From the NCBI GenBank assembly GCA_024137785.1, contig JAHRHZ010000077.1, positions 24,592,006-24,656,005 of the forward strand: a stretch of DNA of 64,000 bases, read 5' to 3'. A program made the translations under genes and the position numbers. The stretch's first letter is position 1. Every line of letters begins with the position of its first letter. Shown piece by piece: positions 1 through 64,000 of the stretch. Below the pieces are notes generated by a model. That model was not told the origin of the DNA. It ran no database searches and worked only from the letters and a program-made list of their open reading frames with translations. This stretch comes from Ginglymostoma cirratum (taxonomy: Eukaryota).

Positions 1-125
1 AAGAAGGGTTTAGGCCCGAAACGTCAAGTTTTCCTGCTCCTCTGATGCTGCTTGGCCTGCTGTGTTCATCCAGCTCTACATTGTGTTATCTCAGATTCTC
101 CAGCATCGGCAGTTCCTACTACCCC
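1..125 (+). mobile_element. PLE family-A terminal repeat (pLTR) fragment; hammerhead core cut by the window edge
   Basis: aagaagggtttaggcccgaaacgtc...ttatctcagattctccagcatc, same sequence family as 648-800 and 61405-61546. Confidence 0.85.
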
Positions 126-647
126 AGAAGTTCTTAACTTCAGTTTGGGCTTGCACTAAGTTAGAATGATACCAAAGAGGCCAAAGCAGCAGTATTGGTC
201 TCAGTACTTGTCATAGTTCAGAGGAGAATAAACAAATCGGAACTATGCTCTCATAGTCCTGCAGTGCCAGTCCTGGGCCATTGGGTGTGTCTGTCACAGT
301 TTGCCAAGACTAGTTTGTGTGGAAAGCCCTAATGTATTTCTCCTTTCACACTTTGCTGATTTCCTGGGAGTCATGACCTACCTAAGTGGTGCTCAATAGA
401 TCATGAGATTTACTCTTTAAAGCACGGAAGTCTACTGAAGGACATGTTCATTCATCCAGAGTCATCGGAACTTCCTGTGTTTGTTTTATCTGCCTCTTCC
501 AATTAGGATTGAAATGATCATCCATGGTTCAAGTCTTAGAGAAATGTCTATTCCGGTTTGTAAAATAATCCCACTTGAGGAGAAATTTCATGCAAGTCGC
601 ATTGAACCATCACTCATGAAATAGAAAAAGAAATTGCAATATGTCTT

Positions 648-1374
648 AGAGATAAAAGGTACTGCAGATGCTGGAGAATCCGAGATAACAAGGTGTGGGG
701 CTGGATGAACACAGCAGGCCAAGCAGCATCATTGGAGCAGGAAAGCTTGACGTTTCGGGCCTAGACCCTTCATCAGAAATGGTGGAGGGGAAGAGGGTTC
801 TGAAATAAATAGGGAGAGATGGGGAGGCGGATAGAAGATGGATAGAGGAGAGGATAGGTGGAGAGGAGGCAGACAAGTCGAAGAGGCGGGGATGGAGCCG
901 GTAAAGGTGAGTGTAGGTGGGGGGGTAGGGGGGAGATAGGTCAGTCCAGGGAGGACGGACAGGTCAAGGGGGCGGGATGATGTTAGTAGATAGGAGATGG
1001 GGGTGTGGCTTGAGGTGGGAGGAGGGGTAGGTGGGAGGAAGGACAGGTTAGGGAGGCGGAGATGAGCTGGGCTGGTTTTGGGATGCGGTTGGGGGAGGGG
1101 AGATTTTGAAGCTTGTGAAATCCACATTGATACCATTGGGCTGCAGGGTTCCCAGGCTGAATATGATTTGCTGTTCCTGCAGCCTTCGGGTGGCATCACT
1201 GTGGCATTGCAGGAGGCCCAAGATGGACATGTCGTCTGAGGAATGGGAGGGGGAGTTGAAATGGTTCCCGACTGGGAGGTGCAGTTGTTTGTTGCGAGCT
1301 GAGCGCAGGTGTTCTGCAAAGTGGTCCCCAAGCCTCCGCTTGGTTTTCCCACCCGTTGTGGCTTCCTCTACATC
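648..1374 (-). mobile_element. 5'-truncated Penelope-like retroelement (family A): GIY-YIG endonuclease C-terminus + 3' region/pLTR
   Basis: ORF 1048-1395 gives KTKRRLGDHFAEHLRS...PVGNHFN...RRLQEQQIIFSLGTLQPNGIN, typical of a PLE GIY-YIG domain. Confidence 0.9.
745..780 (-). ncRNA. Minimal type-I hammerhead ribozyme motif in pLTR
   Basis: AUUU-CUGAUGA-A-GGGU(CUAG)GCCC-GAAAC-GUC-AAG on - strand. Confidence 0.7.
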
Positions 1375-2734
1375 TACATTCTTCTGCTTCATCACATCCA
1401 GCTTGGCCAGGCCTTGCTTACAGTCTGGAGCAAGTGAAGACCCAAGGAAACTCTCCCTGAGTTAGTTTTATAACCCGTCTGTGGATTCATAGAGAGTTGC
1501 TATGTTCCCAAGGTGCCTATAAGTTATCAGGTCAGACTAAGAGATGAAATTGATCTTTGCATTAATAGACATCTGACAAGAAGAAATCAGCTGCTAATTA
1601 TACCACCCATCCAATTTTATATCCTATTGACTTTAATAAAGTGTGTAAAATAAGACAGCTGATGATTCACTGCTGGTATTTTGTGCTATCGCTCATGACC
1701 AATTTCAAATTACCATTCCATGTTGTCTGGAGTTTCCATGGAGATGGGAAGACTTGTAACTGTCTAGTGCCTACCTTAACCTCAGAACATCCGAAAGTGC
1801 TTTATAGCCAATGAAGGACTTTGTTTTTGAAGTCACTGCTGTAGTTTAGGGAATCAGTGGGAGGCTGTGCTTCAGAGGGAAAATCTTTGTGCCGATGTGA
1901 CTATAGTGCTGTTTCACTTTGACTGCATGCTGTAGGTTGCTGGGGAAGAATTTTCCACCGTGTAGTTTGACTGAATTTTCTCTTTCTGTTACATACTCAA
2001 TAAGTTGATGTCACTATAGGTTGGGGAGGCCAGTAACCTGTTGTCTAATGAGTAGGGTAAGAACTCACATGGACTTGAAAGCCTTTATTGGGAGGACTGA
2101 ACTGTGGGGATTAACGCTACTTCTGGATTACTACTGCTGAGAATTCAAGTGAATGGAATTCCCTTGGTACAGCCAGGACCTACAGTAGCAGCTATCTCCC
2201 TCTGTAGTATAATCGCAAACACTCCATTTTAGACTATTTTCTTAACTGTGCTTACGTTGAAAGTTAATTTGGATTTCCTGTTCAGTTTACACAAAAATTC
2301 ATCCGGAGCCCTGCCATTTATAAAAACATTCATTTAGGCAGCCTGTCCTGTTTAAATGGATAGCAGGTCTGCAGTTCGTGAATTATGAACAAATGTTTAT
2401 CAACACAGATTGCAACCTGGTCGTCCAATTTTTTGGGGAAGCTCAGTTCCTGTTTGGGTGAATAAACAAAGTTGCCTGTTTAGTTGCAATCTGTGCTCAA
2501 TTATAACCAATTTTATGCAGAGGACTCTTGCCAAATTGAAACTAGATTGAGGTTATCCAAAGCAATTCCCTTTAAGACCTTTATAGCTGGCAAGAAAGGA
2601 AGGTGTCAACAGCTCAGCCTGGTACAAGGTCTCAGGAATAAAGAACAGCTTGTTACACAGTACACCTCCCAATCCTTCAGTTGTTTCCAGTCTTTAGTTG
2701 CTAAGTCTTTTTCCACCATTTGTTTTTTATATAT

Positions 2735-3135
2735 TCATATGTGAGATGGGGGTGTCATTGGCTGGCCGGTATTTATTGTCCGTCCCTAGTTGCCCTTGAG
2801 AAAGTGGTGGTGAGCTGCCTTCTTGAACCTCTGCAGTCCTCCTGTTGTAGGTTGACCCACAATGCTATTAGGGAGGGAATTCCAGGATTTTGACCTGGAA
2901 CGGCAATATATTTCTAAGTCAGGATGGTGAGTGGCTTGGAGGAGAAATTGAAGGTGATGCTGTTCCCAAGTATCTGCTGCCCTTGTCCTTCTAAATGGAA
3001 GTGGTCATGGGTTTGGAAGGTGTTGTCTGAGGATCTTTGGTGAATTTCTGCAGTGCATCTTGTAGATAGTACACACTGCTGCTACTGAGCATTGGTGGTG
3101 GAGGGAGTGGATACTTGTGGATGTACTGCCAGTAA
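2735..3135 (-). mobile_element. 3' end of a CR1/L2-group LINE (tail shared with SlmI-like SINEs)
   Basis: Reverse complement ends gggcaactagggacggacaataaataccggccagccaatgacacccccatc; same family as 40810-41582 and 58370-59180. Confidence 0.75.
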
Positions 3136-4039
3136 ATAACCAATCAGTTCCAATTACCTCACTTAACTCCATTGGCTATCGATTTTTTTTTACAAATTTT
3201 GCCTGCTCAATATTACTTAGGCCAGAGTGACCATATTTTTAAAAATGCAGGAATTAAAGCATTTTGTGTGGAATAATATGTATCTCAGCCTAATTACAAT
3301 TTTCTAATGGAGGATTTCGCAGGATGCCTTACTGTGAACAACTGCAGTTCTTAACTGCCACTGATACACACAGTCCAGGTCTCACTGTGGTGGAGTTCAG
3401 TGATGAGAGCTGTTCTATACACTAGGAGATTTGCTGACTTGCAAGTGTGTGGCCATTAACTGAACCTGCAATTTAATTACAGCCATGAACTCATCTACTG
3501 GGAGAGGTTGTTTTGAATATTTGTCATTTAATTTTATTAGGAGAGGAGAAATTAATTAAAACATCCACTTTTTTTTGCACTAGCAAAGACTTGTCAGCAT
3601 GGTGTCCCATGTGAACAACACTGCCTTTCCTTTTAATTCTCAAAATTCAAAATGGTCCTGGAGTTATATTGATTGTACAGCATAGAAGCAGGCCATTCAG
3701 TTCAACTGATCTTGTTCCATAGTAGCCTCTTCCTTCTTCATCTAATCCCATCAATATAACCTTCCATTCCTTTCTCGCTCACATATTTATCTAGTTTCCT
3801 CATAAGTTTATCAATTTATTCTTTGGTTTGAAAGTGAGTTTCACATTCTCACCATTTCCTGGTTGAAAATTATTGGATTTATTATTTTTGGTCTCCACCA
3901 CAAATGAAAACATCTTGACAGATGTCCTATCAAACCCTTTATAATTTTAAAGATATCTGTTTGCCCAACCCAAGTCTCCTCTTTTCTAGAGATGAGCAAG
4001 ATCCTCTTGCTCTCTTCCTTTCTATATGCAAGAATATCA

Positions 4040-4650
4040 GCCTGACCTTGAATGTTTTTGTCAAATATCAACTCAGATCTAGTCAGCCAAACATTCCAGG
4101 TTCCATAGATGTTGAAGGAAAGATTCTGGAATATGTTGAGCACTTCCTATATCATTGCAGCCACCTCTCTCAAAAGACAGGGATACTGACACCAGATCAG
4201 CTGCACTATAAACTACAGCAGTAGGAGTGTGACAACAAAGAACTCTACAAGTCAGCAAAGCTCCTAATTTACAGAGCTGCTTTGAGACCCAGACTGTGCA
4301 TATCAATGGCGGATAAGAGCGCAAGAAATTTTATTTGCGAAGTTTCTATCTCATCCTCCAGATCCAATAGGAGGACCATCAAACAAACACTTGTGTCCTT
4401 GAAGCCAATTCCTCAAGCACTCAGGCAAAACTCCCATAAATTCAAATTCATTCGACTAACATTGTGGCCAGAATAGGAAGAAAAAGAAGAAAATCTTGCA
4501 CGCCAGATCCCAATGTCTCATGAGATGTCCTGCCCCATGTGCCAGAGGCTAAAGGATTGAGAAATTGCTCTACTATGTCACATAAAGAGTCAAGGCAGAA
4601 AATCACAACCTTCAGTCAACGACAACCTTAAAGCAAAGGATGGCAAATTA
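4040..4650 (+). mobile_element. Highly degraded RTE-like LINE fragment
   Basis: Remnant peptides KLLIYRAAL and LQIQ*ED resemble the RTE RT C-terminal region; many indels. Confidence 0.4.
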
Positions 4651-5309
4651 TAATGACATGTATGAACAACTTTTCTCAGTGAATATAAAAACATATTACT
4701 TTCTCTCCATCCATGTTTTTCCTACGGTATCTTCAATGCCAAAACTCACCTTTTCATCACATCCACCCTCTCAGTGTGCGTTTTCAGAGAGTATGCTGTG
4801 CAATGTGTGAGTTCGAATGGGGAATCTCACTGGGATGAGTGAGTGCCTTCAACTTGGGTGAGAGGTCAGCATCATTCCCAATCTTCTGGCTGTTAATTGG
4901 ATTGACTGGATTAGCAGGAGCACCAAGAATTGCACACTCATTTCTCTGGATCTCCTGGTGAGCCAGACTCTGCACTTGGAGTTCAAGCCTTGAAAGATTT
5001 CCTTGTTCATTAAAACTCTGCAGAAAAAGAAAACAAAGAAAAAGTTGTTATTTTCCCCAATGATATGGTAAGAGTCAAGTGCCAGATTTTGTGAGGCTGT
5101 AAGTTTTAAAACAATTGGGTATTTGTGACTCTCATATGCTTAGATCCTTTGGCTATTTGGCCTTGTAAAGACTTTTGATGCAATTTTTAGTAAAATGTTC
5201 CTTTTCAAGTGTAACTTACAGGGGTTTGAATCCACAGAATCTGATTGATCCTGTACTGGGCAGTTACTAGGCTCCAGTTAGAGCTAAGAGCAAATGAACC
5301 CATCATTGA

Positions 5310-5642
5310 TGCCACCTAACAGAGAGGTTTTTATTCCAAAACTATGCACTCTATAAAAGATCAAAAAAGTCTGAACATGCAGCAGCAGGTTCAAGAACAG
5401 CTTCTTCCCTGCCATTATTAGACTGATGAATGGACTCTCAAACTTCAAATAATCTTGCTTATGTTGATCTTGCCTAGCGCACACCCTGTGCAATGTAACC
5501 TGTATACCTCTGTCCAAGTTTCTTCTTTCACCCTATGATGTGTATTTCCACGCTTACTATGATCTGCCTGTACTACTCATAAACAAAGCTCTCACTGTAC
5601 TTAGGTACACGTGACAATAAGTCAATCAATCAATCAATCAAT
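5310..5642 (+). mobile_element. Rex1/Babar-type LINE 3' end with (TCAA)n tail
   Basis: RFKNSFFPAIIRLMN motif, then 3' UTR ending gtgacaataagtcaatcaatcaatcaatcaa. Confidence 0.75.
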
Positions 5643-6289
5643 GACTCATCGCTTAAAGGGACACGGGCCACACACAACCCACATCAACCGTAATACAATG
5701 CAACTTGCTTCAGGTGTTGAGGGTCCATTAAAAAAAACCCAGTCAATATTACTGCAAAGGATATGGGTGGAATGCTCATCACTCTGTTTAAGAAGGAATT
5801 CCTAGACAGGGAGTCTTTTTGTGAGCTTAATTACTCTGTTGGTCAATCAATGGGCAAGGAAACTGGGAGAAAGCCTTTGGTTTCCAAACCAGATGAAAAG
5901 TATGGCAACAAAAGGGTTCAATTTCCAGGGCATCTGGCAATAAAGTCAGAGTACATTCTCTCATTAAGTTTAGGACTGACCAGTTTCAGAAATTCTTCTA
6001 GTCAAAAGGCTGCATTTAGACCACTAACATGGACAATATAGTGTGTTTTCTCTTTGATGAGTGTTACAGAATAATAGCCAACTCAATTTTCAGAAGAAAA
6101 ATGAAATTTATTATTTTATTTGTTCATTTGCTGTTTATAAATCATTGCCCTAATGATTTATAATCAACTTTGTCTTGCTAAAATGTTAATTTGATATCTG
6201 AGGCGGCTGAATAACCTCAAATTAGGGTATTTGCAGGTTAAAATATTCAGGTTATCGGATTAGTCTTTCATTGTTTTGAGGCTGCATTT

Positions 6290-6960
6290 TGGTTTGATTT
6301 GATTCGATTTATTATTATCATATGTACCGAGACGCTGTACAAAGCATTGTCTTGCGCGCTAACCAGACGAATCATGCCTTACACAAGTACGTCAGGGTAA
6401 CAGAACAGAATGCAAAATATAGTGTTACAGCTACAGAGAGGGTCCTGGAATATGTCTTCCACTTGGTTCCTGAAGTCGATGGCCAGCTCCTTCATTTTGC
6501 TGACATTGAGAGAGAGATTGGTGTCTTTACATCATGCCATTAAGCTGTCAATTTCTTTCCTGAACTCTGTCTCATCATTATTTGAGATCTGACCCAATAT
6601 GGTGGTGTCATCAGCAAAATTTTAAATGGTGTTAGTGCTGAACTTGGCCACACGGTGGTGAGTGTATAAGGAATATAGTAAGGGGTTGACAGTGCAGCCT
6701 TGCATGATACTGGTGTTGAGGATTATGGTAAAGGATTGTTGTCACCTATCCTTACTGATTGTGGTCTGTGGGTCAGGAAGTTGAGGATCCAGTGGCAGAT
6801 GGGGCAGCAGAGTCCTAGGTTTCAGAGTTTGGAGATGAATTTGATTGGAATTGTGGTTTTGAAGGTGGAGCAAAAGTCAATAAATAGGAGTCTGATGTAG
6901 ATGTCATTATTATCCAGATGTTCCAGGGGGTGAGTGCAGGGCCAGGGAGATGGTATTCTG
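6290..6960 (-). mobile_element. Rex1/Babar-type LINE remnant (RT fragment + 3' tail, internally deleted)
   Basis: Minus strand gives ISLALHS..., RLLFIDF, WILNFLTHRPQSVRIG, NFADDTTILGQISNNDETEFRKEI; tail of aatc-like repeats. Confidence 0.8.
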
Positions 6961-8279
6961 TCTTGAACCTACTGCCCTCATAGACTAGGTATTAGGCATT
7001 AGGGGTAAACTCCTGATCATAGTGGACATGGGATCCATTTACAGGAAGACTAGTCGTGTGTGGAAACCGCACTGAGGATTCCACACCCTGTCCTAATCAC
7101 TGAGGAATCCCTAAATTCCAGGCACAGAGCTCCCTGTCTCAAAACCCCATTCACCACAATTGACATCACTAGTTCGCTCACTTGTTTGAAAGATCCCTTT
7201 TGAAGTTCAACTTAATATATTGAATATTTCTGTGACAGTTTTATTATAATTTTTTTAGTTGCAATAATCAAAGTAATTTTTGCATTGAACTTGAGAGGAC
7301 ACAAAGGTTTCTACGGGAGAGATGCACAAAATTGCAGGTCATGTTTAAATGAATGAATAATTGAGGAAGATGATTGCTGAGTGACATGGGAACAGTTGAG
7401 CACTCACCAACATTACCCCAGGCTGTTTGATTTATATTGCACCTTCAGAGGGCAGAAAATATCCACAGAAGGTCTTTCATTGAAACATTTTTGTGTGTTT
7501 TTGATAGAAAGTAGTACCTCTCTGCTCTCTTGAGATTGAATGAACCCATCACCCCACCAGATTTCATTGGGACGTTTGCCAGTTGAAATCTTTGCCAGTT
7601 GTGAAAGAGGACTTATGTACGCAGCAACAAAAACCAGCTGTTAGCTTGTCATTCAATGCCCAGTGTGACTGTGAACTGAATAATTTCCACTTGGAGATAT
7701 CAAGACAGTTGACTTCAAACTAGCTTCGTGATTTGCTGCTGGCACAGTTGGTGCTTTGTACTGTAAGATTAGCTTCCTTCAAGTTTTCTTGTGGAAATAT
7801 TACTTATGCTTATGAAGTTGGATGATATTGTAACCAGGGAACAAAATGTTTTGCATTTCAAGAGGCTCAGCATCATGGCAGCAGTTTACAGCATTAAGCG
7901 CCATCTGCTGTTCCACATCACCGCAACTACCCCTCCCCCCCCACCCGACCGGCTCCACAAATAACAGCGCTGAGTCACCCAGTGATACCTTGCATTCACT
8001 GATCCTATCGTGGTTGTGTGAGGGGACCAAATTAGCAGAACATCTCTGCTCTTGCCTCATTATCCACAAGCACTTATACCAAGATTGCCCAGGTTCATTT
8101 CACACAGTCAGAAAAGTGAGAACTATGATCATTGTTGAAGATGGATGAGGAATATCATTCCGAACCTAAACTCTTCCATTCATAAAAAGAATGTTCCCAT
8201 AATAGTGGCTTCAGGTCTGGCAGTTTCTCAGAGTTAAAATTCTCATCACTATTGATGAAGTGCTGCACTTTCTGAGAGT

Positions 8280-8645
8280 CCAGACTGAAAGAGCACTGTG
8301 CTGTTGGAGGGTTATGACTGAGGAAGTGTCAGAGGGCCAGTACTCTGGGGGAGCTGCACTGTCAGAGGGTGCCATATATCAGATGAGAGACTTCATCTAC
8401 TCTTTCAGGTTGGCACAAAAATACCGCAACTACTCTTATGGAATTGCAAAGGGATTCCCTACGCTGCTGTAACAACATTTATTCCTCAACCAAAATCACT
8501 GAAAACAAGAGATGATTTGGTCATTGCTGCTGTTGGGACCTTTCTATGAAGCAGTTGTCTGCCATGTTTTGTACATTGAACAGAGACTACACTTTGAAAG
8601 CATGTTATTCTACAGTGTAGGTGTTAGATAAACGCCAATCCTTTA
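8280..8645 (+). mobile_element. Old DeuSINE (SacSINE1/AmnSINE1-like) copy
   Basis: gctgcactgtcagagggtgccatatatcagatgaga...atttattcctcaaccaaaatcact...gactacactttgaaag resembles the recalled Deu domain and tail; similar tails at ~1760-1860(-) and ~27015-27105(+). Confidence 0.55.
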
Positions 8646-9688
8646 TTTTCATCAGTGTTACCATTCTTTTTAACTGTGCATGAAGAAATGTTCACCTTCT
8701 CTCCGACAGATTAGTTCAGCTCACCAAGTTGCTTTGTTTATTTGGAGCAATAACTCGTATTTGTCATGGGCATGAAGCAGTAAATAAATTCTGTACAAAC
8801 TCTCTGTTCCCTGAGCCAAAACATTTAATCAAACTGATGGAGAGGATTTATTGCCTAGAGTGCTAATCCATGTGAGCTGATTGTTACTAGACTCTAGAGT
8901 CAAATCATTTTTTCAAAAGGTTCCTCAAAAGACTTGACTAAAATATTCTACATAGACCTTGACATAACAGAGCCCCTCTGGGCACTGTTTAAGCAAAGAG
9001 TTGTAGATTCGAACCCCTACAAAGCGCTGGGAGTCAAACTGCCAATTCCAAATCCCTGCCAGACTATTTCATTCTCAGATCTTTACTTAACTTCTCTTTG
9101 TCCACTGCTGGAGACCTGCCAACCAATGTCAATCAAAGACTGCATTGCTTGGAGTGTTCCTCGGAGGCCAGTCAAATCGGGAGGGCAACTGGCAATATGG
9201 GGAAATGTCAACCAGTAAGCTTGTGTACTTTACTGCCTTTTCCACTTAAACTTGGTGTAATCAAATAATTAGAAAAGGCCAATTGCATGTTTGGAAGTCT
9301 CATTCTGTTAGTCCAAACATTGAGAGCTGGAGGGGAGGGAAACTAACTAACTGGTGAATCTGGTCTTGATAAACAGATTTATGATTCTGTTACATGAACA
9401 AAACAGGAAATCTTTCCTGAAGGTAAAATGCACGAACAAAATGAAGATTTAACATACTTATGATGGGTCCCATGATGCAGAAATGACTGAATGTGATTTA
9501 CCATCGATGAATCCTTGTGGGAAACACTCCTCTGCCTCCAATCCTCTCTGTTATCCCAGAAATAACAATAGATTCTCCATATGGAGGGACATGTTTACAG
9601 ATGGATTTGCTACAATAAGACAATAATTGAGAACAGCTTCACCTTGTATCAATGAATTCACAATCCTCTGCTATGATCCATTGTTCTG

Positions 9689-9840
9689 ATGTGTGTGTGT
9701 GTGTGTGTGTGTGCGCGAGTGACTATGACCGCGATTGACTCTGCTAATTGTGAGTGTGTGTGAATGTGAGCGCACTTGTCTATTACTTCATGTGTCTGTA
9801 TCAATTTGTGTGAATGAATGTGTGTTTGTGTGTGTGTACA
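9689..9840. repeat. (TG)n microsatellite with degenerate TG-rich extension
   Basis: Pure (TG) run at ~9690-9713 followed by imperfect TG tracts. Confidence 0.9.
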
Positions 9841-10654
9841 AATGCATGTTTGCGTTTTATTGTTTGTGAGTCTGCTCTGAATTTTATAGTTCTCCTTCCT
9901 CCTATTGTCTTTGTAATCCCAATTATATGTTGTAAACTGTGAGAAGTTAGATTGTTTCCAGTGATCGCTGGCCTGATTTAAGGGGCGTAGCTATAAGATT
10001 AAATGGAAGAGATTTAGGATCGAGAGTCGGAAGAACTTCTTTTACACAAAGGCTTATATGAGTCTATTAAAAAAAGAATCATTAAAACAGAGGCTATTTA
10101 AAAATGGTTTGGCAGGTGGATGATGAAAAAGGTGATAAAGGAGGAAGGAAACAGCACCTCTGTGGAGGAAAAACACCAGCGTGGAACTTTTGGATGTATA
10201 GGCTGTTTTCCTGCAGTAATTCTGAATAAAATGGAAAGTTGGGTAATTAATGCTTGCTTATCCAGGCAGGGCTTGTTTAGGCTATGAGTCCCTGGCTCCT
10301 AATTCCTTCAGCAGGGTTTCTGTTTCCAGGAGCAGACAGGCACGCTGCCAACATAATGAAATGACAGCCTCCCCCAGCAGGATTTTCACCCTTTTTTTTG
10401 AAAGACAACTTGGAAATACTTTAAGCAACATTGACAACAACTGTTGAAAGTTAAATGTCATGACATGGTACATTTACAGCCAAAGAGTGTGAGCTGAAGG
10501 AATGCTTTTTTTCTTTTTAATTAGCGCAGCATCTTGTGGTTTATTTTCTGATCAATTGGCCTTTGTGAAAAACAATCATCAGGGTATTGGACTATGTGCA
10601 GATATTTTATTTTGTGATTTGAATTTTACTTTTCTATTTAAACCTGCGTATGGG

Positions 10655-11015
10655 GAACAGTGATGTACTGATGTCACTGGACTGGTAATCTGGTGTCCTG
10701 GTTAATGTTCCCAGAATGTAGGTTCAAATTCTGCCAAGCAGATGGTGAAATTTGATTTCAATAAAATTTGGAGGTAAAAGTTAGTCTAACAGTAAATGTG
10801 TAACCATTGTTAATTGTTGTGTAAATTTATCTGATTTACTAATGTCCATTACGGAAGGAAATCTCCATCCTTACCTGGTTTGGTTCACATGTGACTACAG
10901 ACTCACAGAAAAGTGGTAAACTCTCAACTACCCTCTGAAATAGCCTAGAGTGCTGATCAGTACAGGGGCAATTAGGAATGTGCAACGAATGTTAACTGTG
11001 CCAGAGACCCCAGCA
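10655..11015 (+). mobile_element. tRNA-derived SINE with SlmI/MetaSINE-like central domain and LINE-derived tail
   Basis: B-box-like ggttcaaattc, core ggaaggaaatctccatccttacctggtttgg...gtgactacagactcacag, tail ggcaattaggaatg. Related copies at ~26840-26960 and ~46710-47050. Confidence 0.65.
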
Positions 11016-11074
11016 GTAGTTGTACTGGCTGAAGCCCATATTGTTCTCAGAAAACAACCTTCCGATCTGCAAAT

Positions 11075-11510
11075 CAGTTGAGGATTTGAGACAGTTTAGC
11101 CAACAGGAAAGACTAGACAAATTATTTCTCTTTTCAGTAGAAAAGAGAAGATTGCAGAGTGGCCTGATAGAGGTCTTTCAGATTGCAAAATGTTTCATTG
11201 GATAGAATTTAAGATGTTTCCTCTTGCGGTGGAGGTCAGCATTAACACCTATGAAAATGCCAGCCACTAATAAATTCAATCATGAATTCAGGTGAAAGTT
11301 CTTGACCTAGAGTGGCAGGATTGTGGAACCTGTTTCCAAAGACAGTGGTTTAGTTGAATTGTGTGGATGCATCAATGGGGAAACTGAGTGAACACTTGAG
11401 GGAGAAAGAAATGGGACAATATGGTGATAGTGTTTGATGAGGAAGGATAGAAAGTGATTTGTGTGCATCGTAAAACACTGTTTAGGCTGAATGTCCTGTT
11501 TCTACAGTAA
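11075..11510 (+). mobile_element. Degraded CR1-type LINE 3' fragment
   Basis: ERLDKLFLFSVEKRRLQSGLIEVFQI motif of the CR1 ORF2 C-terminus. Confidence 0.7.
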
Positions 11511-13055
11511 GTTTTATGGCATACTCACACCCAACCCTGTCCTATGCACAGTTACCCACCTCATGCCTGAAGTAAGGACTCAGGAGAGGGTGGACATGAA
11601 GACCTCTTTATATTTTATCCTAGTGACCAACAGGGATTTCCTGAATGCTGAAGTTAAACAATGGTGCTCATTTTGAGATTGTTCAATTCGTCCACCACTG
11701 ATCTAGAATGTCCCTCCAGAGGAAATAGTTTCACCATACCAAAGTTGTTAAATGTTTTTCTCGTCTTCTGCAGCTAGACAACCGCATCCTCGTAACCTTC
11801 ATGGAAATAGCATGTTGCTGAACTGTTTTAATGGGGTGTGTTTCTTGACTGTTATTACCCTTGTGTCTTGCAGACAGGGATTTATGTTGATGTACAGATC
11901 TGCCTGTCTGTTGAACTAGCCCACAGATTGTAGTTTTTACAACATAGTTAAAAACGACCTGACATTTGCCCAACACAGGAGCCACTAGCCGGTAGTCCTG
12001 ATGGCCTGTTTTGTTTTCCATAGCTCATTAACCAATTATGAAACTACTCTGTGTTATTGGGTAACGCTTAACAAAGTCACAATTAAATTAAGAACTTTCC
12101 TTGCCTAAATGGCACAGTGACAACTGCACAGCTATGTTTACTCAGAAAATCCCATAATAAAGATTTTCTCAAATAAGCTATGCAGTGAGGTTAACTAACT
12201 AGAGAAATGAATTTAGAGCAATCATCCACCCATTTCCTGTATAGGTTAAAGGTCACAAACCAAATAATGCAAACTTGTGGCAGTTATTTTTTGTTTGCAA
12301 GAAGGAATAACTTTACTGCGATTTTTTTATTAGCAAGTGATGAATCATGAATGATAGCCTTCATTAATAAGCCAGGGAAAGGAATCTGGTATTAATATGC
12401 AGTCCTCGATCTGCAGCATGGCTCATTATTACATTAATCATTGGTTTTGCATTGATGAAACATGTGATTGGAGCTTGCTGTATAACATATAATTATTGAA
12501 TTCCATCTCTCTCATGACCACTTCATTAACTGAATTTGACACAGATGTTACTCAAATTTTATTGATTTCATGAAAGATAGAATGCAGAATTGCAAACCTA
12601 AATATAGGTTTATGCCATTGCAAAGGAATTTGGTTCAACCTTCTATCGCGGTTTATGGCAGACCAGAGTTGAAATTTATTAACTCGACTGCAGATGTCTT
12701 AAACACTAGGCAATAAAAAATATCAATGCGGGTTTTATACTTCATACATCGGACAGTGGAGAAAGTTACACTTGACCATTCTTGGAACCTAAAGAACTTA
12801 TTCTGCCTTCACCTCTTTGTTGAGAAACCAACATGGAAGACAGTGCATCATGAATTGACCCCCAGGATCCAGAGAAAATGACAGTCCTAGATTTCCGTGT
12901 GATTTAACTCTGTAAGCCCCACTATTATGCCGTGGAACATACTGGAGTATAATAGTTGCAAATGTACTGCCATCTGTAGGAACAATAGTGAGTTGACTGG
13001 AGTCACTAGCCTGGCATCTCACTCTCAGCATCCATTGCTATATATCCTCCTTTTC

Positions 13056-15080
13056 CTCATAGACTCATAGATGTTTACAGCATAGAATGAGGCCATTCAG
13101 CCAATTGTGGCCACGCCAATGAGCAAAGATCTGACTATGCTAATCCAATTTTCCAGCTCTTGGCCCATTGCCTTGGACATTTTGACGATGCCAGCGAATA
13201 TCTAAATACTGCTTAAATGTTATGAGAGTTTCTCACTCGACCACCTTTTCAGGCACTGAGTTCCAGACTCTGCTATCTTCTAGGTTTAAACATAATTCTG
13301 CTCAGCTCTCCTCTCAGCCTTTTATCTCTTACCTCAAATCTATGTCCTTTCGTCATTGATGCCTCTTCTAATGAAAACATGTCCGCCTTACCTTAGCCCC
13401 GCATAATCTTATACATCTCCATAAGATTGCCTCTCAGCCCTCACTGCTCTAAACAATGCAGCTCCAGCCTAATCAATCTTTCCTCAATTCAGACTCTCCA
13501 GCCCAGGCAGCATCCTGTAAAATCTTCTGTGCACTCAGTCAGAATCTGTCACATCCTTTCTAAAATGTAGTGACCAGACTGCACAGCATATTCCACTTGT
13601 GGTCTACCCAGCATTTCATACAGTTCCAACGTAGCCTTGGTGCTCTTGTAATCTATGCTAATGAAGACAAGTATCCCAGATGCCTTCTTAATCCTATTAT
13701 CTACCTGTCCTGCTACCTTCAGGGGTCTGTGTATATGCACACCAAGGCCTCTGTCATTGTCAGTCCTTTCCAGGGCCCGATCATTCACTGTGTAATCCCT
13801 TGCCCCAATACCCATCCCCAAGTGCATTAAGTCACATTTCTCTAGGTTGACTTCCATTTTCCACTGCTCTGCCTACTTGATCAATCCGTTTATATCTTTC
13901 AGCAGTTTATGGCTAACCTCCCCTCTCCTAATGTTCATGCTATCTGCAAACTTTGTGATCATCCCTCTATGTGGTCATAGCTATGTTATCATGCTCTTAC
14001 GTGTTTAACTGTGCCTTCAGCTCATTTGTCTAATTTGTTATGCTCACATTAAAATATATCCCACTTCACTTTGCTGAACTCATTGCTTCCTTATCTAGCA
14101 TATGTTTCCTCTGCTTTCCAAAGTTTTAACTTCTAATTCCTTGTAGTTTCTCTCCCCTCTGAACTACTTATCAGCATCCCATCCCCCTTGTCAATCTAGT
14201 TAAAATCACCCATACAGCATGAGCAAACCTCCCCTCAAGGATGTTGTAGCTGTTTCAGTTCAAATCCAACTTGTACAGATCACACCACCCCTAGAAATGA
14301 TCCCAATGCCTCAGGAGCCTGAAACCTTCCCTCCTGCGCCATCTCTCCATTCATCTGCTCAGTCCTTCTATTCGGATACTCACTGCTGTGCGACACTGGA
14401 GTAATCTAGAAACTACTACTTCAAAGGCCTGCATTTCAATTCCGTACCAAACTTTTAAAAATCTATTTGCAGGATACCATTTCTCCTTCGTCCCAATGTA
14501 GACCATGACCTTTGGCTGTTCGCCTTCCCCATTCAGAATGTTTCTCCGCCAGACAGTAACATCCTTCACCTTGGCACCGAGGAGGCAACATACCATCCTG
14601 GTGTCACATCTGTGGCCTCTGACCAATGAATTCCGTACCATTATTGCCCTTCCACACTTCTTCCTGCTCCCCCCACCCACCACCTCAAGCAGCTGGACCA
14701 ACCACAGTGCCATGGCCTTGGTTCTGGCTCACCTCCACAGAGCTCTCACTGTTTCCCAAGACTGAAAAAACACTTTTCACTTGAGATGCACTAGGGAGAC
14801 TCCCCCACTATCTGCCTGGTTCCCTTCATTTGTCTGGCGGTCACGCATTCCCTCAGTGCCTGCAATTCCTTATGATGTAGGGTGACCGTGTCCAGAAAAG
14901 TGCTATCTCCGAACCTCTCAGCCTCATGAATGTACTGCACAGCTCCAAGCTGCTGCTGAAACTCCAAAGCCCAGAGATTTAGTTGCTCAAGCCGGAGGCA
15001 GCTCCTTCACACAGAGTTATCCAGACTACCGGCAGTTTCCCACATCGGGCAGGATATACTAATCATGGGCCTGAGATCAC
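13056..15080 (-). mobile_element. Degraded, internally deleted CR1-type LINE (ORF1 esterase remnant + RT C-terminus + 3' UTR)
   Basis: ORF 14351-14713 (MVCCLLGAKVKDV...GEGEQPKVMVYIGT, CR1 ORF1 esterase-like) and ORF 13549-13857 (NLEKCDLMHLG...RPQVEYAVQ). Confidence 0.85.
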
Positions 15081-16344
15081 CAGCGTACCTCAACAAAACC
15101 GAATAGTGACCTTTGCTTTTCGTTTACTGTTAGTCCTTCTTATGATACACTAGAAAAATTCTCACATCAGGCAAACAATCAAAACTCCTAAATTCTATCA
15201 AGTGAAAAGGTTTATTTTTGAAGTTCTAAGGTATTAATTATGCAATGTTTTAAGCTTTATTTATATTCTTAACTTAAATAAATATTTAGTTAGAAGCGAC
15301 AACAGAGAAATAGCCACAAATTGTCTATCTGTGCTGCTGTGACTTCATACTTTGATTTTGTTGAAACTGTTCCACTGCTGGTCAGTCTGCTTCTGGCACC
15401 TCTCCACTATCACAGCTTCTTTTAACCTCACTGGCACTGCACCTGGATCCCACACAGCTCCAGCACTTTGTTTGCTTGTCTGTCAGAAGCTCACCACACA
15501 GGTAGCCCCTTTCTCTGTAGGACTGCAAGAACCAATTCCAGTCACCTGCAGTGAACCTGACATTCCTCTCACATCGTTGTGCAGAGCTGCGCAGACCTGA
15601 CTGGCAAACCCAATTCAGTTGCTTCACACTTCTTAAAATGTGGGCTCGGGTGAGTGAGTGGGGAGGGGACTTTTGAAAACCTTGGGGTGCAGAGATGACA
15701 CTAGTTCTAGTTTGGTATATTGTTGATTCACAGGGCAAAAACTTCATATCAGTCATGAAGAAAATCAGTGTCAAACTCCAGAAATCCCAGTCAAGCCAGA
15801 ATCAGTTGAGTTTAGACTAAATGTTTGGAGTAAATCTGCACTACAAGAATAAATAGAAGATCACTAGGGCTAGTCTTTTGCATGGTGGGCAGGGTTATGT
15901 AAATAAGTAACACATGGTTTTGATGGAAGAGTTGAGAATAACCAAGGAAATTGGTGTAATTCTTATCTAAATCATTTATGCCTAAATTAACTTGCAAGAA
16001 ACAAAATGCTGTCAATATTCTGATGGGCTGTGAGAAGACTCATGTGGAATATAAATACCAGCATGGACCCATTGGACTGAAAGGCCTGTTTCTGCGTGAT
16101 AGATGTGTGAAAATACTGGCACTGTGTTACACTTGCACTATAGTTGTACTGAATCTTCCAGGAAATTCAGGCCAATAAATCAGAAAAGATCACTCTCTAT
16201 TTTTAGAAATTCTTATCGGAATTACTGGTTTTGATATTTTCCTTGCACTGTTAATTATCTTTTTATACATTTAACAGTTTATCAACCAGTGGGAATATGA
16301 TGTCCTGTTTATTGTCAATGATTCTGTTTGTTTTTTACTCACAG

Positions 16345-16444
16345 AACAAAGAAGTAAGATGTACAAGAGAAAAGTGTCCTCCACTGCCAAAAGACTGCGC
16401 TCTTGTTGTCAAACAGCGAGGAGGTTGTTGTGAAAAATGCAAAG
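16345..16444 (+). CDS. BMPER: BMPER/crossveinless-2 internal exon (VWC1; equivalent to human coding exon 3), [33 protein letters not shown]
   Basis: Polypyrimidine tract + cag acceptor, GT donor, 100 nt, phase 0->1. Translation matches recalled human BMPER [33 protein letters not shown]. Confidence 0.93.
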
Positions 16445-17529
16445 GTGCTTTAACATTCCCTCCTTTTCAACATTTGACTGGTGTTTATGATTGTGTGCAG
16501 GCACGTTATTCTGTGTAGTTCTGACTCTCTCTATCGGAAGGTTTGAATTGACACAGCTGACAACATGCTGCAGAAATGGGTTTTTTTCTTCAAGAACTTT
16601 CAATGTTTTATTGAGTTTCCCCCACCTTACACAGTATTTACAGCGTTAGTCAGCCTGGGCTGATCACCACCCTCAGTTAACCTCCCTAGGTCACTGACCA
16701 TTATCAGGACTAAAATTTATTCTCTTGCTTCTTCCTGCTCTCCTCAATTCTTAAGGATACAATCTTTGCCTTGAGCCCAGAACTTCCTGGTAACTTGTCC
16801 CAATGGGCAGTCAGTCTCTGTGAATTCCTGCTGAGTACCAGCACGGAAGATAAAAAAAACAAGCACTAATGACTCTGCCATGCACAGACACACATGGACA
16901 AATGGACTCTCATACACTTGTGTAGAAACACACTCTCCTATGTACACATATCCCAACAGGATAGCAAAATGTGAAATCCCTGAATGATTCATCCCTGAAA
17001 CCAGAGTTACAGAAGTTACTTGCGATGCCCAGCTGTGGTGCCTGCACTTGGAACAGGCCATGTAGGGATTATGACAGAACCTTTCTGGACTTAATGCTAA
17101 CACTCTGTTGGGGGCTTTAGCTGGGGATACTTTGAGTTACACTGATTTTTTAAAATTGTCCTCCCGTTACTGCCTTCTCCTTCAGTTGGGAGGACTCCAC
17201 CGGCAGGGCTGTGAATTTGTCGCTGCTTTCAGACTGAGCCTGAGGCAAAATCTGCCCGTTGTGCCTTGGTGTTAAATTTTGCAGTTATGTAGGCATTTCC
17301 AGATAGAGTGCTACCCTTTCACTCACTGGGCCAAATATCTTATACAGTTGTTGGAAGCCAGATTCCTAACAAATATTTATGGCAACACAGAACTGCCATG
17401 GATTAGGTATCTTGTCACTTTCTGTTTATGTTTCAAATTGTCAGACCAAACTTCTTCATACAGTCATGATTCACTAAGACAAAAGATATTATGTGATATA
17501 TTTTGTGTTTGCATCATTGATTCCGTGCT

Positions 17530-17803
17530 GTGCAGATAGAGGCCATTCAGCCCATTGGGTCTGCTGCAACCCTTCAAAGAGCATCTCAACCAGAACCACC
17601 AGTCCCTGTAACCCTGTATTTCTAATGGCTAATCCACTTAGTGCGCACATCCCTGGACACTACAGTGCAATTTAGCATGGCCAATCCACCTAACCTACAC
17701 ATCTTTGGACTGTGGGAGGAAACGAGGGGACCATGCAAACTGCACACAGTCAATCAAACCTGTGCCCCTGGCATTGCTAACCACTAAGCCACTGTGCCAC
17801 CCT
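17530..17803 (-). mobile_element. HE1-type V-SINE, degraded
   Basis: Reverse complement of gggtggcacagtggcttagtggttagc...cccacagtccaaagatgtg...gctaaattg; same family as 49485-49779. Confidence 0.8.
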
Positions 17804-17954
17804 ATCAGAGGATTCTATAAGAACAAATACCTCCCTTATTTCCTGAATTGACTTCAAATCCCGTTGTGAACCACAACTGCCTCTTCCATCATTGTTCACT
17901 TCTTAGCATTCAGAATATAGAGTTAAAATTCAGAAATTATCAGGGAAATGAAAA

Positions 17955-18715
17955 CCTTAAAATCATATAACACAGAGGGAGGCCATTTAGCCATTTCCCA
18001 GGTCTTTGATAGAGCTCTGCACTTAGTTTTACACTCCTACTCTTTCCCATCACACATTTATTTAAATCCTTTTTGAAAACGCTGACTGAATTTACTTTCA
18101 TGTTCAGTTCAGCCAAAGCATTCCAGTTCACCACCACCATGAAAACAATTCTCCTCATGTTCCATTTGTTTCTTTTGCTAATTTTCTTAAATCTGTGTCC
18201 TCTGGTTACTGATCTTCCTGCCAGTAGAAACGTTTTCTCCTGATTAACTTTATCAAAATCCTCCATGATTTTAAATTTCCCCTTAACTTTCTCTGTTCTA
18301 AGAACAACCTCAGCTGCTACATTGTCTCCATGACACAAAAGTATGTGGAAAGGCAAGTCACAAGAGGAATATAAACAGTTTACAGGGAGATATTGATCGG
18401 TTGAGTTAGCAGGCAAAAAGTTGGAAAATAGAGTACAATGTGGGAAATGTACAGCTTCTCATTTTGGAAGGGAGAAGAAAAGAATGTAGTATTATTTAAT
18501 GGAGAAAAACAGCAAAAGCTGCAACACGAAAGGAATTGGGGCTGTACAGGGAAAGCTAGCACACAGGTCCAGCAGGTAATCAGGAAGGCTAATGCAATGT
18601 GGACCCTTACTTCAAGGGGGTTAGTGTGTTCCTGCAGCTGTACAAGGTGCTGGTGAGACAACATCTGGAGCACTGTGACCACTTTCGCTCCCCTTATTTA
18701 AGAAAATATTTTATT
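17955..18715. mobile_element. Two CR1-type fragments in opposite orientation (3' end on - at ~17955-18320; RT piece on + at ~18330-18715)
   Basis: SVTRGHRFKK...VVNWNAL on -, and QVQQVIRKANAM...LYKVLVRQHLEHC on +. Confidence 0.75.
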
Positions 18716-18769
18716 GGAGTTATTAGGAATGTAAATGTTGTATAGTCAGTTGGGTAGACACAATTCTTT

Positions 18770-20442
18770 AAAAACCAAAAGAACTGCGGATGCTGTAAAT
18801 CAGGAACAAAAACAAAGTTGCTGGAAGAGCTCAGCAGGTCTGGCAGCATCTGTGAAGGAGAAAACAGAGTTAACGTTTCGGGTCTGGTGACCCTTCCTCA
18901 GAACTGATGGTGGCTGGGAAAATGTCAGTTTATATGCAGAAAATAGGGAGGTGGGTGGGGTAGGAAGTAAACAATAGGATAGACCCCAAGAGAGGGAAAG
19001 ACAGTTGGACAGACAAAGGAGTTGCTAACGATCAGGCTGGGAGAGTGAGTAGTTGTTAATGGGGACTGTTAGTGACTAACAACAGGGGGTGTGTAATGGC
19101 AGGCTATAACAAAGCCTGGTGTGTGGGGTGGGGGGCTGGGACATGGGAGAGTTTAGGCCCTAAAATTATTGAATTCAATATTGAGTCCGGAGGGCTGTAG
19201 GGTCCCCAAGCGGAAAATGAAGTGTTGTTCCTCCAGCTTGCGCTGGGCTTCACTGGAACATTGTAGCAAGCTGGACAAAGAGATGTTGGCCAGGGAGCAG
19301 GGTGGTGCATTGAAGTGGTAGGCAACAGATAGTTCAGGGTCTTTTTTGCGAGCAAAACGTAGATGTCCTGCGAAACAATCGCTGAGTCTACGCTTCATTT
19401 CCCCAATGTAGAGGAGACCACACTGTGAGCACCAAATGCAGTAGACTAGATTCTTGGAAGTGCAGGTGAAGTGTTCCTTCACCTGGAAGGTATGTTTGGG
19501 CCCTTGGGTACTGGGGAGGGAGGAGGTAAATAGGCAGGTGTCGCACCTTCGCCGGTTACAGAGGAAGGTGCCATATGGCTGTGGGGAGGTGTTGGGGGTG
19601 AAGGAAGTGTGGACCAGGGCATCCCGGAGGGAACAGCCCCTGTGGGAGGCAGACAAAGAAGGGGAGGTGAATATGTGTCTGGTGGTGGCATCTGGCTGGA
19701 GGTGGCAGAAATGGCATCTGGATGTGGATGCTGGTGGGATGGTAGGTGAGGATAAGGGGAACCCGATCGCTGTTGCGGGAGGAAAGAGAAAGGGTGAGGG
19801 CAGAAGTGCGGGAGATGGGTCGGACCCGATTGAGGGCCCTGTCAACAACAGAGCTGGGGAATCCTCGGTTGAGGAAGAATGTGGACATTTCGGAGGCTCC
19901 CTTGTCAAAGTTGGCCTCATCTGAACATATGTGATGGAGACAGAGGAACTGAGAGAATGGGATGGAGTCTTTACAGGAAGTGGGGTGTGAGGATGTATAC
20001 TCCAGGTAGCTGTGGGAGTCAGTGGGTTTGTAATGGATATTAGTGGCCAGTCTATCCCCAGAAATGGAAACAGAAATGTCGAGGAAGGGAAGGGAGGAGT
20101 CAGAGATAGACCAGGTGAAAGTGAGGGCAGGGTGGAAATTGGAGGCAAAATTGTTGAAGTTTTCCAATTCTAGACGAGAGAAGGAAGCAGCACCGATGAT
20201 ATCATCGATGTATCAGAGAAAGAGTTGTGGGTAGGGACCGGAATAGGACTGGAACAAGGAATGTTCCACATATCCCACAAAGAGACAGGCATAACTAGGG
20301 CCCATGTGGGCACCCACGGCAACCCCTCTTACCTGAAGAAAATCGGAGGAGTTGAAACAGAAGTTGTTGAGGGTGAGGACAAGCTCGGCCAAGCGGAGGA
20401 GGGTGGTGGTGGGTGGGGATGGTTCAGGTCTTTGCTTCAGGA
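18770..20442 (-). mobile_element. Penelope-like retroelement (family B, Neptune-like), 5'-truncated: RT core + thumb + Cys linker + GIY-YIG + pLTR, with 14-bp TSD
   Basis: QVRGVAVGAHMGPSYA, FL*YIDDII (CGA>TGA), LPFLDISV, YKPTDSHSYL, CNRRRCDTC, VYCIWCSQCGLLYIGE. TSD AGACACAATTCTTT at 18756-18769 and 20443-20456. One stop and one frameshift. Confidence 0.95.
18868..18905 (-). ncRNA. Minimal type-I hammerhead ribozyme motif, family B pLTR
   Basis: AGUU-CUGAGGA-A-GGGUC(ACCA)GACCC-GAAAC-GUU-AACU; stems I and II are fully Watson-Crick. Confidence 0.75.
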
Positions 20443-20456
20443 AGACACAATTCTTT

Positions 20457-22195
20457 GCAGCCTAGACAGTGAGCCCAGAAGAAGTTTCTTGCCATTACCA
20501 GTGCTTGAGACATTTGGTCAGGACTGGAGAGGAATTTGCAATGGGAGAAGTAGGATCCATTTGTCGTGGTCCATGTGATAACATAGATAGCAAATAGCTT
20601 CTGCAAAGGGAGTATGATAAAAAGCAAAAATTTTTGACCTGCTGTGTTCATCCAGCCCCATGCTTGTTATCTCGGATTCTCCAGCATCTGCAGTACCTTT
20701 TATATCTTCGATTCATGGGACACTGGTTTCAGTTCATGGGCACTAGTTTGGGTAAAATTAGATCTGTCCCAATAGGATGAGCTCCATCTGAACCAGGCTG
20801 AGACCAGTGTTCTGATGAGTCATTTAACAAGGGAAGTAGAGAGGTCTTTAAACTGAATAGTGGGGTGGAGGGGGTATGTATGAAGAGATGTAGTAAGTCA
20901 GTGGAAAGCAACAGGCAATGAATAAGAGTAATGATAATGAGATCATAGTAGATTGGGACAGACTGTACAAACGTAAAAATGTACTGGCAGATAAGGCCAT
21001 ACAATAAGAGGGCATATAATAAAAAGGCAGTGTCGAAGATTCTGTATCTGAATGCAGCATTTGTAACAAAATGTATTAACAGGTGTCACCTACAACAACA
21101 GATGTACGTGACTTAATAGCCATTACAGAGACATGATTCTAAGGTGTCTATGGCTGGGACCTAAATATTGAAACATATTTAATTATTAAAATGCCAGGAA
21201 GCTAGGAAAAGGTGCTGGCTAGCTACATTCATTTAAGATATGGTATCAGATTGATAAGAAATAAGAAATAGGAATGCTAATAGGAGGTCACTTGTGAGAT
21301 TACCACCTCTTCCCACCCTTCCCCAAACTGTATTATATTGTGGGGCAAAGTTACAGGAAGAAATAAGTGGGTCATATGAGAAAGATGTCACAATGATTGT
21401 GGGTAACTTTAATCTACATGTAGATTGAGCAGAGGTAACATAGCAGTGTATCTAGAACACTTCTTTGAGCAGTACATTCCAGAGCCAGTTAGGGAGCAGG
21501 CTATCCTAGATCTGATAGTGAACAATGTGACAGGTGAAAGTGATCATTATATGGTAAAATTTCATGTTCAATTTCAAGGGAAGAAGTTTGTTCTAAGACC
21601 GGTGTTTTAAACCTACATAATGATATGAAGGCAGAGCTGGCTAAAGAGTACCGGGAAATTAGGTTAAAAGGTGGGATAGCAGAGGCACAACAACAGATTT
21701 TTAAAGAAATATTTAACAACAAGGGTATATCATAGTGACAAAGAAACTACCTTTGAGAAAGATGCATCGTCCATGGCTAAATTCAACAGTTTAGGATTGT
21801 GTTTCTATAGGAAAACATAACTAAAGCTAGTGTTAATCCTCCAGAACATGAGTCTGGAAAACTGATGATGGTGTCCCAGGAAATGATGGAGATGTTGAAG
21901 ATTGTGTCTGTCTTCATTGTAGAAAATTTAGAAAACTTTCTGAAGACATTTGAAAATCACAATGTGAAAGGGAAGGAGGAACTTAAAACAGTCACAAAAC
22001 AAGTGTTTATACATAATAAGGAGTAACATTAGCATGGATAAAGGGTTGGTTAGCTAACAGGAAACACAACTTCTGACTGGTGGAGTTCCATTTGGATCAG
22101 TGTTAGGGCCTCAACTATTTACAGGCTGTGTCAATGACTTTCATGAAGGACCTAAAAGTATGGTAGCTAAATAAGCTGATTACACCAAGATAGAA
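20457..22195 (+). mobile_element. Old CR1-type LINE (ORF1 esterase remnant, APE and RT remnants), host of nested insertions; continues at ~23525-24660
   Basis: DTILCSLDSEPRR (ORF1), LIAITET, IVGNFNL, EQYIPEPVREQAILDLI (APE), GSVLGPQLF and ADYTK (RT) remnants. Confidence 0.75.
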
Positions 22196-22244
22196 TCATT
22201 GAATCAGACAGTATAGAAGGGGCCCTTCAGCCTATCATGGTAGC

Positions 22245-23215
22245 CTGGTTAGCAAGGTTGGGTCATATGGAACCCAGAGGGAGCTAACCAATTGGATACA
22301 AAATTGGCTTGAAGGCAGGAGACATAGGGTTGCTTTTCAGACTGGAAACCTGTGACCACAAGGATCTGGGCTGGATCCACTGCTTTTTGTCATTTATATA
22401 AATGATTTGGATGTGAACGTAGGAGGTGTGGTTAGTAAGTTTGCAGATGACATCAAAATTGGAGGTGTAGTGGACAGTGAAGAAGGTTACCTCAGAGTAC
22501 AATGGGACCTTGATAGATGGGCCAATGGACTGAGAAGGGGCAGATGGAGTTTAATTTAGATAAATTAGTGGTGTTTCATTTTCGTAAGGCAAATCAGGGC
22601 AGGAATTATACACTTAATGGTAGGGCCCTGGAACAGGGGTACAGGTACATAGTTCCTTGAAAGTGGACTTGCTGGTAGATAGGGTGGTGAAGAAGGTGTT
22701 TGGGATGCTTGCTTTCATTGGTCAGAACATTGAACATAGGATTTGGGACATTATGATGCAGCTGTACAGGACATTGGTTAGGCCACTTTTAGAATATATA
22801 TTCAATTCTGGTCTTCCCGCTATAGGAAAGATGTTGTTAAACTTAAAAGGGCTCAGAAAAGATTTACAAGAATATTGCCTGGATTAGAGGGTTTGAGCTT
22901 TAAGGAGAAGCTGAATAGGCTGGGGTTATTTTCCCCTGATTGTTGGAGACTGAGGGGTGACCATATAGAGAGGACCTGAAGAGTATCTTTTTCACACAGA
23001 GGGTGGTGCCTGTAGGGAATGAGCTGCCAGAGGAGATGGTGGATTCTGGCACAATTACAACATTTAAAAGGCATCTGGTTGGGTATATGAATAGGAAGGG
23101 TTAGGAAGGACATGGGCCAAATGCTGGCAAATGGGATTAGATCAGTTTAGGATGTTTGGTCGGCCAAATTTGGACCAAAGAGTCTGTTTCTGTGCTGTAT
23201 GACTCTGTGAGTCTA
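22245..23215 (+). mobile_element. CR1/HER1-type LINE 3' part
   Basis: FVIYINDLD...SKFADDIKIGG, LYRTLVRPLLEY, FFTQRVV, 3' UTR ending ctgtatgactctgtgagtct. Confidence 0.85.
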
Positions 23216-23249
23216 TCAAGTCTATGCTGCCAAAAATACAGTACAGTCT

Positions 23250-23525
23250 ACGCTAGTCATTCTTCCCTGCAGTAGGCCCATTGCTTTGAATATTCTGACA
23301 CTTTAAGTGCTTACCCAAGTACGTTTTAAAGGTTGTGTGGTTTCCCACCTCACCTACCCCGGGCAGTGCCTTCCAAACCCCCACCAACCTCTGGGTGAAA
23401 AAGGTATTCCTCAAATCCCCTCGAAGCATCCTGCCTTTCAGTTTAAAATTAATCCCCCTTGTTATCGACCCTTCGACTAAGGGGAACAGCTGCTTTCTAT
23501 TCACCCTGTCCATGACCCTCATAAT
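23250..23525 (-). mobile_element. CR1-type LINE 3' fragment
   Basis: ORF 23253-23522: MDRVNRKQLFPLVEGSITRG...FFTQRLVGVWKALP. Confidence 0.85.
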
Positions 23526-24665
23526 AGGCTATGAAAATAAGTTGTCAAGAGGAGGTAGAGAGTTTGCAGAGAGATATAGCTGGATTAAATGAGTGGGGAA
23601 CCATTGGCAGATGGAATGTACTGTGGGAAAATGTGAACTTGTCCACTTTGACAAGAACAGAACAACAGGATGCTGTTTAAACTGAGAGAGATTCCATACT
23701 TTAGAAGCACAGAAGCATTTCTGAAGAAGGGTCTAGGCCCAAAACATCAGCTTTCCTGCTCCTCTGATGCTGCTTGGCCTGCTGTGTTCATCCAGCTCCA
23801 CACCTTGTTAGCTCAGGATCTGGGTGTGCTTGTCTATGAGTCACACAAAGTTAGTTTGCAGGTACAGCAATTATAAGGGAAAATGGAATGTTGCCAGTTA
23901 ATGCAAAGGGATTGGAATATAAAAGTAGGGATGTTTGCTTTGGTTGTAAAGGGTCTTGTTGAGATCACATCATATGTTCGTTTTTGGCCTTCTGATTTGG
24001 AAAAGGATGTAATCACAAAGCAATTTAGAGAACAGATAAAAATGTATTCCTCTGACAAAGAAACATTGAGTATGTTGGGCCTTTACATGCTAGAGTTCAG
24101 TAAAATGAGAGGTGATCTTAGTGAGATGTAAGGTCCTAAGAGGACTTGACAGGGTAGATTCTGACAGCTTCTTGTAGGAGACACTAGAATTAAGTTTAAG
24201 AATAAGATGTCTAGCTTTTAAGATGAGGAGAAATGTTTCCTGTTCGATGTTTGTCTTTGGAATTTTCTTCCCCAGAAAGCAGAACTCTGGGTTATTGAAT
24301 TTATTCAAGGTGAGCGAAATAGATTTTTGGTAAGGGATTACTGGGCAAACAGACATGACTAGCCAGGAACAAAAACAGAAGTTGCTGGAAAAGCTCAGCG
24401 GGACTGGCAGCATCAGTGAAGGAAAAGACAGAGTTAACGTTTTGGTTCCGGTGACCCTTCTGAGGAAACGTTAACTCTGTTTCTTCCTTCACAGATGCTG
24501 CCAGACCTGCTGAGCTTTTCCAGCAACTTTATTTTTTTCTCCTGATTTACGGCATCTGTAGTTCTTTCAGTTTTTATTAAGACCAGCCATGATCTTATTG
24601 AATGGTGGAGCAGGCTTAAAAGGCTGATTGGCCTCATTCAGCTCCTCAGTCCTAAATTCTGTGTT
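23525..24665 (+). mobile_element. Continuation of the old CR1-type LINE, interrupted by PLE pLTR pieces at ~23716-23815 and ~24364-24580
   Basis: WQMECTVGKCELVHF, DLGVLVYESHKV, MRGDL, 3' UTR agccatgatcttattgaatggtggagcaggc. Confidence 0.75.
24364..24580. mobile_element. Inverted pair of family-B pLTR fragments
   Basis: 24364-~24460 (-) and ~24465-24580 (+) are imperfect reverse complements around ...gacccttc tgaggaaacgttaac. Confidence 0.85.
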
Positions 24666-25734
24666 CCTCCACAACTTTTACAATGCCTATAACAGCCACG
24701 ACCCTATCGACCCTGAGAATAATACATCTGAATGAGTTCCCAGTGAATGTGATTGAGGCAACTTGTAGAAATAGGTTCTAATAATAGCTATGCATGTTTC
24801 TGGAGAGAATAGGGTTGTGGCATATGGAGCAAATTCAGATTGGTTACATTGAAATGTCAGGAAGTGTCAAGCTTTCTCAGAAATTGTTCTATATTATTAA
24901 TGAGAGGCCCTCAGTGAACAGTGATGAGATATGCACCAATTGTGGAAGTGAACTTCAGTAACTCATCGCTTATTAATCAGCACATCTAGCTTTAGGGGCA
25001 ATGTTGCAGTGTTAGTACCACAGCCATATTTAACAGGCAGAAACTGTTCTCAAATTTACATATCTACGAACATTACAACCTCAGATTCACCAATTGATTC
25101 TTGCATCAGGGAATAAGTAAATTTGCTGTAATAGGTTAAATGAAGCACAGGTTAGAATGGCTGCTGCTTCTAAAATCTCAGCATGTCGCAGAATGCTAAA
25201 ATAGAATACTTTCTGACCAGCAAATCAATCAAAGGCTGAAGTAGTTGGTCAGGGAGGTGGGGCAGGATCTCCAAAGGCAATATCTTTAACACAGACCTGA
25301 TATTTACCCCATTTTATTCAGGACGATGTATCAATTTCACATCCAAGACAAAGAGAGTTGGTAAGGGACATGTATTCAAATTGGTAAAAGATAATTTCAG
25401 GAGTAATGTAACCACTTTGACAAAAAGCGTGAGATAAGTTTGAGATTGAGCAATGGAGGCAAAAGCCTTTGGAATTATTTGAGATAATAGACAGAAGAAC
25501 CAAAGAAATAATTAGGAGAATTGTTTGGATACAGTAAATTATTGTGAACTAGAATGAGGCACCTATAAGGTAAAAACCATGTCGGAGGACACAAAGGTGG
25601 TGACCAAGTACGCCAGCTCCAAGTGAAACACCACATTCAAGAAAAAACACGCACATCCAAAACCCAATGGCTCCTTTAAAAGCCATCTGCAACTTTACTG
25701 TATCAGCTGAACCATTATCTTCTTAATACTGATT

Positions 25735-25975
25735 TAGAACAACAAAGAACAAAGAAAATTGCAGAACAGGAACAGGCCCTTCGGCCCTCCAAGCCTGCAT
25801 TGACGTGCTACCTGTCACAACTAAAACCCCCTACCCGTCCAGGGACTGTATCCCTCTATTCCCATCCTATTCATGTATTTGTCAAGATGCCCTTTAAAAG
25901 TCTCTATAATATCTGCTTCCACTATCTCCCCCAGCAGCGAGTTCCAGGCCCCCACCACTCTCTGTGTAAAAAACT
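25735..25975 (-). mobile_element. CR1-type 3' end (same subfamily as 50552-51740)
   Basis: Shared ggccctccaagcctgca...ctgtcacaactaaaaccccc 3' UTR. Confidence 0.8.
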
Positions 25976-26197
25976 TATTTTGGATTGAAAATTATTCTAC
26001 AGAATATATATTTAATGTCTGTTCTATGTATGTTTTTTATAAATGTTATGTAAATTATGAAGATTCAGTAATAACTTTCAAAAGGACTAAGTGTTCTTTC
26101 TCCACTCTATAGTAATTACCTTGTGACATTCCTTCATATGGTTCCTGGGATCTGCTGACTGTTTCTGATCCATATCTTTGTCTCCTCTTTCCATAAG

Positions 26198-26280
26198 AAT
26201 GCATGTTTGGTGGGAAGATATACAACAGCTCGGCAGCCTGGCTTGTACCTTCCAAACCCTGCATAATGCGGACATGTCAG
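26198..26280 (+). CDS. BMPER: BMPER internal exon, (E)CMFGGKIYNSSAAWLVPSKPCIMRTCQ
   Basis: ag/gtatgt splice sites, 83 nt, phase 1->0 joins the previous exon in frame. Matches [28 protein letters not shown]. Confidence 0.9.
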
Positions 26281-27590
26281 GTATGTGTTCCTTCTGCACC
26301 ATGTGTGTAACCAGATATTAATGTGTTTGGCTGGATTGAATGGTGAGGATGTAATGGGTGCTTTGAGTGACACAAAGTTAATACTTAAGAAGGGAATTTT
26401 AGTTAACGGTGGGTGTTGAGTGATCATGCATTGGTTTTTGGAGTTGGTGCTCACAGGCTTAGATATCTCCCTCCAATGACCAATCAATTTTCCTGAGAGA
26501 CTTCTAACACCCCATTCTAACCAACTTGTCCCTCCTGTGTATTGTTCCAACTTCTACAGCTGCATCTCTGCCTGTCGCTATTTCTGGGCGAAGAAGGTGA
26601 TGTATTGTTTCAAAAACTCAGACAATGCATAGGGCCTTTAAGATGCTGCAACACTTTAAATGCTGCAGCAGTTCACAATTTAAGGGCAAAGCTAGATCTT
26701 ATCGAATAACCGAATAGAAGGGTATGTTGTTAGGATTAAATAAAGTGGTGTGGACAAGGTCATGTTGAGAAAAAACAAAGTACAGACCTCGTGGGCTGAA
26801 TGGCTTTTTAATTGCACAATTTATATATTTCTCTGTAACTATTAGGGAAAGGATCACGCCATCCTTATTCAGGCTGTGTCCATTTATGTCTCCAGTTTCA
26901 CAGCAATGTGATTGACTTTTAAACGCCCTTTAAAGTGGCAGAGCAAGCCACTCTGTTATATTAACTGTTCAATAAAATGGCCCATGACATTTTCAATATT
27001 TTTCTTTCTTACAAAATGACTACCCTTCAAAGCTACCTTATTGATTAAAGCACTTTGGAGTATTAAAAGGTTGTAAAAGATGCTATATAAACGCAAAAGA
27101 TTTTCCTCCTTCATTCTAACTCGAAACTTTGAACCATTTTTTGTGTAGTTATTGTGTAGTTGAGACACAACTAATTACAGATGCTTCTCACAGAACATGA
27201 GGATCGATTAATGAAATGGAGTTTAACTAACTATTGATTGCCATTTGCACATGTTTGAAGGAAGCCGGAAGTTTTGAAGTATCGAAGTTAACAGCAACAT
27301 AAGTGCAGGCAGTATTTAATCCAGTCACACAGGGAACTGTGAAAATTCGTGGTGTCTCCTTGGATTTCACTTATTTGCCATACAAATATGTGTCCTTTTT
27401 TCATATTAAAGCCAGTCTCATGTTTGTACCTGTTGTTTGGATTTTTTCCCCCCTGTGCTTTGGTTTTCTGAGGGATCAAAGAAAGCCATGTCAAGCTGGT
27501 GTGGTGATCTGGAACCTGCGCAGACACAGAATCATAATCAGTGCAGTGTAAACCGGACATAACAATCTGTCTTTCATGTCTTACCCGCAG

Positions 27591-27681
27591 GAAGGTGTCA
27601 TTACAGAATCAGAGATACTGTGTGTGGTCTACTGTAAAAACCCCGTCATGCAGCAGGGAAGCTGCTGTCCAGTGTGTCAAG
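27591..27681 (+). CDS. BMPER: BMPER internal exon, [30 protein letters not shown]
   Basis: cag/gtaagc splice sites, 91 nt, phase 0->1. Matches [30 protein letters not shown]. Confidence 0.92.
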
Positions 27682-28524
27682 GTAAGCCACCTTTACTGGG
27701 ACAAAGACAGCTACAGGACTAACCTCCCCTTACTAACTGCAACCCCACTCNNNNNNNNNNNNNNNNNNNNNNNNNNNNNNNNNNNNNNNNNNNNNNNNNN
27801 NNNNNNNNNNNNNNNNNNNNNNNNNNNNNNNNNNNNNNNNNNNNNNNNNNNNNNNNNNNNNNNNNNNNNNNNNNNNNNNNNNNNNNNNNNNNNNNNNNNN
27901 NNNNNNNNNNNNNNNNNNNNNNNNNNNNNNNNNNNNNNNNNNNNNNNNNNNGCCTCAGTGAGACCACATAGCGATCTGGATGTTTGGTGTTGTGTCTGGA
28001 CCAAGCATGTTATAACTCATAATACTGAGTGCTCACCACCAGTCGCTCCTCATCCAAAGGGCCTTTGTAATTCCAAATCTACACTGGGGAAGATCCTCGT
28101 TACTTCTCCTTGTGAGTGATGAAACCACCTCCTCTGCCCGGTCTCTTCCCCTTCCCTCCCTCTACCTGTCTCCATCTCCCACTCTACACACTGTACCATT
28201 CTGACCCATTCTTCCTTCAATCTTCTCCCACTTCCTCCATCTTCTCCTTTCTGTCTCTTTCATTCAGTAATGATTCAGAGCTGTTGGTAATTAGCAATAT
28301 GAATTAACTAGTTCAGCACACATATTGCAGCTGTGGTGTGCAGTCTTGCAGAGAGCGAGGGAGATGGTACTGCGCTAACAAGAGATCAGGCACCTCACTT
28401 CACTGACAACACTTCTGGTTGACTGGCACAGCTTCTAGTTCACTGGCATTGAAGGTTTGGGATACAGGAGAAAATTTGTTTCACTTTGAGTGACTGATAA
28501 CTCATTGTGCTTGTTGGTATGTCA

Positions 28525-28835
28525 GTAACTAGGGAGTCACAATTTCAACGTTGTCAGCAAGAGAGCTAAGAGTGAGATGAGGAGAAACCTCTTTATACAG
28601 AGAGTTGTTAGGATTTGGAATGCACTGCCTGGGAGAGTGTTGGAGGCAGAATCCATAGGAGGTTTCAAAAGAGATATACATATTTGGATATATATTTGAA
28701 AGTGACGGAGTTCGGGAGATACAGAGAGGGGGCTGGAAAATACGATTAGCTGGATAGCTCTTTCGCAAGCTAGTACAGACATGATGGTCAAATGGCCTCC
28801 TTCTGTACCATAAAATTCTATGGTTCTATGATTTT
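28525..28835 (+). mobile_element. CR1-type 3' end
   Basis: MRRNLFIQRVVRIWNALPGRVLEAESI; tail attctatggttctatg. Confidence 0.8.
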
Positions 28836-29657
28836 ATGAAAAACATGAGTGCGAGCACCAATTGTGAGTCATTAAACATTTGCACACAATCAGTTGCAAT
28901 TTGAAATATTTGTGGTATTAAAAACTCAGTGATTTGTTGTAACATAAAAATGTGAAGGAGCTTTTGGGTGCTGGTAAATGATTGTATGGTATTAACCAAG
29001 GGAGTTGTATCAACCTAGAGTTCAGTCCAGTTGATAACAGAATCCAACTCCGTACTATTTTCTTTCTGCCTGATCATTATCCTTACAAAGAATCATTAGT
29101 GATTCAAGCCCAGGACTGACTTTTAAGTTAAAGGCACAGGAGCCTCTGGGGTCAGTGACCTGAAGATTGGTGTAGAGGGAGGTATGGCTGGGGGCTAAGG
29201 GGATTAGGAAGGGTCTGATGAACGGTGGGTGGGCTGGTGGAGTGGATGTGATAAGGGAGTGTGGATAGAGAGCAGTGGGGACAGGAAAGTGGAATGAAGT
29301 GGACTGGAGGAGAGGGAATTGTTGGAGGAAGTGGAAGAAGATGGATAGGAGAGTGTGATGGGATTGGGTTGGCAAGCAGGAAAAAGGAAGGTCTATGAGT
29401 GTGGTGATAGGAGCAGGCGAGTGGGATGGGGTTCACACAAGTCAGTGTGTTATCAGGGACTACCTATCCATTGGAAAAATGCTCAGCTTCTGATTGATTT
29501 TATGGAATGCCAGGTTGGCAGGGAGTTTGAGACTGTGGATGAATGGGAGACTTTTCCTGGTTGTAGAGTCATTGATACTCACTGCCCTGGGATTTGTAAT
29601 TATTTACTCTATCTGTTCTCTCCATTCTCGCTACATCCAACCTGTTGTTTGTTGCAG

Positions 29658-29740
29658 TGTGTGAGTTTGCTGGTCATCACTACAGAGAAGGTGAAGATTT
29701 CTACCCAGATGGAAGCAGGTGTATTAAATGTTCCTGCACT
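29658..29740 (+). CDS. BMPER: BMPER internal exon, (V)[27 protein letters not shown]
   Basis: ttgcag/gtgagt splice sites, 83 nt, phase 1->0. Matches [28 protein letters not shown]. Confidence 0.92.
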
Positions 29741-32700
29741 GTGAGTATAGACAAACCATTTCTTTCTAACTGGCCCTATGTTTCTCAGTGTGGGCAGGGC
29801 AATTAGAACAATTGCCACCTTCAGACAAAAGGAAGTGTCAAAAGAAATAAGTCTGACACTTCCAGGACATATGCGTAACACATATGTTTTAGTACACTGT
29901 GATCACAATTAGCCTCGATCCCAATTCACCAGCATCCCTATTCCCCTCAATCACCATTAACTGTGAACCCCATTAATCTCAATGCCCACTCTCCTTGATA
30001 CCCATTCCCACAGATCAAGGGTGAAAATACTTTCCTTTTGGGCTACTTATTGACTTTACAGTGACCTCCTTATGATTTTTGGAGGATTCTTTTTCATACT
30101 CATTGACTCCTGCACTAGATGACTCAGTTATGTAATATCACTGTTTCCTGTATTTTGGTTAACATAAGGGGTATTTGCATTTTCACTGAAGCAGAATTTA
30201 GAAGAAATAATCAATATCTTCAATAGCCATTACTGCTTTAAACAAAAATCACTGTACGCAAGGAAAGCATTAATTTCCTGGGCTCCACAGTATTTAAATT
30301 GCTACAAAACAATGAATAGGCATAAGTTAACAGCTGTTTTTGAATAGCTGACATGCATTTTATTTGTAAAAACCCATCAGCCTTAACATGCTGTGGCCAT
30401 AGCTAAATGGTTGCATAGCTTTCTCTAACACAGTCAGTGCATCTCAAGTGATTTGCAGTATGTGAAATGGTTTGAGATACATTAACATATAAATGGAAAT
30501 TCTTACAAAATAAAATTGTTCAGTATTAAATTGTTCAATTGGCAGTATTCATAACATTTGCACCCAGTGCATTTTCCCTATATAGTAGCTCCTTAAATTC
30601 TGCAGCCTTAAGCTAGAGACTCCACATTCATTTCTAAGGAAGCCATTACTTCAATGAATTCAAGTTTTCCTGGTTTCCAGTTCATTGAATATTGTTGAAT
30701 GGTATTCATTTTCCTTTGCAGCACATCACTGACCTTGGTAGCCCCTCATTCCCTCTTCCCCCCTTTGCAGCCCCTCACGCTGCTTTTCAATCCGTCAGTC
30801 CTGTGTGCAGACTTTCATTCCACTTCGCAAATTTTCACTCCTGTTTGCAGCAGTTCACTCCACGTTTCAGCCCCCTTCCCCTTTCTTCCTTTTGATCCCT
30901 CTCATCCATTTGCTGACCCCCTTCTTCTCTCATTGCAGCCTCATTTCCACTCATATCCCTGAGAACTCTAACCTCAGCAGCCTCTTGTTCTCACACCTCC
31001 ACACTGGAAGCCTTGGCTTTGCCAACTTGACTTTCTGCTGTAGCCCTCACCCTACAGTCACTAACCTCACCAGTCTACATTCCCCACCATGGTGTTCCCC
31101 CTCTGTTAACACCACTTCTTTCAGTCTTGTTTCCATTGACTGAGCTATCTCGCTTCCTGCAGCCACTCACCTTCTCTGTGCTGCTGAAATCACAGGCTGC
31201 TTCTCTCCTGAGGTTGGGATGTGAGGTTATATTGTTTATCATTTGGAGCAGTTGTATTGTTCACCATTAAGATGAGGTGTTGCTTAGTGTACTGCTGCCC
31301 ACATGATCCCTTGAGGGGTTAAAGCCGGTTGTGTTCCTGTTAGACCTGTGCTAATGATATGTTTTCAATCACTGCCACTTTGAACCCATGCATCTGCCCC
31401 ATTACAGCTTCCCACACTACCATTACTGGCATTCCTCCCTTTACAAGCACCAGATTAGATTTCATGAATCTTAACATTTGACCCAAATGTTTCTTCTGCA
31501 GCCAGATAAGATTTGGTGCTCTCAGTCTCTCTCCCCTCGAGTTCAAGCAGTCTCTGCACGGAACGATAATGTCACTCTCAACTCACTTGACAAAGTACCA
31601 TCCCATTAGCAGACATACATGCACACCCACCAGAGATAGGACAGTGTTCTCATTGTAAATCAGATACTGCACAAGATTTAAAGAGTTATTCTGGGAGGTG
31701 ACTTGGAGATAAATCAATTTTTCCTGTGAGATTTTCACTGTCAATTTCCTCATTCCTATATGGCAGGGTTTTGACTGGGCCAGTTTTAATTGCTGGTAGA
31801 AACTTTTCGATCATTAATCCTTTTTGATCATTAATCCTAGGCCCAAGGAACTATTGACACAAGACATTGTTCATCTCATGAGCTGGTTCACCTTCAGGGT
31901 GACCAGGTTTCACAGCTAACTTTCACTCCTTCGAGGCAAATTACCTCAGCAGAAGATAAGAGATTTTGGATCATATAATTTTTTGTTTGATCAACTCCTG
32001 TTCCCACCTCTTCCCTCAATCTTCACCTTCACAGCTTCTCCCCTCTGGAATATAGGAAGAAACATAGGAGCAGGAACAGACCACTCAATCTTTTGAGCCT
32101 GCTCCGTGCAATTCTAGATCATGGCTTTTCATTTATCCAATGCCATATTCCCACAGTATTCCCACTTCCCTTGATATCTTTTGAATTCTCCAGCACTGGA
32201 GCCAAATGGCTTTGAGAAGAAATTTTGCAACATCTGAAACTTCTACTGTCAGGTAACAGAATATCAAATGAAGCATTTCGTTTCTTCTGTGTATCATATA
32301 ATCATGATCTCAGTAGTGTTACAACAACATTCACTCACTTAATCTGCACAATCATAAGTTAACATCCATGGCAAAGTACAATATACATTTCACTGTTACT
32401 GTATCCCTGTAAACAAAGAGATCCTGATCTATGGTTAAACTGGATAACCAACAATAACATTGTCCAAGTTCCTGACAGTATTTGTGGCTTTGCACTCCAT
32501 ACTTTCATTCCCAGACAAATATCCAAATTCAGTCTTAGTTAACCCAGCCGTTGTGCCTTTCCTTAAGAATAAAGGGTCTGTCTAATTACTGACTGATACT
32601 GGCGAGTTCACAGTAAAGTTGCAACTCTTTGTGTGGTACACTCGAATATGGGGCTTACAACTGGTGTGTCCCCTTCCCACCACCACCATAGCTGCCACTG

Positions 32701-34186
32701 TCTGTAATAAACTTATCGTCTGCCTTCAAGAAGCTTAAGAATATGAAACAATAAACAAAAGGCTTGATCCTTCGGCTGCCTTTCCACCCCACTTCCACCT
32801 CTAACCACCTTCCCCATCCCTCTTCTGCCAGATCATTGATACCCTTTCTACGTTCCCATTCCCCCACTCCTATCCCATTCCTTCCACAAACTCTTTTGCT
32901 CACACCACTTTCCACATAATCCCACCGCTTCTTCCTCTCATTTTCTCCCCACTCATCCCTCTGACTCCTTCCCCAACCACTCCCATATATTCATGCTCAT
33001 CCTCCCTGTCCTGTTTGGGGATTGGGAGGGGTTGTGTGTGGTAATTCCGGGCAGAGGGGAGCAAGTGATATGTACTCTGCAGTTTCTGTTGTGTGGTTAT
33101 CGATCAGCAAGAGCCAGTTTCCTGATATGTTATGGAGTCTCTAACCCTTTAACTCATTGAGATGCTCAACAGCAGATTTTGCTCACATGTATTTGTTAGG
33201 GTAGTAAGTTCATTCAACTATCATTGATGAAAATAGCCTGCTCAGCTTGGATCATTTTCAAATGTTAATGGGCGCTGCCTGGTGTTTGTGAGTTATTACA
33301 CTTAAAGGAGTTTTTTTCCCATTTGTAGCTCTCTGCTTGAGACCTGCCACCAGTACACATACTGTATATATTCAATTCAATAAACAGGTCATTCCTGTTG
33401 ATATAAACATCTGTGTGAAGCAAATAAAATACTTCAATCCAAATATCATTTTGTGCCAGTGATGCGTTCCTCAATCCCACAGTATTAGGATTCTTGAATT
33501 CCCAGGAATTGGAGTGTGGGAAGAATATTAAATGCTTAATCCTTACAGGACAGAGGGAAGACATTCAGGTCCTAATGCTATCTAATTGGTCCCAATCACC
33601 CTGCTCTTTTCCCAGCACCCTTTTCCTTTCAAGTATTAATTCAGTATCTTTGTGAAAATTCCAATAAATCTGCTTTCACTGCCCTTTCAGGCGGCACTTT
33701 CCAGATTATAATAACTCATTGTTGTAAAGATGCTCTTTGTCTTCCTCTTTTCTGTTCCCAGTTGGGCTTAACCCTGTATCCTTCTGCTTACTGAACCTTC
33801 TGCCACTGGAAACAGTTAATCCTTAATCTGGCTGTGAGTTTGCACACAAGTTCCTGAAAACAGAAAAATGGGATGAAATGTCCTGACAACTTGTTTGACC
33901 AATTCTGGCTAATTCATTGTGAGATCTGCAAATTACGAAAGATAACAATTCATACAAAGCATCAGCCTTTCCAAGACTGCAATGCAGAGAGCCAGAGCTG
34001 AGTCTGTATGATTTAGAGTGATGTTGTCCCTTTGGCATGTCACTTCAGATTACAGAGTTTGGTCTCTGCAGGGAGAACCCTTGAGTCAACCTGACAGTTT
34101 CTTGGTAATTACAAGGTCTCATTCATTAATAATTTCTGACATTATCTGCATGAAATGACTGACGGTTGTGATCTGATTGTACACAG

Positions 34187-34286
34187 GGTGGCACACTGCA
34201 CTGTTTCCGGGAACTGTGTCCCATCCTCTCCTGCCCTCAGCACCTCAGTCATGTGCCACCTGGAAAATGCTGCCCCAGATGTTTAG
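34187..34286 (+). CDS. BMPER: BMPER internal exon, [33 protein letters not shown]
   Basis: cag/gtgagt splice sites, 100 nt, phase 0->1. Close to [33 protein letters not shown]. Confidence 0.95.
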
Positions 34287-34489
34287 GTGAGTGGATCCCA
34301 TTTCCCTGCATCACTGCAAGAATTCCTTTTTATTCAATTACACGTGAGGTGTTTTTTAAAAGCGCAAGGTCCAGGTCCCTGTACAACCTAATAACTGTTA
34401 TAATATTGTAATTAATTTTAAGCCATTATGGCAAGTTAATTTTAAATGTACTTCCTAATTAACAGAGTGAAGAATTAATCAGTAACCAT

Positions 34490-37400
34490 CAGGAAAGACT
34501 GAACAAACTGAAGATGTTTTCTCTGGGAAATAGGAGATGGGGGGTCTAACAGAGGTTATTAAAATTATGGAAGTGAACGATAGGGTAAACACAGAGAAGA
34601 TCTTTCCACTTGAGGGAGAGACCAAAGATAGGGACCGCCAATAGAAGACAGCCTCTGAGAAATGGAATCGTGAATTCAGGAAAAATCCTTTTAGCCAGTC
34701 AGCTGTGAAAATGTGGAACTACTTATCACAGGAAATGGCTGAGGTGAATCGTGGAGATGCATTTAAGGGAAAACTAGATAAATACATAAGACAGAAAGGA
34801 ATAGAAATATATATTTAACTAGAGATGCCATTGATGCAATAATTATAGAAAACTTTGGTTGGGAAGATCAGGGTATAGAATTGGTTTGGTTAGAGATAAG
34901 GAATACTGTAAGCTGTCACCAGCAGAAGTGATCTCCAGGCCCTCTAACAGTACCCACAATGTAGACTGAAGTAAGGAAGAATGTTGGCTGCTTGTGATAA
35001 AGGGATAGGAATAATCACACATGACTTTAATCTACGTATAAAGTGGAAAAATCAGATGGCAATGGTAGCCCGAATGAGAGAGTTTCTTAGAGCAGCAAAT
35101 TCTAGAACAGACCAGAAAGTAGGTTATATTAGACTTGACATTGTGTAATGTGATAGGATTAGCAAACTACCTCAGTGTAAAGGCAGCGACAACAATATGA
35201 TTGCATTTTATATTCAGGTTTGAGAGAGAGAAGAGTGTGCCTCGGCCTAGTATTTTAAACTGAAATAAGGGCAAATATGTGGGCATGCAAGCTAAACTGA
35301 CTGAAGTGAACCTGAATGCTAGGCTCAAAGACAGATCAATACAGAAACAATGGCAGACATCTAAGGGGATATTTCAGAATATTCAGAATAAGTATATTCA
35401 TACTATTGAGGAAAAGTTTTAAGGTGAGGATCAATCATTTGTAGCTAACTAAAGAAGTTAAGGAAAATTTCAAACCTAAAGAAAATGCACATGATTATGC
35501 AAAGATGAGTGGCATGTCAAATGATTGATCATGATGTAAAGGACAGCAGAGACTGACTATAAGATTAACCAGTAGAAAGAAATTGGAATATGAGAGGAAG
35601 CTAGCTAGAAATGTAAAAGTGGGTAGAAAGAGTTTCTACCAACATTTAAAAAGGAGAAAATAACCAAGGTGAATGTTATTCTCTTGAGGATAAGAATGGG
35701 AAGTTGATAGAATTTAATATGAACAAATTAAACACATAAATATTTTGCTTCTGTGTTCACTATAGATCAGACAAAAAACATTCATATAATCCAATATTCA
35801 AATTCCAAAACTCAGGAGGTGGCAGGAAGAGAGACACTTGATGAAATTACAATTACTAGGGAAGTGTTACTGTGAAAATTGATGGAGCTGTGGGCAAGCC
35901 CACAAGTCCTGATGGACATTGACCTAATGTCTTCAAAGAAGTGGCAAATAAGCTCATGGGTGCATTGGTGTTAATTTTTCAAAGTTTGCTAGATTCTGGA
36001 AAGTTTCCACCAGACTGATGAGTTGCGAATATGACTTCTACTTTCACGAAAGGAGGAAGGCGGAAACTATAGGTCAATTACTTTGAAAACTGTCGTAAGG
36101 ATATTGTTAGAATCAAACATTAAAAAGATTATAACTGGGCACTTAGGAAGACGCAAGATAATTGGAAAGAGCTGGGATGATTTTAGAAAGGGAAATAGTG
36201 TTTAACCAATTTACTGGAGATTTTTGAGGTAGTAACATCGCTGTGGTTAAAAGGAAACCTTACTGCAATAATTTAAAGAACTAATTTAAATAATTTAAAG
36301 GGACTTGAAATGTTAACTCTGTTTCTTTCTCCACAGATGCTGTTACATGCTGAGTTTTTCCAGCACTCTCAGATTTTATTTCAGACTTCCAGCAGGACAG
36401 TATTTTGGTTTTATTGCCGATGGATACAGTACTTGGATTTCCAGAAGGCATTCGACAAGTTGTCGTATAAAAGATGAGGGAAGCAAAGGCATGGCAGTTA
36501 AATTTGCAGATGACACGAAGACAGCTGGAAAGTATATTGTAAAGAGAACATAAGGAAGTTTCTGACAGATAGACAGATAGAGTGAGGGAGAAAAATATCT
36601 GACTGATGGTGTATAATGTAAGAAATGTAAAGTTTAACAGGGAAAATAAAACGACACCATTATCTAAACAAAGAATGTCTGCTGAATTCTGAGGGATCTC
36701 TAGTGCACAAATCACAAAATGTTTCTATACAGGTGCAGCACGTAATCAAGAAGACTAAAGGGATGCTATACTTTGTTGTGAGAGGAATTGAGTAGAAATT
36801 TAAGAATGCTATGCATCAGTTATACAGGGTATTTGTGAGTCCATGTTTGAAAAATAAACAAATTCTTCGAGATGTTATTAAACACCTCTGGGACAGGTGG
36901 GACTTGAATGCTGGCCTCCTGGCTCAAAGGTGGAGATACTACCTCTGCACCACAACAGCTGTCTGTTGTGAAAACGGTTTGGTTTCCTTATTCAAGGAAG
37001 GATCTAAACGTGTTGGAGGTGGTTCAGAAGAGGTTTACCAGATTGATACCTGACATGAGCAGCCTGTCTTATGAGAAATGTTTAGACAAACTCGGCTTGT
37101 TTCTTCTGGGGTTTGGAAGAGTGAGGGTTGAATTCATTGAAGCACATAGGATCCTGCCTTGACAAGGTAAATGTGGAAAGAATGTTTCCACTTGTAAGCA
37201 GGTCCAGAAATAGGGGGGAATGGTGTAGAAATTAGCTCCCCTTTATGACAAGGTGGGGAGATGTATTTTCTATCAGAGATTTGTACTACTTTAGAACTCT
37301 TTACCTTAGAAAGCTAGTGGAGGCAGGGTCAATGATAATTTGAAAGGAAGAGATAGGTTTTTGTTAGGCAAGGGAATCAAAGGATATTAAGTGTAAATAG

Positions 37401-37505
37401 AAACATGGATTTAAGCACAAACAGATCAGCCACGACTTTAATGAATGGTGTAGCAGGCTTGATGGACCGTATGGCCATTTTTTGCTTCTAATTCATATGT
37501 TTGTG
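34490..37505 (+). mobile_element. Degraded CR1-type LINE(s) (APE-RT-3' UTR) with an embedded PLE pLTR piece at ~36300-36415
   Basis: Remnants such as PPD**VANMT, LTNLLE, LDFQKAFDK, KFADDTK, LEVVQKRFTRLIP and 3' UTR cagatcagccacgactttaatgaatgg. Confidence 0.8.
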
Positions 37506-37723
37506 AAAGGGAGAGGTGAAAATAAGATGGGAGGAGGTGTATTTAGAGCATAAATACTGAATAGAACAGTAGACTAAATAGCCTGATTCAGTGTTGCAGT
37601 TGATGTAATCCAGTTTAATGTATCTCTTTAGATGGTTGGTTGTTTTCCTGTTCCCTGGATGTGGAAGTTGAAAGTTAATGCTAATCCATATTGCCCTGCT
37701 GTTTTATGATGCTTTCTTTGCAG

Positions 37724-37833
37724 GTCAGCGTCGAGTGTTTGACCTTACAGCTGGGAGCTGCTTGTTTCGTAGTGAGGTTTATGAACATAGGACAGTATTC
37801 CAGCTTGATAACTGCACTATTTGTGTGTGTGAG
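37724..37833 (+). CDS. BMPER: BMPER internal exon, (G)[36 protein letters not shown]; last BMPER exon found in the window
   Basis: tttgcag/gtatgt splice sites, 110 nt, phase 1->0. Matches [37 protein letters not shown]. Confidence 0.95.
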
Positions 37834-38630
37834 GTATGTGTCAAGATCTTCTTTCTAAACACTGACATTTTAACTTCCACGTGCTGGAGAGTGAACCAGC
37901 TGCTGATCAGTGCAACTGGATGTGGCCTCAAAGTGAGGCAATTTTGGAGTTGGGGGCAGTGGCATTGATATTAGGAGTTAGCACAGGAAGAGAGACACCT
38001 GGAGAGACACCCATGCCTGAATTTTCCCAACCCTGTGGAGACAGGGTCGGAGGTGGGGATTTAGTTGGGGAGGGGAGCTGTGTTTGACGGAGCTGGGGTA
38101 ATAGGGGTAATTTTCATTAGGATGGTGTACAAAGCATTCCAAACCCTGGGGAAATTTGCTGGGCTGGGATTCAGATCAGGTGTGTGTAGCATGGAGGGTA
38201 ACAGCCAATGAAGGTGGTAAAGGCCTCATTAGGTGTGATTTTGTAGAGACTGCCAGCTCAATGGCCTCCAGCAGAAGAATGGTGGGGAGGGGCATTGGTT
38301 CCAGAGACTCAATCTCCCTTTGAAAGGGCCGCTAGCTGGAAAAGTTTCACAAATGGCTCAATAGCTCATCCAGAGAGGAACTAACAGCATTGTCCGATAT
38401 ACTTCAATGTTTTCCTCACATCTCTGTCTGCCTCAGCAGAGCCAATCTGTCACAGGCTCCAGAAACTTTCCATTAGAGTGAGCTGGCACCATTGAGGGGC
38501 TGGCTGGATAGTAAGTGAGGAACAGCCAATCAGGAAACATTCTTTGGAATCATTGTTGAGCCAGTATTGCCACTGGGATCTCCTTTCTGTCCCAATATCG
38601 AGTTGGAATGCCATGGGTCAATCAGCCACA

Positions 38631-38749
38631 GGAAATTCTGGCAGTGGGATCAGGGAGGGAGATTCTGGGAGTGGGATCAGGGAGGGAGATTCTGGCAGTG
38701 GGATCAGGGAGGGGGATTCTGGCAATGGGATCAGGAAGGGAGATTCTGG
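38631..38749. repeat. 27-bp G-rich minisatellite (GATTCTGGCAGTGGGATCAGGGAGGGA), ~4.4 visible copies, runs into the 10-N gap
   Basis: Direct tandem repeat; ORF track shows GDSGSGIRE periodicity. Confidence 0.92.
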
Positions 38750-38769
38750 NNNNNNNNNNAAAAAAAAAA

Positions 38770-39930
38770 CAATCTCATTCACTAAAGTCCTTCAGGGAAG
38801 GAAATCTGCCACCCTCACCTGGTCTGGCCTACATGTGATTCCAGACCCACAGCAATGTGGTTGATACTCCATTGCTGTCTGAAATGGACTGGCAAGCCAT
38901 TCAGTTGTACCAATTGCTACAAAGTCTCAAAGAAATGAAACTGGATGGATCACCTGGCATCGACCTAGACACTGGAAAAGGCGACAACGGCAGACACAGT
39001 CCTGTCGACCCTGCAAAGTCCTCCTCACTAACATCTGGGGGTTAGTGCCAAAATTGGAAGAGCAGTCTCACAGGCCAGTCAAGTGACAGCCTGGCGTAGT
39101 CATACTCACAGAATCATACCTAACAGACAATGTCCCAGACACCGCCATCACCATCCCTGGATATGTCCTGCCCCACTGTCAGGATAGACCCAGCCGAGAT
39201 GGTGGTATACAGTCGGGAGGGAGTTGCTCTGGAAGACCTCAACATCGACTCAGGACCCTAAAGGACATAGCTGCTAGACTGGGTCTGCAGCAGATAGTGA
39301 GGGAACAAACAAAAGGGAAAAACATACTTGACCTTATCCTTACCAATCTGCCAGCTACAGATGCATCTGTCCATGACAGTATTGGTAAGAGTGACCACCG
39401 CACAGTCCTTGTGGAGACGAAGTTCTGCCTTCACATTGAGAATAATCTCCATCATGTTGTGTAGCACTATTAATGTGCTAAAAGAGACAGACTTCTCACA
39501 GATCTAGCAACTCAAAACTGGACATCCATGAGGAGCTGTGGGCCATCAACAGCAGAAGAATTGTACTCCAGCACAATCTGTAACCTCATGGCCCGGCATA
39601 TCCCCCACTCAACCATTACCATCAAGCCAGGGGATCAATCCTGGTTCAATGGAGAGGGCAGGAGGGCATGCCAGGAGCAGCACCAGGCATACCTGAAGAT
39701 GAGGTATCGACCTGGTGAAGCCACCAAACAGAACTACTTGCACACCAAGCTGCATGAGCAGCAAGTGACAGACAGAGCTAAGCGATCCCATAACCAACGG
39801 ATCAGATCTAAGCTCTGCAGTCCTGCCACATCCAGTCATGAATTGTGGTGGTCAATTAAACAACTAGGCACAGGCAAAAATGCTGGCCAGCCAGTGACGC
39901 CCACATCCCACTAATGAATAATTTAAAAAA
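38770..39930 (+). mobile_element. Internally deleted CR1/L2-group LINE: SlmI-like core, then APE endonuclease remnant, then 3' tail
   Basis: gggaaggaaatctgccaccctcacctggtctggcctacatgtgattccagacccacagcaatgtgg, then TNIWGLVPKL...VVILTESYLTDNVPD, LDLILTN, IGKSDHRTV, then tail gctggccagccagtgacgcccacatccc. Confidence 0.8.
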
Positions 39931-39940
39931 TTTTAAACAG

Positions 39941-40069
39941 TCTGATGAAGGGTTTAGGCCCGAAACGTCAAGTTTTCCTGCTCCTATGATGCTGCTTGAC
40001 CTGCTGTGTTCATCCAGCCCCATGCTTGTTATCTCGGATTCTCCAGCATCTGCAGTACCTTTTATCTCT
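39941..40069 (+). mobile_element. Solo family-A pLTR beginning at the hammerhead core (39942-39969)
   Basis: tCTGATGAagggtttaggcccGAAACGTCaag...cagtacctttatctct. Confidence 0.88.
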
Positions 40070-40809
40070 CTCCAGTTCCATCCCAATGAGTTGGTAATCT
40101 GGATCTTTGCCTAATGCACCCTGTAAATGAACTGACCTCCCCCAGGAGTTTAAGGGTTCTTCAGTGCTGGCCACAGCACATGATAGCTATTGAGCACCAA
40201 AGTCCTAACACCCGAGTGCTCAAATTCCACAGCAGAGATCCTACTCCTCTTCAAAGTTGTACAATGACATTCCTTACACACACCTGCCAGACCATACCCT
40301 GTTCTCATGTGATCCAAAAGACAGCCCCTTTTACTCTGATGCATTCCCTTCATGCTGCAGCTAAAATTTTGTGTCCAAGTTTTGTGGAGTGAAGCTTGAT
40401 CCTACAACCTTCTGACTCAGAGACAACTGAGTCATGGCTGAGGATGAATTTTGGGATGATACAGGAACTAATTTGCAGGGAAGGAATCCTCATTGATTAT
40501 TAGAATATGTGCTGTTAAAACAAAGAAGATACAAAATAAACAAAAACTTGATACAAATGACCTTGTCAGGTATTTTTATAATGGCCAATAGAACAATTCA
40601 ACTAATGTTTGATAAACAGCAAATGCTGTATTCAATGACAGTCATGAAAGGTGCCAAATAAATGCAAGTCGTTATTGTCAAGCATTGCTCATCTTTTGGT
40701 GTTGATCACTTAACGACCAGGATACCACAGAAATGAGGTCAAGCATGTTGCAGTCTCTTAATCTCAGCAGGCATAAGCTCCAGAGCTGCCAAAACAGGAA
40801 TGTGCTCTT

Positions 40810-41582
40810 ATTCCTTAAGTGGTCTATGTTTGAATGCAGCAAGACCTGGATAATATCCAGGTTTACACTGACAAATAACATTTGCGTCAATATATCACCA
40901 GCCAACGATTATCTCAAATGAGAGAATCTAACCATGACCTCTTGAAATTCAATGACATTACCATTGACCAGAACTATACTGAATTAGCCACGAGATTACT
41001 GTGACTACAGCAGGTCAGGCGCTAAGAATCCTGTAGTCAACAGCTCATCTCCTGATTTCCCAAAGCCACTCTACCATCTACAAAGGACACGTCAGGAGTG
41101 TGATGGAATACTCCCCATTTGCCTGGGATGAGTGAAGCTCCAACAACACTCAAGAAACTTGTCACCAGCCAGAACATACCATGATTGGGACCACATCCAC
41201 AAACATTCACTCCCTCTATACCAATGCTTAGTAGTAATACTTTGTAGATTCTACAAGATATACTGCAGAAATTCACTAAAGGTTCCTTGATGGCACTTTC
41301 TAACCCATAATTGCTACCATCTAAAGGCAGCAGATACATGAGAACACTGCAACCTGCAAGTTTCGCATCAAGCCATCTCCATCCTAACTTGTAAAAATGT
41401 TGTCAATCCTTCAGTGTTGCAGTGTCAGAACCTTGGACCTCCCTCCCTCAAAATACTCTGGATATATCCTCACCAAATGAACTGCAGTGGTTCAAGACAA
41501 CTTATCATTACCTTGTCAATAGGGATAGATGATAAATTCTAGCCAAACCAGTGATGGGCATGTCCCATGAACGAATTTAAAA
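40810..41582 (+). mobile_element. CR1/L2-group LINE 3' part
   Basis: STIYKGHVRSVMEYSPFAW motif and the family 3' tail; further copies at ~44420-44760. Confidence 0.8.
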
Positions 41583-41798
41583 AGACGGCATCCAAGAAAA
41601 ATCAGAGTTACTGGGGAAAGGCAAATGTCAAGAAAACAGCTAAAGTGTTCAGAAAATGTAAACAGAAAATTAGATGAAAACAGACAATGTTAGAAACTCA
41701 ACAGCACCTGTGGAGAGAAGAGGCAGTAAAAATAGCAACGACCAAAAACATGTATCTAGAAAAATAATGGCAAAACTTCATGTTTTACTCACAAAATT

Positions 41799-41804
41799 TT
41801 TATT
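41799..41804 (-). promoter_or_regulatory. Candidate polyadenylation signal (AATAAA) of the DPY19L1-type gene
   Basis: AATAAA on - strand ~210 nt after the stop codon, followed by T/GT-rich sequence. Confidence 0.55.
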
Positions 41805-42012
41805 GAAAATAATCACATATTGCATAACTCCATAAAGACATGAAAATTCTGTTTATAAAGAAACACAAAGATCATATTTTTACATTTGTTTTCATCTTCA
41901 TTCGCACCTCCTGTCACTTTCTTCAATCAATTTGGAACATTTCATCTGCACAGCAATGTTCAACCAGAATTGGCTTTGAAATTCCCTTGTTTATCCAAAT
42001 TAGCATAGATTT

Positions 42013-42181
42013 CTATGTCCAGTTGAGACTTTTCTTTATCTTTAAGACTTTGTAAACGTCATTCTGAAACACAGGGGTGAAGTGAGGGGCAGGCGACTTG
42101 GAAAGAATTGAACACAGCGGGGGTTTCATTGCATTATGCGTATCTTCCACGTCCCAAATTTCTGGCATGCTGCAACCAGGC
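42013..42181 (-). CDS. DPY19L1: DPY19L1-type C-mannosyltransferase, terminal coding exon PGCSMPEIWDVEDTHNAMKPPLCSILSKSPAPHFTPVFQNDVYKVLKIKKSLNWT*
   Basis: cag acceptor at 42184-42182, TAG stop at 42015-42013. Matches the recalled DPY19L1 C-terminus PGCSMPEIWDVED...HFTTVFQNSVYKVL. Confidence 0.93.
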
Positions 42182-42667
42182 CTGTATGAGACAGAAATCT
42201 ATTATAGTCACCTCCGTATGAAAAGGTTGTGGAAATAATTTGCTTACATCATTAAAAAAAAGATATTTTAACTGAAAGTGGACACAAGTTTGTAATTCAG
42301 ATTTGGAAGATGCCGTATCCAGGAAGGTTCATTATATTGATTGGGTTTATGCACTTGTCAGAAACGACTTGTCAGCATTAAGTTAGTTTAGTGATTCTCA
42401 TGGTGAACAATGATGTGTTCATTATTAAAAAATTAAATAATTGCCCCAACCTCATTACAAGTATGTGGGATGACTAGGTTAATAACAGAATCAGGACTGA
42501 TAATGATGTAGCGCCCTCATAAATACCATGTATTTCTCTAAACCAGTACATCCAATTGTATCAATTGAGCAGGGCAATTAGAATAAAAAAAGGCAGAAAT
42601 AAACCAAAAGGTGCTTCATTGAAATGAACTGAATTTCAGTATAGCCATTCCCACAAGGCATTTATAC

Positions 42668-44400
42668 GAGCATAGGAATTAGGAGCAGGAATAGATCATT
42701 CAGTCCTTCAAGCCTGCATTGCCATTTAATAAAATCACGGCTGATCTGCTGTATTTCACATATCACTTTCTGATCTACCCCAATAATCTTTGATTCCGTT
42801 GTCTAACAAGAATATATTACATAAAATATTCAATGATCCACCTCTCTGCTACCTTCTAAGACAGAGCTCCAAAATTGCACAACCCTCAGTGAAAACAATT
42901 CTCTTCATCTGTCCTTAAAGGGTGACCCTAAGTTTTAACACGGTGTTCCCTAGTCCTGGAATCATCCTCAAGGGGAAACATTCTTTCCACATCCATTTTA
43001 TCAAGACTGTTCAAGATGGTATAAAACTCAAACAAGTTACTTTGAGAATCTAGTGAACCTCCTCCAATAAATTTACATTCTTAAATAAGGAGATCAAAAA
43101 CTGCATGTTGTATTTCAGCTGAGGTCTTATCAATCCTCTGTATAATTTTAACAACATTATTTTACATTCCGTTCCTCTTGGAATAGTGGATGACAGTATT
43201 ACATGAGCTCCTATTTTAAAAAATAACCTTTTATGAGGCACCTTGTCAAACTCCTGTTGGAAATCCAGGAGTAAATCAGCAGGTTCACATTACCCATAAT
43301 GCACATTACTCCTTCAAAGAATTCCAACAAACTGTGAAAGTCCCTTTAAAAAAAAAACATGCTGAATTATCCTGATTACCTCAAGTATTTCTAATCATTC
43401 ACAGCTACAATCTCATTAATGGCTGATTCTAACACCCTCTCCATGATAAACGTCAAGCTAACTGGCCTACAGTCTCCTGTTTACTACCTCACACTTTTCT
43501 TGAATAGAAGGCTATAGGTTTCTACTTTCCAATCTGATGGAATGGCTCCAGAGTCCAGCAAAATTTGGAAAATTAATGACAATACATGTACTACCTCAGT
43601 AACCACCTCTTTTAAGATTCTAGCATGAAGTCCATCAGGACCCTGGAGCTTATCAGCCCATAGCTCCATCAGGTCGCTCAGCACTGTTGCCCTGGCGATT
43701 GTAATAGATGTGGTTTTGCCTCCAGTGGTGTGTTTTATCTGGTGTGGCAATGCTTACTATTTTCACATTTCTAGCTAGCTTCCTCCTGATTAGTCATTCT
43801 TGGCTGCTCTTCATATTCTGACTAATCGTTTGACCTGTTACTTTGCACAATGATATGTTTTTTCCTTAAATTTGATGCGTACCTTAATTTGTTTAATTAA
43901 CCACAGACTGTGGGTTTTCCTCTTGGAACTTTTCTCTAAAGTAGGAATATACTTTCTTTGAGTATTCTGAAATATCCCCTTATATGTCTATTCATTGCTT
44001 TGCTATTAACCTGTCCTAGACTAGTATGTCAGTTCGTGACAGCAAGCTCAGCTTTCAAGTCCACAGTTCTCCACAGTTCAAAACTCTCTCAAAAGCATTC
44101 TATGAATTCCTCATCTAGGCTCCTACTGCCAATTTGATTTTTCCATATATTCAATTAAAGTCACACATGATTACCATAGCCACCTTCTCTCAAGCACCCA
44201 ATATTTCTTCTTGTACATTTTGTCTTACACTGTGGTTATTGTTAAACGTCACTCTCACTAGTGACTTCTTTCACCTAATATTCATCTTCAAACCGATTCT
44301 ACATCTTGATCGCCTGAACCAAAGTCATCTGCAATTACTGCAGAGATGCCATCCTTGATTACCAGTGCTATTCCTCCATCTTCACCTTGCTTCCTACTTT
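42668..44400 (-). mobile_element. Degraded CR1-type LINE
   Basis: GPDGLHARILKEV...IPSDWKV, LYRGLIRPQLKY, CR1 3' UTR. Confidence 0.8.
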
Positions 44401-45066
44401 CTTGAATGTCATATACAATGGCATTACCATCATTAAATCTTTCAGCATCAAAATATTGAGGCTCACTATTGATCAGAAACTTAATGGTAACTGGGCTACC
44501 TATACATAATCCAGAACTGGGTATTCTGAGGTGAGTAACTTATTTCCTGACACCCCAGAACCTGTCTACCATCTAAAAAAACTGAAATCAGGAGCATGAT
44601 GAAATACTTGCCATGGCCTGAGTTCAGCTCCAATAATATTTGGCAAGTTTCACTGTCCTAGACGAGGCAGCCCACTTGATCAGCAGCCTGTCCATCAATT
44701 TAAAGATCAACCCTAACCTCCAGCGGTATACCTTGGCCGCAGTGTGTAAACACATTCACAGGAGGCTAAAGAAGACAGGAATCTAATGCCATTTTAAAGT
44801 TATTTTTAAATAAAACCTATAAAACTTGTTTCAGGAGAATCATAGTTAATTTAAACCCAAATTAATCACTGAACATTGGAAATAAATGCTACAGAATTTG
44901 TTGATCCTGCTGCACATAACAGAAACAGTTATCACTGACAGTGGCTAAGGGGAAAACAGCCAGTCAACTCAAATTTACTTTAAATGAAGAAAAACTACCT
45001 TAGATATGAAAAAAGGAAATTATTCTGATCAGAAGCTACTTACAAAAGATTTAGATTAGGTGTTAC

Positions 45067-45192
45067 CTTGTTTTTCTCAAACACCAGGAATCTTCAAAAA
45101 TAAAATAGTCTACACCCAGTCTTATGAGCCCATTCTTCACTTCCTCTGCTGATTTCCGACTGTACATCGCATAAACTTGCTTTGTCCTTTCT
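45067..45192 (-). CDS. DPY19L1: DPY19L1-type exon, ERTKQVYAMYSRKSAEEVKNGLIRLGVDYFIFEDSWCLRKT(R)
   Basis: tag/gtaaca splice sites, 126 nt, phase 2->2. Matches ARTKIVYSMYSRKAAEEVK...YYILEESWC. Confidence 0.93.
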
Positions 45193-46197
45193 CTATATAA
45201 GAACAAACAGAGGTTTTAACACCAATGTAAACATATGTAAGCAAGGGCAGGAAGATGATGAGCACAGTACCTCCAGAATGAGGATTTAACTGGGGTTGGG
45301 TTGAGGAAAATTCAGGGCAGAAGTGATGAAAAAAAGGAGACAAGGTGTGAGAAAGCAGAGAGAGGGGCAGGAGAGGGGTGAAGGAGTGAGGGGGGAAGTC
45401 AGTTAAGGATTGAAAAATTGAAGGGGAGGGATGGGGAAGGAATGAAGCATTGGAATGTAAAGGAGCAAAATTGGAGAATGGTGGAGATGATGATTTAGCA
45501 GGGGAAAGAGGGGCAAGGGTGGAATCCTAGGGGGAAAATTGAGGGGGTTGGAAAAATGTGGGAGCTGAGGGGGTGGATGGGGAGCAGTTTCACTCAAGTG
45601 TAAGTAGATCACATGGTTAGCTTTACCACAGCAAGAATGGCAGCACAATACAGGAGAGTGTCACGTGAATCTTATAGAACAGGGAGGTAGAAGTAAAAAA
45701 AAATTAACAACTGCTGGAAATTTCTCCAACTAAGAAAACTGGAGATCAAATATTCAGAGTCTGAGTTGGAGGAAAGACAGAATTTTCTTGGAGAAATGGC
45801 AGTCACCCTACTGAGGGATGAGGGATGGCCGTGGTGGAGGAGGGAATGAAGGGAAGAAAATTATTGATTTAGAACAAAAATTATAAGCATTTGTTGGTCA
45901 GAAATGCAAAAAGGGACATGCTACACAAGGAAGTAATTATATAGAAAAGAGAGAATACATAACTTTACTACAGAACTGAGATATCTGCATGCCGTTTTCA
46001 ATCACTGCATCCTCTAAATTTCCCTGTAACTAAACACTTGATTGTGGCTCTTAGAGCACGATGCAATGGGAACAGAGTTAATTATAATTACAAGTTAATT
46101 ATCAACCAGTTATTACACTCCTGTGTAATGTAATACACAATAGATAATCACATTGTGATAGCAGTATAATAGCGAGAATAATAAAGTAATTGCTAAC

Positions 46198-46297
46198 CTC
46201 AGTCCAGCATCTTCATAATGTGGGTGATTTACAATAGGTCGTCCTGTAGATAATTTGATGCTAGCCATTGTGGGCATAGCCCCAGCAAACACAGCAT
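46198..46297 (-). CDS. DPY19L1: DPY19L1-type exon, (D)AVFAGAMPTMASIKLSTGRPIVNHPHYEDAGL(R)
   Basis: cag/gttagc splice sites, 100 nt, phase 1->2. Contains the DPY19 family motif NHPHYED. Confidence 0.96.
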
Positions 46298-47864
46298 CTG
46301 CAATGTGAATTAATTATTGCATTTTCTCATTAACATCTCTATTGTACTGACACCTACAATGTCACTACTTAAGTTTCAAAATAAAATGAATTAGAATTAC
46401 TATCTGGTGGATTAGGCCAGTCAGCCCATTGAGACTGAATTATTATTCAACTAGACCATGGTCAATCTTCTAACTCAAAATCATTTTTCTGCACAATCCC
46501 CATATTCATGGTATACTTAATAAGTAGAAATCTACCAAACTATGGTATTGAATATAGTCGATGACTGATCCTCCATAGTCCTCTGGGGAGAAAATTCCTA
46601 AGATTCACTACCCTGCAAGCATAGAAGCTCTTCATGACTTTGCTCCTAAAAGAACTCTGTCTTATTTTGAGACTGTGTCCCCTGGTTCTAGATCTCAAAA
46701 CCAGTCCCCAGAGATGACACTGGACCAGCAATCCACAAAAGCAGGCTAATGCTCTGGCACCTGGATTCAGGGCAACTAGGGGAATTTAAACTCAAATAAC
46801 AGACCTGGAATTAAAAAGCTACGTCCCATTTTTTTGGTCACCATTGATTGTCGCGTTAAAACAAAACCCATCGTTTAGAGATGGAAATCTGCTGTCCTTA
46901 CCTTATTTGACCTACGTGCAACTCCAGAACCACAGCAATGCAGTTGATGCTTGACTGCTTTATGAAAGAGGCTTGCACTAAATCAACCAGTTTAAAGTAA
47001 AACTGCTAGCTTTTCCATTGATACCCACATCCCATTAAAAGAATAAAGAAAAAATAAACCTGAAAGGTGAAAACATTACCTTAATTCTAGACAACAGGGT
47101 GCCAAAAGGTTCAATCATTTTTCCTAATTCCCTCCCCAACCTGAATAAAACAGTAGCTTCACTCAAACAGCACTCTCTATTTCCACAAGGACTGTTCATT
47201 TACCCTTTTCTCCACTGTTAGAATTTACAGATATAACTATAATTGATCACCAACACTGATAACATTGCTTGATTTGAAACAAATTGCTTATGGATCCTCA
47301 TATTGCACCTTCCTCTTTCATTAACTGCCTCAAAAGATTGACTCTTATCTAAAATAATGCAGCCATTTTAACTGGTGCTGTAGCAACAGTGTTAGTCACA
47401 GGAAGATGCAATAAAGTTTTTGTGAAGAGCAGAGAAGCACAGAAAAAGTTGCAGCTGAGCAAGCCCAGTTTTAGCTATCTTGAAAATTGCAGGATCATTT
47501 GAAATCTCCAGTACTCAAGCACAAAGTAAAGGAAATTCTCCCCTAATAATGACACTTTTAAGTGTCTAGACTTAAGGGAAAGTTGGGTAATCCAGACAAA
47601 AGGGGTCACAGAATGAGGGAAAATAAAAATACACAAATTTCTAATATGACTGCTTTTGTGGCAGAATCTTCACTTACATTTAACTGCGATTGATGGGTAA
47701 TTCATTCCATGTGGTGTAGAAACGCTTATATTAACTCCTGGTCTTTTCAGCTGTGGGCAAACATGGGTCTATTGCATACGTACAACACTGTCCCTAGCTG
47801 AATACTATATTAAAAATCTCACTTGCTGGGCCACTCTCTTAAGAAATGGAAAGATCACAATGCA

Positions 47865-48167
47865 ATAGAACATAGAACAGTACAGCACAGTACAGGCCTT
47901 TTGGCCTATGATGTTGTGCTGAAGTTTTACCCTAATCCTAAGGTCTATCTAACCTCCACCCCTACCTTATACTATCATCCATATGCCTATCTAGTAGCCG
48001 CTTAAATGCCCCTAATAAGGCCGACTCCACTACCCTCTCCGGCAATGCATTCCACGCTCCGACCACTCTCTGAGTAAAGAACCTACCTCTGACGACTCCC
48101 CTATATCTACCTCCACTCCACTTTAAAACTATGCCCCCTCGTAAAAGCTACCTCCACCCTAGGAAAG
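47865..48167 (-). mobile_element. CR1-type 3' end
   Basis: Reverse FFTQRVVGAWNALPERVVES motif; tail gttctatgttctat. Confidence 0.8.
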
Positions 48168-48606
48168 CAATAGGGAATAAAAGGACAAAAGCAAAATTTT
48201 GCTGATGCTGATTATGTGAAGTTAATGTATTAACAAATAAGTATCAAGCAACATTAGCGCACAGCAGTCAGATCTGTATTCTACAATTGCTTCTGTGATC
48301 TGCTTACCTGACTGACGGGTATATGATGGGTCCATTCCTAGTATTAACACCCTTAACTTAATGAGCGCAAGTACTCAATGAAAGAAGAACCAAGGAACTA
48401 GACATGCTGGTTAGCTACCAAAACATACAGTTGGGGATTTATATAGATAATCTGAGAGCCTAAATGTCTATAGAAAATTAATTCTTCCTATACATCAGTT
48501 TACATCGGTAAACATGTTAATTAAAACAAGAATTAGCACTTGCCTGCAGACATGTATAGGACTAACAGCAACATTTTTCTGAAGAAATAATTTCTATAAC
48601 ACTCAC

Positions 48607-48781
48607 CCTTTTTAGTATTTTCTTTAATCCACTCTAATAATTCCTCTTGAGGGAAGTTGCTGAACTCTCCAATGATGCTCCATTGTTCTTTCAGATTTAT
48701 TGCTCCCTGTAAGGCCATTGCTGCAAGCATGACGCACACAATTATCTGGTGATGGTATTTAGTGCGAACTCGGCTAAATAG
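48607..48781 (-). CDS. DPY19L1: DPY19L1-type exon, LFSRVRTKYHHQIIVCVMLAAMALQGAINLKEQWSIIGEFSNFPQEELLEWIKENTKK
   Basis: Polypyrimidine tract + tag acceptor, gtgagt donor, 175 nt, phase 0->1. Matches QWNIVGEFSNLPQEELIEWIK. Confidence 0.94.
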
Positions 48782-49484
48782 CTAACAAAAGGAGGAAACA
48801 AAAAGAAGCCATGAAACAAACTTCCAAGCTAATTGCTTTTATTTTGGTTAAGGGAGAGACAAACAGAGCAGTAAAAGAATTCACAGCTCTGACAAACAAA
48901 TGCACCCTATACATAAGTCTCAACAACAAAGGGATTTTTACACATAGCTGGTAGTTCAAAACATGCCTTTTATTTCACAAACCTATATAAAAGCACAATG
49001 AAGAAGCATGAAGATCTGAAACGTTAACTGTTTCCGCTCCACAGTTATTGTCTCTTGCTGAGTATTTCTAGGATTCTTAATTGTTATTTCAGATTTCCAG
49101 TATCTGCAGTATTTTCTTTTTGCATGATAGGACAGGGTTTACTATAGTACCTTCTGCTATTTTGTGTTACGGAAAACATGACGGAAGAAAAGCATTAACA
49201 ACAGCAGCAGGATTAATGTAAACTGCCAATAGAGTCTGAGATAACAAGGTGTAGAGCTGGATGAACACAGCAGGCCAAACTATCTCAGATTTCCCAGCAT
49301 CTGCAGTTCCTACTATCTCTGCCAATAGAGTCTGCTCTGCAATTTGATATGATTGAGACAGATCAGATTATGCCCTCAGCCCCACTTTCCTGTACAGTCT
49401 TCATAATGCTCAACATCCCAATAATTCAAATGCGGTTTAACTCAGCTTGAAAATGTTCAATGCCCCAGCATTCACTGCACTCGT

Positions 49485-49779
49485 GGGCGGCACGGTGGCT
49501 CAGTTGTTAGCACTGCAGCCTCACAGCGCCAGGGACCCGGGTTCGATTCCAGCCTCGGGTGACTGTCTGTGTGGAGTTTGCACATTCTCCCTGTGTCTGC
49601 GTGGGTTTCCCCCGGGTGCTCCGGTTTCATCCCACAGTCCAAAGATGTGCAGGCTAGTTGGATTGGCTATGCTAAATTGCCCATAGTGTTCAGGGGTGTG
49701 TGGGATGCTCCAAGGGTCAGTGTGGACTTGTTGGGCTGAAGGGCCTGTTTCCACACTGTAGGGATTCTAATTCTAATTC
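49485..49779 (+). mobile_element. HE1-type V-SINE, near full length, inserted into a CR1 fragment (~49330-50225, -)
   Basis: tRNA-like head with A box tggctcagttgttag and B box ggttcgattcc, V-domain tgtggagtttgcacattctcc, LINE-like tail gggcctgtttccacactgtagggattctaattct. Confidence 0.9.
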
Positions 49780-50551
49780 ACTCAGAGGTGGGGAAATTCC
49801 AAAGATTAATGCCGTTCTGACAGAATAAACTCCCCCTCATCTCCATCTTAAATGGGATTAAATGTGAGACCTGTTTTGTGCTCCCTAGTTCTAGACTCCT
49901 GCATTAAGGGAAACATTATGTCAATGTTACCCTATCAAGCTCCCTCAGAATTTATATTTCAAAATGATCAGCTCTCCTTCCGTGAAAATCCAATGAGTAT
50001 AGACCTAACCTGCTCAACCTTTCCTCACACAATAACTCCTTCAATTCAGGAATCAGCCTGATTAACTTTCCCTGCACTGCTTCCAATGCAAGTATATCCT
50101 TCCATAAATAAAGCAACCAAATCTGAATAGAGTATCAGGGTGTGCTCTCTCACCACACCCCGTACAGTTGTAACAAAGCATCCATACTTTCAAACTCCAT
50201 GCCCCTAACTATTAAAGCCAATGTATATCCTGCTTGTCTATTCTCCCCAACAAAATGAGCAGGAAATGATTAGGAGTGTTGTTTTTTTATTCCAGAATAA
50301 AGCACCCAGTAGATAACAGTTTCCTCCAGACTGTGTCCATCCACATATACAAAGCTGCAATAGGTATTGGTGTGAAATAGTATGACAGTTTGCATTGACA
50401 GAAAGTAAATGCAATTAGAATTCAAGCAACCAGACAGACGTATTTCTAAATGCAAGCTGATGAAACCTAGATAGGGGGTAATATCCCATCTAATTTCCTT
50501 CAGAGCAGTTACAAAGCCTGGTACCCAATTCAAAAGTTCCTGGCTTTGCAC

Positions 50552-51740
50552 TTAGAACAAAGAAAATTACTGTGCAGAAACATGCCCACTGGCCCTCCAA
50601 GCCTGCACCGACATGCTGCCTGTCACAACTAAAACCCCCCAACCCTTCCGGGGACCGTATTCCTCTATATCCATTCTATTCACGTATTTGTTAAGACCTT
50701 CCCCCGCAACGAGTTCCAGGCACCCACCACCCTCTGTGTAAAAAGCGTTCCTCAAACATCATCTTTAAGCCTTGCCCCTTGCACCTTAAACTTACGCTCC
50801 CTGGTAACTGACTCTTCCACCCTGGGAAAAAGCTTCTGACTGTCCACTCTGCCCATGCCCTTAATAATCTTGTCGACCTCTATCAGGTCACCCCTCAACC
50901 TCCGTCCTTCCAGACAGAACAATCCAAGTTTCTCCGACATCTCCTCATAGCTAATGCCCTCCATACCAAGCAACATCCCGGTAAATCTTTTCTGTACTCT
51001 CTCTTAAGCCACCACTTCCTTCTGGTGGTGTGGCGACCAGAATTGAACACAATATTCCAAATGCAGCCTGACTAAGGTTCTATGAAGCTGTAACATTACC
51101 TGCCAATTTTTAAACTCAATACCCTAGCCGATGAAGGCAAACATGCCATATGCCTTGTTGACTACCTTCTTGACCTGCGTTGCCACTTTCAGTGACCTGT
51201 GTACCTGTACACCCAGATCCCTCTGCCTATCAGTACTCTTAAAGGTTCTGCCATTTACTGTATATTTTCCATCTGGTTTGACCTTTCAAAATGCATTACC
51301 TCACATTTTTCTGGATTAAACTCCATCTGCCATCTCTCTGCCCAAGTCACCAACCGATCTATATCCTGCTGTATCCTCTGACGGTCCTCATTGCTATCTG
51401 CAATTCCACCAACCTGTGTGTCATTGGCAAACTTACTAATCAGACCAGCTACGTTTTCCTCCAAATCATTTATATATATTACAAACAGCAAAGAACCCAA
51501 CACTGATCCCTGAGGAACGCTGCTAGTCACAGCCCTCCATTCAGAAATGCACCCTTCCACTGCTACCCTCCGTCTTCTATGACCAAACCAGTTTTTCATC
51601 TATCTTGCAAGCTCACCTCTGACCCCGTGCGACTTTACTTCTGTATCAGTCTGCCATGAGAGACCTTGTCAAAGGCCTCACTGAAGTCCATGTAGATAAC
51701 ATCCACTGCCCTACCCTCATCGATCATCTTTATCACTTCT
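50552..51740 (-). mobile_element. CR1/HER1-type LINE 3' ~1.2 kb (RT and C-terminus)
   Basis: [59 protein letters not shown]. Confidence 0.92.
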
Positions 51741-52333
51741 TTGTACAAAGTGGTTTTGTGTTGAGGTTCAACACTTAGAATGCACACCAAGCAAGTTACA
51801 TCAGAGAGCACTGATTGTAATGTCCCCATTTTCAACTGCACACAATGTAGGACATGTAGTGTTGATTTAGTGTGCAATACCTGACAATAACATACATCCA
51901 AGACCACATCACAAATAAGGGCTAGCACAGTTTATGACAAGTCTCATAACTTTTACTACGAGCTTTAAAATTTTAATCTAATTATCAATACAGAATTACA
52001 TAAATCTCACTCAACACAGGCAGGAAGGCCCTCATTGCAACACTACAGTGACACTATTTCCTTTAATCCCACATTCCACACTTTCCCTATACTCTGCATT
52101 TCCATGTACAAACTATACAAAATCTACCAGATTAAGTTCTATGTTATTAAAATTAATAACAAGTCAAGCAGTAAACTTCTTTTTAAATTCCATCAGTGCA
52201 CTCTGGTTGAATATTGCATTAGCACCAGTATAACACAGCTACTTTTAACTCAATGAGCTGTTTGACCTAGGGGGTTGTACAAGTAGGTGTGGAAGTAACA
52301 ATGTTAAATCTTATAAGTGAAGCTTCATCTTAC

Positions 52334-52453
52334 CTGCCTGGAGCAAATTAGAGAAGCCATGATGCACATGTGGGGAGTAAGAAAAAGTTTCAGTCTCATG
52401 ATGAGAATTGCCAGGACTACAAATGCGATCAACTGGAAAACATGATAGACCAG
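52334..52453 (-). CDS. DPY19L1: DPY19L1-type exon, LVYHVFQLIAFVVLAILIMRLKLFLTPHMCIMASLICSRQ
   Basis: cag/gtaaga splice sites, 120 nt, phase 0->0. Contains the MRLKLFLTPHMC motif. Confidence 0.95.
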
Positions 52454-52759
52454 CTGGGGAGACAGAAAAGCAAATTACACATTGAAAGTTTATCATTCCA
52501 ATCTAGCAGCAACAGACATGACAATTTCAAATTCCCACAAAGCCCTCTAATACAACGGACCTTGAAGAGGAGGGCCTGAAATTCCAGGAGACTGAAAGTG
52601 AAATGGTGCAGGACCTCAGGACAATTCTGATGTCCAAATCACATTAATTTTGGATATCCATAAAGTCAGAGCGGCACCCTGCCACTCCAATAACAAGCCA
52701 AATAACTTCTATGTCTGTACGATAAATTGTGTTTACTATTTCTTTCCAAAGGGAAATAT

Positions 52760-53056
52760 AAGAATCATAGAATTCTTACAGTGTGGAAACGGGCCATTTG
52801 GCCCACTGAGTCTGTGACAACCCTCCAAAGAGAGTCCCATCCAGACCCAGCCCCTCACCCCGTCCCTGTAACCCCATATTATCATGACTAATCCCCCTAA
52901 CTTGCACATTACAAGGCAATTTAACATGGCCAATCCACATAGCCTGCACACTTTTGGGAGGAAACCAAAGCATCCTGAGGTCGCCCGTGCAGACACAGGG
53001 AGAATGTGCAAATTCCATACAGATAGTGCTAACCACTTGAGCCACCGTGCCGTCCC
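52760..53056 (-). mobile_element. HE1-type V-SINE
   Basis: Reverse complement gggacggcacggtggctcaagtggttagcact...tggaatttgcacattctccctgtgtctgc...gggcccgtttccacactgtaagaattctatgattct. Confidence 0.88.
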
Positions 53057-53940
53057 AAATATAGCTTTGTTTTTAATGAGAGCTGATTCCTTCTGAGATT
53101 GACAACCTTTTCTGAGAAGTGTTCATGGGGCCAGTACATTACAGTGCCTTGGATCCTGTTCTCAGTGGACACAAGAGTGAAGAATTGAGTGGATTTCACA
53201 ATGAAGCCTTTGAATGTCCCTAAACCCATAAACACACCGAGTGCTAGCTACAGGGATTGGGAAATCAAACAGAAAATGCACACACTGGCTGAAAAATCAA
53301 GATTTATGTCAAAGGTAAAGTCAGACTGAATGATCACGTTTAATAGTTGTGTTCAAATTCTGGCCAACAATGGATAGAAGGAAAAATCTATTCATTTTGT
53401 TCACTCCAATCAGCCAGAAATTGTAGTCAAAATAAGTCAAAATTTCAATCTATTCTCTTCTGCAGATTTTTACGCAGAAGAAAATACTGATAGATCAGTT
53501 TCACTAGAAACCAAGGAAGCCACTTACATACAGAGCAACCAGGAGATTGCTAACAAGACAGCAAGCCTAATATAGTCATTGCGGCCTGCAACTGTCTCAG
53601 CAGAAATTGCTTGCATTAAGCTCATCACTTTATAGGTATGGAAAAAAATGGATCAACAAAAGAAAATGCACTTCAAAATTGTTTTTAGCCAGTAAAATAG
53701 TTAAAGATTAGTTTTTAGGGCTAAAGAAGTCAAAATGGGACTAGGATATGGGAATTGGATGATCAGCCATGATCATATTGAATGGCAGAGAAGACTTGAA
53801 GGGCCTAATGGCCTACTCCTGTATTCATTTTAGATGTTTTCTACAGAAGGCAATGACCAGACAGCCATATCTTCAATACAGTCAATGCAAAGATTTTTTT
53901 CCCGAAAATTTGAATCATCGAGTGCATGAAGTTGTTTTAC

Positions 53941-53965
53941 CTCTCCTCGGGTTGGATGCCTCTTC
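53941..53965 (-). CDS. DPY19L1: DPY19L1-type 25-nt microexon, KRHPTRGE
   Basis: Long T-tract + tag acceptor, gtaaaa donor, phase 2->0. Ends in GE like the recalled human KHQFDHGE that precedes LVYH. Confidence 0.78.
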
Positions 53966-54004
53966 CTAAAAAGAAAAAAAAAAAAAAAAATCTTAATTAA
54001 AACA

Positions 54005-54300
54005 CAGAAACGTAGAAGACAGAAGTAAGAGTAAGCCATTTAACCCCTCGAGCCTGCTCAACCATTCAATATGATCATGGCTGATCATTGAGCTCACTAC
54101 CCTAACCCTGCTCTTCCCATCCCTTGATCCGTTTAGCCACAAAAGCAATAGCTACCTGCTTCTTGAAAACACAATGATTTGGCTTCAATACATTTTCTGT
54201 GGTAGTGATTTCCACAGGCTCTCCACTCTCTGGGTGAAGAAATTTCTCCTCATCTCAGCCCTAAAAGGTTTACCCTTTATCCTTAAACTATGTCACTGGT
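54005..54300 (-). mobile_element. CR1-type 3' end
   Basis: MRRNFFTQRVESLWKSL and 3' UTR atcagccatgatcatattgaatgg. Confidence 0.8.
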
Positions 54301-54369
54301 TTGGGACTGGCGATTGTTGTGCAGTCCCCGTTTAACTGTTGTCATAGCATCTGTGATGACATAACTTGT

Positions 54370-54995
54370 GTCCACTACCTTCCCAGAGTGGAGAAACAAT
54401 GCCATATCCTTCGCAGCCTTCAGCATGCCATTGATGATGACAAACATCTTGCCAAGGCCATCCCTACACCTCCACTACTCACCTTCAAACAGCCGCCTAA
54501 TTTCAAACAGACCATCATTCATAGCAAACTACCCAGCCTTCAGGAGCACAGCAACCACAACACCATACAACCCTTCCACAGCAACCTCTGCAAGACATGT
54601 CAGATCATCGACATAGATATTATATCACACATGGGAACACCACACACCACATACACAGTACGTACTTATGCAACTTGGACAATGTTATCTACCTCATATG
54701 CTGCAGGAAAGGACACCCCAAGGCATAGTATATCAGTGAGACCATGCAGATGCTACAATGACGGATGAATGAAAGCCGCGCAACAATCACCAGGCCAGAG
54801 CATTCCCACCCAGTCAGGGATCACTTCAGCGATCAAGGACATTCAGTCTCCTACCTTCTGGTAAGCGCTGTCCAAGGCAGCCTTCGAAATACACGACAAA
54901 GCAGAATCACCTGGCAGAAACGGATAGCCAAGTTCCATACTCATGGAGGAAGGCCGCAAACGTGATCTTGGCTTCATGCCATGTTACTTATATCC
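54370..54995 (+). mobile_element. Third PLE family (Neptune-like): thumb/linker + GIY-YIG remnant
   Basis: PPLLTFKQPPNFKQ, PFHSNLCKTC, NVIYLICC, YISETMQ, RMNESRATI, PVRDHFS. Confidence 0.82.
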
Positions 54996-57604
54996 CCACC
55001 ACGCGCAATAACACTGACCCTTTCCATTTCCCATGCCCCTCTCTTTGATAGTAAATCATGCACCAGATATGAAATCTGCCCCAGGCAATCTAGTGCGATG
55101 TCTCAATGCTATTCTAACATTATTTTCTAACACTTGAGCTTTAACGGACACTTTCCTTTCAACAAGTAACACACTTAGATTGGTGCAAAAAAGAAATCAA
55201 GCCAATCGTTGTTCCTTCTCGTGCTGCCAGAACGTCATGAAATTTTGAAGGCAAGTTGGAATTTTGATCGTATACTAACTGGATGGGCTGTAACCTTATT
55301 TCATCTGCAAGGATGTTTTTGAATGTGCTGCTCTGCTCATTCCAGTGCAATTTGTAACTTATCATCCAGCTGATCTGACAGTGTTTCATGCAACATCTCA
55401 TCAATTACCACGTGGTTTCTTTTGCACAAGCTATTGTTGAGTGGACTTACTGCAGCAATATGCATTTCTATAGTAAAGTTCTAGCACGTCCCAAAATTCT
55501 TCACTTGCAAATTCACCTCCGCTACCCATTAAGATTTTATTGCTGACCGAAAGCCTGTGCTGCCCCACTTTTCCAAGACTTTGCCTACTATAGGTTATCT
55601 GTCCTTATTGTTCATCACGATAGAAACGCTAAACCTGAATAAATAGTCTATGCACTTTCCATGTAATCATTTTCTTATCAGCCAGAGTCCTTTCTGCGGT
55701 TGTCAATGACAGATCTTGGACCTCTTGACAAGGAGCATCAGGTTTCTTCTATTGTATTCCATTATGTCTGTATCTCATGAATCGCAAGATTACTGTTTTA
55801 CTGAATGGAAATGTTTCATCATTCTTCATGTCTAAATGCATTTTAGCTTTTTTCAGTCAAAGACTTAGTAATAATGACATATTACTCTGGATGCTATTGG
55901 TGCTTATGAAATGTTACAACCCTAGGTTTTCAAATAACAGTTCAGCTAATCAGCACCACAAACTGCTGAGATCCAGCCACTTTGGCACAACCGAATGAAT
56001 AACTAATTCTGATACCTAATGGCTGACTTAAATATTCGGCCACTATCAAAATATTTTCTTGCTGTTCATCCTGATCATATTTGCCCTCAGAACTATTTGT
56101 TTCACGAACTGCTTCAAATACTTGACTCCTTACCCTTGGACAATTCCTGACATAGGTTTATTTAGAGTCATACCAGAAACATCTATTAACTTGGGTTTCT
56201 GGGATTTCTTTTTTGCTGTCTATTACCCCAATCCTGCATTTTCCCTTGATTCAGAAATCTATAAAAGATACGAGCCACATTTTTCAGCAACTCCAACATT
56301 ATACAGGTTGTCTGTGACTAGATCCCCCTTTGACTTTGAGAGTCAGTAAATATAGTCATCCATTATCTGCATCACTGCAGAATTCCTAACATGCCCTGTG
56401 AAGGCCATAATGACATAGGTGCAGAATTAGGCCACTTGGTCCATTGGGTCTACTCTGCCATTCCATCATGGTGATATGTTTCTTAACTCCATTCTGCTGC
56501 CTTTAGAGATGTACAAAAGTTTTATGTAAATCTTTTAATACGGTACACACATCGGTCCCCACCTTTCCTTTCTGGACCCTTCCCTATCCAGAAGCCAGCA
56601 GCCATGAGGGAAAATGCAGCTTTTTCTTTAAAAGTATAAATACACCAATTAGCAAATTAACAAATCATCCAACTAACAAATAATACAGAACTAAAAACAA
56701 AATCAACATAAATACAAAAGGGGAAAAACAAGGGAGAGGACTAGATCAAAAGACCGTTGGAGGAGAGTGGTGCCCAGTTATCAAAAGCTCAGTTGGTTAA
56801 AATATAAAAAAAATCCCACTGCCAAATTAATCAACTACCAAATTACAAACACTGTTCACTAGAGGCAGTGAAAAAAAGAGTCAAGTAAAGCGGTACGAGG
56901 GAAGGAACTAAATCAAAATAGTGTTGGAAGGAAAGTTAATGCACCCCAGCCCCTGCCGTGCCCAACTATCAAGAACTCAGCTCTCTTTTTGTAATGATCC
57001 AACACCAAATTACCTGTTTGATAAATTAGATAAGTTACAAGCTCTACCCACCAGGCACAGTACAGTGCAATAACAAAATATAAGGGAGGGTTGAAAGGGA
57101 GGCACAAGACCAAGCTAAAATGAAGTTGGATGGGGAAAGAACTCCGCATTTGTTTTTGAAATCAACCTGTCAAGTCTGGAGCTGATTTGTTTAAGCCTTA
57201 AAGGGACCTGCATTTCCAACCCTGATAGGAAGAAAGTTGCATTACGTCACTGCATTATTGGGGTTATGAAGGATTCCTGGCTGCCTGGGAGACGATCTCT
57301 CCCAGAATTCCAGAAACTTAAGCATCATAATAGTCCAACTATTGGGACTCTGGAGAGTTTCTGCTAGTTTGGCGGATGGGTTCAGAGCAATGAATCAAAA
57401 GCAACATATAATAAATGATAACATCCTAAGGGTTACTAGACCCGAAGTGTTAACTCTGATTTCTCTCCACAGTGTTGCCAGACTTGCTGAGCTTTTCGAG
57501 CAATTTCTGATTTTGTACCCTTGGATCTGTGCTTGTGAGTGTTTGATGCTGTGCATTTTTTTTTCTCTCAGGGTTAGCAAGCTATAACAGTGTTCTTCCT
57601 TTCA

Positions 57605-57725
57605 CTGAAGAAAAACTCCATCAACAAACACATTGAACTGGACCCGATATACAAATCGCTGAAAAACAGGACCAAAGTCATGCCAACCACCTCAGCAAAC
57701 CAAGGCATAAAAATTATAGCGGGAC
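57605..57725 (+). mobile_element. Short Poseidon-type PLE endonuclease C-terminal fragment
   Basis: [20 protein letters not shown] resembles the recalled end of Poseidon-type PLE ORFs. Confidence 0.5.
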
Positions 57726-58190
57726 GGTCCCCTTCACTATCTGCTACTTCACCAATCTTAGAGTCATCTGCAAACTTGCTAATCAGACCATCTATACCTT
57801 CCTCCAGATCATTTATGTATATCACAAACAACAGTGGTCCCAACACGGATCCCTGTGGAACACCACTGGTCACAGTTCTCCATTTTGAGAAACTCCCTTC
57901 CACTACAACTCTCTGTCTCCTGTTGCCCAGCCAGTCCTCTATCCATCTAGCTAGTACACCCTGGCTAGCTTCACTTTCTAGCCATGCGACTTCACTTTCT
58001 CCATCAGCCTACCATGGGGAACCTTATCAAACGCCTTACTGAAGTCCATGTATATGACATCTACAGCCCTTCCCTCATCTATCAACTTTGTCACTTCCTC
58101 AAAGAATTCTATCAAGTTGGTAAGACATGACCTTCCCTGCACAAAACCATGCTGCCTATCACTAATAAGCCCAATTTCTTCCAAATGTAA
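57725..58190 (-). mobile_element. CR1-type RT fragment, relatively young
   Basis: [57 protein letters not shown]. Confidence 0.92.
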
Positions 58191-58369
58191 ATGTGGTGTC
58201 CTAGGCTTAACCCTCTTCTGCTATTTCAACAATGAATTTTCCTCCAACATAAGTCAGAGGTCAGGATATTTGCTGATGTTTGCTTGCACTGGTTTCAGAT
58301 CCATTCACAATTTACTAGAAAATGAAGCAGTTTGTCTTCATATGCGGAAAGGTCTGAACAAAACTTAAA

Positions 58370-59180
58370 GGCATGGACAGATAAGTGAAAAGCAATATTA
58401 ATTCCACACAGATATTGGATAATGATCATCTCCCAATGCCATTCCCATTGCAGAATCCCCATTAGCAACATTCTGCAAATTGCCATTGACCAGAAACCTG
58501 ACCAGCCGTATAAATTCTGTGGCTACAACAGCAGATCAGAGGCTGGGTATTTTGGAGCAAATCGCTCAACTCCTTACTCCCCAGTGCTTGCTAACATCTA
58601 CAAGGTCCAATTTCAGAGAATTATCAAATACTGCATGCAGCTCCAACAACACCCAAGAGGTTTGAAAGTATCCAAGTAAAAACAACCTGTTTTCCTGAAA
58701 TCTCATTCACTACACTTGCCATGTAGCAGCTTTGTGTTTTAGGGTTAGCATTGGGCAAAACCTAACCACCGTCATTAGGGAGATAGTAGGAACTCCCTAG
58801 GCCTGAAACGTCAGCTTTTCTGCTCCTGAGGCTGCTTGGCCTTTTGTGTTCATCCAGCTCTACACCTTGTTATCTCACCATCATTAGGGAGCTCGGTAGG
58901 AAGGCTCCTTTTTTGGCAGCATCTTATAAATCTGTGACCTCTATCACCTAGACGACTAAGGGCAGCAGGAACAGGCAACACCACTACAACCTGCAAGCTC
59001 CCCTCCAAGTCCCCACCATTCTGACTAGGAAACATAAGGCTGCTCCCTCAGTGCTGACTTAATATCCTGGAACTCTCTTCCCAACAGCACAATGGAAATA
59101 CTTACACCCGAGACTGCAGCAGTTCAAGGCAGCAACTCATCAGCACCTTCTCCAGAGCATTTAGGATGCCAGAGACCCTC
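58370..59180 (+). mobile_element. CR1/L2-group LINE 3' part interrupted by a PLE mini-insertion (58783-58875)
   Basis: IDQKPD, ATTADQRLGIL, NIYKVQ remnants and the family 3' UTR. Confidence 0.75.
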
Positions 59181-59810
59181 AAGCTAAGAACAAATTTACT
59201 ATTTACTTTTGGACTCTTCTTTTCTGTCTCTATGTGACCTATTATGTTGTATTATTATTCCCTTTCTTATATAATCTCTTCTGCCTTCCCTAACACTGAC
59301 CATTTCTTATATTCTTTCCTCCCATCCATTTTTATTCTGCACCTGTACTTGTCTATAAACTGTTAAATTCCCAGTGATTTTTCAACTTTCATGAAAGATT
59401 ACCAACTCAAAATATCAATATTTTCCATACACTCCAGCTGACTGGCTGATTATTTTCAACATTTTGTGGTTTAAGAATTGTTAAGACAAAACACCTCAAA
59501 TGTTGCCCTATGGCCCAGTTCGCACAATGCACCAATTTTGGTGGCAGAGCATTTGATTAAATAATGATGCGGCTTAACCTCACTTTGACATTCCATAGAG
59601 CCAGAAGCAAAGGTGACAGGTGTAACGGGATGCCTGCTTAGTTATTCATGCTGATGACTTTTATAAAAATAACTTCTTAACCCCATTAAATCTAAATGCC
59701 AATTGGAATTTTGCATGCTTTCACTTATTAGTTTTAAAACTATGTGATAAAAGCTTAATTTACTGTATTTTGAAGCCTGTAACCCAAATTGCCACATTCT
59801 GGACACTTAC

Positions 59811-59866
59811 TCATCAAAGCCTTCTGGAATTTTTCCTTTTAACAAACAGAGCAGCTCCTTCAAAGT
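59811..59866 (-). CDS. DPY19L1: Probable DPY19L1-type short exon, TLKELLCLLKGKIPEGFD(E)
   Basis: Strong acceptor (ttcctttttatttgtag) and donor (gtaagt), 56 nt, phase 0->2 fits the microexon. Peptide is poorly conserved, so the call rests on splice signals and phase. Confidence 0.62.
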
Positions 59867-60924
59867 CTACAAATAAAAAGGAAACAATTACCACTTTCAG
59901 AAGGTCAAGAAAGGTTTTAAAGTTCTAAAGCACATTAAAGAAAGCTCAACATTTAATGATTAGAAAAACAGTGTAGACAGCTCAGTTTAAAAAAAAGTTT
60001 ACCAATAAACAGTGCATATTTGTTTGTTAAATGTTAACAGTTAATAGAAGGGCAAAGACTCGCACTGAAGGTTGTTGAACTGACACAGCTGCACACAAAT
60101 TACTGTATCCAGGAGCTTAAAAATGACCCAGGAAGGAGGAGGCTTTCCAGTCTAAATGCCAAGTTATGCTCAACCAAAACCTCTACCACTGAGCCCAAAC
60201 TTAACATGCTGTTCAATTTTCACTCCCAAGATGCCTTTAACAGTCCCATTTTTAAAGGGGTCACAATTAAATGATGAAAAGAAAATCAGCATGCCATTTT
60301 CCAAGAGCTAGGAACCATAACTCCAACCTGGGCTCCTAGGTGCATTTCCCTTTTGTACACTGATGTGGTGCTTACAAATACCAGGCTACATGAGATTCCT
60401 CTGGGGGCTAAGATCAGGAAAACTTCTGTCCTAAGGAATTTCTGCCTTAATCCTACCATCTCTTGTGCTCCTAGCGTTGTGTGTAGCAAGTCAAACCTCC
60501 ACCCTTTAGTAGCTTATGATGCACAGTACCCAGATCCTCACTAGTCCACCACTGACTTTACATTATTAACATCCTGGAACTACTATGAAATTCTTGCTCC
60601 CACTCTAGTCCCTGTATATTTCAACAGTTGAATTGGCTGAGGCATCATGCACTGATAAAAACATAAAGCAATTTTAAATGAAATAAAATGCAAATAATTA
60701 CAAATGCACAGAATTATAGCCTAAAATGACAGCATTCAGTTCATTGTGACTGTATTGTGTTATGATGGCTTAATATTTAATTTTTTGTGGACTTCAGTTT
60801 GAAGGATTGCAGATAACTAGATTGTATCAGAGATAAAAGGTACTGCAGATGCTGGAGAATCCGAGATAACAAGCATGGGGCTGGATGAACACAGCAGGTC
60901 AAGCAGCATCATAGGAGCAGGAAA

Positions 60925-60960
60925 ACTTGACGTTTCGGGCCTAGACCCTTCATCAGAAAT
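60925..60960 (-). ncRNA. Minimal hammerhead ribozyme motif (family A), sense to the DPY19L1 pre-mRNA
   Basis: AUUU-CUGAUGA-A-GGGU(CUAG)GCCC-GAAAC-GUC-AAGU. Confidence 0.72.
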
Positions 60961-61448
60961 GGGGGAGGGGAAGAGGGTTCTGAAATAAATAGGGAGAGAG
61001 GGGGNNNNNNNNNNNNNNNNNNNNNNNNNNNNNNNNNNNNNNNNNNNNNNNNNNNNNNNNNNNNNNNNNNNNNNNNNNNNNNNNNNNNNNNNNNNNNNNN
61101 NNNNNNNNNNNNNNNNNNNNNNNNNNNNNNNNNNNNNNNNNNNNNNNNNNNNNNNNNNNNNNNNNNNNNNNNNNNNNNNNNNNNNNNNNNNNNNNNNNNN
61201 NNNNNNNNNNNNNNNNNNNNNNNNNNNNNNNNNNNNNNNNNNNNNNNNNNNNNNNNNNNNNNNNNNNNNNNNNNNNNNNNNNNNNNNNNNNNNNNNNNNN
61301 NNNNNNNNNNNNNNNNNNNNNNNNNNNNNNNNNNNNNNNNNNNNNNNNNNNNNNNNNNNNNNNNNNNNNNNNNNNNNNNNNNNNNNNNNNNNNNNNNNNN
61401 NNNNCCCCCTCTCTCCCTATTTATTTCAGAACCCTCTTCCCCTCCCCC

Positions 61449-61484
61449 ATTTCTGATGAAGGGTCTAGGCCCGAAACGTCAAGT
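61449..61484 (+). ncRNA. Minimal hammerhead ribozyme motif (family A)
   Basis: ATTT CTGATGA A GGGT CTAG GCCC GAAA CGTC AAGT. Confidence 0.72.
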
Positions 61485-61749
61485 TTTCCTGCTCCTATGA
61501 TGCTGCTTGACCTGCTGTGTTCATCCAGCCCCATGCTTGTTATCTCAGATAACTAGATTGCTTTGTTTTAAACAATGTTGATGAAATGGTACAATTTTTT
61601 TCAAAAACAAGAAATTACTTGGAGTCTGTGATTCTAGATAATTGCTGGCCTTAATAGTTTGAACTCAGTTTGGGGAAAACACCCAACCGTTTTTATGACT
61701 GAGAATGATCGCTGGTTGAAATAAAAAGAACGTAAATGGAGCAAGACTG

Positions 61750-62450
61750 CAGAATTCCAAGGTGCATGTAGATCTAGTGCATGAATCATAATAAGTTAGT
61801 ATATAGGTCTAACAAGTATTTAAAATTAATGGAATGCTATCCTGTATTAGGTGAGGAATTGAACACAAAAGGGAGAATCTTAGGCATCAGTTACACAGGG
61901 CACTGGTAAGCCCACTTCTCAAATACAGTGTGAAATTTTAGGGTCTGTTATTTAAGGAATAATTTAAATGTGCTGAAGTGATTCAGGAGGTGGTTTACTC
62001 GATTGACACGTGGTACAAGTGGGTTGTCTCACGAAGGAAGTTTGGACAGATTGGGCTTGTTAACACTTGAGTATAGAAGAGTGAGGGGTTGCTTGATTGA
62101 AGGACATGATATTCTGCACAGTCTTTACAGGACGAATATGAAAAGATGTTTTCATCTTATGGAGAGTCCAAAGCTGGCGTAGTGTTTTAAAATTAGGGGT
62201 CAACCTTTTACAAAACAGATGAGTAGAAAATTTTCTCAGCGAGCTGTGCGACTTTGGAATTCTCTGCCTCAGAGGCTGAGGCAGGGTCACTGAACATTTT
62301 TTCACACAGAGGTAGATTGATTCCCTTGCCTAACAAAAACCTAAGATAATTGGGGGTAGACGGGAATGTGGAATTCAAAACAGATCAGCCATGATCCAAT
62401 TGAATGGGAGAGCATGCTTGAAGGACCATATTATCATTTAATTTGTATAC
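61750..62450 (+). mobile_element. Degraded CR1-type LINE 3' part
   Basis: LHRALVSPLLKYSV remnant, RRVRGCLIE, 3' UTR cagatcagccatgatcc. Confidence 0.75.
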
Positions 62451-62689
62451 GTTCATTTGTATCACAAATTTGAACGAAATTTCAATATTATAGCTGCTCC
62501 ACTGGGATATTTTTGGGATATTGGTGGTGGGTTCTGGACAGAGGACACGCAAGCTCCCAAATCAAAAGGATATTGCAGCATTGCCGGTTGGCCATTTAGG
62601 TAATGTTATCCAGAGTGGGACCAGAAAGCACAGAGTCCACAAACATAAAAAACAGCAGTAAATAGTGCCAAAAGGGGAAAAAGTTATAA

Positions 62690-64000
62690 AGTCAAGATTA
62701 ATGGCTCTTTACGTAAATGTACATGGTATTTAGAATAAAACATATTAACAGTAGCATAGACAGAACTTAATGGAGAGACAGCTACATTAGTGACGGCTGG
62801 GATGAGACGAAATCTGGGAACTAAATACTCAGGCATATGTGACTTTTTGAAAAGTCAGGCAGGAAGGACAGAAAGAATGGTGAGGTGATTTTGTTCGTAG
62901 AAAATTAAACAAAGTACCATAGCAATAGATGATGTTGAATTGGAAGATGTAGAATCTCAATTAACAGAGGAAAGAACTAACAAGTGGATAGGGAGTCAAT
63001 TGTGGGACTAGTCAATAGCCACCCACCCCTCAACAATAATTAAACTGTAGGACAGAGAATAAGTCAGGAGATAATGAAGGCATGTAAAAAATACAGTACA
63101 TTAATCAAAACGAAACTTTGATTATTCCAGTCAATGTGAATATTAGCCACAAGGAAGAATACACAGACCGTATTCAGGACAGTTTCCTACAATGTTATGC
63201 CGTGGAGCTAAAAAAAACTGGCTATTTTGGATCTCGTAACAAGGTGAAATGAGGCAGTTTTATTAATGATCTCAGAGTAAACGATCCGCTAGGAAACAGT
63301 GACCACAGCATTCAGATTGAGAAGGAGAAACATGATTCAGTAAAAACTGTGCCAAACTTAAAAGAGGGTAATTGCAAAGGAATGCGGGCAAAGCTGGCTG
63401 GAGTGGAAAAGACAGTTCTTAAACAATTCATGAAAATACTTCATGACTCACAACCAAGATATATCATAGTGAGAGAGGAGGATTCTAGGAAGGGAATAAA
63501 CTATGGTTAACCAGAAATTAGGGATGGTATCAAATGACATAAAAACAGACAATGTGAAGAAATTAATGTGAAAGAAGAGGATTGCAAAAGTTTTAAAAAC
63601 CAACAATATGTAACAAAAAATTCAGAAGTAAATTATAAGGATCAACTAGCAAGTAATATGAAAATGGATATTAAGAGTTTCTTTAAATATATAAAAGGGA
63701 AGGGAGAGGCCAAAATGAAGATAGAAAATCAGGCTAAGGAAGTAATAATGAGGAACCAGCAGACAGCAGATGTGATGAAAAAATACTTTGCAACAGTCTT
63801 TAGAAGACAATATTAGCATTCCAAAAATACTAAATAATCAAGGGGCAAAAGGAGGAAACACATACAACAACTGTCACCAGAGAAAAAAGTACTGGGGAAA
63901 CTAACAGAGCCAGAGGCCAATAAGTCCTTTACATCTGATGGGTTGTATCCAGGCAGCTTATCTGAACGGTGATGTACTGGCATTGTTGAGGTTAGTTAGC
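62690..64000 (+). mobile_element. Degraded CR1-type LINE ORF2 5' part (APE and linker)
   Basis: PLGNSDHS, LASNMKMDIKSFFKYIKGK, KVLGKLTE...SDGLYP remnants. Confidence 0.75.

Follow-up and report, generated by a model that had tools for sequence, protein, structure and literature searches.

The window analysed here, a stretch of 64,000 nucleotides from the shark Ginglymostoma cirratum, carries exons of two host genes, BMPER on the + strand (residues 69-257, at 16345-37833) and a dpy19l1-like gene on the - strand (residues 518-773, at 59866-42016), both with their best matches among bamboo- and epaulette-shark proteins. BMPER ends after residue 257, the exons for residues 258-677 being absent from the window; 4.2 kb further on, beyond a 10-N gap at 38750-38759, comes the last exon of dpy19l1-like on the opposite strand. 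This BMPER/dpy19l1-like junction (37833-42016) suggests either missing sequence or a scaffold misjoin. Since the exons for dpy19l1-like residues 1-517 are absent from the window, the locus under study, a hammerhead motif at 61449..61484 (+) within a dispersed repeat, is probably intronic.

The motif lies in a repeat that forms the 3′ terminus of a Penelope-like element (PLE) with RT and GIY-YIG domains from an orectolobiform shark; we call this element family A. A 5′-truncated family A element at 648..1350 (-) comprises the GIY-YIG C-terminus (1072-1350), a pyrimidine-rich UTR, a hammerhead at 745-780 with a stem I of 3 bp and a tail. Its frame at 1072-1350(-), upstream of the motif, shares 91% identity over 93 aa with P0001, a whale-shark protein according to its source, which matches RVT_1 and GIY-YIG. 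The earlier note on this DNA had described the motif as a PLE terminal-repeat minimal type-I hammerhead, and this upstream frame supports that description together with the fit to the published consensus presented below. Other family A copies are a short one with a tail at 39941..40069 (+), which begins at the core and lacks the 5′ strand of stem I (the truncated motif at 39942-39969(+) keeps the core and 1 bp of stem I), a copy at 1..121 (+) within whose core the window starts, a decayed copy at 23716..23819 (+) carrying G-to-A changes at G12 and G16.2, each within a CpG, and a 3′ fragment at 20634..20707 (+) without a hammerhead. The copies at 39942, 60925 and 61449 are 98.9-100% identical. 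With 8 insertions (~1,650 bp in the window), family A is the most abundant dispersed repeat by insertion number, as had been claimed, but not by bases, as one RVT_1-bearing LINE-type cluster occupies 2,517 bp. Comparison of family A (600-1360) with four public runs, which are contigs, returned 25,117, 15,312, 85,690 and 202,368 matching records, so that the family, with 15,312-202,368 records per run, is very abundant. Among the public runs listed as carrying it, none is on record as RNA, which says nothing about expression.

A second family, B, is represented by a PLE relic at 18769..20443 (-) with a partial RT, a Cys linker, a GIY-YIG domain and a complete hammerhead at 18872-18901, whose protein is 57-64% identical to P0001. 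Family B and P0001 share a CX4CX2C linker between RT and EN, while the corresponding region of family A lies outside the window. A CX2-5CxxC linker at this position marks both the Neptune and the Nematis clades (PMC8557442), and the linker of family B and P0001 therefore agrees with Neptune while being common to Nematis too. We also observed older B-like short copies at 36302-36412 (74%) and 57428-57519 (83% to family B), whose 5′ ends likewise lie inside a broken hammerhead, and a third, decayed and distant PLE relic at 54265-54848(+), with ~30% identity to P0002 (E=2e-4) and no intact hammerhead downstream.

The focal copy reads, on the + strand, as the 5′ strand of stem I, AUUU (61449-52), the core CUGAUGA (61453-59), an extra A (61460), stem II, GGGU and GCCC (61461-64 / 61469-72), enclosing the loop CUAG, then GAAA (61473-76), CGU (61477-79), C17 (61480) and the 3′ strand of stem I, AAGU (61481-84), with a predicted cut after C 61480. 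The letters and coordinates reported for this core, with AUUU/AAGU as stem I, proved correct when we re-read the sequence. A loose core pattern matched 6 times in the 64-kb window against 1.18 expected, and 0/100 shuffles reached 6. The full descriptor, which combined the core, a stem II of at least 4 bp, a palindromic stem III and UH, gave 5 matches, 4 of them with a stem I of at least 3 bp; as these matches are repeat copies, they amount to independent observations of two families only. In 300 dinucleotide shuffles, 6 contained one match without stem I (mean 0.02) and none contained a complete motif. The five matches are the four cores listed in the earlier note plus 18872-18901(-), a complete motif of the second PLE family that had been overlooked. 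The positions of the four cores and of the partial one at the window start were thus right, but 39942(+), with its 1-bp stem I, does not belong among the intact ones. Detection by hammerhead models, to which the earlier note had looked for confirmation, succeeded with the descriptor (4 complete motifs) but not with Rfam, a search of the window up to E=5 giving 2 matches and no hammerhead. One of these Rfam matches, MIR2118 (E=1e-4, far below the gathering score), corresponded simply to the family B inverted pair and was set aside. A 28-base pattern had 0 matches when scanned against metagenomes, and the focal 46-mer has a folding z-score of only -0.40.

Comparison of the two families points to constraint on the motif. 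Core positions are identical between A and B in 16/16 cases against 69/107 downstream columns (Fisher p=0.0017; p ~0.01 when restricted to the 92 ungapped columns), a comparison that is partly circular because family B was first spotted by the same motif search; the position of the family B motif is fixed independently through RT/EN homology. Upstream, 41/69 columns are identical. Stem I changes from AUUU/AAGU in A to AGUU/AACU in B, a compensatory double change from U-G to G-C, and one stem II pair is U-G in A and U-A in B. From this alignment, with its invariant core and its stem pairs kept between families, the hammerhead motif is judged to have been under past selection. Loose-end variants in the public runs alter position 7 and stem/loop II and keep the core; among 40 of the 183 variant rows none falls within 748-776, where only ~1.5 would be expected. 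We also considered, and rejected, conservation of a hairpin on the 3′ side of the cut site (z from -0.49 to -0.82, with a double change in 2/17 pairs).

These data bear on whether the motif could be a chance match or a non-functional look-alike. Its short stems, the focal z-score and the silence of Rfam would be expected of such a look-alike; against this, no shuffle produced a complete motif, two diverged PLE families carry the motif at one and the same location, its core unchanged and one stem pair compensated, and the motif matches the published consensus (PMC4209133). We regard a look-alike as having a negligible probability.

The class to which the motif corresponds is the minimal hammerhead (min-HHR) of metazoan PLEs described by Cervera and De la Pena in 2014 (PMC4209133), with the consensus CUGANGAH, a G10.1-C11.1 pair, a palindromic 15.2-16.2 and GAAA-C-G-U-H without loop 3; these motifs occur mostly as solo truncated copies in the pLTR, and pairs on opposite strands 100-700 bp apart have been published (PMC4209133). 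The shark motifs share the core CUGANGA ... GAAA ... UH, the unpaired base between 9 and 10.1 (5/5 descriptor matches), a helix II that opens with G10.1-C11.1 (4 bp in family A, 5 bp in B), the palindromic A-C-G-U without loop 3 in both families, and the location in the pLTR of an RT plus GIY-YIG element. Both features remarked on earlier, the additional A and a palindromic stem III without a loop, are present and are defining features of the published class (PMC4209133). Helix I, for which 2-6 bp are described (PMC4209133), has 4 bp at 61449, at 60925 and in family B and 3 bp at 745, and falls short at 39942 (1 bp). The shark motifs differ in their short helix II (4 bp, with a U-G pair) and its self-complementary loop CUAG. 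The alignment in supplement file 2 of that work (PMC4209133) has no shark row. The shark PLE family is thus an addition to a hammerhead class known since 2014; our literature search found no description of it, and Repbase, Dfam or supplements may list it.

The motifs at 60925..60960 (-) and 61449(+) lie in two head-to-head arms of one insertion. The left arm (60825..61004, -) is a pLTR piece with a 35-nt tail at 60829-60863 plus a few more tail bases and contains the complete motif at 60925, whereas the right arm (61405..61545, +) is a pLTR piece with a tail-less 3′ end, the 3′ end of the left arm lying ~35 nt beyond that of the right one; between them a 400-N assembly gap (61005..61404) leaves the interior of the insertion unread. 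The arms match at 145/146 positions, with 60925(-) and 61449(+) identical over 91/91 bases, and are bounded by an exact 15-bp direct repeat (60810..60824 and 61546..61560, +), for which the chance expectation is ~1e-5. PLE insertions are recognised in the literature by inversion, truncation and a 30-40-bp tail confined to one end (PMC8557442, PMC3846280), a signature carried by the focal insertion, an inverted 5′-truncated copy with a 35-nt tail at one end and a 15-bp duplication.

Three further inverted loci occur in the window. Two are small family A insertions, one at 49231..49320 with a tailed and a tail-less arm, a 16-bp duplication and no hammerhead, and the other at 58783..58877 with a 15-nt tail arm, a forward arm that starts from loop II and a 16-bp duplication with 1 mismatch. 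The third is the family B pair at 24364..24576, again with a tailed and a tail-less arm, in which both hammerheads are broken and the best candidate for a target duplication matches at 9/11. One tailed and one tail-less arm are therefore present at 4/4 inverted loci and 15-16-bp duplications at 3; for the non-inverted copies at 645, 20634, 23716 and 39941 no convincing target duplication was found. Among the loose ends listed for the public runs, positions 682-684 recur in 4/4 runs and 648 in 2/4, and these are the same two 3′ ends as those of the tail-less and tailed arms. In the forward arm of the family B pair (24455-24480), stem II appears to have been cleanly lost between two GAA repeats, as if the reverse transcriptase had slipped over the hairpin.

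The symmetry around the gap could also have arisen during assembly, if a single copy had been written onto both contig ends. Both arms end at the same base beside the 400 Ns, their match is nearly perfect, and the difficulty of short-read assembly at such loci has been published (PMC8557442). Nevertheless, the unique flanks differ and carry the exact 15-bp direct duplication, only one arm has a tail, as at the three gap-free inverted loci in the window, and strand-switch joints are present in independent runs. We consider an artefact most improbable.

Turning to the origin of the two arms, the closest mechanistic precedent is the Poseidon element PAc of Anolis carolinensis, in which both target strands are cleaved and extended (Frangieh et al. 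2024, PMC11167929) and the tail has been traced to the use of two start sites for reverse transcription, 30-40 nt from each other (PMC11167929). Like the shark PLE, PAc combines a pLTR hammerhead with genomic 3′ ends at two start sites (PMC11167929). PAc belongs to Poseidon, while the shark PLEs have instead a Cys-rich RT-EN linker of the Neptune/Nematis type. At the three clean inverted junctions of the shark there are 15-16-bp duplications and 1-4 bases of apparent microhomology, unlike PAc, whose start site is described as non-homologous to the cut DNA (PMC11167929). Following published PLE work, the element enzyme would nick both target strands ~15 bp apart, and reverse transcription would begin at two sites ~35 nt apart, so that one arm receives the tail and the other lacks it. 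We infer that the two arms arise by priming on both target strands; a literature search on twin priming with PLEs found, by title, no work on PLE mechanism. The three clean target duplications (loci 60810-61560, 49225-49335 and 58767-58891) all start with CA (CAGA, CAGA and CACC) and resemble the element bases past the tail-less end; the tail end, too, seems to have 2-3 bases in common with them, which would place microhomology at both junctions.

The orientation of the complete motifs relative to the host genes is mostly antisense. With BMPER on the + strand, 745(-) and 18872(-) are antisense to it, 18872(-) lying within a BMPER intron and 745(-) probably so; with the dpy19l1-like gene on the - strand, 61449(+) is antisense and 60925(-) is sense. 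Consequently, 3/4 complete motifs, including the focal one, are antisense to their host gene, and the only complete sense motif is 60925(-) in the dpy19l1-like gene. The family A copy at the window start (1..121) would be sense to BMPER, and 39942(+) lies between the 10-N gap and the dpy19l1-like stop codon, a position that need not be intronic. No same-strand partner is present near any complete motif in the visible sequence of the window; the 400-N gap may conceal a tandem one.

Predicted folding is unfavourable to the motif in its present context. In family A, pairing of the core with the substrate strand (UGAUG to CGUCA, predicted at -9.3 kcal/mol) is favoured over the hammerhead fold (-4.0), the predicted pairing probability of stem I is at most 0.01, and the two-arm duplex is predicted at -312 kcal/mol against -4.0 for the hammerhead fold; for dimers, a double-hammerhead fold is predicted at -6.3 against -33.8 for the best dimer, which is joined via the self-complementary stem II. 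These nearest-neighbour energies leave out Mg2+, tertiary contacts and help from proteins. As a separate observation, stem II and its CUAG loop (61461-61472) are together self-complementary, so that a 12-bp helix between two family A RNAs is predicted here and not at stem III. In published experiments, min-HHR monomers did not cleave and dimers cleaved weakly (PMC4209133; review PMC6765202), and 1/9 Xenopus dimers was cut (preprint 10.64898/2026.07.22.740005). The anole PLE hammerhead cuts only with the element protein added, is dispensable for insertion in vitro and, in the RNA-seq reported with it, has no reads starting or ending at the cut site (PMC11167929). In the public runs, the loose ends at 747/748, which adjoin the cut site, were considered as cleavage ends and rejected, since they are explained by a variant that differs by 1 base in length on the 3′ side of the cut and also occurs in runs guessed to be DNA.

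Within the parent element, and as published PLE work would lead one to expect, the RNA may pair two motifs via the ACGU palindrome, or the element protein may assist, and the motif so paired or assisted would cut slowly after GUC. In the dpy19l1-like gene, a read-through transcript would make the antisense arm first, and the sense motif would then be sequestered in a 146-bp duplex. The focal copy is likely inert because it runs antisense to the gene that probably hosts it and is opposed by its own perfect mirror image, and the loss of two core G's in the decayed 23716 copy was counted in the same direction. On this model the motif likely belongs to the cycle of the parent element, the copies in the window being inert. 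We therefore favour, with a probability of about 0.88, the reading that the motif is the minimal type-I hammerhead of a shark PLE pLTR and that the focal inverted arm is a likely inert by-product of insertion and not a working intronic ribozyme. In dpy19l1-like pre-mRNA, perfect pairing of the two arms (60859-61550) would yield a 146-bp RNA duplex, which would probably be a substrate for ADAR or small-RNA processing.

A different outcome would be in-vivo cleavage of host pre-mRNA by some of the solo copies, paired in trans with the many other copies or aided by the PLE protein, with consequences for transcripts of BMPER or dpy19l1-like. Copies of the family are very numerous, its cores are intact in very young copies (39942, 60925 and 61449), protein-assisted cleavage is known for the anole PLE (PMC11167929), and one complete motif, 60925(-), is sense to the dpy19l1-like gene, as the copy at the window start would be to BMPER. 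These points are outweighed, in our judgement, by the antisense position of three of the four complete motifs, by the 146-bp antisense arm that would be made earlier and oppose the sense copy, by the inactivity of published monomers and the low activity of dimers (PMC4209133), by the 8/9 Xenopus dimers that stayed uncut (10.64898/2026.07.22.740005) and by the anole RNA-seq, which is reported to have no reads ending at the cut site (PMC11167929), and we hold such cutting to be very unlikely. The same data leave the proposal of the earlier note, introns densely seeded with potentially self-cleaving motifs, some of them sense, largely unsupported where working motifs are concerned: three of the four are antisense, and the sole sense copy would be buried in duplex. 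The amniote intronic hammerheads of RECK, CTCL and DTNB, which are canonical and conserved across species (PMC6155905), resemble the shark motifs in having a type-I core within introns, whereas the latter are young, high-copy, mostly antisense and without an Rfam match.

Most of the short arms have their 5′ end inside the hammerhead. We compared 10 short arms with BLAST-defined 5′ ends, which for old copies are approximate, excluding two long copies, three arms cut by a gap or the window edge and one 15-nt arm. Numbering from C3 as +1, 7/10 ends lie at -4 to +23, 2 at +55 and 1 at +90; the cut site is at +28/+30, and the ends from -4 to +23 are all upstream of it. None of the 10 starts at the first post-cut base (+29 in A, +31 in B). 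In the public runs, 7 among 15 of the 252 joints have an end at 769-784, a clustering with p ~1e-6 against a uniform null, for an interval selected post hoc.

Ends upstream of the cut site agree with uncut RNA as the template, as in the anole system (PMC11167929). This pattern raises the idea that the main job of the shark PLE hammerhead in integration is structural and not catalytic, with the uncut motif stopping the RT or switching its template. Possibly joined to a second template by its palindromes, the uncut motif would fix where the ~100-130-base copies so plentiful in the genome begin at their 5′ end and where they invert, two templates being copied meanwhile from the two nicked strands. 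The same 5′-end pattern would follow if these copies descended from short master copies, and we regard the structural role as unlikely.

Cervera and De la Pena reportedly described non-LTR retrozymes in 2020. Such retrozymes are short PLE-derived units with a type-I hammerhead, and they have been reported in the sole chondrichthyan sampled (Li et al. 2026, 10.64898/2026.07.22.740005). Their head-to-tail units with complete hammerheads are not visible in the window, where the focal locus is head-to-head. The public runs contain tandem-like family A joints with periods of ~95, 87 and 51 nt, which suggests that same-strand tandem pairs, able to dimerise in cis, exist elsewhere in the genomes of these runs.

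The value of family A lies in the material it offers: it is young, very high-copy and has sharp junctions, and so permits a genome-scale count of 5′ ends, tails and duplications. Such counts bear on the role of PLE hammerheads and on the origin of inverted PLE insertions; the present findings lend no evidence for ribozyme control of BMPER or the dpy19l1-like gene.

Finally, an AG resembling a 3′ splice site at 61428-29, 23 bases upstream of the core, was unused in 15 of the 252 joints, which included no splice joint, and its use in splicing is unsupported. A pyrimidine tract ending in CAG is found at 61420-61429 and just upstream of 18901(-), hence in both families, and this tract upstream of the hammerheads resembles the intron end in the pLTR of Drosophila virilis.
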